Source: Nitrospirales bacterium
Lineage (GTDB): Bacteria > Nitrospirota > Nitrospiria > Nitrospirales > UBA8639
DNA: 64,000 nucleotides
Assembly (NCBI GenBank): GCA_029261275.1
Contig: JAJDBR010000109.1
Location: 2,627-66,626 of the forward strand
Direction of reading: 5' to 3'
Shown: positions 1 to 64,000 of the stretch, piece after piece
Numbering within the stretch: position 1 is the stretch's first letter
Layout of the letters: every line of letters starts with the position of its first letter
The notes under the pieces: model-generated
What the model saw: the letters and a program-made list of their open reading frames with translations, nothing else
Database searches by the model: none
Told to the model about the DNA's origin: nothing
Translations under genes and position numbers: made by a program

Positions 1-152
1 AATCCTATTGGGAAGATCTGATCAATTGGAAGAAATTGGTGGATTATGGTCTGATTAGCCAGAAGGATTTATCACTATTCCATTACGCCGAAACAGCTGC
101 TGAAGCCTGGGGAATTATTGTCAGAGAACATCAAGAGGGGATTCATTCATGA
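1..152 (+). CDS. 3' end of LOG-family (TIGR00730-like Rossmann-fold) protein, partial
   Basis: Frame from nt 3 reads SYWEDLINWKKLVDYGLISQKDLSLFHYAETAAEAW...*, the typical LOG-family C-terminus. TGA 150-152 overlaps the next ATG (ATGA). Confidence 0.7.
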   Translation, partial: SYWEDLINWKKLVDYGLISQKDLSLFHYAETAAEAWGIIVREHQEGIHS

Positions 153-1546
153 AAATTTCTTTTCACGGCGCAGCTCGATCCGTCACAGGGAGTCGACATG
201 TGGTTGATGCTGGCAAGACTCGAATCCTGCTTGATTGTGGGATGTTCCAAGGCCAACGCGATCAAGCCCGAGTACGCAATCAGCATTTAGGGTTCGATCC
301 TAAATCCGTCGATGCGGTCTGTCTTTCTCACGCGCACATTGATCATTCCGGCGCCCTCCCCATGTTGGCCAAAGGGAAATATAAAGGTCGCGTTCATATG
401 ACCAGCGCCACTGCCGACTTAACCGAAATTCTGCTGGCTGACTCTGCACGTATCCAAGAAAATGATTGTCGATACGTGAATAAACTCGAACATCGTCGAG
501 GGCGGAAATGTGTGAGCCCGATCTACTCAAGAGATGATGCGCAAAAAATTGTTAAGCAATTTCACGGAGCTGGCTATACACAACCAGTCGCCCTCTCCCC
601 GAATGTGACGGCTAGGTTTCATGATGCGGGCCATATTATTGGATCGTCGGCGATCTGGCTTCAGCACAGAAATCGTGGACATTCGACCTCTCTGCTTTTT
701 TCCGGAGATTTGGGCCGTGCTAATATGCCTATTCTCCGTGATCCACATCCCCCTCCGCCTTGTGATGCCCTGATCATTGAATCTACGTATGGTGACCGCT
801 TACACAGTGACGAAGAAGATCGCCGGAAAGATGTGGCTAAACAACTGGTCCAACATGCTATTCAACATAAAAGTAAAATCATTGTTCCGGCATTTTCTGT
901 TGGTCGCACACAAGATATCATCATGCGCATTAAGACGTTGGTTAAGAATGGGGAAGTCGACCCTATCCCGATTTTCATCGATTCTCCTTTGGCTCTTAGA
1001 GCGACGAAAGTCTTTCGCCAACATCCAGAATGTTATGATGAAGAAACCTATCAAACCTTTACATCCAAAGGTGATATCTTTTCCGCCAAGTACATAAAAT
1101 TTATCTCAACGGCGAAAGACAGCAAACTCCTGAATCGACGGAAGGGACCCTGCGTCATTATTTCCGCTTCAGGTATGTGCGAAGGCGGGCGGGTGGTCCA
1201 TCATCTCAAACATGCCATTGAAGACGAAGACAATGTCATTGTAATCGTAGGGTTTCAAGCTGAGCATACTCTGGGACGGAAACTTGTGGAGGAATGGGAT
1301 ACGGTACCAATTTTTGGCAAACCTACACGACGACGTGCGCAAGTGGTTCGGCTTAACGGATTTTCCGCCCATGCTGATCGCAACGATTTGCTGTCATACG
1401 TACGCGCCATCACACCACTCCCACACAAAGTATTTGTGGTCCACGGGGAAGAACGACAATCCTTAGCCTTCGCCATGACGCTTCGTGATGAATTTCCCGG
1501 AATGGAAGTCGAAGTCCCCAAACCTGATTCCATACATGACGTATGA
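149..1546 (+). CDS. MBL-fold metallo-hydrolase, beta-CASP / RNA-specificity domain family
   Basis: HAHIDHSG metal motif, DAGHIIGS, SGDLG, ESTYG, SGMCEGGR, FSAHAD; 465 aa. Confidence 0.93.
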   Translation: MKISFHGAARSVTGSRHVVDAGKTRILLDCGMFQGQRDQARVRNQHLGFDPKSVDAVCLSHAHIDHSGALPMLAKGKYKGRVHMTSATADLTEILLADSARIQENDCRYVNKLEHRRGRKCVSPIYSRDDAQKIVKQFHGAGYTQPVALSPNVTARFHDAGHIIGSSAIWLQHRNRGHSTSLLFSGDLGRANMPILRDPHPPPPCDALIIESTYGDRLHSDEEDRRKDVAKQLVQHAIQHKSKIIVPAFSVGRTQDIIMRIKTLVKNGEVDPIPIFIDSPLALRATKVFRQHPECYDEETYQTFTSKGDIFSAKYIKFISTAKDSKLLNRRKGPCVIISASGMCEGGRVVHHLKHAIEDEDNVIVIVGFQAEHTLGRKLVEEWDTVPIFGKPTRRRAQVVRLNGFSAHADRNDLLSYVRAITPLPHKVFVVHGEERQSLAFAMTLRDEFPGMEVEVPKPDSIHDV

Positions 1547-1678
1547 GATGGCTAGCGGGAATTTCGCAGAAACCATTTCTGTTTTCGAACAGAGGCTTGT
1601 GGCAGTATAAAGCCCATCATAGATTCGAGACTCATGGGCTTACAGTACAAAGGAAATTGCTATTAATAATATGAAATC

Positions 1679-1703
1679 GCCTTCCCACAAAACATGGGAA
1701 GGC
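1679..1703 (-). terminator. Hairpin between convergent genes, probable intrinsic terminator
   Basis: Perfect 9-bp stem GCCTTCCCA/TGGGAAGGC, 7-nt loop; only a weak T-rich tail on the minus strand. Confidence 0.5.
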
Positions 1704-1735
1704 CAGGAGTGTGAGAGGGGGAATGAAGGATTTGC

Positions 1736-2116
1736 TTATTCTAGTTCAACCTGATCATCGACATTTCGGATAAATATCGCGCGTCCAGCGTAATTCACAT
1801 AGGCATCAATCCAATCCCCCTTATGGGCAGGTCGATCAATCTCCGTATTTTCATCAACTGGGACCCGAACTTCGCTTTGGGATTTAGTGGACACCACATA
1901 CGCAGCTCCTTCAATACGATGAACTTGGCCTCGAACCTTTGTGACCACCCCATTTCTCATCGTTGGGTCTTCTTGTAGCTGTTGGTACCCTTTCGTTCCT
2001 TCTACAATCCCTAATCCTAAGGCGGCCTGGTGTGATGTCCCCTCCGGCATAGAGTTCGCACACCCGGCGAGCCCAACCACACTTATGATACAAATCATTC
2101 CTTGAAACCTCATCAT
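1736..2116 (-). CDS. Hypothetical lipoprotein with small OB-fold-like C-terminal domain
   Basis: Signal peptide with lipobox LAGC, SD-like GGAG upstream; C-terminal half resembles the protein at 37102-37419. Confidence 0.7.
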   Translation of the reverse strand: MMRFQGMICIISVVGLAGCANSMPEGTSHQAALGLGIVEGTKGYQQLQEDPTMRNGVVTKVRGQVHRIEGAAYVVSTKSQSEVRVPVDENTEIDRPAHKGDWIDAYVNYAGRAIFIRNVDDQVELE

Positions 2117-2473
2117 AATTAGACTCCTTTTTTCGAGGGAATTGATGACCTTGTTATCCTATCATAATCCTTAAAGGTGTCTAGGAAACAAAACACAACT
2201 TCTTTCTAACCATAGGATAGTTCTCTTCACTGTATCTTTTTAAAATGAGAAAAGGTGCTTGTTCAAACCCTGATATTGATTGACGTACGAGGCGTTTTCT
2301 TTTACCCTCTTCAGTACCCAGTTTGATTAGAACTTTGGAATTCCAGTAGAATCTCCTCTTAGAATTTTCTCTATACTTCTGTATTCAACCCCCTCAGGCA
2401 CGATGGCACAAGGTGATTTCCTTACCTTCATGCGTAAGTGCCACATATTTATTTCTTATCCAAGGAGGTTCAG

Positions 2474-2680
2474 ATGGCGACTATTGCTCGTGTCACCGAA
2501 ATCATTGCCGGTTCCCCAAAAAGCTTTGATGATGCGATGGCTGCAGGGATCAAACGTGCAAATAAGACTCTTAAAAACGTCTCAGGGGCTTGGATTAAAG
2601 ATCAATCTGTCAAGATTGAAAAAGGCAAAATTGTGCAATATCGCGTCACGATGAAAATAACGTTTATCTTGGCCAATTAA
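2474..2680 (+). CDS. Dodecin family protein (flavin/CoA-binding)
   Basis: MATIARVTEIIAGSPKSFDDAM...YRVTMKITF; SD AAGGAGGT at 2462-2469 supports ATG 2474 rather than 2438. Confidence 0.9.
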   Translation: MATIARVTEIIAGSPKSFDDAMAAGIKRANKTLKNVSGAWIKDQSVKIEKGKIVQYRVTMKITFILAN

Positions 2681-2755
2681 TAGAAAGAAGAAGGAGGAGG
2701 ACATCACATTGTAGATGTCCTCCTTCATCCACCACTTTTTCCACGCTAGCCAACC

Positions 2756-3619
2756 ATGTTTGACGCTATTCCTCACCCCTACCTCGTACCGACCGACAAT
2801 TCGTTTCGGTCCGATGGCGCTCATACCCAGCCTCCCAAGTCAGCACCGGGCAAAAAGCTTTGTGAAAATCGCTTACAAAAATTCATCAAACGATTAGGTG
2901 ACTTGCAACGCCGCCTATATGCCCATGATCGTTTTTCTGTATTACTCATCTTCCAAGCTATGGATGCCGCTGGGAAAGACGGCACAATTCGCGCAGTGAT
3001 GAAAGGAATCAATCCTGCGGGTTGTCAAGTCTTCTCATTCAAACAGCCCACACATCTGGAACTAGATCATGATTTTTTATGGCGCACTTCCTGCCGTCTT
3101 CCAGAACGAGGTCGTATTGGTATTTTCAACCGCAGTTACTACGAAGAGGTGTTAGTCATTCGGGTTCACCCCGAATATCTCAAAAACCAGAAACTCCCCA
3201 TGCCCATTCGCCCTCACATATGGGAAGAACGCTATGAATCAATCCGCAATCACGAACTTCACCTAGCCCGCAACGGAACGATTATTTTAAAATTTTGGCT
3301 TCATGTCTCAAAAGACGAGCAATGCCAGCGACTGCTCTCGCGCTTGACTGAGCCAGAGAAACATTGGAAATTTTCCCAACAAGACCTTGAAGAACGGAAA
3401 CTCTGGAAAAAATACATGGCTGCCTATGAATCCGCCGTCAATGCGACCTCGCAACCTTGGGCTCCTTGGTATGCCATTCCTGCGGACAATAAGCCGTTCA
3501 TGCGCATGTGTGTCGCAGAAATTATTACACAAACCCTTGAAAAGCTGGACTTGCATTATCCCACAGTCAGTAAAGCAAAACGTCAAACTTTCGCCAAATT
3601 TTGCAAACAGCTTCAATAG
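2756..3619 (+). CDS. ppk2: PPK2-family polyphosphate:nucleotide phosphotransferase
   Basis: QAMDAAGKDG Walker A, FNRSYYEEVL, KFWLHVSKDEQ, WYAIPADNK motifs. Confidence 0.95.
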   Translation: MFDAIPHPYLVPTDNSFRSDGAHTQPPKSAPGKKLCENRLQKFIKRLGDLQRRLYAHDRFSVLLIFQAMDAAGKDGTIRAVMKGINPAGCQVFSFKQPTHLELDHDFLWRTSCRLPERGRIGIFNRSYYEEVLVIRVHPEYLKNQKLPMPIRPHIWEERYESIRNHELHLARNGTIILKFWLHVSKDEQCQRLLSRLTEPEKHWKFSQQDLEERKLWKKYMAAYESAVNATSQPWAPWYAIPADNKPFMRMCVAEIITQTLEKLDLHYPTVSKAKRQTFAKFCKQLQ

Positions 3620-3720
3620 GGCTCAAAACCACTTGAAGCCCATACATGGCACACATTTACCTCATACCTCTAGCATAGCATTGACCTTTGCGAGTGCCTC
3701 TCACGAAAGAACACCACTAA

Positions 3721-4884
3721 ATGATTGAAGGATTCGGAAAAGAGATTCAAGCAGTCTGGGACATTGGGGTCTTCGGAACGAACCTAGGTGAAATTTTTCA
3801 GGCCATGGGGATCTTTTTCCTCTTTATTCTTGCGAGACGAATATTTTTTCGCACCACCATGAAGTCACTCAAATTGCTCGCAAAAAAAACTGAAACCGAT
3901 GTGGATGATCAGGTCATTGCTGCGCTCGAACATCCGCTTGAATTTGCCTTTGTCGTAATTGGACTCTATTTCGCAGGACAATTTGTCACGTTATCCGACA
4001 CGGCCATTCATCTACTCGCGCAATTGGTACGTTCTCTTATTGCCTTAACCCTCTTCTGGGCAATTTATCGAGTGGTAGATCCGCTCTCATCCCTCTTCGA
4101 CCGAGCCATTGGTCTTTTCGGCAGTGAAAGCATGCACGAAACAGTAAAAGGCTTCTTTGTGAAATTGATCAAGGCCATTATCGTCTGCTTGGGAATCGCC
4201 GCAATTTTTCAGGAATGGGGGTTTAATGTGGCAGCCGTACTGGGAAGCTTAGGGCTGGTAGGCATGGCTGTGGCCCTCGGCGCTCAGGATTTTATTGCCA
4301 ACATGTTTGCAGGGCTTACCATCTTTCTCGATCGTCTATTTGAAAAAGGCAACTGGATCAAATCGCCTGATGTCGAAGGGAATGTGGAAGCGATCGGCTT
4401 TCGAGCCACAAAAATTCGGCGGTTTGATAAAGCGCTCGTCACCATCCCAAATGCCAAACTCGCCAACGAAGCACTCATTAACTATTCTCGCATGACTCAA
4501 CGCCGGATTTATTGGAGCATTGGTGTAGAATACCGAACCACTCAAGATCAACTACGAGCAATCATTCGAGACATTTCTGAGTACCTTCATTCCCATCCGA
4601 ATTTTGAAACCGACCCGAAAAAGACCAAAACGTTTGTCTTTTTAGATACCTTTGGTGCTTCGAGCATTGATATCATGTTGTACTGTTTTACCAAAACGAC
4701 AGTTTGGGGGGAGTGGTTAGCGGTAAAAGAAGCCTTGGCCTATAAGATCAAGGAGATTGTAGAAGGTCACGGAACCGCGTTCGCATTCCCTTCAACATCT
4801 CTCTATGTTGAATCTCTTCCCTTGGGAATCCCAGAAGCCTTTACCCCCCCAAATCCATCGCAACCTCATCTCCCTAATCCCTAG
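3721..4884 (+). CDS. Small-conductance mechanosensitive channel, MscS/YnaI-like
   Basis: Multiple TM helices, GLVGMAVALGAQD, GNVEAIGFRATKIR, IPNAKL, AFAFPS. Confidence 0.93.
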   Translation: MIEGFGKEIQAVWDIGVFGTNLGEIFQAMGIFFLFILARRIFFRTTMKSLKLLAKKTETDVDDQVIAALEHPLEFAFVVIGLYFAGQFVTLSDTAIHLLAQLVRSLIALTLFWAIYRVVDPLSSLFDRAIGLFGSESMHETVKGFFVKLIKAIIVCLGIAAIFQEWGFNVAAVLGSLGLVGMAVALGAQDFIANMFAGLTIFLDRLFEKGNWIKSPDVEGNVEAIGFRATKIRRFDKALVTIPNAKLANEALINYSRMTQRRIYWSIGVEYRTTQDQLRAIIRDISEYLHSHPNFETDPKKTKTFVFLDTFGASSIDIMLYCFTKTTVWGEWLAVKEALAYKIKEIVEGHGTAFAFPSTSLYVESLPLGIPEAFTPPNPSQPHLPNP

Positions 4885-5075
4885 GAAAAAAACCTTCACG
4901 AGATCCTGCATGTCTCCACAAATTTCTCCAGAAACCAAGAGACTCCTACATACGTTTCATATTTCAATCTCTATTGACCCATTGATGATTCTTCCCTAGG
5001 ATAAAATCTCCACATCCAAATAAAGCAGGTTTTGAGAATGAATCACGAGACGTTCTTCTGCTCTCCCGTATCCTG

Positions 5076-6839
5076 TTGCCCATGACCATACGAAAAACTT
5101 TTCGACTCGTCCTCATCAAGCCTTCGCATTATGATGATGATGGCTATGTGATCCAATGGCTACGGTCTTCGATTCCTTCCAACACCTTAGCCGCCCTCTA
5201 TGGCTTAGTTCTCGATTGTGCCAACCGGCACGTTCTGGGAGAAGATGTTGAGTTAGTCGTTGAGCCTTACGATGAAACGAACACGGTGCTGCCCATCAAA
5301 ACAATCATTCAATCCATTAAGGAATCGGGGAATGGACTGGTCGGATTGGTTGGAGTACAAACGAATCAATTTCCTCATGCGGTAGATTTGGCCGATCATT
5401 TCCTCCAGGCCAATATTCCCGTGGCGATTGGTGGGTTTCATATTAGTGGTTGCTTAGCCATGCTGCCTACCTTACCACCTGACATACAGCAAGCCATGGA
5501 CAAGGGGATTACCCTGTATGCAGGAGAAGCCGAAGAACATCTGGACGTATTTCTCCAAGACGCCTATCACCATCGACTCAAACCGCTCTACAACGTGATG
5601 GACCAACTCCCCAGTCTCCAAGAAGCCCCGTCGCCTTTTCTGCCCGCCCACATTATTAACAAGACACTTCGTCGCCTCACGAGTTTTGATGCCGGCCGCG
5701 GCTGCCCATTCCAATGTAGCTTTTGTACGATTATCAATGTGCAAGGTCGAAAATCGCGTTGGCGGTCGGCAGAGGACATTGAAGCCCTCATTCGAGCGAA
5801 TGTACAGCAAGGTATCCGTCGGTTTTTTATTACTGACGATGACTTTGCACGAAATAAGGACTGGGAAGCCATTTTAGATCGCTTCATTGCGATGCGTGAA
5901 AACGAACACCTTCCCATTTCGTTTACGATTCAAGTTGATACACTCTGTCATAAAATTCCAAGATTTATTGAAAAATGCGCCAGAGCAGGATGTCGCAATG
6001 TGTTCATTGGGTTAGAAAACATCAACCCCGACTCGTTGGTTGGTGCAAAAAAGCGTCAGAATAAAATTTGGGAATACCGCAAAATGGCCCAAATGTGGAA
6101 AGACCATGGCTGCACCACCGTCGCCGGCTACATCCTGGGATTTCCTGGCGACACACCAGAAACCATTGCTCGTGATATCGAAATTATCAAAAATGAAATA
6201 CCGTTAGATTGTCTGGAGTTTTTCTGTCTTACGCCACTGCCAGGGTCAGAAGATCATAAGGTACTTGACCAGCAGGGTGTGTTGATGGAGCCAGATATGA
6301 ATTTCTATGATTTAGAACATGTCACAGTCACCCACCCCATTATGTCCAAAGAGATCTGGCAACGAGTCTACCAAACAGCTTGGAGACAATATTACACACC
6401 AGAACATGTGGAAACAGTGATTCGCCGAGCTGCTGCCAAAGGGCAAAATATTAACAAGGTGACCTCTTTGCTCACATGGTTTTATGGCTGCACGACCATT
6501 GAAGGTGTACACCCACTGGAAGGTGGCATCTTTCGCCGCAAAATTCGAGCCTTGCGACGTCCAACCCTTCCACGAGAAAACCCGCTATGGTTTTACCCAA
6601 AGCGGGTTTTTGAAGTATGGCAAACAGGGCTTAAATGGGGACTGTTGGTCTGGAGGTTTCAATCAATTTTAAAACAGGTCAAGGCTGACCCAAACAAAAA
6701 CGCCTATACCGACCTCGCCTTGACTCCCGTTCTCGAACAAGAAGATGAAGACTTCGGACTTATGCAAGTTTTTTCAAGCCACATTCCTGTTTCTCAATTC
6801 ACCCACCCCAGCAAATCCAGCACAGCGTCCGCGTCCTAA
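5076..6839 (+). CDS. Cobalamin-binding-domain radical SAM protein
   Basis: CPFQCSFC (CxxxCxxC), GRGCP, FITDDDF, GLENINP, GYILGFP; N-terminal B12-binding-like region (GVQTNQFPHA...GGFHISG). Confidence 0.88.
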   Translation: MPMTIRKTFRLVLIKPSHYDDDGYVIQWLRSSIPSNTLAALYGLVLDCANRHVLGEDVELVVEPYDETNTVLPIKTIIQSIKESGNGLVGLVGVQTNQFPHAVDLADHFLQANIPVAIGGFHISGCLAMLPTLPPDIQQAMDKGITLYAGEAEEHLDVFLQDAYHHRLKPLYNVMDQLPSLQEAPSPFLPAHIINKTLRRLTSFDAGRGCPFQCSFCTIINVQGRKSRWRSAEDIEALIRANVQQGIRRFFITDDDFARNKDWEAILDRFIAMRENEHLPISFTIQVDTLCHKIPRFIEKCARAGCRNVFIGLENINPDSLVGAKKRQNKIWEYRKMAQMWKDHGCTTVAGYILGFPGDTPETIARDIEIIKNEIPLDCLEFFCLTPLPGSEDHKVLDQQGVLMEPDMNFYDLEHVTVTHPIMSKEIWQRVYQTAWRQYYTPEHVETVIRRAAAKGQNINKVTSLLTWFYGCTTIEGVHPLEGGIFRRKIRALRRPTLPRENPLWFYPKRVFEVWQTGLKWGLLVWRFQSILKQVKADPNKNAYTDLALTPVLEQEDEDFGLMQVFSSHIPVSQFTHPSKSSTASAS

Positions 6840-7707
6840 CGTTAATTGTCAATTGTTGAGACTGCCCCTGGCTCAGGAAGAGCTATACCCTGAAATAGCT
6901 TGACCGCATTATCCCCGTATTTCTGTCCTTTCTTAATGGCTTTTCGGTTATGGATTTTTTTCCATTCCTAAATCCCTGTAAAATACAGGGGCCTTTATTG
7001 TGACGAATGAAAAGAATAGGACAGAGCAAAAAACAAAGAGGAAGGCTAGTGGAAGGCAAAGGGGAATTCTGTTGGAGCGAGCGAAGGATGCGTCGTTGTT
7101 TTGAATATACCTTTCTAGCAAGAGATTCTTGAATTTCCTAGTGCTGTTGTAATGGAATAACTTCTCCCAAACCTACTTGCCGTATTACGGCATGAGGTTG
7201 GACTACCCGCCACGACTGAAAACTCCACACAAGATATCCAGATTTTCATATTGTCCTTCTTGCCTCTCTTACTCATGGAGTATGCGCAAGGCTTATCCAT
7301 TTTAAGCATTTGCTCTTCATACGGTATTTTTAGCTTCCTTCAAAACACGAGGACCATACATCGACGATTCCTCTGGTTTCATTAGGAATATCCTCTCATG
7401 CAGGCACCATCTGGCCTACAACAACGAATAATTTTTGTGACCCTCATGATGAATGATAGACAGAAACGAGAAAACGTTTGGAGCCAAAATGTCTCGAATG
7501 GTGGGCGAACTTTTAATTCTGCGCTTTGCGTTGAATAATAGCAACCCCCTACACATTGACTCTTTCTACTATTTATTGATTGTGATAGAACCTTTATTGA
7601 GATGAGGAAAATACTGCAAAATCATACTATTGTATACATGTTCGGATTTATGTTTTTTATGTCTGTTACCCAACAATTGGTTGGGCATCTCACAAAGGAG
7701 GGTGATT

Positions 7708-8139
7708 ATGACTGAAGGTACTGCAGGCATGTTTAGTGGGCATAATACTAAGGGGCGTGTGCTCATTGTGGATGATGAGCCGGATGTCCGCAAGGTCATC
7801 AAGATGGCTTTAACCAAGGCCGGCTACGACGTGATTGAAGCCGAAGATGGCGAAAAAGCCATTGCTGCCATCAAAGAAGGCGAGAACCCCCTTCTTTTGG
7901 ATGTCATTATTTCGGACATTCGCATGCCAAAGGTCAATGGAGTAGAAGCCATTAACTATTTCCAACAACAATGGCCTAGTGTTCCATTAATTGTTTTGAC
8001 CGGGTTCCCAGATATGGAAATGGCCACTGGGTTTATCAAAAAAGGCATCGTGGATTATCTTGTCAAACCAGTCGAAAAGGAAAAACTGACTGCGGCCGTG
8101 GCCAAAGCGATTGATCAGAGAGAAATTACTCGTTTGTAA
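7708..8139 (+). CDS. Single-domain response regulator (REC only)
   Basis: IVDDE, ISDIRMP phosphoacceptor, VLTG, VKP; SD AAGGAGG precedes ATG 7708. Confidence 0.93.
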   Translation: MTEGTAGMFSGHNTKGRVLIVDDEPDVRKVIKMALTKAGYDVIEAEDGEKAIAAIKEGENPLLLDVIISDIRMPKVNGVEAINYFQQQWPSVPLIVLTGFPDMEMATGFIKKGIVDYLVKPVEKEKLTAAVAKAIDQREITRL

Positions 8140-8223
8140 CGGGTCTCATTTCCGGTGTTTTTAGCTTGCGCTCAGGGCGCTGTGGGAACAGCACTCAATG
8201 GGGAAAAAGCTCCAAAATTTCCT

Positions 8224-8252
8224 AAAGCCCTATCAAGTTTTGGTAGGGCTTT
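8224..8252 (+). terminator. Intrinsic terminator after REC gene
   Basis: AAAGCCCTATCAA-GTT-TTGGTAGGGCTTT 13-bp stem (one G-U pair) followed by ATACTTTATTT. Confidence 0.7.
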
Positions 8253-8350
8253 ATACTTTATTTGAAATTGAATCCGTTCGATCGGTACACGGGCTTCCCC
8301 CGACCCTGGGTCCAACTCAATGACATTCACCACAATAAGAATAAGGCAAC

Positions 8351-9433
8351 ATGACACATACCCAAGGAGAAACTCCTCTCGTGTCCGAACGGCAAGCTGA
8401 AACCCAACCACGAATCAATGTGGTCATTCTTGGAGCGGGGAAAGGCGGGAGGGCCTTACTGGAATCCTTCCTTAACTTGCCTAGAATTCACCTTATTGGA
8501 GTTGCTGACAAAGATGAAAAGGCACCAGGGCTCAAACTCGCTCGCCGGCATCACATCCCCACCACTCAAGATGCCCTGCCGCTCATTCAACAACCCGACA
8601 TTCACTTAATTGTGGATGTGACAGGTGATCCATCTTTCTCCCAAAACATTTATCGTCATAAACATCCAAACGCAGAAGTGTTGGGAGGAGCTGCCTCCAA
8701 GGTGCTGTGGGACATCATCCAACATGAATCCCTGATGCAAACGCGATTATTCCAAGCTGAAAAATTGGCGGGCATGGGCACCTTTGCATCCGGCATTGCA
8801 CATGACATCAACAATCCGTTGTACATCATTCTGGCCATGGCCGAAGCTATTCAAGATGAAACGGACACCGCTAGCATCCATCAATATGCAACCAGTATCC
8901 GCGACGCCGCGCAACGCATCCAAACCATTTCTCAAAATATCACTCACTATGCCCGCGCGTCGCAGTCGGAAGAGTCCTTTCCGGTTCCCGTCCAGGAAAC
9001 GCTCGATGAAGCCTTAAAAATCGCGAAGTTTGCGACAAAATTCCATGAAATCACCGTGATCCAAAACTATCATGATCATATCACGATCGATTCCAAGCCT
9101 GAGGAACTTCTGCAAGTGTTTGTCAATCTTATGATCAACGCCATCCATGCAATGGAGAACCAAGGCCTCCTGACACTCACGGCAGAAAACCAAAATGGGG
9201 TGGTTCTAGTATCTATTGCCGATACCGGCAAGGGAATTTCTGCCGAACACTTACCAAAAATTTTCGACCCGTTTTTTACCACAAAGGCGCCAGGAAAAGG
9301 CACGGGCTTGGGCTTGTATAATGTCCGTTCCATCGTGCGAAAATATAAAGGAGAGCTCACCGTAGACAGCCAAGTTGGGAAAGGCACCATCTTCTCCATT
9401 GTTTTCCCATCCGTTGACCCCACTCACAAGTGA
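8351..9433 (+). CDS. Cytoplasmic sensor histidine kinase with N-terminal NAD(P)-binding Rossmann-like domain
   Basis: VVILGAGKGG (GxGxxG) and VADKD; H-box AHDINNP; N-box NLMINA; DTGKG, FFTTK, GTGLGL; no TM helix. Confidence 0.92.
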   Translation: MTHTQGETPLVSERQAETQPRINVVILGAGKGGRALLESFLNLPRIHLIGVADKDEKAPGLKLARRHHIPTTQDALPLIQQPDIHLIVDVTGDPSFSQNIYRHKHPNAEVLGGAASKVLWDIIQHESLMQTRLFQAEKLAGMGTFASGIAHDINNPLYIILAMAEAIQDETDTASIHQYATSIRDAAQRIQTISQNITHYARASQSEESFPVPVQETLDEALKIAKFATKFHEITVIQNYHDHITIDSKPEELLQVFVNLMINAIHAMENQGLLTLTAENQNGVVLVSIADTGKGISAEHLPKIFDPFFTTKAPGKGTGLGLYNVRSIVRKYKGELTVDSQVGKGTIFSIVFPSVDPTHK

Positions 9434-9439
9434 TTTCAT

Positions 9440-11902
9440 ATGAATATGGCCACCACCAGTGAAACCCCTATTAAAGGCAAAAGAGGTCTCACGAAAAAAT
9501 TAGTTCTGTCAATGTTACTTGTGGGCACCCTCCCTCTGCTCATTGGGCTCCTCCTCGCTTTTTACCAGGGAACTCAAAGCATTCAGGAAGTGAACGGAGC
9601 AAGCTTTCAGGCTCTGGCGACAGAAACCGCAAGGAAATTGGATTTCGTGGTTAGCGATGAATTGGCTCAGACCAGACTTCTGACTACAAATCCCGACTTG
9701 ATTCAATTGCTAGAAAAACAACGCGATGCCCTAAGTGAAGTCAGCCAAACAGACCTTGCTCTATTGCTTCAAGAAGAACAAAAAACATGGATGGCCAGAA
9801 ACCCCGACCTGGTCCAACGCATTACTCAGGGGCCCATTGTCCAACCGCTTCGAGAACAGGTAGGGGGAACGTTTGTCGATCCATCGCAACCTATCCCTCT
9901 TATCACCCGATCAGCTACACGCGGATTGTACATTACCGATACCGTCGGCCGTCTCATTGCCAGCGTAGACACCAATCCCTCCTATCTGCATGCCCAAGAA
10001 AAATGGTGGAAAGGCGCCTTTCATAATGGAATAGGCCAACCCTATATCGGCAAAATTGGCTTCAATAAAGGCCTCGGGACCTACACGTTCACACTCGCCC
10101 TTCCGATTATGGATAGCTTGCAGTATAAAACCATCGGTGTGCTTCGCCGAATTTATGATGTAAAAGAGTTCTTCTCGCCTTCTATCGACATTATCCGATT
10201 TGGTAAAACAGGGCATGTCATGCTGATTGATAGCCGTGGGGTAGTGTTAACCTGTCCCATTCTCCCTACGGGAGTGTCCTTAAGTGACAATGAACTTATT
10301 CCCCTTGTCACTCCGATGAAAGCCGGGTGGACATCCGCCCAAACCGACGGGCACGGTGGCCAGGAAACCTCTATTATCGGATATGCCCCCCTGCCAAGCA
10401 TCAGTAGCATCACTCAAGATTCGAATGAACTCGCATGGCATATGTTTGTGTGGCAGTCATCAGAAGAATTATTTGGTCCCATTCAAAACTTTTCTAAATG
10501 GATCACGGGCTTCGGTCTCTTAGGGGTAGGGTTACTAGTCACCTTGGGATACCTAGCGGCCCATCGTATTTCCTCACCAATTCGCCGTCTCCAAGAAGCG
10601 ACTCGCCAGATTGGCCGTGGGGAATTTCATGAACCCATCACCATCAACACAGGGGATGAAATCGAAGAGCTGGCCGAGGAAATTAATCGCATGAAAGAGC
10701 AAATAGAATCAACCGTGACCGGCCTGGAAAGTCAAGTCGAAACAAAATCTCAGGAGGTCAAATACCTCCAAGAATCCACGTCAAAAATTTTAGATGGGGT
10801 GCCTGATCCCGTGATCATGATCGACGCTCAGAAACAGATTGAATACCTTAATCAAGCAACAAGAGAGATGTTGAACTTCAATAATGGCCAAGTGATAGGG
10901 ACTCCATTATTTCAATTGCTTCGGGTGGATCCAACAACACAGAAACGATTACACGATGAAATTCAAAACGTTCAAGCAACGCTTTTGACCACCTCTTCCT
11001 TCCCCAGTCATATTCCGACATCCATCCGTGACCCTTTGGTAGCCACTCACCTGGAGGACTCCCATAGTGATCGTCAAGAACTTCGCCTGAACAATCGGAT
11101 CTATCGGTACCGATGGTTTGCCGTACAAACTGCACCTGATAAAGAGCCATCTGCGGGACTTGTCCTACGAGATTTGACGGAAGAAAGCCTGCTGCAGGAC
11201 AAAATCATTCAGGGGGAAAAAATAGCAAGCCTGGGAGTTCTCAGTGCCGGAATCGGGCATGAACTGAATAACCCGTTGGTCGGGGTTATTGGCTTGGGTG
11301 AAGCCATTCAGGACGAGGCCGAATCCGAAAAAATCAAGGAATACGCGAAAGGCATTATCCAACATGGAAAACGGATGGCATCAGTAGTTCGGGACTTTAC
11401 GGGTCAGATGACCACCCAATTTTTGGATACACAAACTCGCGTCAATATCAATGAGCAATTAGAAAAGGTCCTGTCTGCCACAACAGTCCTATTCACATCC
11501 AGTCATATCACTGTCAATACTCAGTTTGAACCGTTGCCCCCTGTGCAAGCCCAACCTAATGAACTGGGGCAAGCTTTCACCAACATTATCAACAATAGCT
11601 TGCAAGCCATGGAGGAAGGTGGAATGTTGGAAGTCAGCACCGGAATCAAGGACCACGCAATACAGATCGTCATTAAAGACTCAGGAACTGGAATTACCCC
11701 CTCACACTTATCCAAAGTCTTTGATCCTTTTTTCACGACTAAAAGCCAGGGAGAGGGAGCTGGACTGGGCTTAACCATTGCCCATCGCCTGATCACCAAA
11801 GTAGGCGGACAGATGCGTCTGGAAAGTGAAAAGAACCAAGGAACGACTTGTCATATTATTTTCCCTCTTCCATCACCCCAACCTGACACCAAAAAGGAAT
11901 AA
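9440..11902 (+). CDS. Membrane sensor histidine kinase: dCache-like periplasmic domain, HAMP, PAS, HisKA, HATPase
   Basis: Two TM helices, HAMP (ISSPIRRLQ...GDEIEELA), PAS (LDGVPDPVIMID), GHELNNP, FFTTK, GAGLGL. Confidence 0.93.
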   Translation: MNMATTSETPIKGKRGLTKKLVLSMLLVGTLPLLIGLLLAFYQGTQSIQEVNGASFQALATETARKLDFVVSDELAQTRLLTTNPDLIQLLEKQRDALSEVSQTDLALLLQEEQKTWMARNPDLVQRITQGPIVQPLREQVGGTFVDPSQPIPLITRSATRGLYITDTVGRLIASVDTNPSYLHAQEKWWKGAFHNGIGQPYIGKIGFNKGLGTYTFTLALPIMDSLQYKTIGVLRRIYDVKEFFSPSIDIIRFGKTGHVMLIDSRGVVLTCPILPTGVSLSDNELIPLVTPMKAGWTSAQTDGHGGQETSIIGYAPLPSISSITQDSNELAWHMFVWQSSEELFGPIQNFSKWITGFGLLGVGLLVTLGYLAAHRISSPIRRLQEATRQIGRGEFHEPITINTGDEIEELAEEINRMKEQIESTVTGLESQVETKSQEVKYLQESTSKILDGVPDPVIMIDAQKQIEYLNQATREMLNFNNGQVIGTPLFQLLRVDPTTQKRLHDEIQNVQATLLTTSSFPSHIPTSIRDPLVATHLEDSHSDRQELRLNNRIYRYRWFAVQTAPDKEPSAGLVLRDLTEESLLQDKIIQGEKIASLGVLSAGIGHELNNPLVGVIGLGEAIQDEAESEKIKEYAKGIIQHGKRMASVVRDFTGQMTTQFLDTQTRVNINEQLEKVLSATTVLFTSSHITVNTQFEPLPPVQAQPNELGQAFTNIINNSLQAMEEGGMLEVSTGIKDHAIQIVIKDSGTGITPSHLSKVFDPFFTTKSQGEGAGLGLTIAHRLITKVGGQMRLESEKNQGTTCHIIFPLPSPQPDTKKE

Positions 11903-11908
11903 TCCACC

Positions 11909-12511
11909 ATGGAGAGAAAACGGACAAGCCCTCTGGCTCAGGTCAAGACGTTCACATTTGTGACAATTCTACTGGTCAGTTCCAGCCTGTCACTTGAAGC
12001 CGCAAGTAAGATTCCTAGCCAAGGGATTGCTCCCGCCACCGTCTCGGACTATTTGGTTGGCATTATCAAGGCGGACCGACAAGTCTATACGACCCATATC
12101 GTCAAACGAATGCAGGATCAAGGCATCGTACTGGCACAAGAGGACTGGAAAGATAAAAATGCTATTCCCCTACCCGCACAGTTCCTCCACTATTCCAGCA
12201 AAATTGTTGCAGAATCAGGAGTCGGCATTCGATTCCGACTAATCAGCCTTTGGCCTATTTATCGAAAAAATGGTCCTGCCACTCCATTTGAGCGTAAAGG
12301 ATTAGAACAGCTCATCAAGAATCCCAATGTCCCACAACGAGGTAAAGTGGCCACTGGGAAAATGAAATTCTTCCAGTCTATCTATGCGGATAACGCCACA
12401 TCACAAGCTTGTGTCACTTGCCACAATACGCACCCTTTAAGTCCAAAACGGGATTTCAAAGTAGGGGATGTCATGGGAGCAATTGTGATTACCATTCCTT
12501 TGGAAAAGTAA
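11909..12511 (+). CDS. Exported monoheme c-type protein, DUF3365 / Tll0287-like
   Basis: Signal peptide, single CxxCH (CVTCH) near C-terminus, RLISLWPI..KNGP...FE and GDVMGAIVITIP family motifs. Confidence 0.88.
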   Translation: MERKRTSPLAQVKTFTFVTILLVSSSLSLEAASKIPSQGIAPATVSDYLVGIIKADRQVYTTHIVKRMQDQGIVLAQEDWKDKNAIPLPAQFLHYSSKIVAESGVGIRFRLISLWPIYRKNGPATPFERKGLEQLIKNPNVPQRGKVATGKMKFFQSIYADNATSQACVTCHNTHPLSPKRDFKVGDVMGAIVITIPLEK

Positions 12512-12637
12512 CGCGCAAGGGTAGACACGCGCCCAACAAGCGCCGCGATCCCGTACCCTAGAAAAACACTTCGTTGACAATCTTCTCAGTGTCCGTACTA
12601 GACAATCCCCTTCCTTCTCATGGTTATTCGCTGTCCG

Positions 12638-12785
12638 TTGTGCTGGAGAGTCCCGGAAAATATACCGTTATCCCCTGAGTTCCACCTTGAACGTGTAGGC
12701 CTTATGGTTGCCAACAACGGTGGCGCCCTTCGGGACTCGCCAAGCAACAAGCTCGCTTGCCGGAATGAAACCCGGTTTCTTTCGC
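12638..12785 (+). ncRNA. Candidate structured RNA element (unclassified); strand uncertain
   Basis: 10-bp stem 12648-57/12729-38 with outer and inner helices, an alternative C(UUCG)G hairpin, a terminator-like hairpin plus T-tract at 12759-12783, and TTGACA at 12574; lies between convergent genes. Confidence 0.35.
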
Positions 12786-13050
12786 ACAAGTCCATAACTT
12801 TCCATTTACGTCATTAAACTAGACACAGGCCATGCCCCTCGACGAACTCAGAAGCCTTTTAGAACACCTATCGTCATTGAGTGGGAATTATTACCTGGGG
12901 TATGCAAAAAGGTTCCCGCCTCATACTACGAAAATGACGGGAAGGAAGGAAGGAAGAAGGAAGAGATATGTCTTAACAACATTTGAACGATTCTTTGCAC
13001 CACTAGGCTGTGATCTCTGCGAAAAAGAAAGAATGTCATTTCAAGAAGTG

Positions 13051-13074
13051 CCCCCCGCCGAATCCGGCGGGAGA
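13051..13074 (-). terminator. GC-rich hairpin downstream of the YceI gene
   Basis: CCCGCCG/CGGCGGG stem, 4-nt loop, about 85 nt past the YceI stop; weak T tail. Confidence 0.55.
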
Positions 13075-13158
13075 GCCCTCTATGAAGAGTGGAAGACAGA
13101 GATAGGAAATAGTAGGAAAAGTCTTATCACTTCTCTCGGTTCGGGAAAAAAACCAACG

Positions 13159-13806
13159 TCAATGCTTCACCTTTTCGATTTTCTTTTCTTTGATGACTTC
13201 AATCTCCAACTGAAGCTTGACATCATCACCCACCATCAATCCCCCATTATCCAACAATTTACTAAATTTCATCCCAAAGTCTTTGCGATTCAACGTACCT
13301 TCGGCAGTGAACCCGGCTCGTGTATTCCCCCACGGATCTTGAGCCACTCCGTTAAACGTTCCAACTAATGTGAGTTCCTTGGTGATGCCTAGCAATGTAA
13401 AATCACCAATCGCCGTATATTGATCACCAGACTTAGTATAGTTTTTCATTTTATAGGTCATCGTTGGAAATGTTTTCACATCAAAAAAGTCAGCACTCCT
13501 CAAGTGATCGTCTCGTTTTTGATGATCCGTCGTCACTGAGGCCGTTTGAATCACGGCTTCAAATGTTTTAAATTCCTGCTTCTCAACATCCATTTCCACT
13601 GTACCGGAATACTCGGTAAATTTACCTTTGGTTTTGGACACCACCATGTGGACGGCCTCAAAACTAAGAGTCGTATGATCTTTGTCTAAATTCCATTTGG
13701 ACATTTCGGCGACAGCGATAGCTCCCACACCCAGGCCCAAACAACACACGACGCCAATAAACATGAACCATTTCATCATTCTCATTACGTCACCTCCTAT
13801 GATCAA
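13159..13806 (-). CDS. YceI-family polyisoprenoid-binding periplasmic protein
   Basis: Signal peptide; W.LDKDHT, RDDHLRSADFFD..FP, GFTAEGTLNRKDFG, GDDVKL. True start may be 13782 or 13776. Confidence 0.93.
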   Translation of the reverse strand: MIIGGDVMRMMKWFMFIGVVCCLGLGVGAIAVAEMSKWNLDKDHTTLSFEAVHMVVSKTKGKFTEYSGTVEMDVEKQEFKTFEAVIQTASVTTDHQKRDDHLRSADFFDVKTFPTMTYKMKNYTKSGDQYTAIGDFTLLGITKELTLVGTFNGVAQDPWGNTRAGFTAEGTLNRKDFGMKFSKLLDNGGLMVGDDVKLQLEIEVIKEKKIEKVKH

Positions 13807-13822
13807 TAAGAAAGCAGCAGAC

Positions 13823-14452
13823 TCATGCCACCTTTTCGAAAAATTTGTCTATCGATGAGACTAGAGTCCTAGCATCTTGATACCCATGCATGAGCATGGA
13901 TACCGACTGTCCATGCTGACCCACCAAAGTTGGAAAACCATCCACACCTAATTGCCGCGCTCGATCGAATTCGTCCCAAACCCCTTGTTTCGTCAGTGGA
14001 TCTTGAAAGGTTTGACCAAACAAGGATCTATCTATTCCCAGCTTCCCAACCACCTCTTCCAAGATCTGGGGATCGGTGACATCTACATTCCCCATATAAA
14101 ACGCCTCTTGAACCTTTTTTAAATATTCCCATTCTTTTCCTGGCATCAATTTCCGAGTCACTACTATTGCCCGTGAAGCCGGTTCTGTGTCATATGTAAA
14201 TGTGGGTCCCATCTGAAAGTCGAAGTTAAACGGCTGATGCGTTCGTTCATGAACCGCCTTCCAATGTTGTAAAATATTCGCACGTCGAGATTCATCAAAT
14301 CGTTCGGTATTGCCTGGACGCAGTCCCCCCAACAGTAATTGAAACGTCACTCGATTCTCATACAGCCGTGTGATCTCTTCAAGCACCGGCGCAAAGCCCC
14401 AGCACCAGGAACACATAGGATCCGCAACATAAATTAGAGTAGGTGCTGTCAT
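13823..14452 (-). CDS. DsbA-family (thioredoxin-fold) cytoplasmic protein
   Basis: YVADPMCSWCWGF (CxxC) and cis-Pro loop GVDGFPTL; no signal peptide. Confidence 0.9.
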   Translation of the reverse strand: MTAPTLIYVADPMCSWCWGFAPVLEEITRLYENRVTFQLLLGGLRPGNTERFDESRRANILQHWKAVHERTHQPFNFDFQMGPTFTYDTEPASRAIVVTRKLMPGKEWEYLKKVQEAFYMGNVDVTDPQILEEVVGKLGIDRSLFGQTFQDPLTKQGVWDEFDRARQLGVDGFPTLVGQHGQSVSMLMHGYQDARTLVSSIDKFFEKVA

Positions 14453-14509
14453 CCTAGATTTTCCACGGACCCATCACCCCAACCAACTGAGCATGCCGAG
14501 CGACAAACT

Positions 14510-15109
14510 TTACCATACACGGAACACTTGCCCATTCAGTCGTCCTTCCACACTTTTACTATAGGCCTTAGCCACTTTCCATCCTGGCACAGGAACATGT
14601 CCTAGGAAAAATGCACCGATCCGTTCCATAGATTCCTCCAACACACCTGGGCTCACGGCATTAATCCGTAGACCGCGAGGCATCTCAATAGATGCACCCA
14701 AGACAAAACCCTCCACAGCAGCGTTAATGGGCGTCACAGCCGCTCCGCCAGGGATAGGATCCTGACTTAAGATTCCGCTCGTCAGGGTAAAAGATCCGCC
14801 ATCATTCATGAAATCTCTCCCTAAAATGACTAAATTGACCTGCCCCAAAAATTAACTGGCCAAGCCAATGTCAAATTCTTTTTGAGTGAGCGTATCCAAC
14901 GGACCGAAATGTGCATTGCCTACAGTAGCGACGATCGCGTCGGCCTTCCCAATAGTTTGGTACATTTAACGAATAGAATCGATGGAGGTCATATCCACCT
15001 GAACATCGCCTCGACTGCTACCGACTTTGACAATGTCATGTCTCGCACCTAATTCTTTCGTCACGAGACTCCCAATAGTTCCTGTGGCGCCTATTACAAT
15101 AACTTTCAT
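14510..15109 (-). pseudogene. Short-chain dehydrogenase (about 199 aa family) interrupted by two in-frame TAA stops
   Basis: MKVIVIGATGTIG... stays in one frame to ...GQVFRVW*, with TAA at codon 48 (14966-14968) and codon 86 (14852-14854); ATGA overlap with marR. Confidence 0.88.
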
Positions 15110-15564
15110 ACAGATGACTCCTGACGGCAACTCTCGCGTAATCGAATTAACATATCCTGCATGACGATTATTTCTTGCTTCGTGAGGACATTCTCAAAAT
15201 AGGGACGCATCAAATTCGCCTGTGCCGGAAATACTTTGCGATAAAGAACCTCGCCTTTTCGAGTCAAGCAAATATTGGTAGCTCGCCGGTCATATGGCAC
15301 CGCCTGCCGCACAATCAATCCTTTCGCCACCAAGCGATCAAGAATTCCCGTCAGACTGGCCTTAGCCAACAATGTCGATTGGGACAATTCCCTACAAGTC
15401 ATCCCTGGAGTCCCCCCGAGCTCAGCAATCACATCAAATTGGGGAGGCGTTAGACCCATGGAACGAATATGCCGATCTCCCATTTGAAAAATCGCTTGAT
15501 AGGCCTCCACTAATGGACGAAGAATTTTCAAATAGGGGTCATCTTTCAGGTCAAAGATTTTCAT
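15106..15564 (-). CDS. MarR-family transcriptional regulator (paralog 1)
   Basis: GLTPPQFDVI, LTGILDRLVAKGLI, DRRAT..CLTRKG winged-helix motifs. Confidence 0.92.
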   Translation of the reverse strand: MKIFDLKDDPYLKILRPLVEAYQAIFQMGDRHIRSMGLTPPQFDVIAELGGTPGMTCRELSQSTLLAKASLTGILDRLVAKGLIVRQAVPYDRRATNICLTRKGEVLYRKVFPAQANLMRPYFENVLTKQEIIVMQDMLIRLRESCRQESSV

Positions 15565-15575
15565 TTGTTTTTGTA

Positions 15576-15604
15576 TATATAGTTTATATTAAAACTATTG
15601 TCAA
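15576..15604 (-). promoter_or_regulatory. Sigma70-type promoter with palindromic operator in the spacer
   Basis: TTGACA (15604-15599), 17 nt, TATATA (15581-15576); palindrome ATAGTTT-N6-AAACTAT at 15579-15598. Confidence 0.65.
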
Positions 15605-15756
15605 TTAGGCAAACCCACAATCTTCCTCATTTCAAATCTAGGAGTTAATGGGGACTTGCGAATTGTTAGTAGGAGTCAGCGAATCTCAGGAAACCAGGCA
15701 GGAGAGAGAAGAATAGTACCGTTGCATCTTTCCAATGGATAAAGCTCATTATCCCC

Positions 15757-16083
15757 TCACACTGACTTCCAAAACACCGCAAGCCAAATGGTATCTTTGT
15801 TCGGCTCCGTCCAGGCGACACGATGTTTCTTGTGAGCTGGTAATGTATAGGTATCTCCCGGATTTAACGTAACCGGCTGCTCTAGGCCTTCTATTTGAAG
15901 TTTCGCTTTCCCGGCGAGGACAACAACCCACTCATGTTCATCTTGGTCGTACCAAAAACCCGTCGGTGAAACATGCCCACGAGAAACAATGCGTTTCAAG
16001 CGAAAAGAGTCTTGTTCTATCAATTTCTCCACCAATTCTTGATTGAGTCCTTCAGGAATCCCGTGAAAAATATTCTTGGGCAT
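15757..16083 (-). CDS. Cupin-domain protein
   Basis: RIVSRGH.SP.GFWYDQDEHEWVVVLAGKA, IPAH-like LPAHKKHRVAWT, TIWLAVF; likely start ATG 16083. Confidence 0.88.
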   Translation of the reverse strand: MPKNIFHGIPEGLNQELVEKLIEQDSFRLKRIVSRGHVSPTGFWYDQDEHEWVVVLAGKAKLQIEGLEQPVTLNPGDTYTLPAHKKHRVAWTEPNKDTIWLAVFWKSV

Positions 16084-16100
16084 ATGATCGATCACTTTCT

Positions 16101-16649
16101 TTACCGTACGCCTTCCCGTTGATAACATTGCAGCGCATCTAGAAATTTCTGGTTTGCAAGGTTTGCGGCGATGGAAACAAGGTATTGATCCATTGCATGA
16201 CAATACGCCCCTTCTTTCCCATGCCAACAGGGCTTAAGTTCTTGTGAAGAATCAGAAAGCCCTTCTCTCGCCACTTTTTCTGCATGACTGCGCTTTTGTT
16301 CTTGTCTGGCAATCTCTCGTTTGAGAAATACGATTTGTTGAGCAAGCCCATCCGCTTGTGCAATCGCTTGTGGAATCGAGGCGTGAAGTGAAGCCAAAAC
16401 CGTGTTTCTGAACGAGGCGGATTTGATAAATTGTAACGCTTTTTCCATCTGTGGCTGGAGGGAGGAGAGATCCGTCGGACAGTGTTTCGCAGCCGATGTT
16501 ATAACTGTTGCTTGGGTATTGGATAAAGAGGATTCTTCTGCAAAAGCATTCCTCACCTCACCCACACTTCCATACAACAACACAACAGTGATTCCAATAG
16601 CGCTATTGAAACTCTGAAAAATCATATTCACGGTAGACCCCTCTAGCAA
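16101..16649 (-). CDS. Hypothetical secreted helical protein with four Cys
   Basis: Signal-like N-terminus (...RNAFA), helical body, four Cys; operon-like spacing with neighbours. Confidence 0.6.
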   Translation of the reverse strand: MLEGSTVNMIFQSFNSAIGITVVLLYGSVGEVRNAFAEESSLSNTQATVITSAAKHCPTDLSSLQPQMEKALQFIKSASFRNTVLASLHASIPQAIAQADGLAQQIVFLKREIARQEQKRSHAEKVAREGLSDSSQELKPCWHGKEGAYCHAMDQYLVSIAANLANQKFLDALQCYQREGVR

Positions 16650-16696
16650 TCACCTAGATGGTGTCATGTCTCAAGTCCAAAAGCTCCAAACAGAGG

Positions 16697-17656
16697 CTAC
16701 ATAATAAGTTCTGCGAACCCATACGCCGCATAATCTTTCCCATTATAATGCACAATGCCATGAACGATTCCCATTCCAAAACCTCCAATGATCCAATTGC
16801 CCATCGCCTTGAATTCTTGAACCTCTAATTGAGCCCGACCTGCTCCAGATTCGTTGACCCAATTCAGACCCCATGCACTTGGCCATCGATACAATCCCCA
16901 TGCTTGGTTATGATCAAAAAGCGTGACCTGCAATACTTGCAGTGGTTTGGTTTCCCCCTGCACTGCCAAAAATCCACTCACCGTTCCGACCAGGGGCGCC
17001 ATCATGTCACTTTCCTGCGAATGCACATAAAGATCGCCTAACCCTTCAATGACCAGATAGAGCCCTTGGAAATGTTTCCACAAACCCCAATACGTTCTAG
17101 AGAGGCGATTAAACTCTGGCATCATGAAATATTCATAGATCACCCGCCCCTTTAACGTTCGACCGTTCCACTGCAATTCGGCCGCGGCCGACCCTAACCA
17201 ATATCGACCACCTTCATGTTCACGAGCCAGACGAATCGGGATCGGCTGAATCGTCAGGGTCAGATTATTGAGATGACTATTGATTGACATCCCTTTTTGA
17301 GGGAGGCCATCAATTTCAAAAAAAGTGGAGGGCGGAATGGTTTGTAATTCATGAGTAGCGTTTTCATATGATCCAGAACCCTGTAGTGAAATCCACCCTT
17401 CATGCTCATCATGCAGTACGACAAAATGTTCGGCTTGCCAAGATTGGGCATCTTGCCCACGATTATTGTCTAGGGCGAATGCCACACGACCATGGGAATC
17501 TTTACCCACAAACGACACGTAATCCGAAACGTATAGAAGAGAGGTATCAGGAAGGGAAGGCTTAAGGGGAGAGGTCTCAAGCCCCAGGCCTAGACTTGGG
17601 AATATGCCCCAATGAAGCGCAAACAGAATAGCGAGGGATAGACCACAGCGAACCAA
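16697..17656 (-). CDS. Hypothetical secreted beta-rich protein (possibly AttH/CrtC-like lipocalin fold)
   Basis: Signal peptide; Trp/Tyr/Gly-rich alternating strands. Fold assignment is inference only. Confidence 0.6.
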   Translation of the reverse strand: MVRCGLSLAILFALHWGIFPSLGLGLETSPLKPSLPDTSLLYVSDYVSFVGKDSHGRVAFALDNNRGQDAQSWQAEHFVVLHDEHEGWISLQGSGSYENATHELQTIPPSTFFEIDGLPQKGMSINSHLNNLTLTIQPIPIRLAREHEGGRYWLGSAAAELQWNGRTLKGRVIYEYFMMPEFNRLSRTYWGLWKHFQGLYLVIEGLGDLYVHSQESDMMAPLVGTVSGFLAVQGETKPLQVLQVTLFDHNQAWGLYRWPSAWGLNWVNESGAGRAQLEVQEFKAMGNWIIGGFGMGIVHGIVHYNGKDYAAYGFAELIM

Positions 17657-17751
17657 AAGTTTTTCCAGAAATTTCCCCTATGTACGGATAGAGTACCGCA
17701 CGAGGATCGTGAACATACCTTCAATGAAAAGAAAAACTCATATTGTGATGA

Positions 17752-18681
17752 CTATTTGATGACAAAATGCCCCCGCCGATTTTCTTGCCAGCAGGCTTCG
17801 GTTGGTTCCATGCAAAACGGTTTCTCCTTTCCATAGCTCACCACCTGAAGATTTTCAGCCGGCACTCCAAGATCTTGCAAATAATGTTTCACCGCTTTCG
17901 CTCGTCGCTCGCCAAGAACCATGTTGTAGCTTCGCGTTCCCCGTTCATCACAATGCCCTTCGACCACAATTTGCGCATCCGCAAATTTCTCGGATAATAA
18001 CTGAGCATTGGCCGTCAACAAAGTCCCCGCATCATCTCGAATCGAAAACTGATCATAATCAAAATAAATGTCGCTCAGAGCTTTCTCTAGCGTTTCTTCG
18101 ATGATTTCAACCTGCTCTAGCTCTTGTGGCATCGCTTTGGCCACCTGTATTGGTTCTTGTTCGGGCCGCAGTTCAGGGGTTGGAGGAATCTCGGCTTGAG
18201 GAGTCAAGGCACCTTTATCGTAAGACTCTAGTGGCAACGCAGGCATTTCTGGTGTAAGGGATTTGGAAGGGATCCCTGTCACTGGAGGTTCTACAGAAGG
18301 CATGAATGTTGCTATTGGCTCATCAGCTGGCACAGGTGCCAAATCTTCAGAGAAAGGAGAAATTGCAGATGCGGCATCGGTACTTTTCGGTGTCGAAAAA
18401 ATTTCTGCTGGAACTTGATGCCGAGGAACCGACCTAGCTGGTGCTTCCACAGGAATATCCATCCTGATCTCTTCCTGGATTGGTAAAATAGCCACTTCTT
18501 CAACAGCCACGGCCTCGGGTTCCAATTGGGCAACTTTCACCTCCTGAGCCTCCGTACCAGACACAATGGTCGTGCGCAATTGAGAGCTACACCCCGACAA
18601 CAAACCCAGGAGACACCCACCGACCACCCCTATCTTAATCACATGAATCATCAGAGAACTCATCTTGCGCTGTCTTATCAT
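17752..18681 (-). CDS. Pal-like OmpA-family peptidoglycan-associated lipoprotein with long acidic Pro-rich linker
   Basis: Lipobox LSGC; C-terminal IYFDYD, VEGHCDERG..YNMVLGERRA, VSYGKEKP, ENRR. Confidence 0.9.
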   Translation of the reverse strand: MIRQRKMSSLMIHVIKIGVVGGCLLGLLSGCSSQLRTTIVSGTEAQEVKVAQLEPEAVAVEEVAILPIQEEIRMDIPVEAPARSVPRHQVPAEIFSTPKSTDAASAISPFSEDLAPVPADEPIATFMPSVEPPVTGIPSKSLTPEMPALPLESYDKGALTPQAEIPPTPELRPEQEPIQVAKAMPQELEQVEIIEETLEKALSDIYFDYDQFSIRDDAGTLLTANAQLLSEKFADAQIVVEGHCDERGTRSYNMVLGERRAKAVKHYLQDLGVPAENLQVVSYGKEKPFCMEPTEACWQENRRGHFVIK

Positions 18682-19028
18682 ATAACACCTCCCAATCTTG
18701 CACTCACTTCAGAAAAGTAAATCCTGCAAACCATATTCATTGCAACCTTCCAACAATTCAACTGTAGAAAGTCCCTTCTTAAAGAGTCAAGGATATACAT
18801 GAAAAAATGAATAATATTTCCAGATTATGCCTATTATCCATATGAAACCAATAGATTCTTCTTGTATCTCCACAAGAAGAAAGCCTCTTTAACAAGGGAA
18901 AATTCCCTGGGGTTTTTCTCCATCCCCCTCACTCCAAGTCGAGATAGGCCTAATAGGATCTTTCTACCTCGACGCAGGCCGCGGCCACTAATTTTGAATC
19001 CCAAGAAATAAGGCAGACACGAAAACGG

Positions 19029-19943
19029 CTAGGATAAATGTAGTCCGTCAGGCAATGATTCAAGAATAGCAGATTTCAAGGCTCCAACAAGTCCCTCCTT
19101 TAAATACCTCGTTCTCAAAGTGAGATAGATCCCTCGTTGTGGTTGTGTGCCCGTGAACGTTCGCAAAAGCTTTTTTTCTTGGTAATTGAATCTCCGCGTT
19201 GAAAGATAGGGCAATAGAGTATACCCAAAATTTTCTTGAACCAGTAGGCGAAGGGACTCAAGATTCCCTATTTTAAAATTTAAATGCCCAGGAAGCTGCG
19301 AGACATCCTCTCGAAGATGGCACGTGTTGATAATTTCATTCCGCAAACAATGGCCCTCTTCCAGCAACCAAAGGTCTTGCAGCCTGATATCGGAAACCAC
19401 AACCTGATCTTTCTTCAGAAGCCCATTATGCTTATTGGCAAATAAGAGAAACTCCTCATCATATAAATGTATCTGAATAAATCGTTTCGCATCCTCCTTC
19501 GTCGCCAGAATTGCCACGTCGATTTCTTCGCTCTCTAGCCCACGAAGGCAGCTCTGTGTGGTCATTTCCGAAATGGTGATATCAATGCCAGAATAATGAT
19601 CGTTGAATAATTTCAGGAAAAGTGGGACCAAGTATGGGGATATCGTTGGGATAATGCCAACACTCAATTGCCCCAAAACACCATGTCGTTGGGCCTGTAT
19701 GATTTCTGGAATGCGCATGGCTTCCCCACAGACCACTTTGGCCTGTTCGATAATGAGCTTTCCGATTTTGGTAGGAAGAATGGGGGAGCGGGAGCGATCG
19801 AAAATACTCACTCCTAACTCCTCTTCTAATTTCTGAACCTGTAGACTAAGAGTCGGTTGACTCACATTTCGCAACTGTGCGGCACCCCGAAAGCTTTGCT
19901 CTTTCGCGACCGCCAAAACATATTCAATTTGCGTCAAAGTCAA
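19029..19943 (-). CDS. oxyR: OxyR-like LysR regulator (H2O2 sensor)
   Basis: LysR HTH (VSQPTLSLQVQKLEEELG), LEEGHCLRNEIINTC with both OxyR redox Cys; TTG start with GGAGG SD. Confidence 0.88.
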   Translation of the reverse strand: MTLTQIEYVLAVAKEQSFRGAAQLRNVSQPTLSLQVQKLEEELGVSIFDRSRSPILPTKIGKLIIEQAKVVCGEAMRIPEIIQAQRHGVLGQLSVGIIPTISPYLVPLFLKLFNDHYSGIDITISEMTTQSCLRGLESEEIDVAILATKEDAKRFIQIHLYDEEFLLFANKHNGLLKKDQVVVSDIRLQDLWLLEEGHCLRNEIINTCHLREDVSQLPGHLNFKIGNLESLRLLVQENFGYTLLPYLSTRRFNYQEKKLLRTFTGTQPQRGIYLTLRTRYLKEGLVGALKSAILESLPDGLHLS

Positions 19944-19958
19944 ATCTCAGCCTCCGCG

Positions 19959-19983
19959 ATAGATAATAACTATCAGGGTATAG
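19959..19983. promoter_or_regulatory. OxyR-type binding site in divergent promoter
   Basis: ATAG-N7-CTAT-N6-ATAG, matching three of four tetrads of the OxyR consensus. Confidence 0.65.
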
Positions 19984-20171
19984 GAAAAAAGAATTGTACT
20001 TATCTCGTCATTCCTGCGATACCTATATCATACAGGGGAACAGCGGCATTGAGGAACGCATTATTGCATACGGAAATGAGCAGTCAATAAATGAAAGACG
20101 AGTGGCTACTGCCAATATTCAAAACTCCTGTTTTCCAGGAAAATACCAGTTAGTATTCATCATAAAGGAGG

Positions 20172-21257
20172 GTGACCATGAAACAACTTGCCACATTAAG
20201 GACCAATGCCGTGCACAAGAAACGATCAATCTCTGGCTTCTGGATCATCATCAGTCTACTCTTTGGGTTTAGCAGTCCCTTGATGTCCTGGGCAGCCCTT
20301 CCAGGAGAAGAAGATTGGGAGGCCCCATTAGGGCTAGATGGGGATTTCATTGTGATCCCCAAAGATAATCCACTGACAAAGGAAAAAGTCGAACTGGGAA
20401 AACTCTTATTTTTCGACAAACGTCTTTCAAAAAACAACACTATTGCTTGTGGAAATTGTCACCTGCCGAGCGTCGCCTTTACCGATGGGCAACCGGTCTC
20501 AACAGGCATTCACCGTTTACAAGGAAGACGCAGTGCGCCAACCTCCATCAATCGTCTCTTTAGTACCGCTCAATTTTGGGATGGACGCGCGGCTACATTA
20601 GAAGCGCAATCGACCGGCCCCTTTGTCAGTCCCGTTGAACATGGTTTTACCAATCATGACGAATTAGTAGCCAAACTCAACACCATCAACGGATATCAAG
20701 CCCTCTTCCAGCAAGTGTTTCATGGACCTATCACAAAAGACCGTGTGGGACACGCCATCGCTAGCTTTCAACGAACCCTTCTCTCTGGCAACAGCCCCTA
20801 TGATCGATTTGACTATGAAGGAGAGGAAGGCGCGATATCCCCTGCCGCCCAGCGCGGATTAAAATTGTTCTTAAAAAAAGCTCGGTGTACTCGATGCCAT
20901 TCTGGGTTTAATTTCACGGATGAAAAATTCCATAACTTGGGGATTGATTGGGACACGGATCATATAGATTTGGGACGATTCACCGTCACAAAAAATCCTG
21001 AAGACATCGGAGCATTTAAAACCCCCACCTTAAGAGAAATTTCTGGTACCGCCCCATACATGCACGATGGACGATTTGCCACATTACGGCAGGTCGTAGA
21101 GTTCTACAATAAGGGAGGGATAAAAAACCCTCATCAAGACAACACGATCATTCCCCTTGAATTAACCGGCCCAGAAAAAGAGGATTTAGTAGAATTTCTC
21201 CAGACACTAAGAGGCGAAGGATGGCAAATGGAGCCCCCAACAAAATTCCCCAATTAA
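20172..21257 (+). CDS. Di-heme cytochrome c peroxidase (CCP/MauG family)
   Basis: Signal peptide, CGNCH and CTRCH, FWDGRA, FKTPTLR, APYMHDG. Confidence 0.94.
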   Translation: MTMKQLATLRTNAVHKKRSISGFWIIISLLFGFSSPLMSWAALPGEEDWEAPLGLDGDFIVIPKDNPLTKEKVELGKLLFFDKRLSKNNTIACGNCHLPSVAFTDGQPVSTGIHRLQGRRSAPTSINRLFSTAQFWDGRAATLEAQSTGPFVSPVEHGFTNHDELVAKLNTINGYQALFQQVFHGPITKDRVGHAIASFQRTLLSGNSPYDRFDYEGEEGAISPAAQRGLKLFLKKARCTRCHSGFNFTDEKFHNLGIDWDTDHIDLGRFTVTKNPEDIGAFKTPTLREISGTAPYMHDGRFATLRQVVEFYNKGGIKNPHQDNTIIPLELTGPEKEDLVEFLQTLRGEGWQMEPPTKFPN

Positions 21258-21261
21258 AAAA

Positions 21262-21285
21262 CTCCACCCGGCCAAACGGGTGGAG
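21262..21285. terminator. Hairpin immediately after peroxidase stop
   Basis: CTCCACCCG/CGGGTGGAG 9-bp stem; the A6 run lies 5' of it, so the U-tract is on the minus strand. Confidence 0.6.
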
Positions 21286-21605
21286 AACATTATCGAATGA
21301 TGGCTTCTGCTTTCTCATGAGTTGAAGCCATCATCCAAACATACCAGTTACCACTCTGAACTGAGGCGAAGTCAACCCATATGCCTACCCATGGCTTCAA
21401 ATGAAAACGGCTCGTGGGCACAAGAGTTTTCCTCAACAAGAAGTTCGTATTTGGGAAGATGCGTTGATACGATCCGTTCCGAAAGAATGGCCTTCTGCCT
21501 CCCCTAGCAAGGCTCCTGCAGACAGCTGCCTGCAGGAACTCTGCCCCTGAATCGAAAGTAGTGAAAATCGGGTTCAATCACTGAAGAGTCCATCTCTGCC
21601 AAGAT

Positions 21606-23177
21606 ATGCAAAGAAAATTACAACTTCAGGTATCACCATACATTGCTGCAAGTGCGCCATTACTTGCTGAAGAAATCTGCGCGCATCTGTCCCTCGAAAA
21701 AAATACCCCGCTGCAGCACAAAATCGTAAAACGCAGCATCGACGCTCGCGGAAAAGCCGTACGGATCAATCTCAGCATTCTTGTTGCCGTTGATGAAGAA
21801 CTTCCTCGAGAACATTTTTCCATGGATTACCGTGACGTTTCTTCTTCAAAAAAAATCTGCCACATCATCGGAGCCGGGCCCGGAGGATTATTCGCAGCAC
21901 TGCGTTGTTTGGAATTAGGCATCAAACCCATTGTGATCGAAAGAGGCAAAGATGTTAAGGCACGGCGGCGTGATCTCGCAGCTATCCATAAGGAACATCG
22001 AGTAAATGCTGACAGCAATTATTGTTTTGGCGAAGGTGGCGCGGGCACCTATAGCGACGGCAAATTATATACCCGATCGAACAAACGAGGAGATGTTGAA
22101 AAGATCCTTAAAACCCTGGTTGTTCACGGCGCCAGCGAAGATATCATGGTCGATGCACATCCGCATATTGGCACCAACAAATTACCCCACTTGATTCAAA
22201 ATATCCGGAAAACCATTCTGAATCATGGGGGGGAAATCCTTTTCAATACCAAACTGATCGATTTCCAGACGCACGATACCACCATCGTTTCAATTTTGCT
22301 CGACAACGAAACAGACGTAAAAGAAATGCCTGTCACACATCTCATTTTAGCGACAGGTCATTCAGCCAGGGATATTTATGAACTACTGAACACCAAGCAC
22401 ATTCTTGTAGAAGCGAAGCCGTTTGCAGTTGGTGTAAGGGCCGAGCATCCTCAGGAACTCATCGACCATATCCAATACCATTGCCGCACGCCGGAAGAAG
22501 TGCGCAGTGCACGAGAGTATCTCCCTGCGGCCAGTTACAGCCTAGTTCAACAGATACATGGGAGAGGCGTCTATTCTTTTTGTATGTGTCCGGGTGGCAT
22601 TATCGCCCCCTGTGCGACGGCACCACAGGAAGTGGTCATCAATGGTTGGAGTCCCAGCAAACGAAACAACCCCTATGCCAACAGCGGCATCGTGGTTGCA
22701 CTTGAACTCAAGGACTTTGAAACCTATAAAGAACATGGCCCCTTGGCAGGACTGGAATTTCAAAAGACCCTCGAACAACACGCCTGGACCCATGGAGGTC
22801 AAACTCAAGCAGCCCCAGCGCAACGGTTAACTGATTTCATGACTGGCAAAATCAGCTCGTCGCTTCCCAATTGCAGCTATCAACCTGGCATCAGATCAAG
22901 TGACATACGCCAGGTTCTTGGTCCCATGATCAGCAAAGCCTTACATGCCGGTTTTCAATCCTTTGGTGGAAAAATGCGGGGCTACCTGAGCAAGGAGGCG
23001 ATACTTGTTGGAGTAGAATCGCGAACCTCCACGCCGGTTCGCATTCCACGCGACAAGGATCATTTGCATCATCCCCAGTTAGTGAACCTTTTTCCATGCG
23101 GAGAGGGTGCCGGTTACGCTGGTGGCATCATGAGCGCGGCCATGGACGGAGAACGCTGTGCTAACAATTTAAAATAA
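21606..23177 (+). CDS. Uncharacterised FAD/NAD(P)-dependent oxidoreductase (COG2509-like)
   Basis: IIGAGPGG, FGEGGAGTYSDGKL, ATGHSARD, FCMCPGG, GEGAGYAGGIMSAAMDG. Confidence 0.92.
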   Translation: MQRKLQLQVSPYIAASAPLLAEEICAHLSLEKNTPLQHKIVKRSIDARGKAVRINLSILVAVDEELPREHFSMDYRDVSSSKKICHIIGAGPGGLFAALRCLELGIKPIVIERGKDVKARRRDLAAIHKEHRVNADSNYCFGEGGAGTYSDGKLYTRSNKRGDVEKILKTLVVHGASEDIMVDAHPHIGTNKLPHLIQNIRKTILNHGGEILFNTKLIDFQTHDTTIVSILLDNETDVKEMPVTHLILATGHSARDIYELLNTKHILVEAKPFAVGVRAEHPQELIDHIQYHCRTPEEVRSAREYLPAASYSLVQQIHGRGVYSFCMCPGGIIAPCATAPQEVVINGWSPSKRNNPYANSGIVVALELKDFETYKEHGPLAGLEFQKTLEQHAWTHGGQTQAAPAQRLTDFMTGKISSSLPNCSYQPGIRSSDIRQVLGPMISKALHAGFQSFGGKMRGYLSKEAILVGVESRTSTPVRIPRDKDHLHHPQLVNLFPCGEGAGYAGGIMSAAMDGERCANNLK

Positions 23178-23892
23178 TATAGATGTTCCATTTGGCTATT
23201 CATCAATGTCACCAATGGTAATCGAAAGACGAAGCATGAAGGTCCCGCGTAGTTCACATGTTAGGCGTTATAGTTTCGACAGTTGAACGTACTCCTGCCC
23301 CTGAAAGCGCCTGTTTACGTTTTTTTGGTCACTCTACTTACATTCACCCACATCATCGATTCGGAATTTATTCAACTTGCACCAGCCCTACATAAGATAC
23401 CTGAGGTATTCCCGGTCAACCCCTTGATTTCAAGAGACTTTAAAAAGGGCCTACCCGAGCTGGACCTTAGGAGTTTTCGACAAAGACGACCAGCGATAAA
23501 CTGGAAACCCTGTCAGCAGCATGAGTGAGCCAGCCATTCCTAAAAGGGAAAGAGGAGAAATGCTGAGCGATGAGAACGGTATACCCCTGCCCCACATAGA
23601 ATCTGTGTTAAAAACATTCATCCAAACACAAAAACGCCTAGGGTAAACGTCACTCACGAGGCAAAGAATAGATCAAGAAGTGATCGAGCTGGGAAGGGAG
23701 GGAATTCATGAACTTTACAGACAGTCAAGCAAAAACCTCAGAAAGGATAACCAGGGCCTATTCACTCCATTCTCTTTTCCCCCTGTCCATCTGGACCACT
23801 ACAAGCTACCCCCATATCCATCCCCAGACAGATCGGTAGGCAACCTGCCGTCTGGCATTGATGATCTTTAATGTTACCTGAGCCTTTAAGTT

Positions 23893-25842
23893 TCAAAGGT
23901 GTGGGATGGGTAGAGGGGAAGGGAACTCCGTCGTACCGTGAATCGTAAACCTAGTTGGCGAACTCCAGGTGCTAGACCCAACAGAGTTCCAGGCTCGTAC
24001 CCACCAAGTCCCTTCCCCTGTCGCAAGAGTAATCTCCGGAGAGATTGAACATATGCCAGTTCCATCAGAACATCCGGCTGCTGCAGCTCGCACCCATTGC
24101 TGTATCACATTGCCCGTGCTGTCATTTACCCAGAGCTTGTACGCCATGGCCCCAACCACCGCATTCCAAGAATAAGTGAGCCTGTCGTTTGACGTGGTAC
24201 CAGAGGGAGAGAGCGGGAGTGGAACAAAAGGTGGGACAGTGGCCGCCCCGGGAATCGTAAACGTGAGCGGCGAACTCCAGGGACTAACCCCAAGAACAGA
24301 GCTCCAACCTCGTACCCACCATGTGCCCTCCCCTCCAGGAAGAACAACCTTAGTAGAGATCGAACATATGCCAGCTCCATCAGAACACCCGACTGCGGCA
24401 GCTCGCACCCATTGCTGTGTCACATTGCCCGTGCTGGCATTCACCCAAAGCTTGTACCACGTAGCCCCCGGCACGGCCTCCCAGGAATACGTGGGCATGC
24501 TATTCAAAGGATCCACAAGACCGGAGGGAGTCAGTGCCGTAGGTGGCAAGAGGGCTTGGGCAGGGTAGATATGTTGGAGCCCCGCAATATCATCCGCCTT
24601 GAGCAAAGCTCCTCGATCATCAAAATGAGGAAAACTTCGCATCGTGGCATGGAAATTTTGTGAATGACCAAGACCAAGAATATGCCCTAATTCATGGGTC
24701 GCCACTTCTGCAAATTTGGCATCGTTAGAATAAAAACTACAATCCTCCCACCCGTTATTAAATAGGATATCCCCTTCGATAATTCGAATGAATTCTTGGT
24801 TATTCACAATGCGCGTTTGAAGAGGCCATGGTTGATTAATTCCAGCACTAGCCAGTAATCCCCCACAACCAACCGGGTCTTCCATGATGTTTAATGGATC
24901 ACCAAATGAAATGTTGGTTATTCCATCGGAGCCATCACCTTCGGCGGTAGTAAATCCCCCATCTTTGAATCGGAAATTGGCTCCTTCGACGTTGCTCCAA
25001 GCCTCAAAGGCTTGACGAATAATATCAAATCCTAGTCCGGAAGCTCCCGGCTGCCCATTCGCATTCATAAAAACCTCAACCGGTTCCCCTTCATCCGGTT
25101 CGAACCATCGGGAGGAGAAGCTGACCGCATCGAATTTTGTCTGATCCTCTAAGACTTCATTAGCTGTGAGCTGAGGAGAGAGGAACGTTAACGCCGAAGA
25201 AGAGGGTTCCCGGGTTGCCTGAGTGTGTAATTGCTTAAAGATCTGCTCCTTAAACGCTTCAAGCTCCCTCGGCTGCGGGTGAGCATCGGCAAAAGGAATT
25301 AACTGATCACTCTTGCGTTGCAAGACGTAGGCTTCCTTCGATAGATCCAACTGGAAGAGCATCTCCTGACCAGTTTGAGGATCGAGGGCAACAGAAAATT
25401 TCCCAAGAGCTAAATGTGCCACCCGAGGTGTGCCATCTGCATTTTTGGAAAGGAACACGAGGACTTTTTCCCCTTTTGTAAAGGTCGGACTCCCATATAT
25501 CACGCTTCTTCGGTTACCCGCGATTCCACCACCCTGCTTAAGAACAAGAGTCTTGGTAGAAACGACTCCTTTTAAGACTTCATCAAGAGAGAGGGTCACT
25601 AGTGTATAAATGGCTTGGGAACTTTCCTCCTGATAACTCTGAATCTCTTCAACCTTTCCAATAATAATAGCATTGGCGTACTCGATGAAGGCCTGGTCAG
25701 GAATGGGAATCAGGACGGTCGCCCACACAAGCTTGGATAAGAAAAGAGCCAAGAATAGCACCAGGCTAATAAGACGCCAAACATAGGATTGTTGAAAAAT
25801 GGGGGGGATAGAATTCCACACTTTTTTTTGAGACTGTTCCAT
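23893..25842 (-). CDS. Secreted matrixin-like zinc metalloprotease (metzincin) with two C-terminal Fn3-like repeats
   Basis: Signal peptide; HELGHILGLGH plus Met-turn ATMRS; two about 105-aa repeats. Confidence 0.88.
   Translation of the reverse strand: MEQSQKKVWNSIPPIFQQSYVWRLISLVLFLALFLSKLVWATVLIPIPDQAFIEYANAIIIGKVEEIQSYQEESSQAIYTLVTLSLDEVLKGVVSTKTLVLKQGGGIAGNRRSVIYGSPTFTKGEKVLVFLSKNADGTPRVAHLALGKFSVALDPQTGQEMLFQLDLSKEAYVLQRKSDQLIPFADAHPQPRELEAFKEQIFKQLHTQATREPSSSALTFLSPQLTANEVLEDQTKFDAVSFSSRWFEPDEGEPVEVFMNANGQPGASGLGFDIIRQAFEAWSNVEGANFRFKDGGFTTAEGDGSDGITNISFGDPLNIMEDPVGCGGLLASAGINQPWPLQTRIVNNQEFIRIIEGDILFNNGWEDCSFYSNDAKFAEVATHELGHILGLGHSQNFHATMRSFPHFDDRGALLKADDIAGLQHIYPAQALLPPTALTPSGLVDPLNSMPTYSWEAVPGATWYKLWVNASTGNVTQQWVRAAAVGCSDGAGICSISTKVVLPGGEGTWWVRGWSSVLGVSPWSSPLTFTIPGAATVPPFVPLPLSPSGTTSNDRLTYSWNAVVGAMAYKLWVNDSTGNVIQQWVRAAAAGCSDGTGICSISPEITLATGEGTWWVRAWNSVGSSTWSSPTRFTIHGTTEFPSPLPIPHL
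23930..24545 (-). repeat. Two tandem coding repeats, 315-nt offset
   Basis: GCTCGCACCCATTGCTGT at 24086 and 24401; protein motif YKLWVN.STGNV.QQWVRAAA.GCSDG.GICSI twice. Confidence 0.9.
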
Positions 25843-26601
25843 AGGAATACGCTCCAGGCTTGGAGGGAAAAAATTCGAACACGGCTTCGTGCAGACCCCA
25901 CCAGTGCAATCAGCTCACCACAATGCCCCTTTCGGTAACCCATTGATTTGACTTAAATGTTTCGTGAGCTCTTGAATAGAGCTAGACAGCCATCTAGGGA
26001 ATTTTTGCCCTGTAATGAACACTTTTTCCCAAGTATTTTGCTTGAGGGATTGAGGTATGAAGCTAAGCGCAGAGGGTCAATGGTGCAGAACCCAGGAGGG
26101 AGGGAGGATGGACGAGGGCCTAAGACATCACTTCTCGCAAGAATGGGAAAAACCCTATTGATGGCAAGAAACGAAAATCTGAGAAATTCTAGAAAGGTAA
26201 TGGAAATGTCTCGACACAATGAACGGGATGCTATAGAAGTGGCGGGTCGGAAACTTTAAAAAAAGAGATCAGAAACCCCAGACAAACCGTAAGATAAAAC
26301 AGTCACCTCGCATGGGATACCTGGGAGGCTGTTTGTCACAACCTAAAAAGAAAAACCGATACGACCTTGTCCTTGGTCATACCGGCTTCATCAGGGAAGA
26401 AAAGAGTGAGATTATTCAGGAAGCATTCAAAAGTCTGGCCCCCCTAGGAGGAACCCTTCTTGAAAGGGTCGAGAATTTTCTAGGCCGTCCGGCATCCCAG
26501 GGCAAGGGGGATTCAAGGATCCCTTCAGAGAAATCAGGGGAAGACCCAGGAACGGAATCCAGTGCTCCCTCTAAATAAAGGCGAGCCCAAAAGGGAGGCT
26601 G

Positions 26602-27123
26602 TCAAGGGACGGGAACTCCGTCCACTGGAACAAGTTGAACGGCTGCTGGGCTGTCCGGCATCATTGGAAGTTGAACGGCTGGTGGGCTGCCCGGCATCAT
26701 TGGGCTAGGGGATTCCGCATGGTTCCCACCAGAAAAATCAGGAGGGGGCGGAGAAACGGAATCCAACGCGTCCTCAGGATGAGGGCTAGCCTCAAAGGGA
26801 AATTCATCTGGGGAAGGGACCTGAATCTCGTCCAAGGCTCCAGGGTTGTCGGGCAAGGGGGAATTGCTGGAAGGCGGGTGAACGGTTCCCATTTGTGCCA
26901 CAATGATGTTCCCCCGGCCTGGCCCATTGATTTGAAGAATGTCGTTATTCTGGGGGTCCTCCACCTTAAGTTTTCCACAATGAGTTAATTGAGTGGGACT
27001 ATCCGTGTACACGTTGTGACCAAACTGATCAAGACAACGGTACAAGGTGGTGCCCGCGAGAGAGGACCCTCCAAAAAGAATAAATCCGGAAAAGACTACC
27101 AATATTGAATTTAGATTCTTCAC
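26602..27123 (-). CDS. Secreted DUF4124-like protein with Pro-rich tail
   Basis: Signal peptide; LYRC.DQFG..VYTDSP..C; Pro-rich C-terminus. Confidence 0.75.
   Translation of the reverse strand: MKNLNSILVVFSGFILFGGSSLAGTTLYRCLDQFGHNVYTDSPTQLTHCGKLKVEDPQNNDILQINGPGRGNIIVAQMGTVHPPSSNSPLPDNPGALDEIQVPSPDEFPFEASPHPEDALDSVSPPPPDFSGGNHAESPSPMMPGSPPAVQLPMMPDSPAAVQLVPVDGVPVP
26632..26703. repeat. Two tandem 36-bp repeats (PMMP.SP.AVQL)
   Basis: AAGTTGAACGGCTG[C/G]TGGGCTG[T/C]CCGGCATCATTGG twice, two mismatches. Confidence 0.92.
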
Positions 27124-27323
27124 CAGGTGCTTCCCTTCTTTGGCAAAATTCCTTCCAATTCGTCAGAGAGACAAACTAGCCCATATCCCCATTCTGCTCA
27201 AATTGAGGTCCTGCCCACCGAGACTAAAAGTCCCGGTGGGCAGGAAGCATATTTGCTTTTTAATCCAAGGAGGCTTGATTGCAGATACCCTCACCCACAG
27301 TCACATGTCCCCCCGTGCAAGGG

Positions 27324-28877
27324 TTACCGAGTAAAATACTGCTGATCGGTAAACACCCACCCCGTATTATTAACTCCCCCGGTCGCAAACCGGGTCCAGT
27401 AACGGATCCAGAAGGTGCCGGGCCGACTCCCCGTATTAATGAGGAATGTATTGTTCGTGCGCAAGTTTAGGGTACCCAAAGCCGAGCTGCCCTTGGTTGA
27501 ACCCAACCAGAGAAAATGCTGGAGTTCCCCGGTGGCTTTGCCTCCCGTAAAGCGGATGCCGCGGGTATTGATCGGCAACGTGGAGCCTGGACGAGGCGTG
27601 AGGATGGCCGGCGGGACATTACTCCCCCCTCCCGGACCAATTCGATACTGCTGATCGGTAAACGTCCACCCCGTATTGTTAATTCCCCCGGTCGCAAATC
27701 GGGTCCAGTAACGGACATGCATGATGCCGCTGGCCGGCGTACGCACGGTAAAGGTTGGGGTCGTGCGCAAATTAAAGGTCTGAATATTCCTTGCCCCCTT
27801 GGTCGTCCCGACAAAGGCAAAATAGTGTATGGCTCCGGTGGCCCGGCCCCCCGTAAAGGGGATGCTGGCATTGGGCGCCAACGTAGAATTCGGCGCGGGC
27901 GTGAGGATGGGCGGCGGGACATTACTCCCCCCACCAGTAGTCACCTGCCAGCCTATATCTTCTAAGAGATTTAGGGCCAATCCTAGATTATGATTACCTG
28001 GACCCCTAGCTAAAGCGGGCTCCATCAGTTGATTAGGGGTCGTCGTCAACGCGAAGTGTGACACGGATGAGCCTCTCTTCACGGGATTCGGAGCATACAT
28101 GTGTACATGAGTACCGGTTTTCCCGGCGGTCAAAACCCCAGACCCGGCTTGAACCCTTGGCCCAAGGAAATGGAGGAGTGGGCCAGACACCGCCGCGGCC
28201 CTACGTTGGGCATTGGACATGCCGGGGTAGCCAGAGGGATTGCGCCCATGGTGCTCTAAGAACCGCATATAGGCGTCATTGCGACCCAGGGCCTTTTCTC
28301 CGGTTTGCGAATCCACCAGAGTCGCAAACCCGAGACCATGGCCGATTTCATGCAACACGACCGTGACAAAGTCATGCTGATTAGATGGCGCACGCCCATC
28401 CAATCCAAAATAAAAAGCATGCGTGGAGCTAAACTGTGCCCGAATATCATTCCTGCTGGGATCTATATCCATGTTGGCCAAGCTATTGGCGAGCGCCACG
28501 GGGTGCCATGTGTTAGCTACAGGGGCATTCGTGAAGTCCCGAAAGTTGTTTAAGGCACCAGCTGCCCCAAGAACATTAGCAGGCAAAGGGTTCATTTGGG
28601 CCTCAACCCGAATAGGGACATTGCTGCGGAGCGCCCGTCCCCAAATGTTGGCGGCGTGTTGAAAAGCATTGAGTCGGGCTCGGCCCAATGTGGTGGCCGT
28701 ATTACCACCAACTGGCGTGAAGGAGGTGGGGTCATTAAATCCTTCACCAGCTGAATCCCTATTCACCACGATCACAGTCGCGGCCTCCACCTCAGGGACA
28801 AGCCCAAGGTTGGGCACCAGTACGCTAAACATCACCACAGCCATCCAGCGGATGAGCAAGAGGGATTTTTTGTTCAT
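27324..28877 (-). CDS. Secreted HEXXH zinc peptidase with two basic C-terminal beta-sandwich repeats
   Basis: SD GAGGAGA before ATG 28877; signal peptide ending VEA; HEIGHGLGF ... SSVSHF ... NQLMEP. Confidence 0.82.
   Translation of the reverse strand: MNKKSLLLIRWMAVVMFSVLVPNLGLVPEVEAATVIVVNRDSAGEGFNDPTSFTPVGGNTATTLGRARLNAFQHAANIWGRALRSNVPIRVEAQMNPLPANVLGAAGALNNFRDFTNAPVANTWHPVALANSLANMDIDPSRNDIRAQFSSTHAFYFGLDGRAPSNQHDFVTVVLHEIGHGLGFATLVDSQTGEKALGRNDAYMRFLEHHGRNPSGYPGMSNAQRRAAAVSGPLLHFLGPRVQAGSGVLTAGKTGTHVHMYAPNPVKRGSSVSHFALTTTPNQLMEPALARGPGNHNLGLALNLLEDIGWQVTTGGGSNVPPPILTPAPNSTLAPNASIPFTGGRATGAIHYFAFVGTTKGARNIQTFNLRTTPTFTVRTPASGIMHVRYWTRFATGGINNTGWTFTDQQYRIGPGGGSNVPPAILTPRPGSTLPINTRGIRFTGGKATGELQHFLWLGSTKGSSALGTLNLRTNNTFLINTGSRPGTFWIRYWTRFATGGVNNTGWVFTDQQYFTR
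27327..27935 (-). repeat. Two tandem coding repeats, 303-309-nt offset
   Basis: TACTGCTGATCGGTAAAC at 27337 and 27646; GGGSNVPP.ILTP.P.STL ... RYWTRFATGG.NNTGW.FTDQQY twice. Confidence 0.9.
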
Positions 28878-28984
28878 GATTGTTCTCCTCAACTTAGAGA
28901 TATAGAAATATAAGTACAAAAAAAAATGATTAGGTATCCATTTCCTCATTGGCCTAACTGGCCCAATGATTCACTCGTAAGGAC

Positions 28985-29404
28985 TTATTGCTTCTGCCCT
29001 TCATCTGCATCCTCGGGGAATGCTTCATGTAAATCCACGTGTACTGCTTTATCTGACCCCTCCGGGACCATCAGAATGGAATCAAATCGTCCCTTAGGAT
29101 CCAACATAATTCCGGATACGGGCCCCGGTTCTTCCTTTAACCCTTCCGTACTCATACTGGTAGAATCCAGGGTTGGATTGGCTGAGGGCATGATGTTTCC
29201 ACTTTCATCTAATTCCAGCAAACCCGCCGAACCTACCTGGTCCATTCCCTGAACGACCTTTTGAGTGTCATCCGTCACCGACGAGGTTTGGGCCCCCTTG
29301 GCGCCTTCTGATGTGGTGGCCGTCGGACTTTGATCAGAACCCGCTGAACAGCTCATCAAGACCCAACACAACAGAAACAGGCCATTAAACGTGAGAATTT
29401 TCAT
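28985..29404 (-). CDS. Acidic hypothetical lipoprotein
   Basis: SD GGAGG, lipobox-like LMSC; Asp/Glu-rich mature chain; directly upstream of the peptidase. Confidence 0.72.
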   Translation of the reverse strand: MKILTFNGLFLLCWVLMSCSAGSDQSPTATTSEGAKGAQTSSVTDDTQKVVQGMDQVGSAGLLELDESGNIMPSANPTLDSTSMSTEGLKEEPGPVSGIMLDPKGRFDSILMVPEGSDKAVHVDLHEAFPEDADEGQKQ

Positions 29405-30593
29405 CGTGCACCTCCATAAAGTTATGGCTATTGATTGTGATAATTTTTTTCTGTCCCCTTATACCAAAAACGAGCTATTTTTTCTCTTTCCCTCAATGAT
29501 TGTTAAGGGAACCAATTTATGTGATGATTTCAATTTTTGACAATTCCATTTCAATTCTTTCAACCCATCACAACTCCATTGAACGCAACAGTAATCATGT
29601 AATACGCTACTTTAATCAAACAAGTACTAACAATACCTAAAAATAGCTAATTAATGCTATCAAACGAGACATTTAACGAAGAACCCTACATTGGACTCAT
29701 CACAAACATAACAAGACAGAACTGAAGAATTTGGAGCCCAACGGAATACAATGGAGAGGAACAAGCAATATTGAGACCAATGGTGAGAAGCGAGACAAAT
29801 AAAATTATTATTCCCTACATAGATCGAACGGAAAGCATTCAAAGCATCACAGGAGCGTGGGTATCCGAACTCAAGTGAGAAGTCTGAAGATATACTGAAA
29901 GGGATACCGTTTGTATCTAATTGGATAATTCCGACGGGCAGGCGGCAGCTCGGGTAGTTTGGATAGAATACTCGATTTCATAAGCAAAGCCTTGCGGGCG
30001 CTTACTTATGCGACATTGGGCAATAAAGGCTGCGTCTTACAATAGAACTTCTCCGATCTTGGGGGGCAATCCTCGAAGATGATCCCTAGTGGTAGAACCT
30101 GAAAGGCGGCTCGGATCGTGCAGACATTATAGTACGCATGGCAGTTACCCGTTTTCCTATTTGGAGACTCTTCCCACGCCCTTCCACTTGAACCAGGTCC
30201 AAGCAGAAACCGGTGGTGCGCGTAGTGGGTATCATCATGCCACGGCTTGGCGAACGGCCGAGTCCATCACAGCGAACGAGAGCCCATTTTATTGGGAATG
30301 TAGATATCTGTGGGCTCAAACCTGGTTTGATGGGACATTTAGCCGGTGGCGGAGCAGAGAGGGCAACCTTGTGTGGGAGTGTCTTTAGACTGCTGCGAGT
30401 CGGCTCTCGATAGGGTGCATGAATGCCCATTGGCTTCAGGAAGAGTTGTCACCTTTGATGTCTGACCCGGTAGAAAGTGTTCCCTAAGTTAACCTCCTTC
30501 CTAAACTCTGCAAGAGAGCTTTGTCCATTGGCCCAACAGTGTTTCACCGATAGAAATTTCCCATTCTAAACAGCGAGGAGCCGTTCTCTTTTC

Positions 30594-32255
30594 CTATTTC
30601 TTCCCCTGATCGCTTACTTGAATAAGATTAGAAGCCTTTCGAATGTTTAGGTCGGCATAAAAATCTTTGCCTTCATGATTGATAACGGTGAAGGCGGGAA
30701 AGTTTTCCACTTCGATTTTCCACACGGCTTCCATGCCCAGGTCTTCATATTCTAGGACTTCTACTTTTTTAATACTGTGTTGGGCCAATCGAGCAGCCGG
30801 GCCACCAATCGAACCCAGATAAAACCCACCATATTTTTCGCAAGCTTCGCGAACCTGTTGTGAACGGTTACCTTTGGCCAGCATGACCATACTTCCGCCC
30901 ACAGCTTGAAACTGCTCCACGTAAGAATCCATACGCCCCGCAGTGGTAGGACCGAAGGAACCAGATGCATGGCCTTCGGGTTTTTTGGCCGGGCCCGCGT
31001 AATACACCACATGATCTTTCAGGTATTGCGGGAGACCTTTCCCAGCATCTAATCGTTCTTTGAGTCTGGCATGCGCAATGTCCCGCGCCACAACGATAGG
31101 ACCGGTGAGCGAGAGGCGAGTAGCCACAGGGTGCTTGCGTAGTTCGGCCAAAATTTCTGTCATGGGCCGATTCAAATCGATCTTGGCTACCTTTCCATCT
31201 AGGTCAGCTTCCGTCACTTCAGGAAAGTATTGCGCAGGATTCGTTTCAAGCTGCTCTAGAAAAACGCCATCTTTGGTGATCTTCCCTAATATTTGGCGAT
31301 CCGCTGAACAAGAGACGCCTAAGCCAACTGGGCAGGAGGCCCCATGTCGTGGCAGGCGAATAACCCGCACATCATGTGCGAAATATTTCCCGCCGAATTG
31401 CGCGCCAATGCCGGTTTCTGTACAGAGTTGAAAGATTTGTTTCTCTAGAGCCACATCTCGAAACGCGCGTCCTTGACTATTCCCAGAGGTCGGTAGATCA
31501 TCAAGATAATGGCAACTGGCCAGTTTGACGGTTTTCAACGTGAACTCTGCCGACATGCCACCTACGACAAATGCCAGATGATACGGAGGGCAGGCGGAAG
31601 TACCTAATGTCTGAATTTTTTCCGCCACAAATGCGAGCAACGATTTCGGGTTGAGAAGGGCTTTGGTCTCTTGATAGAGAAAGGTCTTATTGGCCGAGCC
31701 CCCACCCTTCGCGATAAATAAAAAATGATACTCTGGTCCCGGTTTGGCGTAGAGATCGATCTGCGCTGGTAAATTATTGCCAGTATTTTTTTCGGTATAC
31801 ATGTCGAGGGGAGCCATCTGGGAATAGCGAAGGTTGCGGGTATTGTAAGCCTCAAAGATACCACGGGAAATAGCTTCGGCATCATCACCGGAAGTAAAAA
31901 CCTGCTGCCCTTTATAGCCTAACGCTATCGCGGTGCCCGTGTCTTGGCATCCAGGAAGGACTCGCGCGGCGGCGATATTGGCATTTTTAAGAAGTTCAAG
32001 AGCCACAAATCTATCGTTGGGCGAGGCCTCGGGATCATCTAGAATTTTGGCCAACTGCTTGAGGTGACTCGATCGCAGTAAATGGGAGACATCATCCATT
32101 GCCTGGCGCGCCAAGAGCGTGAGGGCCTCGGGGCTTACTTTGACGATTTCTTGTCCCTCGAAAGTAGTCGTCGAGACATAGTCAGATGTGAGCTGGCGAT
32201 AGATGGTCGTGTCCGCCGCATGCTCAAATAATTCCTGATACTGAAACTCCCCCAT
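30594..32255 (-). CDS. fumA: Fumarate hydratase class I (Fe-S)
   Basis: [56 protein letters not shown]; SD GAGGAG before ATG 32255. Confidence 0.95.
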
Positions 32256-32357
32256 GAAATCACTCCTCGAATTCCGGACATTAGAAGAAAAGTTTGGCCT
32301 AGGCCCTACCCTACTTCTTACCTCCCATTTTTCGCAAGGCACTCTCCCTTTCGATTC

Positions 32358-32705
32358 TCAACCATGGTAAAAATCTTCACGAATGATTTTTCCGTCTTTC
32401 CATGTTTGTACGGTTACCTGCTGCATGTTCACACGATTCCCGTCTTTAAAGGTGATATCAAAGGACCATTCCACTGCTGCATGATCACCATCGACAATCA
32501 CCCTGCCAACTTTCGCCCCATGAAACTCCTGAACATTGTCGAGGAATTGTATTTCGTATTCTCGATTCACGACTTTTCCGATTCGCTCCTCAGTCCGGTT
32601 TTCGCTCATCACCACGTCATTGGCATAGTAGGCATCAAATGTTTCTAAAATTTTTCCTGTCAAAATTCCATCGATGACTGATTGGACTTGTGTGTTGATG
32701 CTCAT
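32358..32705 (-). CDS. SnoaL-like / NTF2-family protein
   Basis: YYANDVVMSEN, AVEWSFD, VQTWKDGKIIREDFYH. Confidence 0.85.
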   Translation of the reverse strand: MSINTQVQSVIDGILTGKILETFDAYYANDVVMSENRTEERIGKVVNREYEIQFLDNVQEFHGAKVGRVIVDGDHAAVEWSFDITFKDGNRVNMQQVTVQTWKDGKIIREDFYHG

Positions 32706-32729
32706 GATTCAATCTCCTTTCAATTCAGT

Positions 32730-33698
32730 TCATGATAAAAATGGAGCTACATTGTTTCCATACAATCTGTCTCTCCCATGGGAGGCGAGGAGGTCCTGAT
32801 CAGGACCAAGTGGCACAATCCCGGTGGGATTAATATCATCATGGGTGATGTAATAGTGGCGTTTGATATGATCGAAATTAACGGTATCAGCAATGCCTTC
32901 TTGCTGATACAGATCTTTGAGATACCCGAAGAGATTAGGGAAATCCAGGATACGACGAAGATTGCATTTAAAATGTCCATGATAGACCGCATCAAATCGA
33001 ATCAACGTCACAAAGAACCGCCAATCTGTTTCGACAATTCGTGCCCCAAACAAGTACCGCCGAATGGAGAGTCGATTTTCCATTTTCTCTAGGGCCTCAA
33101 ACAATTTCTTCACCGCCTGTTCATAGGCAAGTTGGGTAGTCGCAAATCCTGCCCGATACACGCCATTATTCACGTTTTCGTAAATGAAGACATTGAGCTC
33201 ATCAATTTCCTGCTGCAAATCTTTTGGATACAAATCCATTGGGCTTTCGGTGAATTGATGGAAGGCCTGATTGAACATGCGCATGATATCGTCATCAGAG
33301 TTACTAACAATTCGATGTGTTTCGGAATCCCATAACACCGGCACCGTCACGCGCGATTGGTAATCAAAGGCTGTGGCAGTGTAAGCCTCGCTCAAAAACT
33401 GAAATCCATTGACGGGATCCGTAGAATGCCCTGGTCCATTTCGAAACGCCCATCCTCGATCATCCCGAATGGGATCGACCACCGTCATCCCTACCACATG
33501 TTCCAATCGCTTGAGGGTCCGGACGATGATCGTGCGATGCGCCCACGGACAGGCCCATGACACATAGAGATGATAGCGTCCTTTGGCTGCGGGATAGCTA
33601 GAGCTGCCATCACTTGTCACCCAATCCTGGAAAGCATCTTCTTGCCGTGCATATTCACCGTCTGCTGTTTGTTCCTTGGGGAATTGAGCTTGCATCAT
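32730..33698 (-). CDS. Glutathionyl-hydroquinone reductase / omega-class GST (YqjG/ECM4 family)
   Basis: RYHLYVSWACPWAHR, RVTVPVLWD, NNGVYRAGFA, NFDHIKRHYY; ATGA overlap with the pirin gene. Confidence 0.93.
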   Translation of the reverse strand: MMQAQFPKEQTADGEYARQEDAFQDWVTSDGSSSYPAAKGRYHLYVSWACPWAHRTIIVRTLKRLEHVVGMTVVDPIRDDRGWAFRNGPGHSTDPVNGFQFLSEAYTATAFDYQSRVTVPVLWDSETHRIVSNSDDDIMRMFNQAFHQFTESPMDLYPKDLQQEIDELNVFIYENVNNGVYRAGFATTQLAYEQAVKKLFEALEKMENRLSIRRYLFGARIVETDWRFFVTLIRFDAVYHGHFKCNLRRILDFPNLFGYLKDLYQQEGIADTVNFDHIKRHYYITHDDINPTGIVPLGPDQDLLASHGRDRLYGNNVAPFLS

Positions 33699-34573
33699 GA
33701 TACGGCCTGGTCTTGCCAAATGAAGGTCCCTTGCTTTAGATCCAATAAGGCCTGTGCAATTTCGTCTTTGGTATTCATGACAAAGGGGCCATAGCGGGCA
33801 ATCGGTTCACCCAGGGGTTTGGCGGAAATGAGCAACAACCGAACGCCCTTATCCCTTGTTTCAATTCTCACCACATCGCCATCTTCCCACACAACGAGTG
33901 CTGGCTGGGTAACCCATCGGTGTTCTCCGTTTTCATTCTCCACAAAGCCCGCCTTTCCTTCGAACACATAGGCAAAAGCCGTGTGCCCTTGTGGAACAGA
34001 ATGCGTGAATGACCCACCAGGAGGAATGAACACATCTAAATAGGTCGGATTGGCCGCAATGCCCGTGACGGCTCCCTCTGTTCCTCCCACATTGCCAGCA
34101 ATCACTCGAATTCTGGCTCCGTCCTTGGTGGTGACTTCAGGTATCTTTCGCGACGGGATATCCTGATATCGTGGTTGGACCATCTTCAACTTTGCTGGGA
34201 GATTCACCCAGAGTTGAAATCCACCGTTGCCTTCCGGGCGCACCTGAGGCATTTCTTCATGGAGAATGCCCCCACCCGCCGTCATCCATTGCACATCACC
34301 AGCACCAATGCTCCCAGCGTTCCCCAATGTATCGCGGTGTTGCACTTCTCCGTTCAGCATATAAGTCACGGTTTCAATACCACGATGGGGATGCATGGGA
34401 AAACCTGCTTGATAGTCCTCGGCGTGAGGTGATCCAAAATGGTCAAAGAGCAGAAAGGGATCAAGATAATTCAATTTCTCTCCACCAAGACTTCGCCGCA
34501 GTCGCACGCCAGCTCCCTCGACGACATGAGTCGGCTCGATAATCGTTTTTATTTCTCTCAGTTGTGTGTTCAT
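33695..34573 (-). CDS. Pirin family protein
   Basis: DPFLLFDH, GFPMHPHRGIETVTY, QWMTAGGGILHEE, FQLWVNLP, YGPFVMN. Confidence 0.95.
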   Translation of the reverse strand: MNTQLREIKTIIEPTHVVEGAGVRLRRSLGGEKLNYLDPFLLFDHFGSPHAEDYQAGFPMHPHRGIETVTYMLNGEVQHRDTLGNAGSIGAGDVQWMTAGGGILHEEMPQVRPEGNGGFQLWVNLPAKLKMVQPRYQDIPSRKIPEVTTKDGARIRVIAGNVGGTEGAVTGIAANPTYLDVFIPPGGSFTHSVPQGHTAFAYVFEGKAGFVENENGEHRWVTQPALVVWEDGDVVRIETRDKGVRLLLISAKPLGEPIARYGPFVMNTKDEIAQALLDLKQGTFIWQDQAVS

Positions 34574-34617
34574 TTTTCCACCTCATGACCTGTACCTAGA
34601 TTGTTATGAAGACCGTT

Positions 34618-35055
34618 TCAATACACCAATTTCGATGATGGCCCTTTTTGGGAAAAGGTTATTCCTAAATCTTGGACTTCTCGATACGGGAGCAGCCAGA
34701 CAAGCGATTCATCGTGGAGGTCGACCACTTGAATACGATTACCCCAGGGATCACGAAAATCACATCCACCTTCGGGTTCCAGTGGAAGACCGTATTTCTT
34801 CCCCAGTTTCTGACGGACTTCCTCAACTTGTGCTTCATCACGAACCATAATGCCAAAGTGTTTCATTCGGTCTTTTTGCAATTCTTTTACTTCAAAAATA
34901 GCCAGGAATTGGTGTTCCCCTAATTGGCACCATGCAGCACCTTCCCCGCCTCTCAGCATCTTCAAATTAAAGACATCAGAATAAAATTCTACAGCTTTTT
35001 GGGCATCATCGACTTCAATCACCACATGATTGACACCATACACTTGTACAGTCAT
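34618..35055 (-). CDS. VOC (glyoxalase/dioxygenase) family protein
   Basis: VNHVVIEV, KHFGIMV, DFRDPWGNRIQV. Confidence 0.85.
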   Translation of the reverse strand: MTVQVYGVNHVVIEVDDAQKAVEFYSDVFNLKMLRGGEGAAWCQLGEHQFLAIFEVKELQKDRMKHFGIMVRDEAQVEEVRQKLGKKYGLPLEPEGGCDFRDPWGNRIQVVDLHDESLVWLLPYREVQDLGITFSQKGPSSKLVY

Positions 35056-35150
35056 TTCCCATTCTCCTTCCGCGAATTGTTAATCACTTCGGTAGAAAAC
35101 ATCCTTTCATTTCTTCCGCATCATCATGATAAGCATCCTTCCCAATTTTC

Positions 35151-35597
35151 CTAAATAGTGAGGGGCTTGATGGGAGATAACACCGCCATGGGATCTTGTT
35201 TCCAATTAATCCCAGGCACATCAACATAGAGCTCGATTTCATTTCCGTCGGGATCATGGAGATAGAGACTTTGGGTGATGGTGTGATCACTCATGCCGGA
35301 AATCTGAATTCCCCTTTGCTCAAGTTCTTTTTTCGCTGAACGGAGTTCTTCAAGACCATCACCTATCTTGATGCCAATGTGATACAGCCCTAGTCTCCTG
35401 CCAGATAATGGTGCCGTTGCTTCCCCCACTTCAATCAGAAAGATTTCATGATGCGTCCGTCCTGAAGTCAAAGCCACGGCCTTTCCACCGAATGTCGTTC
35501 CTATTTCTTTAAAACCCACCACATCTCGGTAGAACGTTAAAGATCGTTCGAGATCTTTCACATAAAACACGACATGTCCTAAATAATGTGCATTCAT
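35151..35597 (-). CDS. VOC family protein, catechol-dioxygenase-like
   Basis: LGHVVFYV, HHEIFL, GLYHIGI, DHTITQSLYLHDPDGNEIELY; start likely ATG 35597. Confidence 0.88.
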   Translation of the reverse strand: MNAHYLGHVVFYVKDLERSLTFYRDVVGFKEIGTTFGGKAVALTSGRTHHEIFLIEVGEATAPLSGRRLGLYHIGIKIGDGLEELRSAKKELEQRGIQISGMSDHTITQSLYLHDPDGNEIELYVDVPGINWKQDPMAVLSPIKPLTI

Positions 35598-35708
35598 ACA
35601 CTTCCTCCTATTTTCCCTTCTCACTTCATTCTATGAATCCATGAAGAAGTCCTTTTATCCAGAACAGTTTTGAATACAACACCTCACAGCATCTCCTGCT
35701 TGTGATCT

Positions 35709-36161
35709 CTATGAGTTTTTCAGGCGCCCGGCAATGACGGCATCCGCTGAAAACTTTCCTCCTCCCATCACGAAGAGTGAAAAGCACAGACCAATGGCAA
35801 GGAGATGATATTCATAGCCTTCTCCCGCTTGCTGTCCAAACCAATTCATAAAAAATCCATGTTGCCAATGCACCATGGTCATCGCCCCAACCATAATGAA
35901 GGCAAGACTGGCGGAAGTGAATCGAGTCAGAAAACCCATGAGAAGAGCCAAACTTCCGAAGAATTCCCCACTAATTACGAGAAAGGCAACAAGGGCTGGC
36001 ATACCCATTTGTTCAGTAAAAAATTCCATGGTGCCGCTAAATCCATGACCGCCATACCAACCCAGCATTTTTTGCGCCCCATGAGGAAACATGACAATCC
36101 CTAAAGCCAGACGCGTTCCTATGCTTGCCCATGATTCCTCTGTTTGAAAAAGCCATATCAT
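35709..36161 (-). CDS. DoxX family membrane protein
   Basis: RLALGIVMFPHGAQK, FMNWFG..GEGYEYHLL, GGGKFSAD. Confidence 0.93.
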   Translation of the reverse strand: MIWLFQTEESWASIGTRLALGIVMFPHGAQKMLGWYGGHGFSGTMEFFTEQMGMPALVAFLVISGEFFGSLALLMGFLTRFTSASLAFIMVGAMTMVHWQHGFFMNWFGQQAGEGYEYHLLAIGLCFSLFVMGGGKFSADAVIAGRLKNS

Positions 36162-36177
36162 GATCCAACTCCTCTAT

Positions 36178-36756
36178 TCATGTATTTTTCTTGACTGATT
36201 CTGATGTCGGTTTTCTTTTCTTATTTTCCCCTACCTTTCTCACATTCAAAGATCGCCTCTTTTGCCCTGTTGGCCTTATTTTGGAATGTTCCTTCTCAGA
36301 CGAAACGATCATGCCCTCGAAACTATCCCGTACGCGGCGCAGTAACCGCTTTGCGATCTGAATTTCTGACGCATTCAAGGCTTGGGCAAAAAACGGACGT
36401 ATGAATTCGGCATGGGCTGGGAATACTTCTTGGAATAGATCAACTCCCTTTGAGGTAAGCTGCACCCTAGTGGCTCGACGATCTCCGTCAACTTGCCCAC
36501 GTCGAATCAACCCTCTCTGCTCTAACCGATCCAACACTCCTGTCAGCGTCCCCTTCGTCGTCAATGTCTGTTCTGATAATTCCGCGCAGGTCAGCCCTTT
36601 GGTTCCTTCTAATTCCGCAATCACATCAAACTGCCCAGGGGTTAATCCTAATGATTGAATATGCCGGTTCCCTACCCTGTAAAAGGCGAGGTAGGCCTCG
36701 ACCAAGGGACGCAAGAGACTCAAATAGGGGTCATCCTTATAATCACGTATTAACAT
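36178..36756 (-). CDS. MarR-family transcriptional regulator (paralog 2)
   Basis: SD AAAGGAGA before ATG 36756; GLTPGQFDVI, LTGVLDRLEQRGLI, DRRAT; basic C-terminal tail. Confidence 0.9.
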   Translation of the reverse strand: MLIRDYKDDPYLSLLRPLVEAYLAFYRVGNRHIQSLGLTPGQFDVIAELEGTKGLTCAELSEQTLTTKGTLTGVLDRLEQRGLIRRGQVDGDRRATRVQLTSKGVDLFQEVFPAHAEFIRPFFAQALNASEIQIAKRLLRRVRDSFEGMIVSSEKEHSKIRPTGQKRRSLNVRKVGENKKRKPTSESVKKNT

Positions 36757-36793
36757 TGATTCTCCTTTGGCTTTAACTCCCGCTATCAAATTA

Positions 36794-36831
36794 ATACTAG
36801 TAAGTATATTCCTAATTAGTTCTTTTATCAA
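36794..36831 (-). promoter_or_regulatory. Sigma70-type promoter overlapped by palindromic operator
   Basis: TTGATA (36831-36826), 17 nt, TATACT (36808-36803); palindrome ATACT-N4-AGTAT at 36794-36807. Confidence 0.62.
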
Positions 36832-37101
36832 CTCTCTTGGCAAAAAAAGTTTTTCTATTTGGCCTATTACAGAAAATTAACTTGTCCTCAACCCCCTAGC
36901 GCATGACGGTCTCATCACCCTGAAGGCCTTTTCCTCAGCATGTAGGTCTTTTCCTTCAGAACCCTGATTGACCAGTGAGACCAACTTGGTCACAACTATT
37001 TAATTTATAATAGTTTTTTCGTTTTCGCCTTCCTGGAACATCCTTTGCATTATATGTTTCTAGGCATACATATTTTTCTCTTTACGCTTGCGAGGTTTTT
37101 C

Positions 37102-37419
37102 ATGACCCACCTTTTTAAATATTGTCTGTTCGTCTTTGTGGTAAGCCTTGTCCCGTTTTTTTCCGCAGTGGGAAGCGAAACAATTCAAGAACTTCCCGGT
37201 AAAGATTTGAAAACGACGACAAGCTCCGCTGGAGCACATATTTTGGAAGGAAAACTGTTAAACACTGAAGGAGAGTTTTGGATAGTAGAGGATATGTCCG
37301 GCAATCAACACAGGATTCACATTGGCACTGAAACCACCCTACCCCAAACTCCTAAGCAACAAGGAGATTCCATACAAGCAGTTGTCAGAAAAGGTGGGCA
37401 TGCAAGCTTCATACAATAA
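37102..37419 (+). CDS. Hypothetical exported small OB-fold-like protein
   Basis: GAGGT SD before ATG 37102; signal peptide; similar to 1736-2116. Confidence 0.7.
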   Translation: MTHLFKYCLFVFVVSLVPFFSAVGSETIQELPGKDLKTTTSSAGAHILEGKLLNTEGEFWIVEDMSGNQHRIHIGTETTLPQTPKQQGDSIQAVVRKGGHASFIQ

Positions 37420-37565
37420 TCTATTTTACCATCCACGGCGGAGGGACGGGTTTTAAGGAGACTGCGATTCCGACCGCACCCGGGGTCTTGTTTCCTCATC
37501 AGCCACCTTCCCAATTGTCCCTCCGCCACCATTTTTTAAGAGGCCGTGACTCGGGAACAATAACA

Positions 37566-38027
37566 ATGGATATTTTTAGCATGCCTCTTTCATCTAGATC
37601 ATCGGCCCCAATCCCAACCAGGAGCCCAGAACATATCCTGCTCGTAGATGATGACGACCTCCACCGCTCCTGCCTTAAAGAATTTCTTGAACGACGGGGT
37701 TACCTGTGCTTGGAGGCGACCAATGGCGTCGCGGGACTTGAGGTTTTACGTCAAGAATCCATCTCGATTATTATTACGGATAACAATATGCCTGAAATGG
37801 ATGGATTGACCTTTATTGAACAGGTGAAGCATGAGTTTCCCAATGAAATTCTTCCTCTATTTCTCATGACAGCAGAAATTTCTAACCCAGTCCGTCTTCG
37901 CGCCTTTAAAAACGGCGTGTACCGAGTTTTTGAAAAACCATTTGATTTCCAGGAACTCTGTGGGGCCGTGGATTGGGTGGCCAAGTTTGATCTTCATCCT
38001 CCTCTCTCGACTAAATCTTCTTTATAG
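37566..38027 (+). CDS. Single-domain response regulator
   Basis: LVDDD, ITDNNMPEMDG, LMTA, EKP; start 37566 or 37581. Confidence 0.88.
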   Translation: MDIFSMPLSSRSSAPIPTRSPEHILLVDDDDLHRSCLKEFLERRGYLCLEATNGVAGLEVLRQESISIIITDNNMPEMDGLTFIEQVKHEFPNEILPLFLMTAEISNPVRLRAFKNGVYRVFEKPFDFQELCGAVDWVAKFDLHPPLSTKSSL

Positions 38028-38167
38028 ATCTTCCGGGCACACTTCAAGCTTGCGTTTGATGTGGAAGCTCTGAATATCTGCGCTGGTTGCGCCTTGAATG
38101 CTGTAGGAGTGTGAGAGACCAATGAGATAATACCGAGCGAATTCAGAGGATGCGGGAACTGGGTAAA

Positions 38168-41100
38168 TTACATGATTTCACTTGAGGGCCCTGCGAGCTC
38201 CTCAAGCACCTCCTTCAAAGTTTTCGCAAGCACCGCTCCATTCACCGGTTTCATGAGAAAACCCTTGAGGCCAAGTTGAGCGGCCTTTTCTTCCGACATG
38301 GTGTGGCTAAAACCTGTACAGAGCACAATAGGAATATCATGGCGAATCTCTAGCAACGCCTTGGCCAAAGTTTCTCCGCTCATTGTCGGCATAGTTTGAT
38401 CCGTCACCACGACATCAAACTGATGGGGCTCATTGCGCAAGAGCTCAACGGCCTCATGAGGGTTCGTCTTGGCAACAACCGTGTAGCCCAAATGGGTCAA
38501 CACTTGTTCGCCCCACCTGGCCAACACATCCTCATCATCGACAAACAAGACCTTCCCTCTACCTTTCGGCCAATCCATCGCAGTGACATTTTGAGGGGGA
38601 AGAACGACATCTAACCGAGGGAGTAAAATGGCAAACGTCGTCCCTTGCCCCTTCATACTCGAAGCACCAATATGTCCTCCATGCCCCGCAATAATGCCAT
38701 GCACGACGGCCAAACCCAGACCTGTCCCCTCTCCTAAACTCTTCGTGGTGAAGAACGGCTCAAAGATCCGTTCTAACACGTCACTAGACATGCCTTGGCC
38801 AGAATCTTGAATTGTAAGTTGCAAAAAGGTGCCAGGTTTCAACTCGGGAAATTCCTGACTCGATTGTTCCGTCACCTCTCTAGAAGTCACCCTCAGGCTC
38901 AACACTCCTCCCTTCTCACGCATGGCTTGTTCTGCATTGGCACACAAATTCATAATGACCTGATGCATTTGTGTGGAATCAGCGAAAACAACTGCGGAGT
39001 CCATGGCCACATGGGACCGTATTTCAATAGTGGTGGGGAGGGTTGCCCTTACCATCTGTAGGGATTCTTGCACCACAACGTTCAAGTCAACAGCTTCTCG
39101 TTCGTGGTCGGATCGTCGGCTAAACGCCAAAATTTGCTTCACCAGTTCTTTAGCCCGGTGTCCAGCGGTTAGGACTTCTTCTAAATAGGAAACTAACTTC
39201 GGTTCTTTTTTGGCTTGCGTCAACGCCAGTTCTGAATACCCTAAAATAGCCCCTAAAATATTATTAAAATCATGGGCTATCCCCCCGGCTAAGGTCCCAA
39301 TCGCTTGCATTTTTTGCGTATGCCTCAGCTGTCGTTCACTATGCTCCAGGGCCTCTTCAGCACGTTTTCGGTCTGTAATATCTTCAGAGGACAAGAGCAA
39401 CATCTGTTGTTGATTCGGGCCGATAATGGCCCGACATGTTTCTTTGACCCAAATACTCGTCCCATCTTTTTTTACTTTCCGAAATTCTTTCTGAGAGATC
39501 TGATTGACTGCCGCAAAGCTCTTCTTAAATTCCCTGAGAAAGACAGTATGATCAGCTGGGTCAAGCACCGAAAGAATGGATTGCCCCACTAATTCAGGAA
39601 CGGCATATCCCAACAGAGCAGCTCCAAATTGATTCACGGATAAGATCGTCAATTGAGAGTCCACGGTAAAGTACGTAAGTGGTGATTGATCATAAAGGAC
39701 ACGGTAACGCTCCTGGCTCTCTTGCAAAGCTTCCAGTGCTCGTTTTCGCTCAAGTTCGGCCCCCGCTCGAGCAGCAAATATTTGCACTAATGAACGGTCT
39801 TGGGCATTCAAATTCAAAGGCTTTTCATCCATGATGGCCAAATTGCCTACCACTTCCCCTTCAGAATTGAAGAGAGGGGAACCACAATACCCTTCAAGAT
39901 TTAGAGCTTTCACCGTGGGGTTCTTAGGAAATAACTCTTGGACCCCTTGAGGAAAATATACTGGATGTCCCTCAAAAACTTTCTCGCAGGGTCCTTCAAG
40001 GCAATCATATGTAAATTTTGACTCAAAACGATCCCCACGCCAAAAAACCAATCCGTGAACAATTGGGAAGGTCTCTTCGACTCGTTCGGCTAAAAAAACC
40101 ATCGGAACCTGAATAGAATGCGCCAATTGACGAACCAGATTCTGGAAAAAATTCTGACTCCCTGGTCCACCAGTTCCTTTGACGATGGCTTCTAAGGCTT
40201 CTTCCGCTTTTTTTCGCTCAGTAATATCGCGCGACACGATCACTCCTCGTACATCCCCTAGAGCGGTTTGAAACACGCGCCCAGTACTCTCAAACCAACG
40301 ATACCTTTCATTATGGTGGCGATAGCGATAGGTGGCACGCCCGGACCCTAACACCTGCATACCCTCAGTAAATTCGCTCACAACCATTGCTTGATCATCA
40401 GAATGGACATAAGAAAAAATATTGGCTCCAAGTAATGCTTGAGGGGCATAGCCTAATACCTCTTCAAAATTCGGGCTGGCATATAAAAACGTTCCCGCCC
40501 CATCCACCTCCGCTATTAAGTCGTACGCATTCTCCATAATAGCCCGATACCGTTTTTCTCGTTCTTGAATCGTTACTTCTGCGGCTTTGCGAAAAGTTAT
40601 ATCCCGGGCAATGCAAAACAGACCCTCCAAACTTTCTGTCGTCTGCCCAAAAATCTCTTTGGTGACCAGGAACGTGCGAGAAACGACCCCAGCCTCTTCT
40701 ACATCAATTTCAAATGATTGTGGAATTTTCTCATGGATCACAGCTTGATCATATTTGGTAAAAAGAGGATGCGTTCCCTCGGGAAACAATTCTGCATCAG
40801 TACACCCGATGATCTCTTCAATCTGGCGACCGAGAACCGTCGCGCCCATGGAATTCACTAACAAATACCGACCTTCATGATCTTTGACAAAAATGATATC
40901 GCTGGTCCCCTCAACCACGGCAGTTAATAACGCATGCTTTCGTTGGAGAGCATCTTCCACTTCCTTCTCGCTAGTGATATCTCGGATCGTTCCTCCACCC
41001 CGAACAAAAAGGCCGTGTTCATCAAAAATCGCTTGCCCCTTGCCCTTAAACCATCGATACTCGCCTTGCTTGGTCTTAAGGCGCGATTCCACTTCATAGG

Positions 41101-41974
41101 GAACTTGGTGCTCAATATGATCCCTTAGAGCTTGAAACACTCTATGATAATCATCGGAATGGAGTCGTTCCGCCCAAGATGCCAACACCGGTGGGAATTC
41201 GTGCACATCAAATCCCAAAAGAGCCTTAAATTCCGAAGAATACCAAGCGGGAGTCTCTGGTGAATTCCATGGGAGGCCAGGCAAAGGATGGGCTTCCCAC
41301 AAACCTTCTTGAGAACCTCTGGCCGCAACATGGAACCGATCAAGCTGTTCACGTAATGTCACAATCGTCTCTTGTGCTTCCGCAAGCTCCTTGCGAAGTT
41401 GCTCGTTCGCGGAAACACCCTTAGTCTCCTCAGGTTCTTCAGCAACTGGGATTGGCTTTGTAAGGCTGGGAGACAACGACTCATGGATATACCGCGCTGT
41501 TACATCGAGCACCACGCCTTCATACCCCAATATTCGGCCTTGGTTATCACGAATCACACGGGCATATTCTTCAAGCCACAATAATTCACGATTGGTTCGA
41601 TGTCCTTCCCATAACACGGGCCCAACTATTTCTTGGCTCTGAAGAAACTGCCTCCATTCGCTCCGTCGTTCTGGCTCAACATATAATTGAGTTCCAATAT
41701 TAGTCACGCATTTGAGCATTTCTTGAGAAGAGGGATATCCAAAAATTTGTGCAAGAGCTTCGTTCGCCATGACAAACTGTCCATCAACCGAACTGCGATA
41801 CATTCCAAAAATTGCGTGATCAATCAGTTGTTGCAGCCCTTTGATTTCCTGGTGGAGGAGAGAGTCCGTCTGATTCTGAGATAATCGGAGGGATAAGTGA
41901 AGGTCCCCGATTTGCTTTCGAAGGAGTTCAAGCGACTCTGAAAAGGGTGTGCTTGCAGGAATGGGATGATCCAT
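38168..41974 (-). CDS. Cytoplasmic hybrid sensor kinase: five PAS, GAF, HisKA, HATPase, REC
   Basis: Repeated PAS/PAC segments ending DIT.RK, GAF (YCGSPL...GNLAIMD), AHDFNNIL, FFTTK, GTGLGL, VTDQTMP. Confidence 0.94.
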   Translation of the reverse strand: MDHPIPASTPFSESLELLRKQIGDLHLSLRLSQNQTDSLLHQEIKGLQQLIDHAIFGMYRSSVDGQFVMANEALAQIFGYPSSQEMLKCVTNIGTQLYVEPERRSEWRQFLQSQEIVGPVLWEGHRTNRELLWLEEYARVIRDNQGRILGYEGVVLDVTARYIHESLSPSLTKPIPVAEEPEETKGVSANEQLRKELAEAQETIVTLREQLDRFHVAARGSQEGLWEAHPLPGLPWNSPETPAWYSSEFKALLGFDVHEFPPVLASWAERLHSDDYHRVFQALRDHIEHQVPYEVESRLKTKQGEYRWFKGKGQAIFDEHGLFVRGGGTIRDITSEKEVEDALQRKHALLTAVVEGTSDIIFVKDHEGRYLLVNSMGATVLGRQIEEIIGCTDAELFPEGTHPLFTKYDQAVIHEKIPQSFEIDVEEAGVVSRTFLVTKEIFGQTTESLEGLFCIARDITFRKAAEVTIQEREKRYRAIMENAYDLIAEVDGAGTFLYASPNFEEVLGYAPQALLGANIFSYVHSDDQAMVVSEFTEGMQVLGSGRATYRYRHHNERYRWFESTGRVFQTALGDVRGVIVSRDITERKKAEEALEAIVKGTGGPGSQNFFQNLVRQLAHSIQVPMVFLAERVEETFPIVHGLVFWRGDRFESKFTYDCLEGPCEKVFEGHPVYFPQGVQELFPKNPTVKALNLEGYCGSPLFNSEGEVVGNLAIMDEKPLNLNAQDRSLVQIFAARAGAELERKRALEALQESQERYRVLYDQSPLTYFTVDSQLTILSVNQFGAALLGYAVPELVGQSILSVLDPADHTVFLREFKKSFAAVNQISQKEFRKVKKDGTSIWVKETCRAIIGPNQQQMLLLSSEDITDRKRAEEALEHSERQLRHTQKMQAIGTLAGGIAHDFNNILGAILGYSELALTQAKKEPKLVSYLEEVLTAGHRAKELVKQILAFSRRSDHEREAVDLNVVVQESLQMVRATLPTTIEIRSHVAMDSAVVFADSTQMHQVIMNLCANAEQAMREKGGVLSLRVTSREVTEQSSQEFPELKPGTFLQLTIQDSGQGMSSDVLERIFEPFFTTKSLGEGTGLGLAVVHGIIAGHGGHIGASSMKGQGTTFAILLPRLDVVLPPQNVTAMDWPKGRGKVLFVDDEDVLARWGEQVLTHLGYTVVAKTNPHEAVELLRNEPHQFDVVVTDQTMPTMSGETLAKALLEIRHDIPIVLCTGFSHTMSEEKAAQLGLKGFLMKPVNGAVLAKTLKEVLEELAGPSSEIM

Positions 41975-42226
41975 GAAAGACGAGATTGGATTGAAAAGGC
42001 GAAATCCGGAAATATTAAAGAGACGGGCACCCTTACTTCAGCACCACAATGAAAGATCTGAAAACTTATGTCAAGAGGAAACGTTCATATGGTGGAACCA
42101 TTTTATTTAAGAAATGATTCCTGTCACACAGAATCTTGAACGACCTGACGAATGGTTATTTTTGATACAAAGGAAACACCATGGTAAACTTCAGCCAATT
42201 TCTCCCTTCTATTCTATGAACGACTC

Positions 42227-43012
42227 ATGAAAATACCTGTTCTCACGATTGCTGGTTCCGACCCCAGCGGCGGGGCTGGGATCCAAGCCGATTTGAAAGC
42301 CTTATCCGCCAACAATGTTTTTGCCATGTCGGTCTTGACGTCAATCACGGCCCAAAACACTTGTGGGGTTTCGTCTGTGTTCCATCTACCCACAGCGGTC
42401 ATTGACGCACAACTTGATGCGATTTTCTCTGATATTTCCGTCAGGACCATCAAAACTGGCATGTTGGCGACGCCCAATATCATCGCTACCGTGAGCCACA
42501 AACTGGCGGCGCAAAATATTGAATACCTTGTTGTTGATCCTGTCATGGTAGCCAAAGGTGGACATGCCCTTCTTGAAGAAGAAGGCATATCTTCGCTGAA
42601 ATCCCAGCTCTGTCCTCAAGCTTTTCTCTTAACTCCGAATATTTATGAAGCCCAAGTATTATCAGGCATGAGGATCAACACCATGGCTGATGCTCGAGCA
42701 GCGGCAAAAATCATTTTCCAATTAGGTTGTCGGCATGTGTTGATTAAAGGCGGGCACTTCCAAGAACAACCTGGCACAGACCTGCTCTACGATGGCCGAT
42801 TTTTTCGAATGTATAAAGGGGAATATATCCAGACCCACAATACCCATGGTACTGGTTGCACCTTGGCATCAGCCATTGCGGCACACCTAGCAAATGGGAA
42901 ACCCCTTGCCGATGCCATCGAGGCGGCAAAGACGTACACGACGGAGGCCATTCGTCATGGCTTCACCCTCGGCAAAGGCCATGGGCCTACAGACCATTTT
43001 TACTTTCTTTAG
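42227..43012 (+). CDS. thiD: Hydroxymethylpyrimidine/phosphomethylpyrimidine kinase
   Basis: [46 protein letters not shown]. Confidence 0.96.
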
Positions 43013-43024
43013 GTTGAACCATCC

Positions 43025-43834
43025 GTGAATCCCATTTCACCACCCGAAGAATACCCCCGACTAGAGACCCCTCTAAATTTTTTGAGTTCTTCAGGTTTCT
43101 CCACACCAGCCATCTTGGCCGAACCTGACACGCCAACAAATCTTGGAGTCATTCTTTGTCATGGGTTTCTCTCTGATAAACAGAATCGCACCAATCGGCG
43201 ACTCACCGAACTCCTTGTTCCTCAAGGCATTGCCACATTTCGTTTTGATTGGTATGGCATGGGAGAAACTCAAGAGCATTTCTCCAAACTGAGTCTCAAG
43301 CTATGCGAGGAACAGCTCGATGCCGCCTTTCAAGTATTACAAGAACGAGGAATAACACAACTCGGATTAGTGGGATCCAGTTTCGGCGGATTACTCGCTA
43401 TTCTTTCAGCTCCAAGACAGGATAGTCTCCAGGCATTGGGCCTCAAATGCCCAGTTGTGGACTTTCCCGAAGCCTTACGACTGGAATTCGGCCATGAAGC
43501 CATGGGACGTTGGAAATCCACCAACCACATTCCCAATATTGGAGGTCAGAGCTCACCCGTTCCCTTGCATTATGATTTCTATGAAGAATGTCTGGCCTAT
43601 GATGCCTATGCCGCGCTTTCACACATACATGTTCCCACCTTAGTTATCCATGGCGATCAAGACGAACTCATTCCACGTCCCCAAATTGATCGTTTAATGA
43701 CCACGCTCAACACAACCAAACAAATGAAATTGATTAAAGGCGCCGGCCATCAATTTGACCAACCTGAGGAATTTCGACTCATGACAAGTTATTTGTCCCA
43801 ATGGATGATTCAACATCTGAAAAACTCAGGATGA
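43025..43834 (+). CDS. Alpha/beta-fold hydrolase
   Basis: CHGF, GSSFGG nucleophile elbow, HGDQD, GAGH. Confidence 0.9.
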   Translation: MNPISPPEEYPRLETPLNFLSSSGFSTPAILAEPDTPTNLGVILCHGFLSDKQNRTNRRLTELLVPQGIATFRFDWYGMGETQEHFSKLSLKLCEEQLDAAFQVLQERGITQLGLVGSSFGGLLAILSAPRQDSLQALGLKCPVVDFPEALRLEFGHEAMGRWKSTNHIPNIGGQSSPVPLHYDFYEECLAYDAYAALSHIHVPTLVIHGDQDELIPRPQIDRLMTTLNTTKQMKLIKGAGHQFDQPEEFRLMTSYLSQWMIQHLKNSG

Positions 43835-44328
43835 GCGAGACCCAGAAAATGAGTCATCCCAGTCTCGACACAAGGGAACCCACCAACAAACAGTTGGAAG
43901 TCTTCCGTGTGGTGTATCCTATGTTCAAAGATGAGGTCTTCAAGCGACGCGAACAAATGATACAGCTCATCGCCTTTGCGAGTACCTTTTTGATGTTAAT
44001 CCTTGTCACCTTACTGGCTAGTGCTCCCTGGACCGAATCAACTGTCTCGACCCGACTGTTCACCATTTCAGGCGTGACATTGTTTTCGGGCTTATTCGCC
44101 TATTTAATACTTCAGCATGCTGATCGACATCGTATGGCCAAACAGCAATTAATTGAATTGGAGAAAAATTCAGGTCTTTATCAAGATGGATGGCAAGCGG
44201 ACGGAAACACATTTTTCCCTAAGAATTGGCAATCCGATTGGACCGCCGATCAAAGTGTCACGATTTACCTCGCTATTCTTGCCGCTTTTACGATTTTAGT
44301 CATCTGCACCATTTTGGTTCAGGCTTGA
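43801..44328 (+). CDS. Hypothetical 3-TM membrane protein
   Basis: Three hydrophobic segments; start may be 43831 (ATG overlapping the upstream TGA). Confidence 0.65.
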   Translation: MDDSTSEKLRMSETQKMSHPSLDTREPTNKQLEVFRVVYPMFKDEVFKRREQMIQLIAFASTFLMLILVTLLASAPWTESTVSTRLFTISGVTLFSGLFAYLILQHADRHRMAKQQLIELEKNSGLYQDGWQADGNTFFPKNWQSDWTADQSVTIYLAILAAFTILVICTILVQA

Positions 44329-44373
44329 ATGATTCGCTCATGCTATTCGCACATTTGAGTAAAGAATATTGAA

Positions 44374-44892
44374 ATGTTGAAATCGTACCGAGGCGTCGCG
44401 CCAATTATAGCGGCCAATGCCTTCATTGAAGACACGGCCATGGTTATTGGTGATGTGGTCATTGGCACAGACTCCAGCGTCTGGTTTCATGCCGTCGTCC
44501 GAGGAGACGTGCACTTTATCCGCATCGGACATCGGACCAATATCCAAGATCTTTCTGTCTTACACGTCACTCATCATACCTATCCCTTATCCCTTGGGGA
44601 TGACATTACCATTGGACATCATGTGGTCTTACATGGCTGTACGATTCGTGACCGTGTGCTCGTTGGGATGGGGGCCATCATCATGGACGGCGCCCTTGTG
44701 GAAGAAGATTGTATTATCGGTGCTGGCAGCTTAGTGACAGAACGCACCCAGATTCCTTCGAAAAGCTTGGTACTTGGATCTCCAGCAAAAGTGAAACGCG
44801 CCCTCACCTCGGAAGAATTACTGTGGATCAAAGAATCCGCATCCCGTTATTCTCAGTACGCACAACATTATCTCGCCGATCAACAAGAATAA
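44374..44892 (+). CDS. Gamma carbonic anhydrase-like hexapeptide-repeat protein
   Basis: VRGDVHFIRIG..TNIQD...H, GHHVVLHGC metal ligands. Confidence 0.93.
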   Translation: MLKSYRGVAPIIAANAFIEDTAMVIGDVVIGTDSSVWFHAVVRGDVHFIRIGHRTNIQDLSVLHVTHHTYPLSLGDDITIGHHVVLHGCTIRDRVLVGMGAIIMDGALVEEDCIIGAGSLVTERTQIPSKSLVLGSPAKVKRALTSEELLWIKESASRYSQYAQHYLADQQE

Positions 44893-44965
44893 TACAGAAT
44901 GAAATCTTTCCACTGACAACACACCACAACCTCTGACACCAACCCTACTCCCCAACCCCCCCATC

Positions 44966-45775
44966 TTGACCGTTCGTCCCATGGACCAATTCTCACTGTT
45001 GCCACACCCACTCGTGATTCTCGGCGCAGGCTATACAGGCCTTCGAGTGTATCAACAGGCCATTAAGACAGGCTGGCGCGTTTTCGCCACCAGTCGCCAA
45101 CCCCAAATCCATTTGAGCAATATTCCTAAAGAACATCGCTTACGATTTGACCTGACTCAGCCAGAAACATGGTCTAATATTCCCGACCCTGCTTATCTCA
45201 TCTGGAGTTTTCCAACTATTTCATTAAAGCTGGTCAAAAATTTCTTATTGGCACGTTCAAAACCCACGGATCGAATGCTTATCATGGGAAGTACGTCAGC
45301 CTACCTCCCAGACGAACGCCCCATCACTGAGGACACCCCCCTCAAGCTTCACCTTCCCCGCGTCCAGACAGAGGAATATCTCCGGACCAACAATGGAGCC
45401 GTGATTATCCGATTAGCGGGCCTCTACGGACCAGGACGCCATGTGTTTGATTGGATAAGGAAAGGCAAAATCCAGAACACGAGAAAGTGGGTCAACCTTC
45501 TACACGTCGAAGACGCGGCGGACATTTGTCTTCAAGCCCTTGAACAGGCCTCCGATGGAAGCACGTATCTGGCGAGTGATGGTCATCCACGAACCTGGGA
45601 TGAAATTTGCACCGTCGCCTCAGAAAAATGGAAAATCCCCATTCCTGCTCGCACCTCGCCTCCACATTCTGGGAAGCAAGTGTCGATTCACAAACTGAGG
45701 ACAGGGTTACAATACACCTTCCATTTCCCTGATCTTTTCCAAGCATTGGATCACATTGAGGTTGGTTCGTCATAG
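44966..45775 (+). CDS. NAD-dependent epimerase/dehydratase (atypical SDR)
   Basis: ILGAGYTG, GSTSAY, RLAGLYGPGR, NLLHVEDAA. Confidence 0.85.
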   Translation: MTVRPMDQFSLLPHPLVILGAGYTGLRVYQQAIKTGWRVFATSRQPQIHLSNIPKEHRLRFDLTQPETWSNIPDPAYLIWSFPTISLKLVKNFLLARSKPTDRMLIMGSTSAYLPDERPITEDTPLKLHLPRVQTEEYLRTNNGAVIIRLAGLYGPGRHVFDWIRKGKIQNTRKWVNLLHVEDAADICLQALEQASDGSTYLASDGHPRTWDEICTVASEKWKIPIPARTSPPHSGKQVSIHKLRTGLQYTFHFPDLFQALDHIEVGSS

Positions 45776-45810
45776 CATTGGGGCTATGCCCAAAAAAACG
45801 CCACGAGAAA

Positions 45811-45980
45811 TTAGACGACCAACCCCTTATTGACCGCATGAGCGCACAGACCAGGGATGACATACCTGTCCGTTCATAAAGCCACCCCCTCAGCAGCCCA
45901 CTCCAAAATACCGTTAGAAATGCTATTAGCCCATATCCGTGAGCCTGTATAAAAATCACAGCGCTCCCAACCATATGTTG
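45811..45980 (-). pseudogene. Frameshifted remnant of a CPBP/Abi (CAAX-protease-like) intramembrane metalloprotease
   Basis: SAVIFIQAHGYG..FLTVFWSGLLRGWLYERTG, then after a 1-nt shift VIPGLCAHAVNKGLVV*; matches the CPBP C-terminal H...H.xxN pattern. Confidence 0.6.
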
Positions 45981-46507
45981 GATTTGGAAGGATTTTAGAG
46001 TTCCACATCTCCTGAAACGCCACAGAATTTATTGTCAGACCCGCTTTACCATCGAGGATTCTCATATACAATTGATCGAAGGCATTTCGTCTTTCGCTTT
46101 GGATTTCTACCTACCACTCGCGAAGGTGTTCTGAGGTATCCCCATCTTTCCACAAAAAGAATACAGGCCGTGTTCAAAAGCCGAGAACTCGGAGAGCGGT
46201 GATTCAACACCCAACATGCGACTGGCTAGTCGTTCCAAAACGCGACCCACCGGCAATGGTCCTGACATGACCTCAGAAGAAGCGACGCTCCACACAAGAA
46301 AAGTACACCCACATACATAATCCCTCAAACACAAGACAGTCAGAATTGGAGAAAATGAAATCTCTCCTGAGGAATTCGGGAACCCTTTGGAAGATTGAGA
46401 GGATTCAATCATGGTCCGACGAATTTCTTACCACTATATGCTCCACCTTAACCCAGTTATTCGATACAATACAGATAGGAACTATTCAAGAATGTTGGAG
46501 GAACCAC

Positions 46508-47995
46508 ATGGTGTGGAATTTTTTTAAACGAAGTCGAGATAGTGGCAGTACGGCTCAAGATATTGGTCCTTATTCCAATTACCGAATGGCGGTACGTTTA
46601 GAGCTGACACAACGAACGGGCGTCTTTGCCCAATTGGCCAATGCCATGGCAGAAGAGAATGCGAGCTTGGGCGCTGTGGACATCGTCTCGGCGACACGCA
46701 CCAAGGTCATTCGAGATATCACGGTGGATGTCCAAAGTGAAGAGCATGGTAAGCGTGTACTCGAACGACTGAACACGTTGCCAGATGTCCGGGTCATCGC
46801 ATCATCCGACCGAATTTTCCTCATGCATTTGGGCGGGAAAATTCGTGTCGAAAGCAAGTTTCCCATCACGACACGAAACGCCTTATCGATGGTCTATACA
46901 CCTGGGGTGGCACGTGTTGTCAAATCGATCGCTGAGGATGAAAAACATGCCTATACCTTTACCAGCAAAAGTAACAGTATCGCGGTAGTCACTGATGGGT
47001 CGGCCATCTTGGGCTTAGGCAATCTTGGGCCACTCGCTGCACTCCCTGTCATGGAAGGCAAAGCCATGCTCTTTCATCAATTTGCCGGTATCGATGCTTG
47101 GCCCTTGTGCTTGAATACGCAAGATCCAGAAATAATTATTCAGACGGTCTTGGCCATTGCCCCCACATTTGGGGGCATCAATCTTGAAGATATCAGCGCA
47201 CCGCGATGTTTTGAAATTGAACAACGGCTTCAACGTGAGCTCGAGATTCCGGTCATGCATGATGACCAACATGGAACCGCAGTGGTGATTCTCGCCGCCC
47301 TGCTCAACGCCTTACAAGTGATTGGCCGACAGATCCAGGATAGCACCATCGTCGTGATCGGACTGGGGGCGGCAGGAACCGCTTGTTGTGAATTGCTGTT
47401 GGGAGCAGGAATAACCAGGCTGAGAGGATGCGATAAACAAGGTTGGGTCTTAAACCGAACGATCACAGAGCTTCGTCCTCATCGCCATAACCTACGGACG
47501 CTCATTCAATATGATGCCGCGACGGGAACGATTCAAGATGCCTTAAAAGATGCTCATGTGGTCATCGGCCTATCCACCGCGAACGTGCTGAAACCAGAAG
47601 ACCTCGCGTTAATGGCGAAAGATCCTATTGTGTTGGCTCTCGCCAATCCTGACCCAGAAATTTCTCCTGAATTAGCCATTCCTTCTTGCCGCATCTATGC
47701 CAGTGGTCGATCTGATTATCCAAATCAATGCAACAATCTTCTATCATTCCCAGGGATATTTCGCGGAGCACTAGATGTCCAAGCTAAATCCATCAATGAA
47801 CCCATGTTGCTAGCTGCAGCAAAAGCCTTATCAAAGATTGTCCCAGAAACGGCATTAAGCGAGGAATATATTCTCCCCAGTGTGTTTGATAAAACAATCG
47901 TCCCTAAGGTCGCCAAAGCGGTGGCCCAGGCGGCTATTGACAGTGGCATTGCTCGACGAACAAAGAAAGAAGTGGAAGAAGAAACGGAGGGATGA
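46508..47995 (+). CDS. NAD(P)-dependent malic enzyme with N-terminal ACT domain
   Basis: ACT (GVFAQLA...GAVDI), YTPGVA, VTDGSAILGLG, INLEDI, HDDQHGT, GLGAAG, ALANP; SD before ATG 46508. Confidence 0.94.
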   Translation: MVWNFFKRSRDSGSTAQDIGPYSNYRMAVRLELTQRTGVFAQLANAMAEENASLGAVDIVSATRTKVIRDITVDVQSEEHGKRVLERLNTLPDVRVIASSDRIFLMHLGGKIRVESKFPITTRNALSMVYTPGVARVVKSIAEDEKHAYTFTSKSNSIAVVTDGSAILGLGNLGPLAALPVMEGKAMLFHQFAGIDAWPLCLNTQDPEIIIQTVLAIAPTFGGINLEDISAPRCFEIEQRLQRELEIPVMHDDQHGTAVVILAALLNALQVIGRQIQDSTIVVIGLGAAGTACCELLLGAGITRLRGCDKQGWVLNRTITELRPHRHNLRTLIQYDAATGTIQDALKDAHVVIGLSTANVLKPEDLALMAKDPIVLALANPDPEISPELAIPSCRIYASGRSDYPNQCNNLLSFPGIFRGALDVQAKSINEPMLLAAAKALSKIVPETALSEEYILPSVFDKTIVPKVAKAVAQAAIDSGIARRTKKEVEEETEG

Positions 47996-48032
47996 CAGAC
48001 CAACAAAACTTTAAACCTAGAAAGTAGCACTA

Positions 48033-48845
48033 TCAAGATTTGAACGCGCCCCAGAGAAGAATGCTCATTCCCAACGGCCAGAGATAATAGGCAAATAAAT
48101 AAAAATGATTGTGACGGACTAACCGTAGAATCACGCCAATTGACCAATACCCCACAAGCGCCGCCACTCCCATCCCCACCAAATAAATCCCAAATGAATC
48201 ATGAGCTTCTCCTAAAGCTTTCACTAATTCTAGGAGTGTGGCTCCAACAATCGCTGGCATAGAAATCAACAAGGAAAAGCGTGCCGCTAGTTCCCGATCC
48301 AATCCCAAAAATATTCCGCTTGCAATCGTAGAACCTGAACGAGAAATGCCTGGGAATACAGCTAGCCCCTGAATGATTCCAATGATGATCGCGTCCCAAG
48401 GTGTCATGGCCTTCGCCGTGCGAGCAGCGACTCCGCCCCGAGTCACCCACAGGATAATTCCGGTTATTAAAAACATCACGGCCACAAGCGAGGGCTGTGC
48501 CAATGTTGCAAATCCAATAGATTGCACACCTAACCCAATGAGAGCGGTAGGCACCGAGGCCAATAACACATAATGTATAGTCTGACGTTCACAACCCTGG
48601 AACATACTACCCGGTTCGGTTGGCAACCCCACATAGCCTTTCCCAAGGGTCAGGAGATCTTGCCAAAAATAGAGGACAATGGCCGTGACCGTCGCCATAT
48701 GCAACATAACATCATACAATAAGTTTTCCTCACTGAATTGTCCAAACCAATGTTGGGCCATGACCAAATGGCCAGAAGAGGAGACTGGGAGAAATTCGGT
48801 AAGGCCTTGAATGACGGCTAAGACGATCGCTTCGATATATCCCAT
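48033..48845 (-). CDS. uppP: Undecaprenyl-diphosphate phosphatase
   Basis: QGLTEFLPVSSSGH, PGISRSGSTI, FSLLISMPA. Confidence 0.95.
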   Translation of the reverse strand: MGYIEAIVLAVIQGLTEFLPVSSSGHLVMAQHWFGQFSEENLLYDVMLHMATVTAIVLYFWQDLLTLGKGYVGLPTEPGSMFQGCERQTIHYVLLASVPTALIGLGVQSIGFATLAQPSLVAVMFLITGIILWVTRGGVAARTAKAMTPWDAIIIGIIQGLAVFPGISRSGSTIASGIFLGLDRELAARFSLLISMPAIVGATLLELVKALGEAHDSFGIYLVGMGVAALVGYWSIGVILRLVRHNHFYLFAYYLWPLGMSILLWGAFKS

Positions 48846-48892
48846 AGGTTAGGACCATTCCCGCTTTCTGTTAAAAAAAAGTCTGGGGACAA

Positions 48893-49738
48893 TCACGAAT
48901 GAGATCCGTTCCATTGAGCGGCAAACGCCCGGACCCCATCTTCCCATGGCGGTAAAGCAATGAATGGATCTTGCAACGAAGTCAATACTGCATAAGCCGG
49001 ACGCGGCGCTGGTAAGGGATATTCCGCTGTCGTAAGAGGTACAACAGCTGTTCGAATTCCACGAGCGTCATAGAGGGCTTTGGTAAAGTCATACCAACTG
49101 GTTCCTCCAGCTCCAGCCAAATGATGGGTCCCATATGATTCAGTTTCGAGCAAATGAGAGACCGCCAGGGCTAAATGGGGACAATAGGTTGGCGAGCCGA
49201 ATTGATCGTTGACCACCCGAACCTGTTCCTGACTCGCTAGACGCAAAATCGTCTGAGGAAAATTCTTCCCGACCACGTGATAAAGCCACGCTGTCCGAAT
49301 AAGAAAATGTCGAGGATTTCCCCTCTGCACTTCTTCTTCTCCAGCCAATTTGCTCTGCCCATACACCGACAGCGGATTGGGATGATCAAACTCATGATAC
49401 GGCCGCGATTGTTGCCCATCAAAAACATAATCAGTCGAGAAATGGACAAGAGGAATATCAATTTCTTTGGTGGCTAGGGCGAGATTTCTTGGACCCAAGG
49501 CATTACCACGATAGGCCGCTTCTTGGTGAGTTTCCGCTTGATCAACTTGAGTAAACGCCGCCGCATTGATCACGATATCGGGACGCATATGCCTCAGTGC
49601 CATTCGGACCTGCTCAAATTGGCAAATATCAAGATCCTGAATATCCCAAGCGACTATCTCGTGATCAGCAAACTGCGATTGTAGTGCCTGTCCTAATTGT
49701 CCGTGCGCACCCGTAATGAACAATTTAGGAAATTTCAT
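48893..49738 (-). CDS. rfbD: dTDP-4-dehydrorhamnose reductase
   Basis: ITGAHGQLG, STDYVFDG, YGQSKLAGE, DQFGSPT, APRP. Confidence 0.96.
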   Translation of the reverse strand: MKFPKLFITGAHGQLGQALQSQFADHEIVAWDIQDLDICQFEQVRMALRHMRPDIVINAAAFTQVDQAETHQEAAYRGNALGPRNLALATKEIDIPLVHFSTDYVFDGQQSRPYHEFDHPNPLSVYGQSKLAGEEEVQRGNPRHFLIRTAWLYHVVGKNFPQTILRLASQEQVRVVNDQFGSPTYCPHLALAVSHLLETESYGTHHLAGAGGTSWYDFTKALYDARGIRTAVVPLTTAEYPLPAPRPAYAVLTSLQDPFIALPPWEDGVRAFAAQWNGSHS

Positions 49739-50289
49739 GTTTGATAGTCCAAAAGCCTATCCCACAAAACTTGCAAAGCCTGCCCAGCGGCGTCTTTTGG
49801 AGACAGAATGGGAGAATCACTTGGCCATGATATGCCAATTTGAGCATCATTCCAGGCAATCGTGAGCTCGTCTCCAGGTACATAGACATCGGTACATTTG
49901 TACGCCACTTCTGCGTGGTCTGAAAGAACGAGAAACCCATGAGCAAACCCAGGGGGGATATAGATCTGCTTGAAATTTTCTGCGGTCAAGACCACATGTT
50001 CCCAGAAGGCGAAGGTGGGAGAACCGCGCCGAATATCAACAGCCACATCGAAAACTTCTCCCTTGGTTACTCGCACTAATTTCCCTTGAGGTCGTGACAT
50101 TTGGGCATGCAGGCCTCGCAAGGTTCCGCGAACCGATGAGGAACAATTATCTTGGACAAAGGTTAACGGGATCCCACCTTCTTGGTACTTGTGAGAATGA
50201 TACGTTTCCAAGAACCATCCCCGTTCGTCACGATAGACATCTGGTTCAATAATAAGCACACCGGGCAAACTGGTGGTCGAAATATTCAT
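49735..50289 (-). CDS. rfbC: dTDP-4-dehydrorhamnose 3,5-epimerase
   Basis: [41 protein letters not shown]. Confidence 0.97.
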
Positions 50290-51170
50290 TCGTGTTGACT
50301 ATCCACCAAATTCAACAAGTATTGCCCATACCCATTATCTTTCATCCGCGATGCCAACCGCACGACATCCTCGGCTTGAATATATCCCATGGAATAGCCA
50401 ATTTCCTCTGGACAGGCCACCATTAAACCCTGCCGCTCTTGCAAGACCTGAATATATTGTGCCGCTTGCATAAGAGTCTCATGAGTACCAGTATCCAACC
50501 AGGCAATACCTCGGCTGAGGACTCGAACTTGGAGTGATTCGGTTTCTAAGTAGATTCTATTTACATCCGTAATTTCTAATTCACCTCTGGGCGAGGGCTT
50601 GAGAGAAGCTGCAATAGACACCACTCGATTATCATAAAAATATAAACCAGTGACGGCAAATGATGACTGAGGATGGTCAGGCTTTTCTTCCAAACTTGTT
50701 GCCTGACCATCGTCATTAAAGGTCACCACCCCATAACGTTCCGGGTCACGAACTTGGTAGGCAAAGACTTGAGCTCCCTCGAGCTGAGCGGCCGCTTCAT
50801 TCAAATATCCAGTCAACCCATGGCCATAAAAAATATTATCCCCAAGGATAAGAGCCACTCGGTCGTTCCCAATAAACTCACGACCGATGACAAGAGCCTG
50901 GGCAATGCCCTCTGGTCGCTGTTGAGCTTTGTATTCGATGTTCAATCCAAGATGGCCTCCATCGCCTAGCAACCGAATAAAGCCATCTTGTTCATGTGGA
51001 GTCGTAATGATCAGAATATCTTGAATACCTGCCAGCATGAGAGTCGTTAATGGATAGTAGATCATCGGCTTATCAAAGACCGGCATCAACTGTTTACTCA
51101 CCGCATGGGTAAGGGGATAGAGTCGAGTTCCAGACCCACCCGCCAAAATAATGCCTTTTAAGCGTGACAT
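50286..51170 (-). CDS. rfbA: Glucose-1-phosphate thymidylyltransferase
   Basis: [38 protein letters not shown]. Confidence 0.97.
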
Positions 51171-51227
51171 AAGATGCTCTCTGTATGCATAACTAAACGA
51201 ATAATATTCTCAAATAGCTTCCGAACG

Positions 51228-52325
51228 TTACTGCACCGTGGCATCCGATAGCCCCAAGCGTTCTCGTTGGTAGGATTGCTTGGTGACGACCTCACACCAT
51301 GACCGATTGTCCACATACCATTGGATAGTTCGACGCAAACCTGCTTCAAACGTGTGCCGTGGCTCCCATCCCAATTCAGATTGGATCTTTGTGGTATCGA
51401 TTCCATATCGAAAATCATGCCCCGGACGATCCGCCACAAAATTTTTGAGTTGTTCATACTGCTGGATACCACGGGCAGCAAGTATCTGATTCGAGACACA
51501 GGGAACAACCTCAGCTAGGATATGGCAAATCGCCTCAACAACATCCAAGTTTGAGCGCTCTGATCGACCTCCTAAATTATACTTTTCGCCTGGCACGCCT
51601 GCATGAAGCACTCGTAACAGCCCCTCACAATGATCATCTACAAACAACCAATCGCGAATATGTCGTCCGTTCCCATAAATCGGAAGAGGCTTCCCTTCCA
51701 AAGCATTCAAGATCATGAGGGGAATAAGTTTCTCAGGAAATTGATACGGACCATAATTATTCGAACAATTGGTGATAATCGTGGGAACGCCATAGGTATG
51801 GAAATAGGCCCTGACCAAGTGATCCGCACTCGCTTTCGACGCCGCATAGGGAGAATTCGGTGCATAGGGCGTCTTTTCAGTAAATAATCCTGTCGGGCCT
51901 AATGTCCCATACACCTCATCGGTGGAAACATGCAGCAATCGAAAGTGCTGCTGTTCATCCGAACTAGCCTGTTTCAGAAAACGCCGAACGGTGTCGAGGA
52001 GGACCAAGGTTCCGGTCACATTCGTGTGGATGAATGGATAGGGATTGTCGATTGAGCGATCCACATGCGATTCTGCGGCGAAGTTAAGGATCCATCGAGG
52101 ACGATATTGCTCAACGAGCTTGGCCATTTCTGTTTCATTAGCAATATCACCATGGACAAATTGCAACCGGGAATCGTGCCAGAGATCCTCAAGACTTTCT
52201 CGGTGACCAGCATAGGTGAGTTTATCCACCACAACAATGCGCGCGTCAGTCTTAGCAACCGCCATACGGACAAAATTGGCGCCGATAAACCCCACCCCTC
52301 CTGTCACAATCATCGTATTCATCAT
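51228..52325 (-). CDS. rfbB: dTDP-glucose 4,6-dehydratase
   Basis: VTGGVGFIG, DKLTYAG, FAAESHVDRSI, STDEVYG, YAASKA, DRPGHD. Confidence 0.97.
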   Translation of the reverse strand: MMNTMIVTGGVGFIGANFVRMAVAKTDARIVVVDKLTYAGHRESLEDLWHDSRLQFVHGDIANETEMAKLVEQYRPRWILNFAAESHVDRSIDNPYPFIHTNVTGTLVLLDTVRRFLKQASSDEQQHFRLLHVSTDEVYGTLGPTGLFTEKTPYAPNSPYAASKASADHLVRAYFHTYGVPTIITNCSNNYGPYQFPEKLIPLMILNALEGKPLPIYGNGRHIRDWLFVDDHCEGLLRVLHAGVPGEKYNLGGRSERSNLDVVEAICHILAEVVPCVSNQILAARGIQQYEQLKNFVADRPGHDFRYGIDTTKIQSELGWEPRHTFEAGLRRTIQWYVDNRSWCEVVTKQSYQRERLGLSDATVQ

Positions 52326-52418
52326 GAAGCTATCTTATGGAAAAGAAAAACAGGGTCAATAAATTTTTTCCGCAAGCGGGGAAAAATCCAGAAGGGTCTT
52401 CAACAATGCAAACCAAAA

Positions 52419-54251
52419 TTATTCTACAGTCACACTTTTGGCCAGATTTCTGGGTCGATCAACATCTAAGCCACGCTGAATGGCAATATGATAGGCCAAA
52501 AGTTGTAAGCCAACGGTAAAGAGAATGGGCGTCAGCAACGGATGTACGTCTGGGATCGCAAACACATGGTCAGCCACTTTATCTAAGGCATGATCCCCTT
52601 CTGAAACAAACGCAATCACAGGAGCGCTTCTGGCGCGCACTTCCATGAGGTTACTGACTGATTTTTCATAGAGACGATCTTTCGGCGACAGCACAACAAC
52701 AGGCATTTCTTTATCAATTAACGCAATCGGCCCATGCTTCATTTCCCCTGCGGCATATCCTTCGGCATGAATATAAGAAATTTCTTTCAGCTTCAAAGCT
52801 CCTTCTAACGCGATGGGATAATTAATTCCTCGGCCTAAATACAAAAAGTTATTCATATGCGCATACTGGTTAGCAATCGATTCAATAGCACTTTCTTGCT
52901 TTAAAATATGCTCGACATGACCGGGAAGCATGAGGAAATGATCCAGCCACCATCGTCCTTCTTCAGCACTTAACACATCGTTAACCCGGCCCACATGCAG
53001 AACTAACAAATATAAGGCAATGACCTGCCCCGTAAAGGCTTTGGTTGAGGCCACGCTAATTTCCGGGCCACAACGAGTATAAATTACCCCGTCAGCCTCA
53101 CGAGCTAAGGTGCTCCCTACAGCGTTCACGATAGCCAAGACCCGCGCTCCACGGCGCTTGGCCTCTCGCGCTGCGGCAAGGGTATCCGCCGTTTCCCCAG
53201 ACTGCGAAATCGCGATAAACACATCACCTTGTTGAATCATGGGTTCCCGGTACCGAAACTCCGAACCAATGTCAACTTGAATTGGCCTTCGGACCATCTC
53301 TTCGAACAGATATTTTCCGACTAATCCAGCATGCCATGAAGTCCCACAGGCCACTATCCAAAATCGCTTCGCGCTTAGAAGCTCTTCCTTGGTCATCGAT
53401 AAATCTGGAAGGTCGGCCTCTCCCGTTTCGTAATCGAATCGACCACGAAGAGTATCCATAATGACTTGTGGTTGCTCGTGAATCTCCTTCATCATAAAAT
53501 TAGGATATCCGCCTTTTTCAGCGGCTTCCGCATCCCAATGAATAGTTTCAGCAGGGATAGTCTTGGACTGTCCATCGGAATCCAAAATATGGATCTCCGA
53601 CTCTTCTAAGATGCCAATATCTCCATCTTCCAAATACACCACTTCTCGAGTATGTGCCAACAACGGAGTGACATCAGAGGCCAAAAAGGCGCCGGTTCCA
53701 TTCAATCCAATCACCAGTGGGCATCCTGAACGGCTCACAACAATGCGTCCTGGTTCCGTCAGAGACATTACGGCAATGGCATAACTTCCATGTAAATCAT
53801 GCGCCACCTGACGAACAGCCTCATCCAAACGTCCCCCCCTTTTCACGGCGGAAGACAGTAAATGGGCAATAACTTCAGTATCCGTTTCTGACTCAAATCG
53901 ATACCCTTCGGATTCTAATCGATGCCGTAAAACCAGAAAATTTTCAATGATGCCGTTATGAACCAGCACCAGATCTCCAGAACGATGGGGGTGGGCATTT
54001 TGCTCAGATGGCCGCCCATGCGTTGCCCAACGAGTATGGCCAATCCCAGTCCGTCCTTCAACAAAATCACCATTATTAAGAACTGCTTCTAAATTCGAAA
54101 GCTTCCCCTCGCTTCGCCGAATCTCCAAGCATCCATGATGCTGAATAGCAATACCAGCGGAGTCATATCCACGGTATTCTAATCGCTGCAACCCCGCTAA
54201 CAAGATAGGCACAACAGATTCGCGTCCAACATACCCAATGATCCCACACAT
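52419..54251 (-). CDS. glmS: Glutamine--fructose-6-phosphate aminotransferase
   Basis: N-terminal MCGIIG (catalytic Cys), EYRGYDSAG, SQSGETAD, PRNLAKSVTVE; start ATG 54251. Confidence 0.98.
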   Translation of the reverse strand: MCGIIGYVGRESVVPILLAGLQRLEYRGYDSAGIAIQHHGCLEIRRSEGKLSNLEAVLNNGDFVEGRTGIGHTRWATHGRPSEQNAHPHRSGDLVLVHNGIIENFLVLRHRLESEGYRFESETDTEVIAHLLSSAVKRGGRLDEAVRQVAHDLHGSYAIAVMSLTEPGRIVVSRSGCPLVIGLNGTGAFLASDVTPLLAHTREVVYLEDGDIGILEESEIHILDSDGQSKTIPAETIHWDAEAAEKGGYPNFMMKEIHEQPQVIMDTLRGRFDYETGEADLPDLSMTKEELLSAKRFWIVACGTSWHAGLVGKYLFEEMVRRPIQVDIGSEFRYREPMIQQGDVFIAISQSGETADTLAAAREAKRRGARVLAIVNAVGSTLAREADGVIYTRCGPEISVASTKAFTGQVIALYLLVLHVGRVNDVLSAEEGRWWLDHFLMLPGHVEHILKQESAIESIANQYAHMNNFLYLGRGINYPIALEGALKLKEISYIHAEGYAAGEMKHGPIALIDKEMPVVVLSPKDRLYEKSVSNLMEVRARSAPVIAFVSEGDHALDKVADHVFAIPDVHPLLTPILFTVGLQLLAYHIAIQRGLDVDRPRNLAKSVTVE

Positions 54252-54384
54252 ACGGCGCAACTCTCCTATCGGGAAAATTTATAGTCTATTTTGTAAAGAT
54301 AGTTGATTTTTCGGCCCGTTCATGGAAAAACTTAAGATTCTTTAACCATCTTCCCCTGCCCGTTAAGCGGAACAGGAAGAAAAT

Positions 54385-55893
54385 TTAATTGGATTTATGT
54401 TGTGCGTGAGATATCGGACTTGATGCAGGTGGCTCACCAACCTGGGAGCTTTGGCCATTAGGGGGAAGGACCGAGGAATCCAACATGGCTCGACGACGCG
54501 CAGCGCGCCCTTCTATATTTGTTTGTTGTGCTCTAGAAATTCCTAGAGCATCAACAGGAACATTTTCCGTGATGGTCGTACCAGCAGCAATTAATGCCCC
54601 AGCACCAATTGTGACAGGAGCAATGAGTTGAACATCACTTCCAATAAACACATTGTCCTCAATGACAGTTCGTGCCTTTCGATAGCCATCATAATTACAG
54701 GTAATGGTACCCGCACCAACATTGACATTCCGCCCAACCCATGTATCCCCAAGATAGCTGAGGTGATTCACTTTTGATCCCTCACCAACTTCTGTTTTTT
54801 TGAGTTCTACAAAATTTCCCACCTTGGCCCTTCGATGAATCACACTCCCTGGCCGCAGGTGAGCCATAGGACCGATTACGGCTTTTTCTTCAACCGTGGC
54901 TTCCTGAAGTACACAAGCATCGAGGATCATAACCCCTCGATCCACGACGGAATTGGTGAGTCGTGAGTTCGAACGAATCGTACAGTGTTCTCCCACATGA
55001 GTTTGGCCCTCAAGGACCACACCTGGGTAAAGCACCGTATCACGACCTATAGTAACTTGGTGGTCGACCATCACTCGCTCAGGATCCAATATCGTAACTC
55101 CATCTAACATCAAACGCTCACAAATCCTACGACGCATTTCTTTTTCAGCCAATGCCAAATGTACTCGCGTATTCACTCCCGTCGTCTCTAAGGAATCTTC
55201 GGTGATCCACGCCACCACTTTTTGTTTTTCCTGGACTGCCATCTCGATAATATCGGTAAGATAATACTCCCCCTGAGCATTTTGAGGGAGTAATTGCAAA
55301 AGAGCTTTCTCAAGAAATTTGGCTTCCACAACATATGTACCAACATTAATTTCGGATACCTGTTTTTCCTCAAAGGAGGCATCCCGATCCTCGACAACTC
55401 GGCAAACCGTCCCTGCTGTTTCGCGAAGGACTCGCCCATATCCGGTAGGATCTGGCAAATGCGTAGTCAACAAGGTCAGCGTTGCCCCTTCAGATTGATG
55501 ATAGCTCACTAAGGCTGAAATGGTTTCCGTTGTTAATAATGGCGTATCACCACACATGATCACATATTGGCTGGCCACGGAAGAAGAATCAGCAATTAAT
55601 GCAGGATATGCCTGTTGAACGGCATGCCCGGTCCCTAATTGCTGGGTTTGTTCCACGAGAAAATAAGAAGAGAATTGGGCTTTTTCCTCTTCCAAATACG
55701 TTCGCACCTGGTCAGAGCCATGTCCCACCACAACCGCCACATTCTTGGGAGAAACCTGACCAGCTAAGAGCATGGCATGCCCCAACATTGGACGCCCGGC
55801 AACACAATGCAACACTTTTGGCATTGTGGATTTCATGCGAGTACCCTGACCGGCGGCAAGAATGATGACGGATGTGTTATTTTGCCCACTCAT
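54385..55893 (-). CDS. glmU: Bifunctional GlcNAc-1-P uridyltransferase / acetyltransferase
   Basis: ILAAGQGTRMKS, LGTGHAV, GYGRV, GNFVELK, HLSYLGD, ITCNYDG. Confidence 0.97.
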   Translation of the reverse strand: MSGQNNTSVIILAAGQGTRMKSTMPKVLHCVAGRPMLGHAMLLAGQVSPKNVAVVVGHGSDQVRTYLEEEKAQFSSYFLVEQTQQLGTGHAVQQAYPALIADSSSVASQYVIMCGDTPLLTTETISALVSYHQSEGATLTLLTTHLPDPTGYGRVLRETAGTVCRVVEDRDASFEEKQVSEINVGTYVVEAKFLEKALLQLLPQNAQGEYYLTDIIEMAVQEKQKVVAWITEDSLETTGVNTRVHLALAEKEMRRRICERLMLDGVTILDPERVMVDHQVTIGRDTVLYPGVVLEGQTHVGEHCTIRSNSRLTNSVVDRGVMILDACVLQEATVEEKAVIGPMAHLRPGSVIHRRAKVGNFVELKKTEVGEGSKVNHLSYLGDTWVGRNVNVGAGTITCNYDGYRKARTVIEDNVFIGSDVQLIAPVTIGAGALIAAGTTITENVPVDALGISRAQQTNIEGRAARRRAMLDSSVLPPNGQSSQVGEPPASSPISHAQHKSN

Positions 55894-55925
55894 GAGATCG
55901 GAATATGGATGAAACCATACGTTAT

Positions 55926-56603
55926 TTAAGGTGTAGAAACCTTCGGAGAACGCTTTTGAATCATTGTACTCGCTTTCTCAGCAAGTTCAATGCCAGGGAC
56001 CTTTTCCTGAGGAGAATAAAATCCACCGGAGACTATGAGTTTCATGGCCTCTTCGACATTCATTTCTACAGGAACAACTTCTGTTTCTGGCACAAGTAAA
56101 AAATATCCCGAAGTCGGGTTAGGGGACGTCGGGACAAAAACATGGACCAAGGGCTCCGGGGCTAGACATTGAATTTCTTCCCTGGTCTCCCCCGTGACAA
56201 ATGCTAGGCAGTAATTCCCATTTTTTGGAAATTGAATCATCACCACCTTGTCATATTTTTCCCGTTGTTTGAAGGATAAAATATCCATCATGGACTTCAA
56301 TGTGGCATAAATACCTCGCACAATGGGAACTCGATCCAAAAACTCTTCCCATCGGCTTACCAACCGTCTCCCCAAAAAATTCGTGGCTAACACACCTGCA
56401 AGCATTATCAGGATCACCAACGCCATGATCCCGAGACCTGGAAAATAATAATCAGGAAGGACCAAATCGGCTAAAGCCGTCCCTAGAATACTATCAACCG
56501 TCACAAACAGCGTTTTTAAAATGAGGATGGTTCCCCAGATGGGCGTGATCACCAGTAGCCCAGTGAGGAAATAGCGTTTAAGGGAGGCGCGAAGTGTATT
56601 CAT
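55926..56603 (-). CDS. DUF502 family membrane protein
   Basis: YFLTGLLVITP, RVPIVRGIY, VFVPTSPNPTSG, IVSGG; start likely ATG 56603. Confidence 0.9.
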   Translation of the reverse strand: MNTLRASLKRYFLTGLLVITPIWGTILILKTLFVTVDSILGTALADLVLPDYYFPGLGIMALVILIMLAGVLATNFLGRRLVSRWEEFLDRVPIVRGIYATLKSMMDILSFKQREKYDKVVMIQFPKNGNYCLAFVTGETREEIQCLAPEPLVHVFVPTSPNPTSGYFLLVPETEVVPVEMNVEEAMKLIVSGGFYSPQEKVPGIELAEKASTMIQKRSPKVSTP

Positions 56604-56757
56604 GGGAAATGGCAAGCCTTCATCATTCCCCAAAAGGGTACCATGAAAAAGATAGGGCAGGAAGGCCTAAGGCATCTTACAATTCCAACAGGACACCGGC
56701 AAGACTTTTCTTTAGAATTTCAATGACTTAGACTACGAGCGAATCGAGGCATTTTTA

Positions 56758-57507
56758 ATGGAATCCCAAAGAATACTTGCACACAAACCACCTGTTCTGC
56801 GCGGGGCGTTTATTACCTTTGAAGGCACGGAAGGTTCTGGTAAATCAACTCAATGTCGACGACTCGCTCGATCCCTGGTAAACCGGGGCTACCACGTTCT
56901 CCAAACCCGAGAACCTGGAGGAACCCCTCTGGCTGAAACAATACGAAAACTGTTGCTTAGGTCGTCTCAATCCCAAAATCCCAAGCATCGTATGGAGCCC
57001 ATCACGGCAGCCTGCGAATCCATGCTCATTTTCGCTGCTCGCTCCCAACATATCACCCAAGTGATTCAACCAGCTCTGGCAAAGGGTATGATTGTGCTGT
57101 GTGATCGGTTTTTTGACTCCACCCTGGCCTATCAAGGATATGCACGTGGTCTTGATAAAACTGTTCTCCAGGAGACTCAGCAATTTATTGCTAACGGCCT
57201 TCATCCCCATCTGACATTTTTCTTGGACCTTCCTATTCAAGAAGGATTAGCAAGACGTGAACAGTCAAAAAAATACGATCGACTCGATCAGGAATCTCTC
57301 GGGTTTCATCAACGCGTCCGTCGAGGATTTCTCGAGTTAGCTAAACAAGATCCAAAGCGAATCCAAAAAGTGGATGCACGGAAATCCCCTGAGGATTTAG
57401 CCTCACATATTGCATCAATAGCCAATCATATGATCCACCATACAAGGTCCCTGCATCTGATCCGTTCTTCGGGAAATAAAAAAAATAGATTGGTCGCTCG
57501 GAAATAA
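56758..57507 (+). CDS. tmk: Thymidylate kinase
   Basis: FITFEGTEGSGKST, TREPGG, LCDRFFDSTLAYQG. Confidence 0.96.
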   Translation: MESQRILAHKPPVLRGAFITFEGTEGSGKSTQCRRLARSLVNRGYHVLQTREPGGTPLAETIRKLLLRSSQSQNPKHRMEPITAACESMLIFAARSQHITQVIQPALAKGMIVLCDRFFDSTLAYQGYARGLDKTVLQETQQFIANGLHPHLTFFLDLPIQEGLARREQSKKYDRLDQESLGFHQRVRRGFLELAKQDPKRIQKVDARKSPEDLASHIASIANHMIHHTRSLHLIRSSGNKKNRLVARK

Positions 57508-57516
57508 TTCTCACAC

Positions 57517-58542
57517 ATGCCATTTAACCAAATCATTGGACATCAACGCCCGATCAAGTGGCTACGGACTGCGGTAGAAACCAGCCACCTTGGGCATGCG
57601 TATCTCTTCCATGGCGAACCGGCTATTGGAAAACGGCATACCGCAATGGCCCTCACGCAATTTCTTCTTTGTGACCATCCACAGGGAGGTTCAACACCTG
57701 ATGCCTGTGGAACCTGTCGGGCTTGTCATCAAGTTGAACAAGGGATCCATCCCGACTACTTAATGATTCAACCTGAAGATGGGCAAAAGCAGAATCCCAA
57801 AATAAAAATTGACCAAATTCGTGCCATCGAGCATTTAGTCATTTATCGCCCCCTCATTGGATCACACAAAGTCTGCCTTATTGATGACGCTGATACCATG
57901 ACACCAGAAGCCGCCAACGCATTATTGAAAACGCTGGAAGATCCGCCAGAGCATTGCCTCTTTCTTCTGATAACAAGTCGTCCCGAACATCTCTTGCCAA
58001 CGATTCACTCCCGATGTATTGCGCTTCGTTTTGCCCCTCTACCTATCAATCACATTGATGAATTCCTCAAGCAGCAGGCAACCATGGATTCACGCGACGC
58101 CAGGCTGGTGTCCACTTTCTCGGAAGGCCGATTGGGACAAGCCCTTCATCTTGACCCTGAGGAATTGAAGGTCAAGCTTCGCCAATACTGGGCCTTATTA
58201 TTTGGGGAACACCTCACATCTACCACACAGGTCTTTGATATGAGTGAAACACTTGTGAAATCGAACCAAGTAGCAGAAGCCATCTATTGGTTTCAGCAAG
58301 GTCTTCGAGATGTCCTCTTGCTTTCATTAGACGAATCAAACTCCCCTATGTTCTATCGTGATCAGGAGCCGACCCTTCGCCAGTTGGCTCAGCGGATATC
58401 GCCCTCAGCCATTATCGAACTTTCACAGGAATTGAATCATCTCGAACGGGGGCAACAACGTCATCTCAACATGCAAATCGGATTGGAACAATTTTTCTTT
58501 CATCTGCACGACCAGTTGGACTCCGTTCTTGCCCTTGAATGA
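57517..58542 (+). CDS. holB: DNA polymerase III subunit delta'
   Basis: HAYLFHG, CGTCRAC zinc module, HPD, AANALLKTLEDP, TIHSRC. Confidence 0.95.
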   Translation: MPFNQIIGHQRPIKWLRTAVETSHLGHAYLFHGEPAIGKRHTAMALTQFLLCDHPQGGSTPDACGTCRACHQVEQGIHPDYLMIQPEDGQKQNPKIKIDQIRAIEHLVIYRPLIGSHKVCLIDDADTMTPEAANALLKTLEDPPEHCLFLLITSRPEHLLPTIHSRCIALRFAPLPINHIDEFLKQQATMDSRDARLVSTFSEGRLGQALHLDPEELKVKLRQYWALLFGEHLTSTTQVFDMSETLVKSNQVAEAIYWFQQGLRDVLLLSLDESNSPMFYRDQEPTLRQLAQRISPSAIIELSQELNHLERGQQRHLNMQIGLEQFFFHLHDQLDSVLALE

Positions 58543-58631
58543 ATAACAAAAGGTTTTTCACCCCATAACTGATTCGCCTATAAATTTGACCAACATCATC
58601 CTCTCTACCGTCCTAAAGGAATTATTACGTT

Positions 58632-60614
58632 ATGCCTAACGCGTTTTACGTCACTACCCCAATTTACTATGTCAATGATGTGCCACATATCGGCCATGCC
58701 TATACCACGATTGCGGCAGATGTCTTGGCTCGACTGGCTCGACTACGAGGTGATGCCGTTTTTTTCCTCACAGGGTTGGACGAACATGGCCAAAAAGTTC
58801 AGCAAGCGGCAGCGAAGGCTGGCATTGACCCGCAAACCCATTGCGATCAGCTTATGCCAAAATTCAAGGATTTATGGGAGAAATTGAATATTTCACAGGA
58901 TGGCTTTATTCGCACCACCGACGCTCAACACCAGACAATTGTGCAACACTGCTTGCAAACCCTGTATGACAAGGGATTGATTTACCAAGCAGAGTACACA
59001 GGATGGTACTGCACATTCGATGAGCGGTTTTGGACAGAGAAGGATGTGCTGGAGGGACTCTGCCCAGATTGCCGACGGCCGGTAGAACAGGTCAGTGAGC
59101 GAAACTACTTTTTTCGCATGAGCCAATTTCAAGATCAACTCAAAGAACATATCCACACACATCCCGAATTTATTCAGCCTGACTCCCGACGCAATGAAGT
59201 CATCGGGTTTTTACAAAAGCCGCTGGGAGATCTGTCCATCTCTCGACCAAAGTCCCGCCTCTCCTGGGGCATCGAATTGCCATTTGACCGAGATTGTGTC
59301 GCCTATGTGTGGTTCGATGCCTTAGTAAATTACATCTCGGCCTTAGAATATCTCTCCGCCCATCCTGATGCGCCAACATTTTGGCCTGCGTCGGTCCATT
59401 TGGTGGGTAAAGATATTCTGACAACTCACGCCGTCTATTGGTCGACCATGCTCATGGGTATGGAGCGCCCCTTACCACAATGCCTCTTCGCCCATGGATG
59501 GTGGACAGTGGAAGGGGAAAAGATGTCGAAAAGTCGTGGGAATGTCGTGGATCCGTCTGCCATGATCGAAGAATTTGGCACAGACGCCTTTCGATATTTC
59601 CTTCTGCGCGAAGTACCCTTTGGCCAAGATGGAAATTTTTCACTTGCGGCCTTTCATAGCCGGTACCAGGCCGAACTCGCGAATGACTTAGGAAACCTCG
59701 TATCTCGAACGTTAGCCATGCTTGGAAATTTTTCCCAACATACCGTTCCTCACCCTGATCCCCAAACAGAAACGGAGTTCGATCACCAACTCCAACAGAC
59801 CACATCAACGCTTTTTGGAACAATAGAAGAACACCTCCATCGTTTTGAATTTCATCGTGCCTTGGAAGCGATTATGGGTTTGGTGCAATTGGCCAACCAA
59901 TATATCGACAAAACTGCGCCATGGATCTTAGCGAAAGATCCTGCCAGGGCAGCAAGACTTCAGACCGTGCTGTTTCACCTTGCAGAAACACTACGGTTCC
60001 TCAGCTATGCGCTTACTCCATTTATGCCGCACACAGCAGAAGCCATGAACAGGCGATTGGGATTGACGGCAGACATTTCAACTTCTCTGCTATCCAACTA
60101 TCCACCTTGGGGTACATATACCTACAACAATCCGGTCAGCAAAGGCACAGCACTGTTTCCCAAGAAAGACATCCCCGCCACACAGGGCTCCCAAACAACA
60201 CCAACCTCTTCACCTCCGGCGAGCAAAAACCCACAAGCATTGGGTTCATCTGGCAAATCTTCCCCACTTGCCATACCCACGGACGACACTCCGCAGATTG
60301 GAATTGATGAGTTCATGAAAGTCCAGCTGAAAATGGCCAAAATTCTAGAAGCCGAGCGGGTACCAAAGTCTTCAAAGCTCTTAAAGCTCCAAGTAGATAT
60401 GGGAACGCAACAACGTCAGATTGTGGCAGGCATTGGCAAGAAGTATGCGCCGGAAGAATTGGTAGGAAAAACCATCGTGGTCGTAGCCAATCTCAAGCCG
60501 GCTAAGCTGATGGGAGTCGAATCACAAGGCATGGTCCTCGCTGCCGGCGAGAAGGATATGCTCGGATTACTCGGGGTAGCTGAAGACCTCCCCCCTGGCA
60601 CCACAGTCAAATAA
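58632..60614 (+). CDS. metG: Methionine--tRNA ligase with C-terminal tRNA-binding domain
   Basis: PHIGHAY, KMSKS, YVWFDAL, C-terminal ANLKPAKLMGVESQGM. Confidence 0.98.
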   Translation: MPNAFYVTTPIYYVNDVPHIGHAYTTIAADVLARLARLRGDAVFFLTGLDEHGQKVQQAAAKAGIDPQTHCDQLMPKFKDLWEKLNISQDGFIRTTDAQHQTIVQHCLQTLYDKGLIYQAEYTGWYCTFDERFWTEKDVLEGLCPDCRRPVEQVSERNYFFRMSQFQDQLKEHIHTHPEFIQPDSRRNEVIGFLQKPLGDLSISRPKSRLSWGIELPFDRDCVAYVWFDALVNYISALEYLSAHPDAPTFWPASVHLVGKDILTTHAVYWSTMLMGMERPLPQCLFAHGWWTVEGEKMSKSRGNVVDPSAMIEEFGTDAFRYFLLREVPFGQDGNFSLAAFHSRYQAELANDLGNLVSRTLAMLGNFSQHTVPHPDPQTETEFDHQLQQTTSTLFGTIEEHLHRFEFHRALEAIMGLVQLANQYIDKTAPWILAKDPARAARLQTVLFHLAETLRFLSYALTPFMPHTAEAMNRRLGLTADISTSLLSNYPPWGTYTYNNPVSKGTALFPKKDIPATQGSQTTPTSSPPASKNPQALGSSGKSSPLAIPTDDTPQIGIDEFMKVQLKMAKILEAERVPKSSKLLKLQVDMGTQQRQIVAGIGKKYAPEELVGKTIVVVANLKPAKLMGVESQGMVLAAGEKDMLGLLGVAEDLPPGTTVK

Positions 60615-60643
60615 CGGAGAGAGAAGCAGAAGGCCTCTTTTTT

Positions 60644-62044
60644 TTAATACGCCTCCTTATGAAAAAACCCTTTCCAACACGTGAGGAACATAATTTTCAC
60701 ATCCAACCATAATGACCAATGTTCAATGTAATACATATCAAGAGCTAATCGCTGTTCCCACGATGTATTCCCTCGGAACCCATTCACCTGAGCCCATCCC
60801 GTAATGCCCGCCTTCATTTTGTGCCGCAAATTATATTGTGGAAATTGCTCTCGAAACTTATGAATGAACTCAGGCCGTTCTGGGCGTGGGCCCACGATAC
60901 TCATTTCTCCCATCAAGACGTTCCAAAACTGGGGAAGTTCATCCAAGCTTGCTTGCCGGAGTCTCTTCCCCAGGACGGTGCACCTCGCATCCCCTGACTG
61001 CGCCCAAACCGGCCCAGTTTCTGATTCAGCATTCAGATTCATGGTTCGAAATTTGATAATGTCAAACGAACTCCCATCCAACCCAATACGCTTCTGCCGG
61101 TACAACACAGGGCCAGGAGAGGTCATTTTAATGAGTCCAGCAATCAGGCCCATAAGAGGCAAGGTCAACGCCAAAGCCATAAGAGATCCCGCCACGTCAA
61201 ACCAGCGCTTGAGAAACAGATTCCATCCATACAGTGGGGACCCTTGTAACGTAATAATGGGCAACCCACCGAATATTTCGGCCTCCGCTCGAAGCGTAAT
61301 AAACTCATAAATCGAAGGAATAATTTTCACTTCAGCGGTCGTCGTGGACAGAATGTCCATCAGCCGCTGTGCTTCATTTTCCATAGCAGGCGGCAAACAC
61401 AAAAAAACGACATCCACTTGCGGAGTAAACAAATCTCGCGCTTGCTTGAACGTGCCAATGACAGGGACTCCCTGCAACACCTGTCCAACCTTACTTCCAT
61501 TTCTGGAAAGATACCCCCCCACTTTCAACCCTAACTCAGGATGTGCATGAAGGGTTTGAACTAATCGTTGTCCTAACGTTCCCGCTCCAATGACCACCAC
61601 ATGCCGCTGGTTATACCCTAACCGACGAAGCAGCCGCATGATTTCCCGGAATACCATCCGAGAAAACCCCAAGACCACTAAATTTAACACCCAAAAATAC
61701 AGAATAACCAACCTGGAAAAATCATATGTCTTCAAGAAAAACGAAAGGGCGACGAGGATTAAAATACAGAGGGAATTGGCTTTGGCCAAATCAACAAATT
61801 CGGCCAAATGAGACCCCATTCGACGCGGACGATATAAATGTAAAGACGAAAAACAAATTCCCCACACAAGAAGAATGGGAATAATCAGCCACAGATAGGG
61901 TTCAATGGGGGGGATACCCTTGGTTACCGGGAAAAACGTAACGGAAAAACGAATGAAATACGCCGCGACCCAGCAACCACTGATGAGGAGGAGGTCAGAG
62001 AGAAAGAGGAGGTTTTTGAAAAATTCAGAATGCCGTTTTAGCAT
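60644..62044 (-). CDS. wcaJ: Undecaprenyl-phosphate glucose phosphotransferase (priming glycosyltransferase)
   Basis: N-terminal TMs, CoA-binding-like middle domain, KFRTM, LDELPQFWNV, GPRPERP, GITGWAQVNG. Confidence 0.92.
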   Translation of the reverse strand: MLKRHSEFFKNLLFLSDLLLISGCWVAAYFIRFSVTFFPVTKGIPPIEPYLWLIIPILLVWGICFSSLHLYRPRRMGSHLAEFVDLAKANSLCILILVALSFFLKTYDFSRLVILYFWVLNLVVLGFSRMVFREIMRLLRRLGYNQRHVVVIGAGTLGQRLVQTLHAHPELGLKVGGYLSRNGSKVGQVLQGVPVIGTFKQARDLFTPQVDVVFLCLPPAMENEAQRLMDILSTTTAEVKIIPSIYEFITLRAEAEIFGGLPIITLQGSPLYGWNLFLKRWFDVAGSLMALALTLPLMGLIAGLIKMTSPGPVLYRQKRIGLDGSSFDIIKFRTMNLNAESETGPVWAQSGDARCTVLGKRLRQASLDELPQFWNVLMGEMSIVGPRPERPEFIHKFREQFPQYNLRHKMKAGITGWAQVNGFRGNTSWEQRLALDMYYIEHWSLWLDVKIMFLTCWKGFFHKEAY

Positions 62045-63177
62045 AAATGGGACTGACGATACTGATGGTAAGTCGCCATAATTACCTGCTTAAGGTGCGC
62101 CTTGAAATGTTCGCGGTCAAAGGCTTCGACATGCGCCCTAATAGCCTGCGCCTCAAATTCACTTCTTCGCTGTTCAAACAACTGAATGGCATCGCAGAGA
62201 CCATTCACCGTCTGATCATAAAAAAAGACACCTGTTGGGGGGAAGGCCCCATTGGTTGGATTCACGGGATTGACACTTTCTAGCACTCCGCCTTTTCCAT
62301 AGGCAATCACAGGTTTCCCGCTAGCCATGGCCTCTAACGGCACGATACCAAAATCTTCCTCACCTGGAAAGAGGACGGCCCGGCATTGCCCGTACAATTC
62401 TCGAACTCGTTCATCACTTATCCAACCCAAAAACTCCACGGTGGGCCCGGCCAACTGCTTTAGTCGCCTTTCTTCCTGGCCTTGTCCAACAATTTTCAAA
62501 TGGAGGTGTAACTGGTTGGCGACCTGAATAGCCAAATCCACTTTCTTATAGGGCGCAAAGGCCGTGACCATCAAGAAAAATCCGGCATCCTCCTCTGAAG
62601 CCTCACACGCATGCCAATTGACGGGTGGATGCACCACTGAAGCCTCACGCCCATACTGATGCTTGATCCGCTCAGCCACATTAGAGGAATTGGCAATAAA
62701 CCCATGCACAGAAGCATTGGACTGCACATCCCACCGTTGAAGACGTTTTCGAAAAATGGTCATCCCTATTTTCCCAAAGCTGGGAAATCCCCCCGCTCCA
62801 AAATACTGGTCATGACCATCCCATATATACCGCATGGGTGTATGAACGTACGAGATATGGCAAGTCCCCTCAGGCACTCGTATCCCTTTTGCCACACAAT
62901 GACTGGAACTAAGAACCAAATCGAAATGGTCAAACGTAAACGATCGGATAGCAGACGGGAACAGAGGAAGGCAGTATCGATAGAGCTTCCCAACGTTCGG
63001 AATGGCGTTCAAAAAACTTGGGGAAATTTCATGGCCCTCAATGGTTTCGGAAACACTGCCTTTCACATGCACCAGAGTATAAATCGGCGCATCAGGAAAC
63101 AGCTCACACAACCCTTCCAAGCACCGCTCCCCTCCTCGCATCCCGGTCAGCCAATCATGAACAAGAGCCACCTTCAT
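62038..63177 (-). CDS. Glycosyltransferase family 4
   Basis: ALVHDWL..MRGGE, YVHTPMRY, EDFGIVPLEAMASG. Confidence 0.94.
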   Translation of the reverse strand: MKVALVHDWLTGMRGGERCLEGLCELFPDAPIYTLVHVKGSVSETIEGHEISPSFLNAIPNVGKLYRYCLPLFPSAIRSFTFDHFDLVLSSSHCVAKGIRVPEGTCHISYVHTPMRYIWDGHDQYFGAGGFPSFGKIGMTIFRKRLQRWDVQSNASVHGFIANSSNVAERIKHQYGREASVVHPPVNWHACEASEEDAGFFLMVTAFAPYKKVDLAIQVANQLHLHLKIVGQGQEERRLKQLAGPTVEFLGWISDERVRELYGQCRAVLFPGEEDFGIVPLEAMASGKPVIAYGKGGVLESVNPVNPTNGAFPPTGVFFYDQTVNGLCDAIQLFEQRRSEFEAQAIRAHVEAFDREHFKAHLKQVIMATYHQYRQSHLC

Positions 63178-63249
63178 GATAAATCGTACGCACTACTCAT
63201 CACAAAAACTAATGAGATACATCGAACAAAGGAGTCATTGAAAATTCAT

Positions 63250-64000
63250 TCATCCAAAAACAAATTGCCGAATCTTTTGTCTCACAAGCTCTTTACTCCA
63301 AATGGGCAAAAACTGTTTTTGCAAATAGGCATTTGTGACCCTTCGCTTGGCTTGAACTTCTTTCCGCTTCTTCATCATTCGAGGGAAAAGTTTAACCGCA
63401 TCCCTCTTCCCCTTGAAAAATGGCTTCCATTTTCCATGTCGAAGGCCAAGATATAACAACGAACCCAATTCTTGGATTAGCTTGTGATGCGCATAGCGCA
63501 GCATTAATTCTTTTGGCATATTTTTCAGCCAAAGAAATTCCAGATTCCTGACATGATAATACACGTGAAGGTCGCTCAAATTTCCAATCGTGGCATTCAC
63601 CTTATGATAGACCAAGGCAGAGGGAACATATGTACAGTTCCACCCTGCCAACTGGGCTCTAAAATTTAAGTCCGTATCTTCGTCATTAAAGAAGAAATCT
63701 TCGTCGAGAAACCCGATATCATCGAGCATGGTTCGTCTATAGAGGGCTGCTGCAGCGCACGCGCCAAAAATATTTTGTTCATCCCCATACAAGTGGGGAT
63801 CCCCTCCACAACCACGCTTAAGCCCAACACCCCAACTCGTTAACATATCACCAGCAGAATCAATCTTACCCGTCGTTTCGACAAGGAGTTTGGACGCACA
63901 AATTCCCACTGAAGCATTTTTCTTCATGGGGACGACTAAGTTCTCCAACCATGTTGCTTCCACACGAGTATCATTGTTAAGGAGGGCAATGAATTCCCCC
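63250..64000 (-). CDS. Glycosyltransferase family 2, partial (starts beyond window end)
   Basis: Frame open to window edge: GEFIALLNNDT, GACAAAALYR, EDTDLNFR. Confidence 0.92.
   Translation of the reverse strand, partial: GEFIALLNNDTRVEATWLENLVVPMKKNASVGICASKLLVETTGKIDSAGDMLTSWGVGLKRGCGGDPHLYGDEQNIFGACAAAALYRRTMLDDIGFLDEDFFFNDEDTDLNFRAQLAGWNCTYVPSALVYHKVNATIGNLSDLHVYYHVRNLEFLWLKNMPKELMLRYAHHKLIQELGSLLYLGLRHGKWKPFFKGKRDAVKLFPRMMKKRKEVQAKRRVTNAYLQKQFLPIWSKELVRQKIRQFVFG

Follow-up and report, generated by a model that had tools for sequence, protein, structure and literature searches.

A four-gene signalling module conserved in Nitrospirales encodes two histidine kinases, a single-domain receiver and a putative haem c Cache protein

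Our analyses identified four genes, inherited together and tightly coupled, within the window, a 64,000-nucleotide stretch of DNA from a Nitrospirales bacterium. They encode a single-domain response regulator (REC), a soluble histidine kinase with a Rossmann-type N-domain (HK1), a membrane histidine kinase (HK2) and a predicted secreted, stand-alone monohaem c protein. As a whole, the module may be a branched two-component system specific to the Nitrospirales lineage, in which two kinases share one receiver, a model whose probability we place just short of evens. Judged from sequence, the residues of two-component chemistry are complete, including the H box, the ATP-binding boxes and the D-D-D-T-K set of the receiver. 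The presence and layout of REC, an intergenic hairpin, HK1, HK2 and the haem gene (PF11845) were confirmed, all open reading frames being on the plus strand. A sequence-only reading had called the system undescribed; that holds for the four-gene module, of which we found no account in the literature, including that on Nitrospira, but not for the haem protein, whose family has already been named sCache_heme in two 2026 preprints.

The four-gene order is far beyond chance, recurring in dozens of species-level genomes with differing flanks. Our counts are based on 63 Nitrospirota species genomes with an HK1-type gene, drawn from the best 80 loci for the HK1 N-domain, all of which were in Nitrospirota. 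REC was found upstream of HK1 at 57 of the 59 loci that could be assessed for it; HK2 comes after HK1 at 55 of 60, and at 42 of 46 assessable loci HK2 is in turn followed by the haem gene, whose start codon mostly overlaps the HK2 stop codon. At the 23 loci with full flanks, these four genes were the only ones in common; the flanking genes were not conserved, and neither a further regulator nor a respiratory or detoxifying gene recurred nearby. Among 16 genomes tested, HK2 orthologues were found in all five that carry HK1 and in none of the 11 that do not. The synteny survey that the sequence-only reading had proposed, with a lack of co-conservation counting against its idea, thus found the genes co-conserved. 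The module was not found beyond Nitrospirales, and the nearest relative of the haem protein outside the group, a tandem double sCache_heme protein in Nitrospinaceae, is not encoded beside kinases.

In the window, both junctions are exactly 6 nt long, as had been claimed: TGA-tttcat-ATG between HK1 and HK2, and TAA-tccacc-ATG between HK2 and the haem gene. Across the loci, the coupling is tighter still, with a median HK1–HK2 spacing of −4 nt (most loci overlap by 4 nt, and in 49 of 51 the gap does not exceed 20 nt) and HK2–haem gene overlaps of 4 or 49 nt (no more than 20 nt apart in 39 of 41), and the three genes, earlier said to look co-transcribed, are probably also co-translated. A radical-SAM gene (5076–6839) was considered as a further member and rejected, being common to the nearest relatives only; the same is true of an upstream mechanosensitive channel, which we likewise place outside the module. 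An Rfam scan of 6500–13300 gave no match, and a search for sigma-54 promoters found no site close to the cluster, with counts at chance level.

HK1 (8351–9433, 360 aa) has HisKA and HATPase_c domains (Pfam, 47.6 and 86.6 bits), no hydrophobic segment and no cysteine. Its phospho-acceptor is H151 (8801–8803), and the G1, F, G2 and N boxes were all matched by pattern search. In the AF2 model (pLDDT 89), residues ~21–112 (8411–8686) form a five-strand Rossmann fold without a catalytic half, after which residues 113–139 make up one long helix running into DHp, followed by the HATPase domain. The best Rossmann match in Pfam was below the cut-off (GFO_IDH_MocA, 21.9 bits vs 24), and some homologues carry matches to PF01408, PF01113 or PF03447; in Foldseek, the best matches were the NAD domains of DmpF, GFO/IDH/MocA and homoserine dehydrogenase, with E about 1e-5. 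The glycine-rich loop GAGKGG lies at 8432–8449; in the alignment, G28/G30/G32/G33, V90, T91 and W120 are invariant, and D53, at the end of beta-2, is near-invariant, being present in at least 90% of the aligned sequences. The domain has the features expected of the NAD type, a beta-alpha-beta fold, a GxGxxG loop and an acidic residue ending beta-2, and from its sequence and model it most likely binds NAD(H). The earlier description of HK1 as a cytoplasmic kinase with a nucleotide-binding-type input is borne out by the AF2 model, the Foldseek matches and the conserved GxGxGG and Asp. In Rex, NmrA and RCK/KTN, too, a Rossmann domain lacking a catalytic half serves regulation, as a sensor of NAD(H), and it shows GxGxxG and, after beta-2, an acidic residue, as does HK1; unlike HK1, however, none of them is joined to a histidine kinase or receiver, and our literature search found no description of a histidine kinase with a Rossmann input.

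This domain also stands at the head of a HisKA_3 kinase, whose partner is a NarL-type regulator, and sits in the beta4–alpha4 loop of orphan REC-like proteins that are 47–54% identical to the REC of the module; it therefore behaves like a portable signalling module. Its insertion within so close a relative of REC opens another explanation: the Rossmann-like domain might bind a different nucleotide, or serve as a surface for REC docking or dimerisation, HK1 then being a feedback kinase controlled by REC. Many genomes, including two of the same genus, have a REC::Rossmann fusion in place of the REC–HK1 pair, which suggests that REC and the Rossmann domain act on each other, and the shortness of the domain, with five strands and no catalytic half, is in line with this explanation as well. 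The fusion genes had no conserved neighbours, and their context gave no clue to an output. We nevertheless regard this explanation as quite unlikely: the glycine-rich loop and the Asp ending beta-2 are kept in all three architectures, which would be difficult to account for if no dinucleotide were bound, and in every one of them the C-terminal helix of the domain leads into a signalling helix in the fashion of input domains.

HK2 (9440–11902, 820 aa) has a layout of TM1 (~19–45), dCache_1 (47–308; 54.8 bits), TM2 (354–374), HAMP (373–423; 57 bits), PAS (448–~520; 34.5 bits), HisKA (41.9 bits) and HATPase_c (82.1 bits). According to hydropathy, the periplasmic dCache domain is enclosed by the two membrane segments, and the earlier claim that this kinase senses the periplasm is supported. 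The phospho-acceptor is H607 (11258–11260); the pattern search recovered its G1, F and G2 boxes but missed the N box, NIINNSLQAM, which was read by eye. HK2 contains no CxxCH motif, and a PDB sequence search with its sensor domain found no close solved relative. Where amino-acid-binding dCache domains have the motif RxWY, HK2 reads EKWW, an observation made by eye only. Within the genome, the DHp helices of the two kinases are reciprocal best matches and have EAIQDE in common; at 52 bits, with the next kinase reaching 48.5, the likeness is modest.

The haem gene (11909–12511) encodes a 200-aa protein that matches PF11845 (DUF3365/Tll0287-like) at 66.9 bits against a cut-off of 24.1. It has a signal-peptide-like N-terminus (residues ~1–31) and a single CVTCH (residues 168–172; 12410–12424) with no other cysteine, in agreement with its earlier description as an exported, Tll0287-like monohaem protein. 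The CXXCH is invariant in the alignment and was found in all 46 orthologues examined, 45 of which have no cysteine beyond it. The AF2 model (pLDDT 83) places the motif on a helix (166–174) between strands 152–162 and 188–197; a short CXXCH-bearing helix that precedes the final strand is the arrangement of the family's Cache fold. PDB sequence and profile searches missed Tll0287, and the fold search alone found it, with 5b82 as the best Foldseek match (E 8.7e-6) and 3b42 (GSU0935) next. On its sequence and predicted fold, the protein is a member of the sCache_heme family and a putative haem c protein.

The known members of the family, Tll0287 (PDB 5B82), a stand-alone protein of P. putida, and a Cache_heme–HAMP receptor of P. 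azotoformans with its Ser/Thr kinase, resemble the window protein in belonging to the same Pfam family, in being periplasmic and in having one CXXCH, placed on a helix set into a Cache fold. Tll0287 and the P. putida protein are ligated by Cys/His; the window protein lacks that ligation. Like the P. azotoformans receptor, it has no axial Cys and its gene adjoins that of a separate kinase, but it is soluble, with no TM or HAMP, and its neighbour is a dCache histidine kinase rather than a Ser/Thr kinase. The protein thus fits poorly into the published split between stand-alone forms of the Cys/His redox type and fused NO sensors: it has neither the axial Cys of Tll0287 and 'Cluster 1', nor the TM or signalling fusion, and the grouping with such forms, of the 'Cluster 2' NO sensors. 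In the tree, it is within a clade of stand-alone forms only, with a 99/95 split from the clade holding all 24 fused forms. The link to NO or sulfide chemistry that had been drawn from the family was overstated, as with no axial Cys and a place in the stand-alone clade it cannot be transferred by homology. A Cys-less sCache_heme member has been found to bind NO tightly (10.64898/2026.02.01.703092) and to signal in trans to a separately encoded kinase (10.64898/2026.05.25.727664).

The position in the tree counts against a role as a co-sensor and agrees with another explanation, in which the haem protein is a minor passenger in the operon, carrying electrons or scavenging NO in the periplasm as a small protein, or is a product that the system co-expresses, and HK2 senses a small molecule through its dCache pocket. 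Stand-alone sCache_heme members have been given redox-type roles by Deshpande et al. (10.64898/2026.02.01.703092), and HK2 itself holds a complete, above-threshold dCache_1 and a cytoplasmic PAS and so may need no helper. The sole stand-alone member studied is redox-protein-like and binds NO weakly; it is Cys-ligated, unlike the window protein. The PF11845 paralogues in the genome divide between contexts: three of the eight form the periplasmic domain of chemoreceptors or a kinase and two more adjoin signalling genes, which favours a part in sensing, while two, on contigs C81 and C82, are beside secreted non-signalling proteins, which favours the carrier explanation. The C81 paralogue follows a secreted protein of 1643 aa that is multicopper-oxidase-like by eye only, the profile scan having covered the C82 neighbour. 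Against a carrier speak the almost exceptionless linkage of the haem gene to HK2, with the overlapped stop codon typical of subunits made in a fixed ratio, the lack of the axial Cys present in the redox-type members studied, and the lack of a conserved respiratory or detoxifying gene nearby. All in all, we consider the carrier explanation unlikely.

For the protein as a co-sensor, known systems offer parallels. GSU0582 and GSU0935 of Geobacter sulfurreducens (PDB 3B47, 3B42), the second-best fold match, are periplasmic haem c sensor domains in which a labile axial Met switches with the redox state (PMC8396549), leaving on oxidation; those domains are fused to a chemoreceptor, whereas the window protein is separate. 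By analogy, the near-invariant Met68 in the N-terminal helix of the window protein could be a candidate for the same role. In LuxP–LuxQ and TorT–TorS, as in the module, the gene of a secreted partner is beside that of a kinase whose periplasmic domain is large and double PAS/Cache-like; LuxP and TorT, however, are cofactor-free solute-binding proteins that bind the sensor domain of the kinase, whereas in the module such a pairing is predicted from gene coupling. In H-NOX/HahK and NosP/NahK, a stand-alone haem protein controls in trans the histidine kinase encoded beside it, as the haem protein of the module would; those sensors differ in being cytoplasmic, in binding haem b and in having unrelated folds.

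REC (7708–8139, 143 aa) is a Response_reg protein (102.7 bits) with a Shine-Dalgarno AAGGAGG 7 nt 5' of its ATG, intact catalytic residues D22/D23/D70/T98/K120 and the phospho-acceptor D70 at 7915–7917. Between REC and HK1 lies a hairpin at 8223–8253 (TAAAGCCCTATC-loop-GGTAGGGCTTTA), whose 14-bp stem leads into a tail that is rich in U but interrupted. The same arms are found at the same place in nine distinct related genomes (10 locus ids, as L011 and L017 are one genome), the copy in the window keeps its pairing via one G·U wobble, and other lineages have a different GC-rich hairpin at this site. The hairpin is probably an intrinsic terminator or attenuator dividing REC from the kinase operon. 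The earlier reading saw the sole nearby regulator as a REC-only protein set behind a terminator; it is indeed REC-only and the hairpin is conserved in relatives. It is not, however, merely loosely attached: REC accompanies HK1 more constantly than any other gene and is retained in lineages that have neither HK2 nor the haem gene (loci L036, L061, L081 and L083).

Those lineages, which make up a clade of their own, imply that HK1 and REC are self-sufficient and that HK2 could use another regulator. The module might then be two systems, HK1 with REC on the one hand and, on the other, HK2 with the haem protein as an independent sensor for a regulator elsewhere, their adjacency reflecting co-regulation only. 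The hairpin that parts REC from the kinases would suit this, as would locus L092, where an NtrC-type regulator is inserted before a diverged HK2-like gene. Nonetheless, none of the 16 genomes tested has an HK2 orthologue but no HK1, the two kinase genes overlap in most loci, the flanks show no conserved second regulator, and the DHp helices are each other's best matches; we hold such a separation to be decidedly improbable. The lack of another conserved regulator nearby and the DHp matches support a receiver shared by both kinases. KinA–E acting on Spo0F, and DivJ and PleC on DivK, similarly bring several kinases with different inputs to one single-domain receiver, whereas the module encodes no Hpt and no second regulator.

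In the branched model, the Rossmann domain, most likely NAD(H)-binding, would be the only input of HK1, and the continuous helix would relay its signal into the phospho-accepting helix bundle. HK2 would be translated together with the secreted, Cys-less haem c Cache protein, most likely a detachable co-sensor whose engagement of the HK2 sensor domain would depend on whether its haem is oxidised, reduced or carrying a diatomic ligand, for instance NO. Both HK1 and HK2 would act as kinase or phosphatase toward the receiver encoded just upstream. REC, transcribed as its own unit ended by the conserved hairpin, would pass on the combined signal through protein–protein contacts rather than DNA binding. 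The module would probably let the cell read its internal NAD(H) and the redox or gas state of the periplasm through one switch.

A bolder version, which we think rather unlikely, is that the Rossmann module is a previously unrecognised cytoplasmic NADH/NAD+ input, used in Nitrospirota before HisKA kinases, before HisKA_3 kinases and within receivers, and that the four-gene module is a redox comparator, in which the state of periplasmic cytochrome c or NO, read by the detachable haem-Cache protein docked on the dCache kinase, would be weighed against cytoplasmic NAD(H). Nitrite oxidisers make NADH via reverse electron flow, and the balance between the periplasm and NAD(H) therefore matters to them. 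Little is known about the regulation of metabolism in these organisms, and signalling units that are conserved throughout the group, of which the module is one, are few. If the branched model is true, the Rossmann NAD(H) sensor would be a new type of kinase input, and the free, Cys-less co-sensor of a kinase a third use of the haem-Cache domain, outside the published two-way division. The module would then provide a concrete link between periplasmic and cytoplasmic redox states in the organisms behind nitrification in the oceans, in soils and in wastewater plants.

The receiver gene, the two kinase genes and the haem protein gene of this locus very probably form one real, co-inherited signalling unit. 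All four lie on the plus strand: a receiver (REC, 7708-8139; Pfam Response_reg only), a first kinase (HK1, 8351-9433; HisKA and HATPase_c, with a GFO_IDH_MocA Rossmann match that at 21.9 bits stays below the Pfam cut-off of 24), a second kinase (HK2, 9440-11902; dCache_1, HAMP, PAS, HisKA and HATPase_c) and a haem protein of 200 aa (11909-12511; Tll0287-like PF11845, 66.9 bits). The ORF calls agree with the positions proposed in the sequence-only reading, and the 6-nt spacing that it gave for both kinase junctions, HK1/HK2 and HK2/haem, is indeed found in the window. NCBIfam has no specific equivalog for any of the four proteins; both kinases look AtoS/ZraS-like, and the receiver part of REC looks NtrC/FixJ-like. 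REC, HK1 and HK2 have all the catalytic residues that were checked (the N box of HK2 by eye). HK1 has no hydrophobic segment, HK2 carries a periplasmic domain of ~308 aa (residues ~46-353) between two membrane segments, and the haem protein has a signal-peptide-like N-terminus and a single CVTCH. Between the upstream radical-SAM gene and REC, some 870 nt (6840-7707) lack any convincing ORF or Rfam match, and this spacer is long in relatives as well (500-1400 nt). The 3' side of the haem gene (12512-12830) is non-coding and has no Rfam match; the 178-aa ORF that comes after it (12832-13368, plus strand) matches no family, overlaps the 3' end of a YceI-like gene (13159-13806, minus strand) and is unlikely to be a real gene.

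The four genes are co-inherited. Around close homologues of the haem protein on long contigs, the order REC-HK1-HK2-haem recurs and the downstream genes differ. A profile scan with the N-terminal domain of HK1, using one genome per species, gave 171 relatives, the best 80 of which are all from Nitrospirota, mostly Nitrospirales, Nitrospiraceae or Nitrospira. When all ORFs in these 80 loci were scored against the window proteins, 63 loci had an HK1-type kinase; REC stood upstream of HK1 in 57 of the 59 assessable cases, HK2 followed HK1 in 55 of 60, and the haem gene followed HK2 in 42 of 46, the exceptions including a remnant and broken contigs. A synteny survey had been suggested from the sequence, and across these Nitrospirota species genomes the genes are co-conserved. 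The spacing is tight from HK1 to HK2, with a median of -4 nt and no more than 20 nt in 49 of 51 loci, and likewise from HK2 to the haem gene, which mostly overlap by 4 or 49 nt and in 39 of 41 loci lie no more than 20 nt apart; the spacing from REC to HK1 has a median of 98 nt and ranges from -14 to 421. Among the 23 loci with full 9-kb flanks, the only gene families common to most are these four; the upstream radical-SAM gene is not one of them and was, for that reason, rejected as a member and placed outside the unit. Each of the five HK1-bearing genomes tested has an HK2 orthologue (at least 49% identity), always adjoining HK1, and none of 11 tested genomes without HK1 has one; these 11 hold only a ~27%-identical paralogue of ~1070 aa that HK1-bearing genomes also possess. 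Because HK2 is thus tied to HK1 genomes, while REC-HK1 exists alone in a few lineages that form a clade of their own, the module consists of a core pair, REC and HK1, and an add-on pair, HK2 and the haem protein, and the latter never travels without the former.

The proposed Rossmann-type input of the cytoplasmic HK1 is borne out by structure prediction. In the AF2 model (45-sequence alignment, pLDDT 89), residues 21-112 form a five-strand Rossmann fold, connected with the phospho-accepting helix bundle (DHp) by a single helix, 113-139. The top Foldseek match is the NAD-binding domain of the acetaldehyde dehydrogenase DmpF (1nvm_B, E 1.5e-5), and further best matches are NAD-binding domains of GFO/IDH/MocA enzymes and homoserine dehydrogenases. 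G28, G30, G32 and G33 (GAGKGG), V90, T91 and W120 are invariant in the alignment, and at least 90% of the sequences have D53, directly after beta-2. In Rossmann folds, an acidic residue there binds the hydroxyls of the adenine ribose and gives a preference for NAD(H) rather than NADP(H).

The Rossmann domain behaves as a portable module of signalling proteins and occurs in three architectures. It stands ahead of a HisKA kinase in HK1 and ahead of a HisKA_3 kinase on another contig of the same genome (C93 5541-6686, or 1414-2559 in locus L013; 35% identity), where the next ORF encodes a NarL/LuxR-type DNA-binding regulator (L013 2441-3223); of the 13 other Nitrospirota genomes checked, 12 have this HisKA_3 paralogue with a Rossmann input. 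In the third architecture, it is inserted in a receiver, between beta-4 and alpha-4, in orphan proteins of ~265 aa (e.g., P0232, P0212, P0177 and P0186; loci L014-L016, L032, L038-L042, L045, L047, L056, L063, L086 and L095), the two receiver halves being 47% and 54% identical to the window REC and the insert 47% identical to HK1 residues 21-142. A rival explanation is that the Rossmann domain acts as a receiver-docking surface and not as a redox sensor. An HK1-type gene is absent from 7 of 10 fusion-bearing genomes; in many genomes, the fusion replaces the REC-HK1 pair, and in two of the window's own genus it is found in place of the four-gene module. Relatives of the domain occur in 103 of 301 Nitrospirota genomes, among them all those listed from the window's order and class. 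Some relatives in other Nitrospirota classes (36-44% identity) lie within open frames of ~1100-1150 aa (genomes G227, G127, G277, G103, G185 and G167).

Between REC and HK1, the spacer is unalignable among relatives apart from a hairpin, in the window a 14-bp stem with a U-rich tail at 8223-8253, 3' of the REC gene. Its arms, AAGCCCTATC and GATAGGGCTT, stand at the same position in nine distinct related genomes (L009 4330-4354, L010 4365-4388, L017 8887-8910, L019, L021, L023 and L026-L028; ten locus identifiers, as L011 and L017 are one genome), and both are unchanged in sequence across genomes with only ~57-75% protein identity; the window copy has one change, with the pairing kept as G.U. 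Other lineages have a different GC-rich hairpin in the spacer. A terminator scan calls the hairpin a terminator where a U-tract comes next, and a terminator or attenuator, through which the cell would make more receiver than kinase, is the simplest interpretation. Such a role alone does not account for the exact conservation of both arms: as compensatory changes would be tolerated in a plain terminator, a protein may recognise the RNA hairpin or the DNA palindrome. A search of the window's own genome found no second copy of the consensus palindrome, the window's own variant falling outside the search pattern.

The haem protein was rightly recognised as Tll0287-like: PF11845 matches, and Tll0287 itself (5b82, E 8.7e-6) is the best fold match of the AF2 model (pLDDT 83), followed by the Geobacter GSU0935 sensor domain. 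Two 2026 preprints have renamed the family sCache_heme (10.64898/2026.02.01.703092, 10.64898/2026.05.25.727664). The stand-alone members studied so far, Tll0287 and a P. putida protein, are His/Cys-ligated and redox-like, and tight NO binding is reported for a Cys-less member with a fused TM-HAMP part (10.64898/2026.02.01.703092); this Cys-less receptor passes its signal in trans to a Ser/Thr kinase with a gene of its own (10.64898/2026.05.25.727664). The window protein fits neither class. It is stand-alone like the former but has no cysteine outside CXXCH, nor do 45 of 46 orthologues; it is Cys-less like the latter but stand-alone and in a separate clade. A tree of 100 domains, taken from the 150 best among 3307 relatives and from the eight paralogues of the own genome, places all 24 fused forms in one clade and the window protein in the other, stand-alone-only clade (split support 99/95), through which extra cysteines are scattered, defining no group. 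Met68, near-invariant in the N-terminal helix, is a candidate sixth haem ligand, proposed because the axial Met of Geobacter haem c sensor domains leaves on oxidation (PMC8396549). As for the eight paralogues, three serve as periplasmic domains, in two chemoreceptors and one kinase. One stand-alone paralogue adjoins a CHASE3 kinase and an NtrC-type regulator, another cheR/D/B/A, and two more (contigs C81 9507-11180 and C82 866-2554) each adjoin a conserved secreted protein of ~305 aa, with weak CarboxypepD_reg/fn3-like matches in the C82 copy, the one scanned. The C81 pair stands after a 1643-aa secreted protein that by eye looks multicopper-oxidase-like. Tandem double domains with one CXXCH each also exist (L097 8001-8999, from Nitrospinaceae, encoding P0031; P0241; P0242), and a signalling context is absent at the Nitrospinaceae locus.

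Each part of the module belongs to a known kind. Our literature search found no description of a kinase with a Rossmann input of the HK1 kind; within the literature searched, this input and its insertion into a receiver, the four-gene combination, and a Cys-less stand-alone sCache_heme protein tied to a dCache kinase all appear undescribed.

Indirect evidence suggests that HK1 and HK2 converge on one REC: REC is the only regulator conserved in this neighbourhood, in line with the sequence-only reading; HK2 was never found without HK1 in the tested genomes; the kinase genes share a 4-nt overlap in most loci; and, within the genome, each of their DHp helices, with EAIQDE in common, finds the other as its best match (52 bits, the next kinases reaching 48.5 and 38.1). 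Rival explanations are that HK2 acts through a different regulator and that the haem protein is a passenger. The setting of a nitrite/NO-exposed chemolithotroph is based on the names of related records only. The most likely mechanism, tentative as a whole, is a branched two-component system converging on one receiver: HK1 would read cytoplasmic NAD(H), HK2 would read the periplasm, aided by the haem protein as a detachable co-sensor for redox state or for a diatomic gas, and both would set the phosphorylation state of a single receiver, whose output would be delivered via protein contacts.

Follow-up and report, generated by a model that had tools for sequence, protein, structure and literature searches.

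P0001, the product of one gene in the window (the whole 64,000-nucleotide stretch of DNA analysed here), is a sensor kinase with an input domain of an undescribed type. It is a membrane-free cytoplasmic kinase, and a Rossmann-type module is its sole input domain. Drawing on sequence comparisons and structural models, we propose that P0001 may be a dimeric cytoplasmic sensor histidine kinase of class I whose input comes from the NAD+/CoA-binding half of a dehydrogenase, with NAD(H) as the most likely ligand; we regard this proposal as evenly poised between right and wrong. A gene cassette conserved in Nitrospirales, a paralogous kinase, a receiver–Rossmann chimera and a link to the Bacillus activator BkdR add to the picture.

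A soluble histidine kinase with a single input domain

P0001 and its parts are located as follows, with residue numbers referring to the protein.

8351..9433, + strand: soluble histidine kinase P0001, 360 aa, consisting of Rossmann-type input, signalling helix, DHp and CA domains
8411..8686, + strand: Rossmann-type input domain, residues 21–112, five beta-alpha units
8432–8449, 8507–8509 and 8621–8632, + strand: within the input domain, the G-loop GAGKGG, Asp53 and the TGDP turn, respectively
8687..8800, + strand: signalling helix, residues 113–150, including Trp120 and continuous with DHp helix 1
8801..8965, + strand: DHp (HisKA) domain with the phospho-acceptor His151 (8801–8803) in the H-box HDINNPL
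8966..9415, + strand: catalytic ATP-binding (HATPase_c) domain with N, G1, F and G2 boxes

Pfam assigns HisKA to residues 143–204 (E 1.8e-12) and HATPase_c to residues 250–354 (E 2e-24) of P0001, and the NCBIfam matches, which are AtoS/ZraS-like, cover only the kinase core from about residue 119 onward. The features of class I (HisKA-type) kinases are present, namely the H-box histidine and the GHKL N, G1, F and G2 boxes, and H151, N259, N263, D291, G293, G295, F305, F309 and G317–G321 are invariant across 38 orthologues. Judged by its sequence, the kinase is intact and belongs to the HisKA type of class I. In the N-terminal part, G28, G30, G32, G33, G50 and T91 are invariant in the same 38 orthologues, while residues 1–20 are poorly conserved and modelled with low pLDDT. 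Close orthologues, at 50–93% identity, are abundant; those that are named belong to Nitrospirales, and public records call them nothing more specific than ‘ATP-binding protein’ or ‘signal transduction histidine kinase’.

The initial annotation had described a histidine kinase fed only by a Rossmann domain with a GxGxxG loop and an acidic residue, and the Pfam, AF2, Foldseek and profile results reported here bear this out. Its statement that transmembrane, PAS and GAF domains are missing holds as well: Pfam detects no PAS, GAF or HAMP domain in P0001, and a transmembrane segment is absent, the best 19-residue Kyte-Doolittle window reaching 1.01. Membrane sensing by P0001 is ruled out by this absence of a hydrophobic segment. 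Thiol or Fe-S redox sensing is likewise ruled out, because the P0001 sequence contains no cysteine.

Fold and nearest relatives of the input domain

In the full-length AF2 model of P0001, residues 21–120 have block-mean pLDDT values of 84–94 and form five beta-alpha units, and one helix spanning residues 113–169 enters the DHp domain. Residues 1–137 modelled alone, from a 78-row alignment, gave a pLDDT of 88.7, with values of 92–98 per 10-residue block over residues 21–110. Strand 2 of this N-domain model comprises residues 46–52, and D53 follows it directly, 20 residues beyond G33. The motifs that had been quoted for the domain are all present: GAGKGG at residues 28–33, GVAD with D53, and IVDVTGDP at residues 87–94.

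We compared the N-domain model with known structures. The top Foldseek match was DmpF (1nvm; E 1.2e-5, rmsd 2.3 Å over 97 columns), with further matches to GenD2, 4lrt, PheF and HsaG and then to homoserine dehydrogenases, DapB and biliverdin reductase. VIA-align against representatives gave Z scores of 12.0 for myo-inositol dehydrogenase, 11.2 for the saccharopine dehydrogenase N-domain and 11.1 for HsaG. KTN, Mur-ligase N-domains and formyltransferase N-domains also reached Z 9.4–10.6, and the fold match by itself specifies no ligand. The ESM Atlas returned only weak leads (0.75–0.81), which pointed to the same Rossmann families.

A domain-only profile, built from 34 short family members, matched four acylating acetaldehyde dehydrogenases at E 2.5e-6 to 5.5e-6, followed by Rex (5zz5, E 1.5e-4; 3wg9, E 4e-3), of which only residues 82–148 align, and by Gfo/Idh/MocA and TrkA, both at E ~4e-3. 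The Pfam family GFO_IDH_MocA matches residues 22–88 of P0001 with E 3e-4 and 21.9 bits, below its cut-off of 24. Among the 38 orthologues, it reaches E <= 0.01 in 26, while DapB_N and NAD_binding_3 were found in six each. The domain has five strands, compared with the classical six. Because the profile alignment is offset and puts Asp53 two positions N-terminal to the ‘GID’ Asp of the dehydrogenases, a ribose-binding role for Asp53 would rest solely on the secondary structure of the model.

Taken with these models and profiles, residues 21–112 are predicted to adopt a Rossmann-type fold, at a level of match well beyond chance. Their nearest solved relatives, on the same modelled and aligned evidence, are the NAD+/CoA domains of DmpF-type acylating acetaldehyde dehydrogenases, with Rex, Gfo/Idh/MocA and KTN lying farther away. 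The initial annotation had called the domain both Rex-like and similar to the N-domains of Gfo/Idh/MocA proteins. The first comparison survives as a profile match and a functional analogy and the second as a Pfam match with a sub-threshold bit score, but in both cases the DmpF-type dehydrogenases are closer.

The acylating acetaldehyde dehydrogenases (DmpF 1nvm, HsaG 4jn6, 4lrs/4lrt, PheF 7z3s and the AmnH partner 8ih7) are the best matches by profile and among the best by fold. They share with P0001 the GxGxxG loop, an ‘(A/S)xGLxxA’ motif after strand 2 and a ‘D(V/A)T(G/S)’ motif after strand 4. In contrast to these enzymes, P0001 has five strands, and its last helix serves as the output to the kinase. 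Because it has neither their dimerisation/catalytic domain nor a cysteine, P0001 is not an enzyme of this kind.

Membership in each of the neighbouring families was considered and rejected. A DmpF/MhpF-type acylating acetaldehyde dehydrogenase is excluded by the lack of cysteine and by an alignment confined to the first ~100 residues of the enzymes. A Gfo/Idh/MocA oxidoreductase is excluded by the sub-threshold Pfam score and by what follows residue 112, which is a helix and a kinase rather than the C-terminal domain. P0001 is not a Rex protein either, as it lacks the N-terminal winged-helix domain and its Rossmann domain begins at residue 21.

A helix of fixed length joins the input domain to the kinase

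The connector between the Rossmann domain and HisKA had been described as a short helix. In the model it is instead a helix of 38 residues (113–150) that runs on into DHp helix 1. This length is unchanged in the 38 orthologues, which show no insertions or deletions between residues 21 and 205. The helix is also the most conserved part of the protein, with a mean top-residue frequency of 0.83, compared with 0.66 for the Rossmann core, 0.72 for DHp and 0.68 for CA. Such conservation is as expected for a putative signalling helix of fixed register.

The module heads many kinds of signalling protein

A phmmer search with residues 1–137 against 1.84 billion cluster representatives (clusters at 50% identity) returned 884 representatives at E <= 1e-3, of which 238 reach E <= 1e-10. 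The module nearly always lies N-terminally, in host proteins of 100 to more than 1100 residues. Some proteins (P0124, P0134 and P0136) show two or three separate matches. When one genome per species was scanned, relatives turned up in Methylomirabilota, Nitrospirota, Elusimicrobia, Acidobacteria, Planctomycetota, Omnitrophota, Calditrichota, Nitrospinota, Desulfovibrionales and Bacillota, the last including cultured Bacillus, Sporosarcina, Psychrobacillus and Virgibacillus.

Output domains and conservation were surveyed in 88 representatives, each of at least 250 aa. HisKA accompanies the module in 45 of the 88 and PAS in about 40, followed by GAF (18/88), Response_reg (16/88), GGDEF (12/88), MCPsignal (8/88) and Sigma54_activat (7/88). 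By its sequence matches, the module is thus a mobile N-terminal input domain, heading histidine kinases, sigma-54 activators, chemoreceptor-type proteins and GGDEF proteins. Because the same module precedes HisKA, GGDEF, MCPsignal and Sigma54_activat domains, it would behave as a ligand-binding input. P0001 is one member of a large, apparently unnamed family rather than an oddity.

Conservation across the 88 representatives is concentrated at the following positions.

Glycine loop: G28 100%, G30 98%, K/R31 81%, G32 93%, G33 97%
D53: 94%
A58, P59, G60: 94%, 84%, 90%
A64: 99%
T91, G92: 93% each
W120, on the exit helix: 91%

The conserved positions map to the glycine loop after strand 1, the acid after strand 2 and the turn after strand 4, which together make up the classical cofactor crevice as seen in the alignment and the model. 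The Lys/Arg at position 31 in the glycine loop and the APG motif are unusual and have no explanation.

One relative stands in a genetically studied context. In Bacillus nakamurai, a 689-aa protein (L091) combines the module with two PAS domains, a sigma-54 AAA+ domain and an HTH. Its first 105 residues share 34% identity with the P0001 domain over 104 residues (E 5e-22) and retain the GAGKGG and TTGD motifs as well as the Asp. The gene sits between prpD-prpB and ptb, an order that we take to be the gene arrangement of the bkdR locus. On this gene order, rather than from a named record, we assign the activator as the putative product of the BkdR locus. As far as we found, BkdR is the only member of the module family with genetics behind it. 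The B. nakamurai activator begins with the same module as P0001 but differs in its output, an AAA+ sigma-54 activator reached through two PAS domains. In Bacillus, BkdR is described as the activator that, together with SigL (sigma-54), switches on the operon for isoleucine/valine degradation (Debarbouille et al. 1999, as cited in PMC4428206), and PMC4428206 gives PAS/PAC as its only domains.

A conserved cassette surrounds the kinase gene

The neighbours of the P0001 gene in the window are listed below.

7708..8139, + strand: stand-alone CheY-like receiver, 143 aa, Response_reg E 2.7e-29, with the DD, D, T and K residues present
8223..8253, + strand: terminator-like hairpin with a 14-pair stem and T-rich tail, between the receiver and kinase genes
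9440..11902, + strand: second kinase of the operon, membrane-bound, dCache-HAMP-PAS-HisKA-HATPase_c, 820 aa, two TM segments, 6 bp after the Rossmann kinase
11909..12511, + strand: exported Tll0287-like protein, 200 aa, PF11845 E 3.4e-18, 6 bp after the dCache kinase

The receiver starts at ATG 7708, preceded by AAGGAGG, and the gap from it to the Rossmann kinase gene is 211 bp, within which the hairpin lies. Only this 14-pair hairpin stands out in the promoter/terminator scan; it is a pattern match only, and the regional total of promoter and terminator sites is not above that of shuffled controls. The Tll0287-like protein carries a hydrophobic, signal-like N-terminal segment and one CVTCH haem c motif.

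To place the cassette in context, ten loci from other genomes of the order or class were sampled, eight of them of the kinase type and from five genera. The order of receiver, Rossmann kinase and dCache kinase is kept in all eight kinase-type loci, and the haem protein follows downstream in seven. The receiver is better conserved in these loci (56–69% identity) than the kinase (44–50%). Because its gene lies directly upstream in each of the eight, the stand-alone receiver at 7708–8139 is likely the phosphoryl acceptor of P0001. The remaining two loci belong to a sister genus whose genomes measure 2.1–2.6 Mb; there a single ORF (P0273) takes the place of the cassette, and the Rossmann module with its exit helix lies between receiver strands 4 and 5. 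This predicted fusion supports a functional link between module and receiver.

Proposed mechanism and candidate ligands

We hypothesized that an adenine dinucleotide, most likely NAD+/NADH, would bind in the crevice that the GAGKGG loop, Asp53 and the TGDP turn make up. Ligand occupancy or redox state could then reposition the helix of residues 113–150, which carries Trp120 and leaves strand 5. Through the unbroken helix into DHp helix 1, this movement would shift the balance between autophosphorylation of His151 and phosphatase activity. The phosphoryl group would pass to the adjacent receiver. The co-transcribed dCache kinase, with its periplasmic haem c partner, probably acts on this receiver too, so that the cassette would merge a cofactor signal from inside the cell with a signal from the periplasm. 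We infer which ligand binds, in which direction regulation runs and that the receiver is shared.

A GxGxxG loop with a glycine in its third position and an acid after strand 2 is the textbook pattern for NAD or FAD binding and disfavours the 2'-phosphate of NADP. Rex provides the precedent for a Rossmann domain that senses NADH/NAD+. It is from this pattern and this precedent that NAD(H) emerges as the candidate ligand. The same architecture and helix coupling could also serve a ligand other than NAD(H), such as CoA or acyl-CoA, ATP/ADP/AMP, FAD or NADP(H), a possibility that we consider rather unlikely, with the textbook pattern arguing against NADP in particular. CoA or acyl-CoA is nevertheless a serious rival, because the nearest enzymes are reported to use one site for both cofactors and the BkdR context is rich in CoA. 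The report concerns acylating acetaldehyde dehydrogenase, in which NAD+ and CoA are stated to use one site (Lei et al. 2008, as listed in PMC4762007). One sigma-54 member of the family also weakly matches Pfam CoA_binding (E 2.5e-4), and the module-bearing activator of the Bacillus BkdR locus adjoins ptb, the gene for an acyl-CoA-handling enzyme. An adenine nucleotide would agree with the Z scores of 9.4–10.2 obtained for AMP- or NAD-bound KTN domains, but the data give no preference for ATP over a dinucleotide.

A further alternative is that the Rossmann-like domain has lost ligand binding and instead mediates dimerisation or the docking of a partner such as the receiver or the dCache kinase, with regulation by protein partners. 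The five-strand core without a substrate domain would fit such a role, as would the constant pairing of the kinase with a second, sensor-rich kinase and the sister-genus chimera, which places the module against the receiver alpha4-beta5-alpha5 face. Against this, the glycine loop, Asp53 and the T-G turn are kept across phyla and in front of unrelated output domains, and a pure interface would not be expected to keep crevice residues while its partners vary among histidine kinases, sigma-54 activators, MCP and GGDEF proteins. We consider a docking role improbable.

The N-terminal domain might also be a degenerate receiver (pseudo-REC) of the kind seen in REC-HK hybrids, since the top Foldseek match of the full-length model is the REC-DHp-CA protein LvrB (8vc9). 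This reading is most improbable and was set aside once the N-domain had been folded and compared alone by Foldseek and VIA-align. The LvrB match is driven by the kinase core, with an overall rmsd of 21 Å. For the N-domain alone, the matches listed are Rossmann-type folds, mostly NAD(P) enzymes together with KTN, Mur-ligase and formyltransferase N-domains, and include no receiver; Response_reg gives no hit on residues 1–137. Such absence does not by itself establish a different fold, but the profile matches to dehydrogenases and Rex and the GxGxxG loop, which is not a REC feature, speak against a receiver.

Comparison with known sensors

For the proposed NAD(H) sensing by P0001, the best functional analogy is Rex, which likewise couples a regulatory output to a Rossmann domain whose only role is to sense a cofactor. 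Rex differs in being a repressor, with a winged-helix DNA-binding domain and a C-terminal helix that is domain-swapped, whereas in P0001 a continuous helix leads to a DHp-CA kinase as the output. Rex was not among the top structural matches listed by Foldseek or VIA-align. The KTN/RCK (TrkA_N) domains resemble the module as Rossmann ligand sensors (of NAD, ATP or AMP) that gate another module, but they appear to form a different sequence family, assemble into rings or dimer hinges and have no two-component link. Their profile match (E ~4e-3) covers just ~30 residues, and their fold scores (Z 9.4–10.2 for Kef CTD 5nc8, TrkA 4g65 and Mja218 1lss) are like those of many Rossmann folds. In layout, P0001 resembles soluble PAS/GAF kinases, such as the engineered LOV-FixL (4gcz) and the NtrB/AtoS type, which also connect an N-terminal ligand domain to DHp by a continuous helix of fixed register; its sensor fold, however, is Rossmann rather than PAS or GAF.

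Two-component systems are known to sense redox and energy state through quinones, haem, flavin-PAS domains, Fe-S clusters and thiols. Sensors that read the pyridine-nucleotide or CoA pool directly are known among transcription factors (Rex, for example) and K+ transport regulators (KTN); we know of no such case among kinases, chemoreceptors or c-di-GMP enzymes. Full-text searches of the open-access literature found no account of a kinase, chemoreceptor or sigma-54 activator with a Rossmann/NAD input domain, in line with the earlier suggestion that this sensor type is uncharacterised.

More broadly, the ~100-residue module could be a general cytoplasmic sensor of NAD(H) or of NAD/CoA that wires the redox or acyl-carrier cofactor pool directly into two-component kinases, c-di-GMP cyclases, chemoreceptor-type proteins and sigma-54 activators, BkdR among them, in many phyla. 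P0001 would then be the first known two-component kinase to read NADH/NAD+ by a Rossmann domain, paired in nitrite-oxidising Nitrospirales with a periplasmic haem-linked kinase on a shared receiver. We advance this wider view tentatively, with somewhat less than even confidence. If the module does bind such a cofactor, it would represent a new and widespread class of cytoplasmic input domain (884 representative clusters, more than 10 phyla). It would also explain the control of proteins annotated just as ‘ATP-binding protein’ or ‘histidine kinase’, and would supply a testable signal for BkdR, an activator known genetically but unexplained mechanistically.

Distribution in the source order

In a sample of 150 other genomes of the phylum, the module was detected in all 25 from the two sampled families of the source order, usually as two copies, and in 8 of the 125 from the rest of the phylum. 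The presence of both paralogous Rossmann kinases in nearly every sampled genome of the order suggests that they may provide a core regulatory input of these nitrite oxidisers. In the source genome, the second copy of the module belongs to a HisKA_3-type kinase, which is followed by a NarL-type regulator and lies downstream of glyA and nrdR.

Distribution of the Rossmann module

The N-terminal Rossmann module of the histidine kinase also occurs in other proteins, within its own genome, in a sister genus and in Bacillus nakamurai.

Contig C93, L002:1408-2553 (+): second Rossmann-only kinase of the window's own genome, 381 aa, HisKA_3 class
L008:7710-8555 (G128:C1, sister genus): receiver-Rossmann chimera ORF P0273, ~265 aa
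L012:7845-8639 (-): second occurrence of the chimera, sister genus
L091:2495-4564, Bacillus nakamurai: sigma-54 activator with the Rossmann module at its start

The second kinase is followed by a NarL-type (REC + GerE) regulator and preceded by glyA (SHMT) and nrdR; two module copies are present in most of the sampled Nitrospirales genomes.

In P0273, the module and its exit helix (through ‘SEKLAGM’) sit inside a receiver domain, inserted after strand 4 (‘LIALTG’) and before strand 5 (‘DFLIKP’), where they replace helix alpha4. Across five genomes of the sister genus, the best-matching open frames measure 275-316 aa. The chimera ORF has no dCache kinase or Tll0287 gene in its vicinity.

Three members of the module family, recovered by a phmmer search of cluster representatives, match the query module repeatedly ahead of PAS-kinase cores, in two stretches (P0134) or three (P0124 and P0136), and so appear to carry it as tandem copies.

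The Bacillus activator occupies the position of bkdR, with prpD-prpB upstream and ptb downstream. The domains given for BkdR in PMC4428206 are PAS/PAC only.

Genes and signals in and around the cassette

3721-4884 (+): MscS-type channel
5076-6839 (+): B12-binding-type radical SAM protein; its HpnJ-like match has E 6e-21 and falls well short of the cut-off of that model
8223-8253 (+): 14-pair hairpin with T-rich tail
11909-12511 (+): Tll0287-like (PF11845) exported protein, one CVTCH haem c motif

The first two genes, both upstream of the cassette, are probably unrelated to it, since neither was found in the orthologous loci searched. The hairpin separates the receiver gene from the kinase operon, and the receiver may have a transcript of its own. 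The Tll0287-like gene and the dCache kinase gene are translationally coupled, and the exported Tll0287-like product probably serves as a co-sensor of redox state or a gas in the periplasm.
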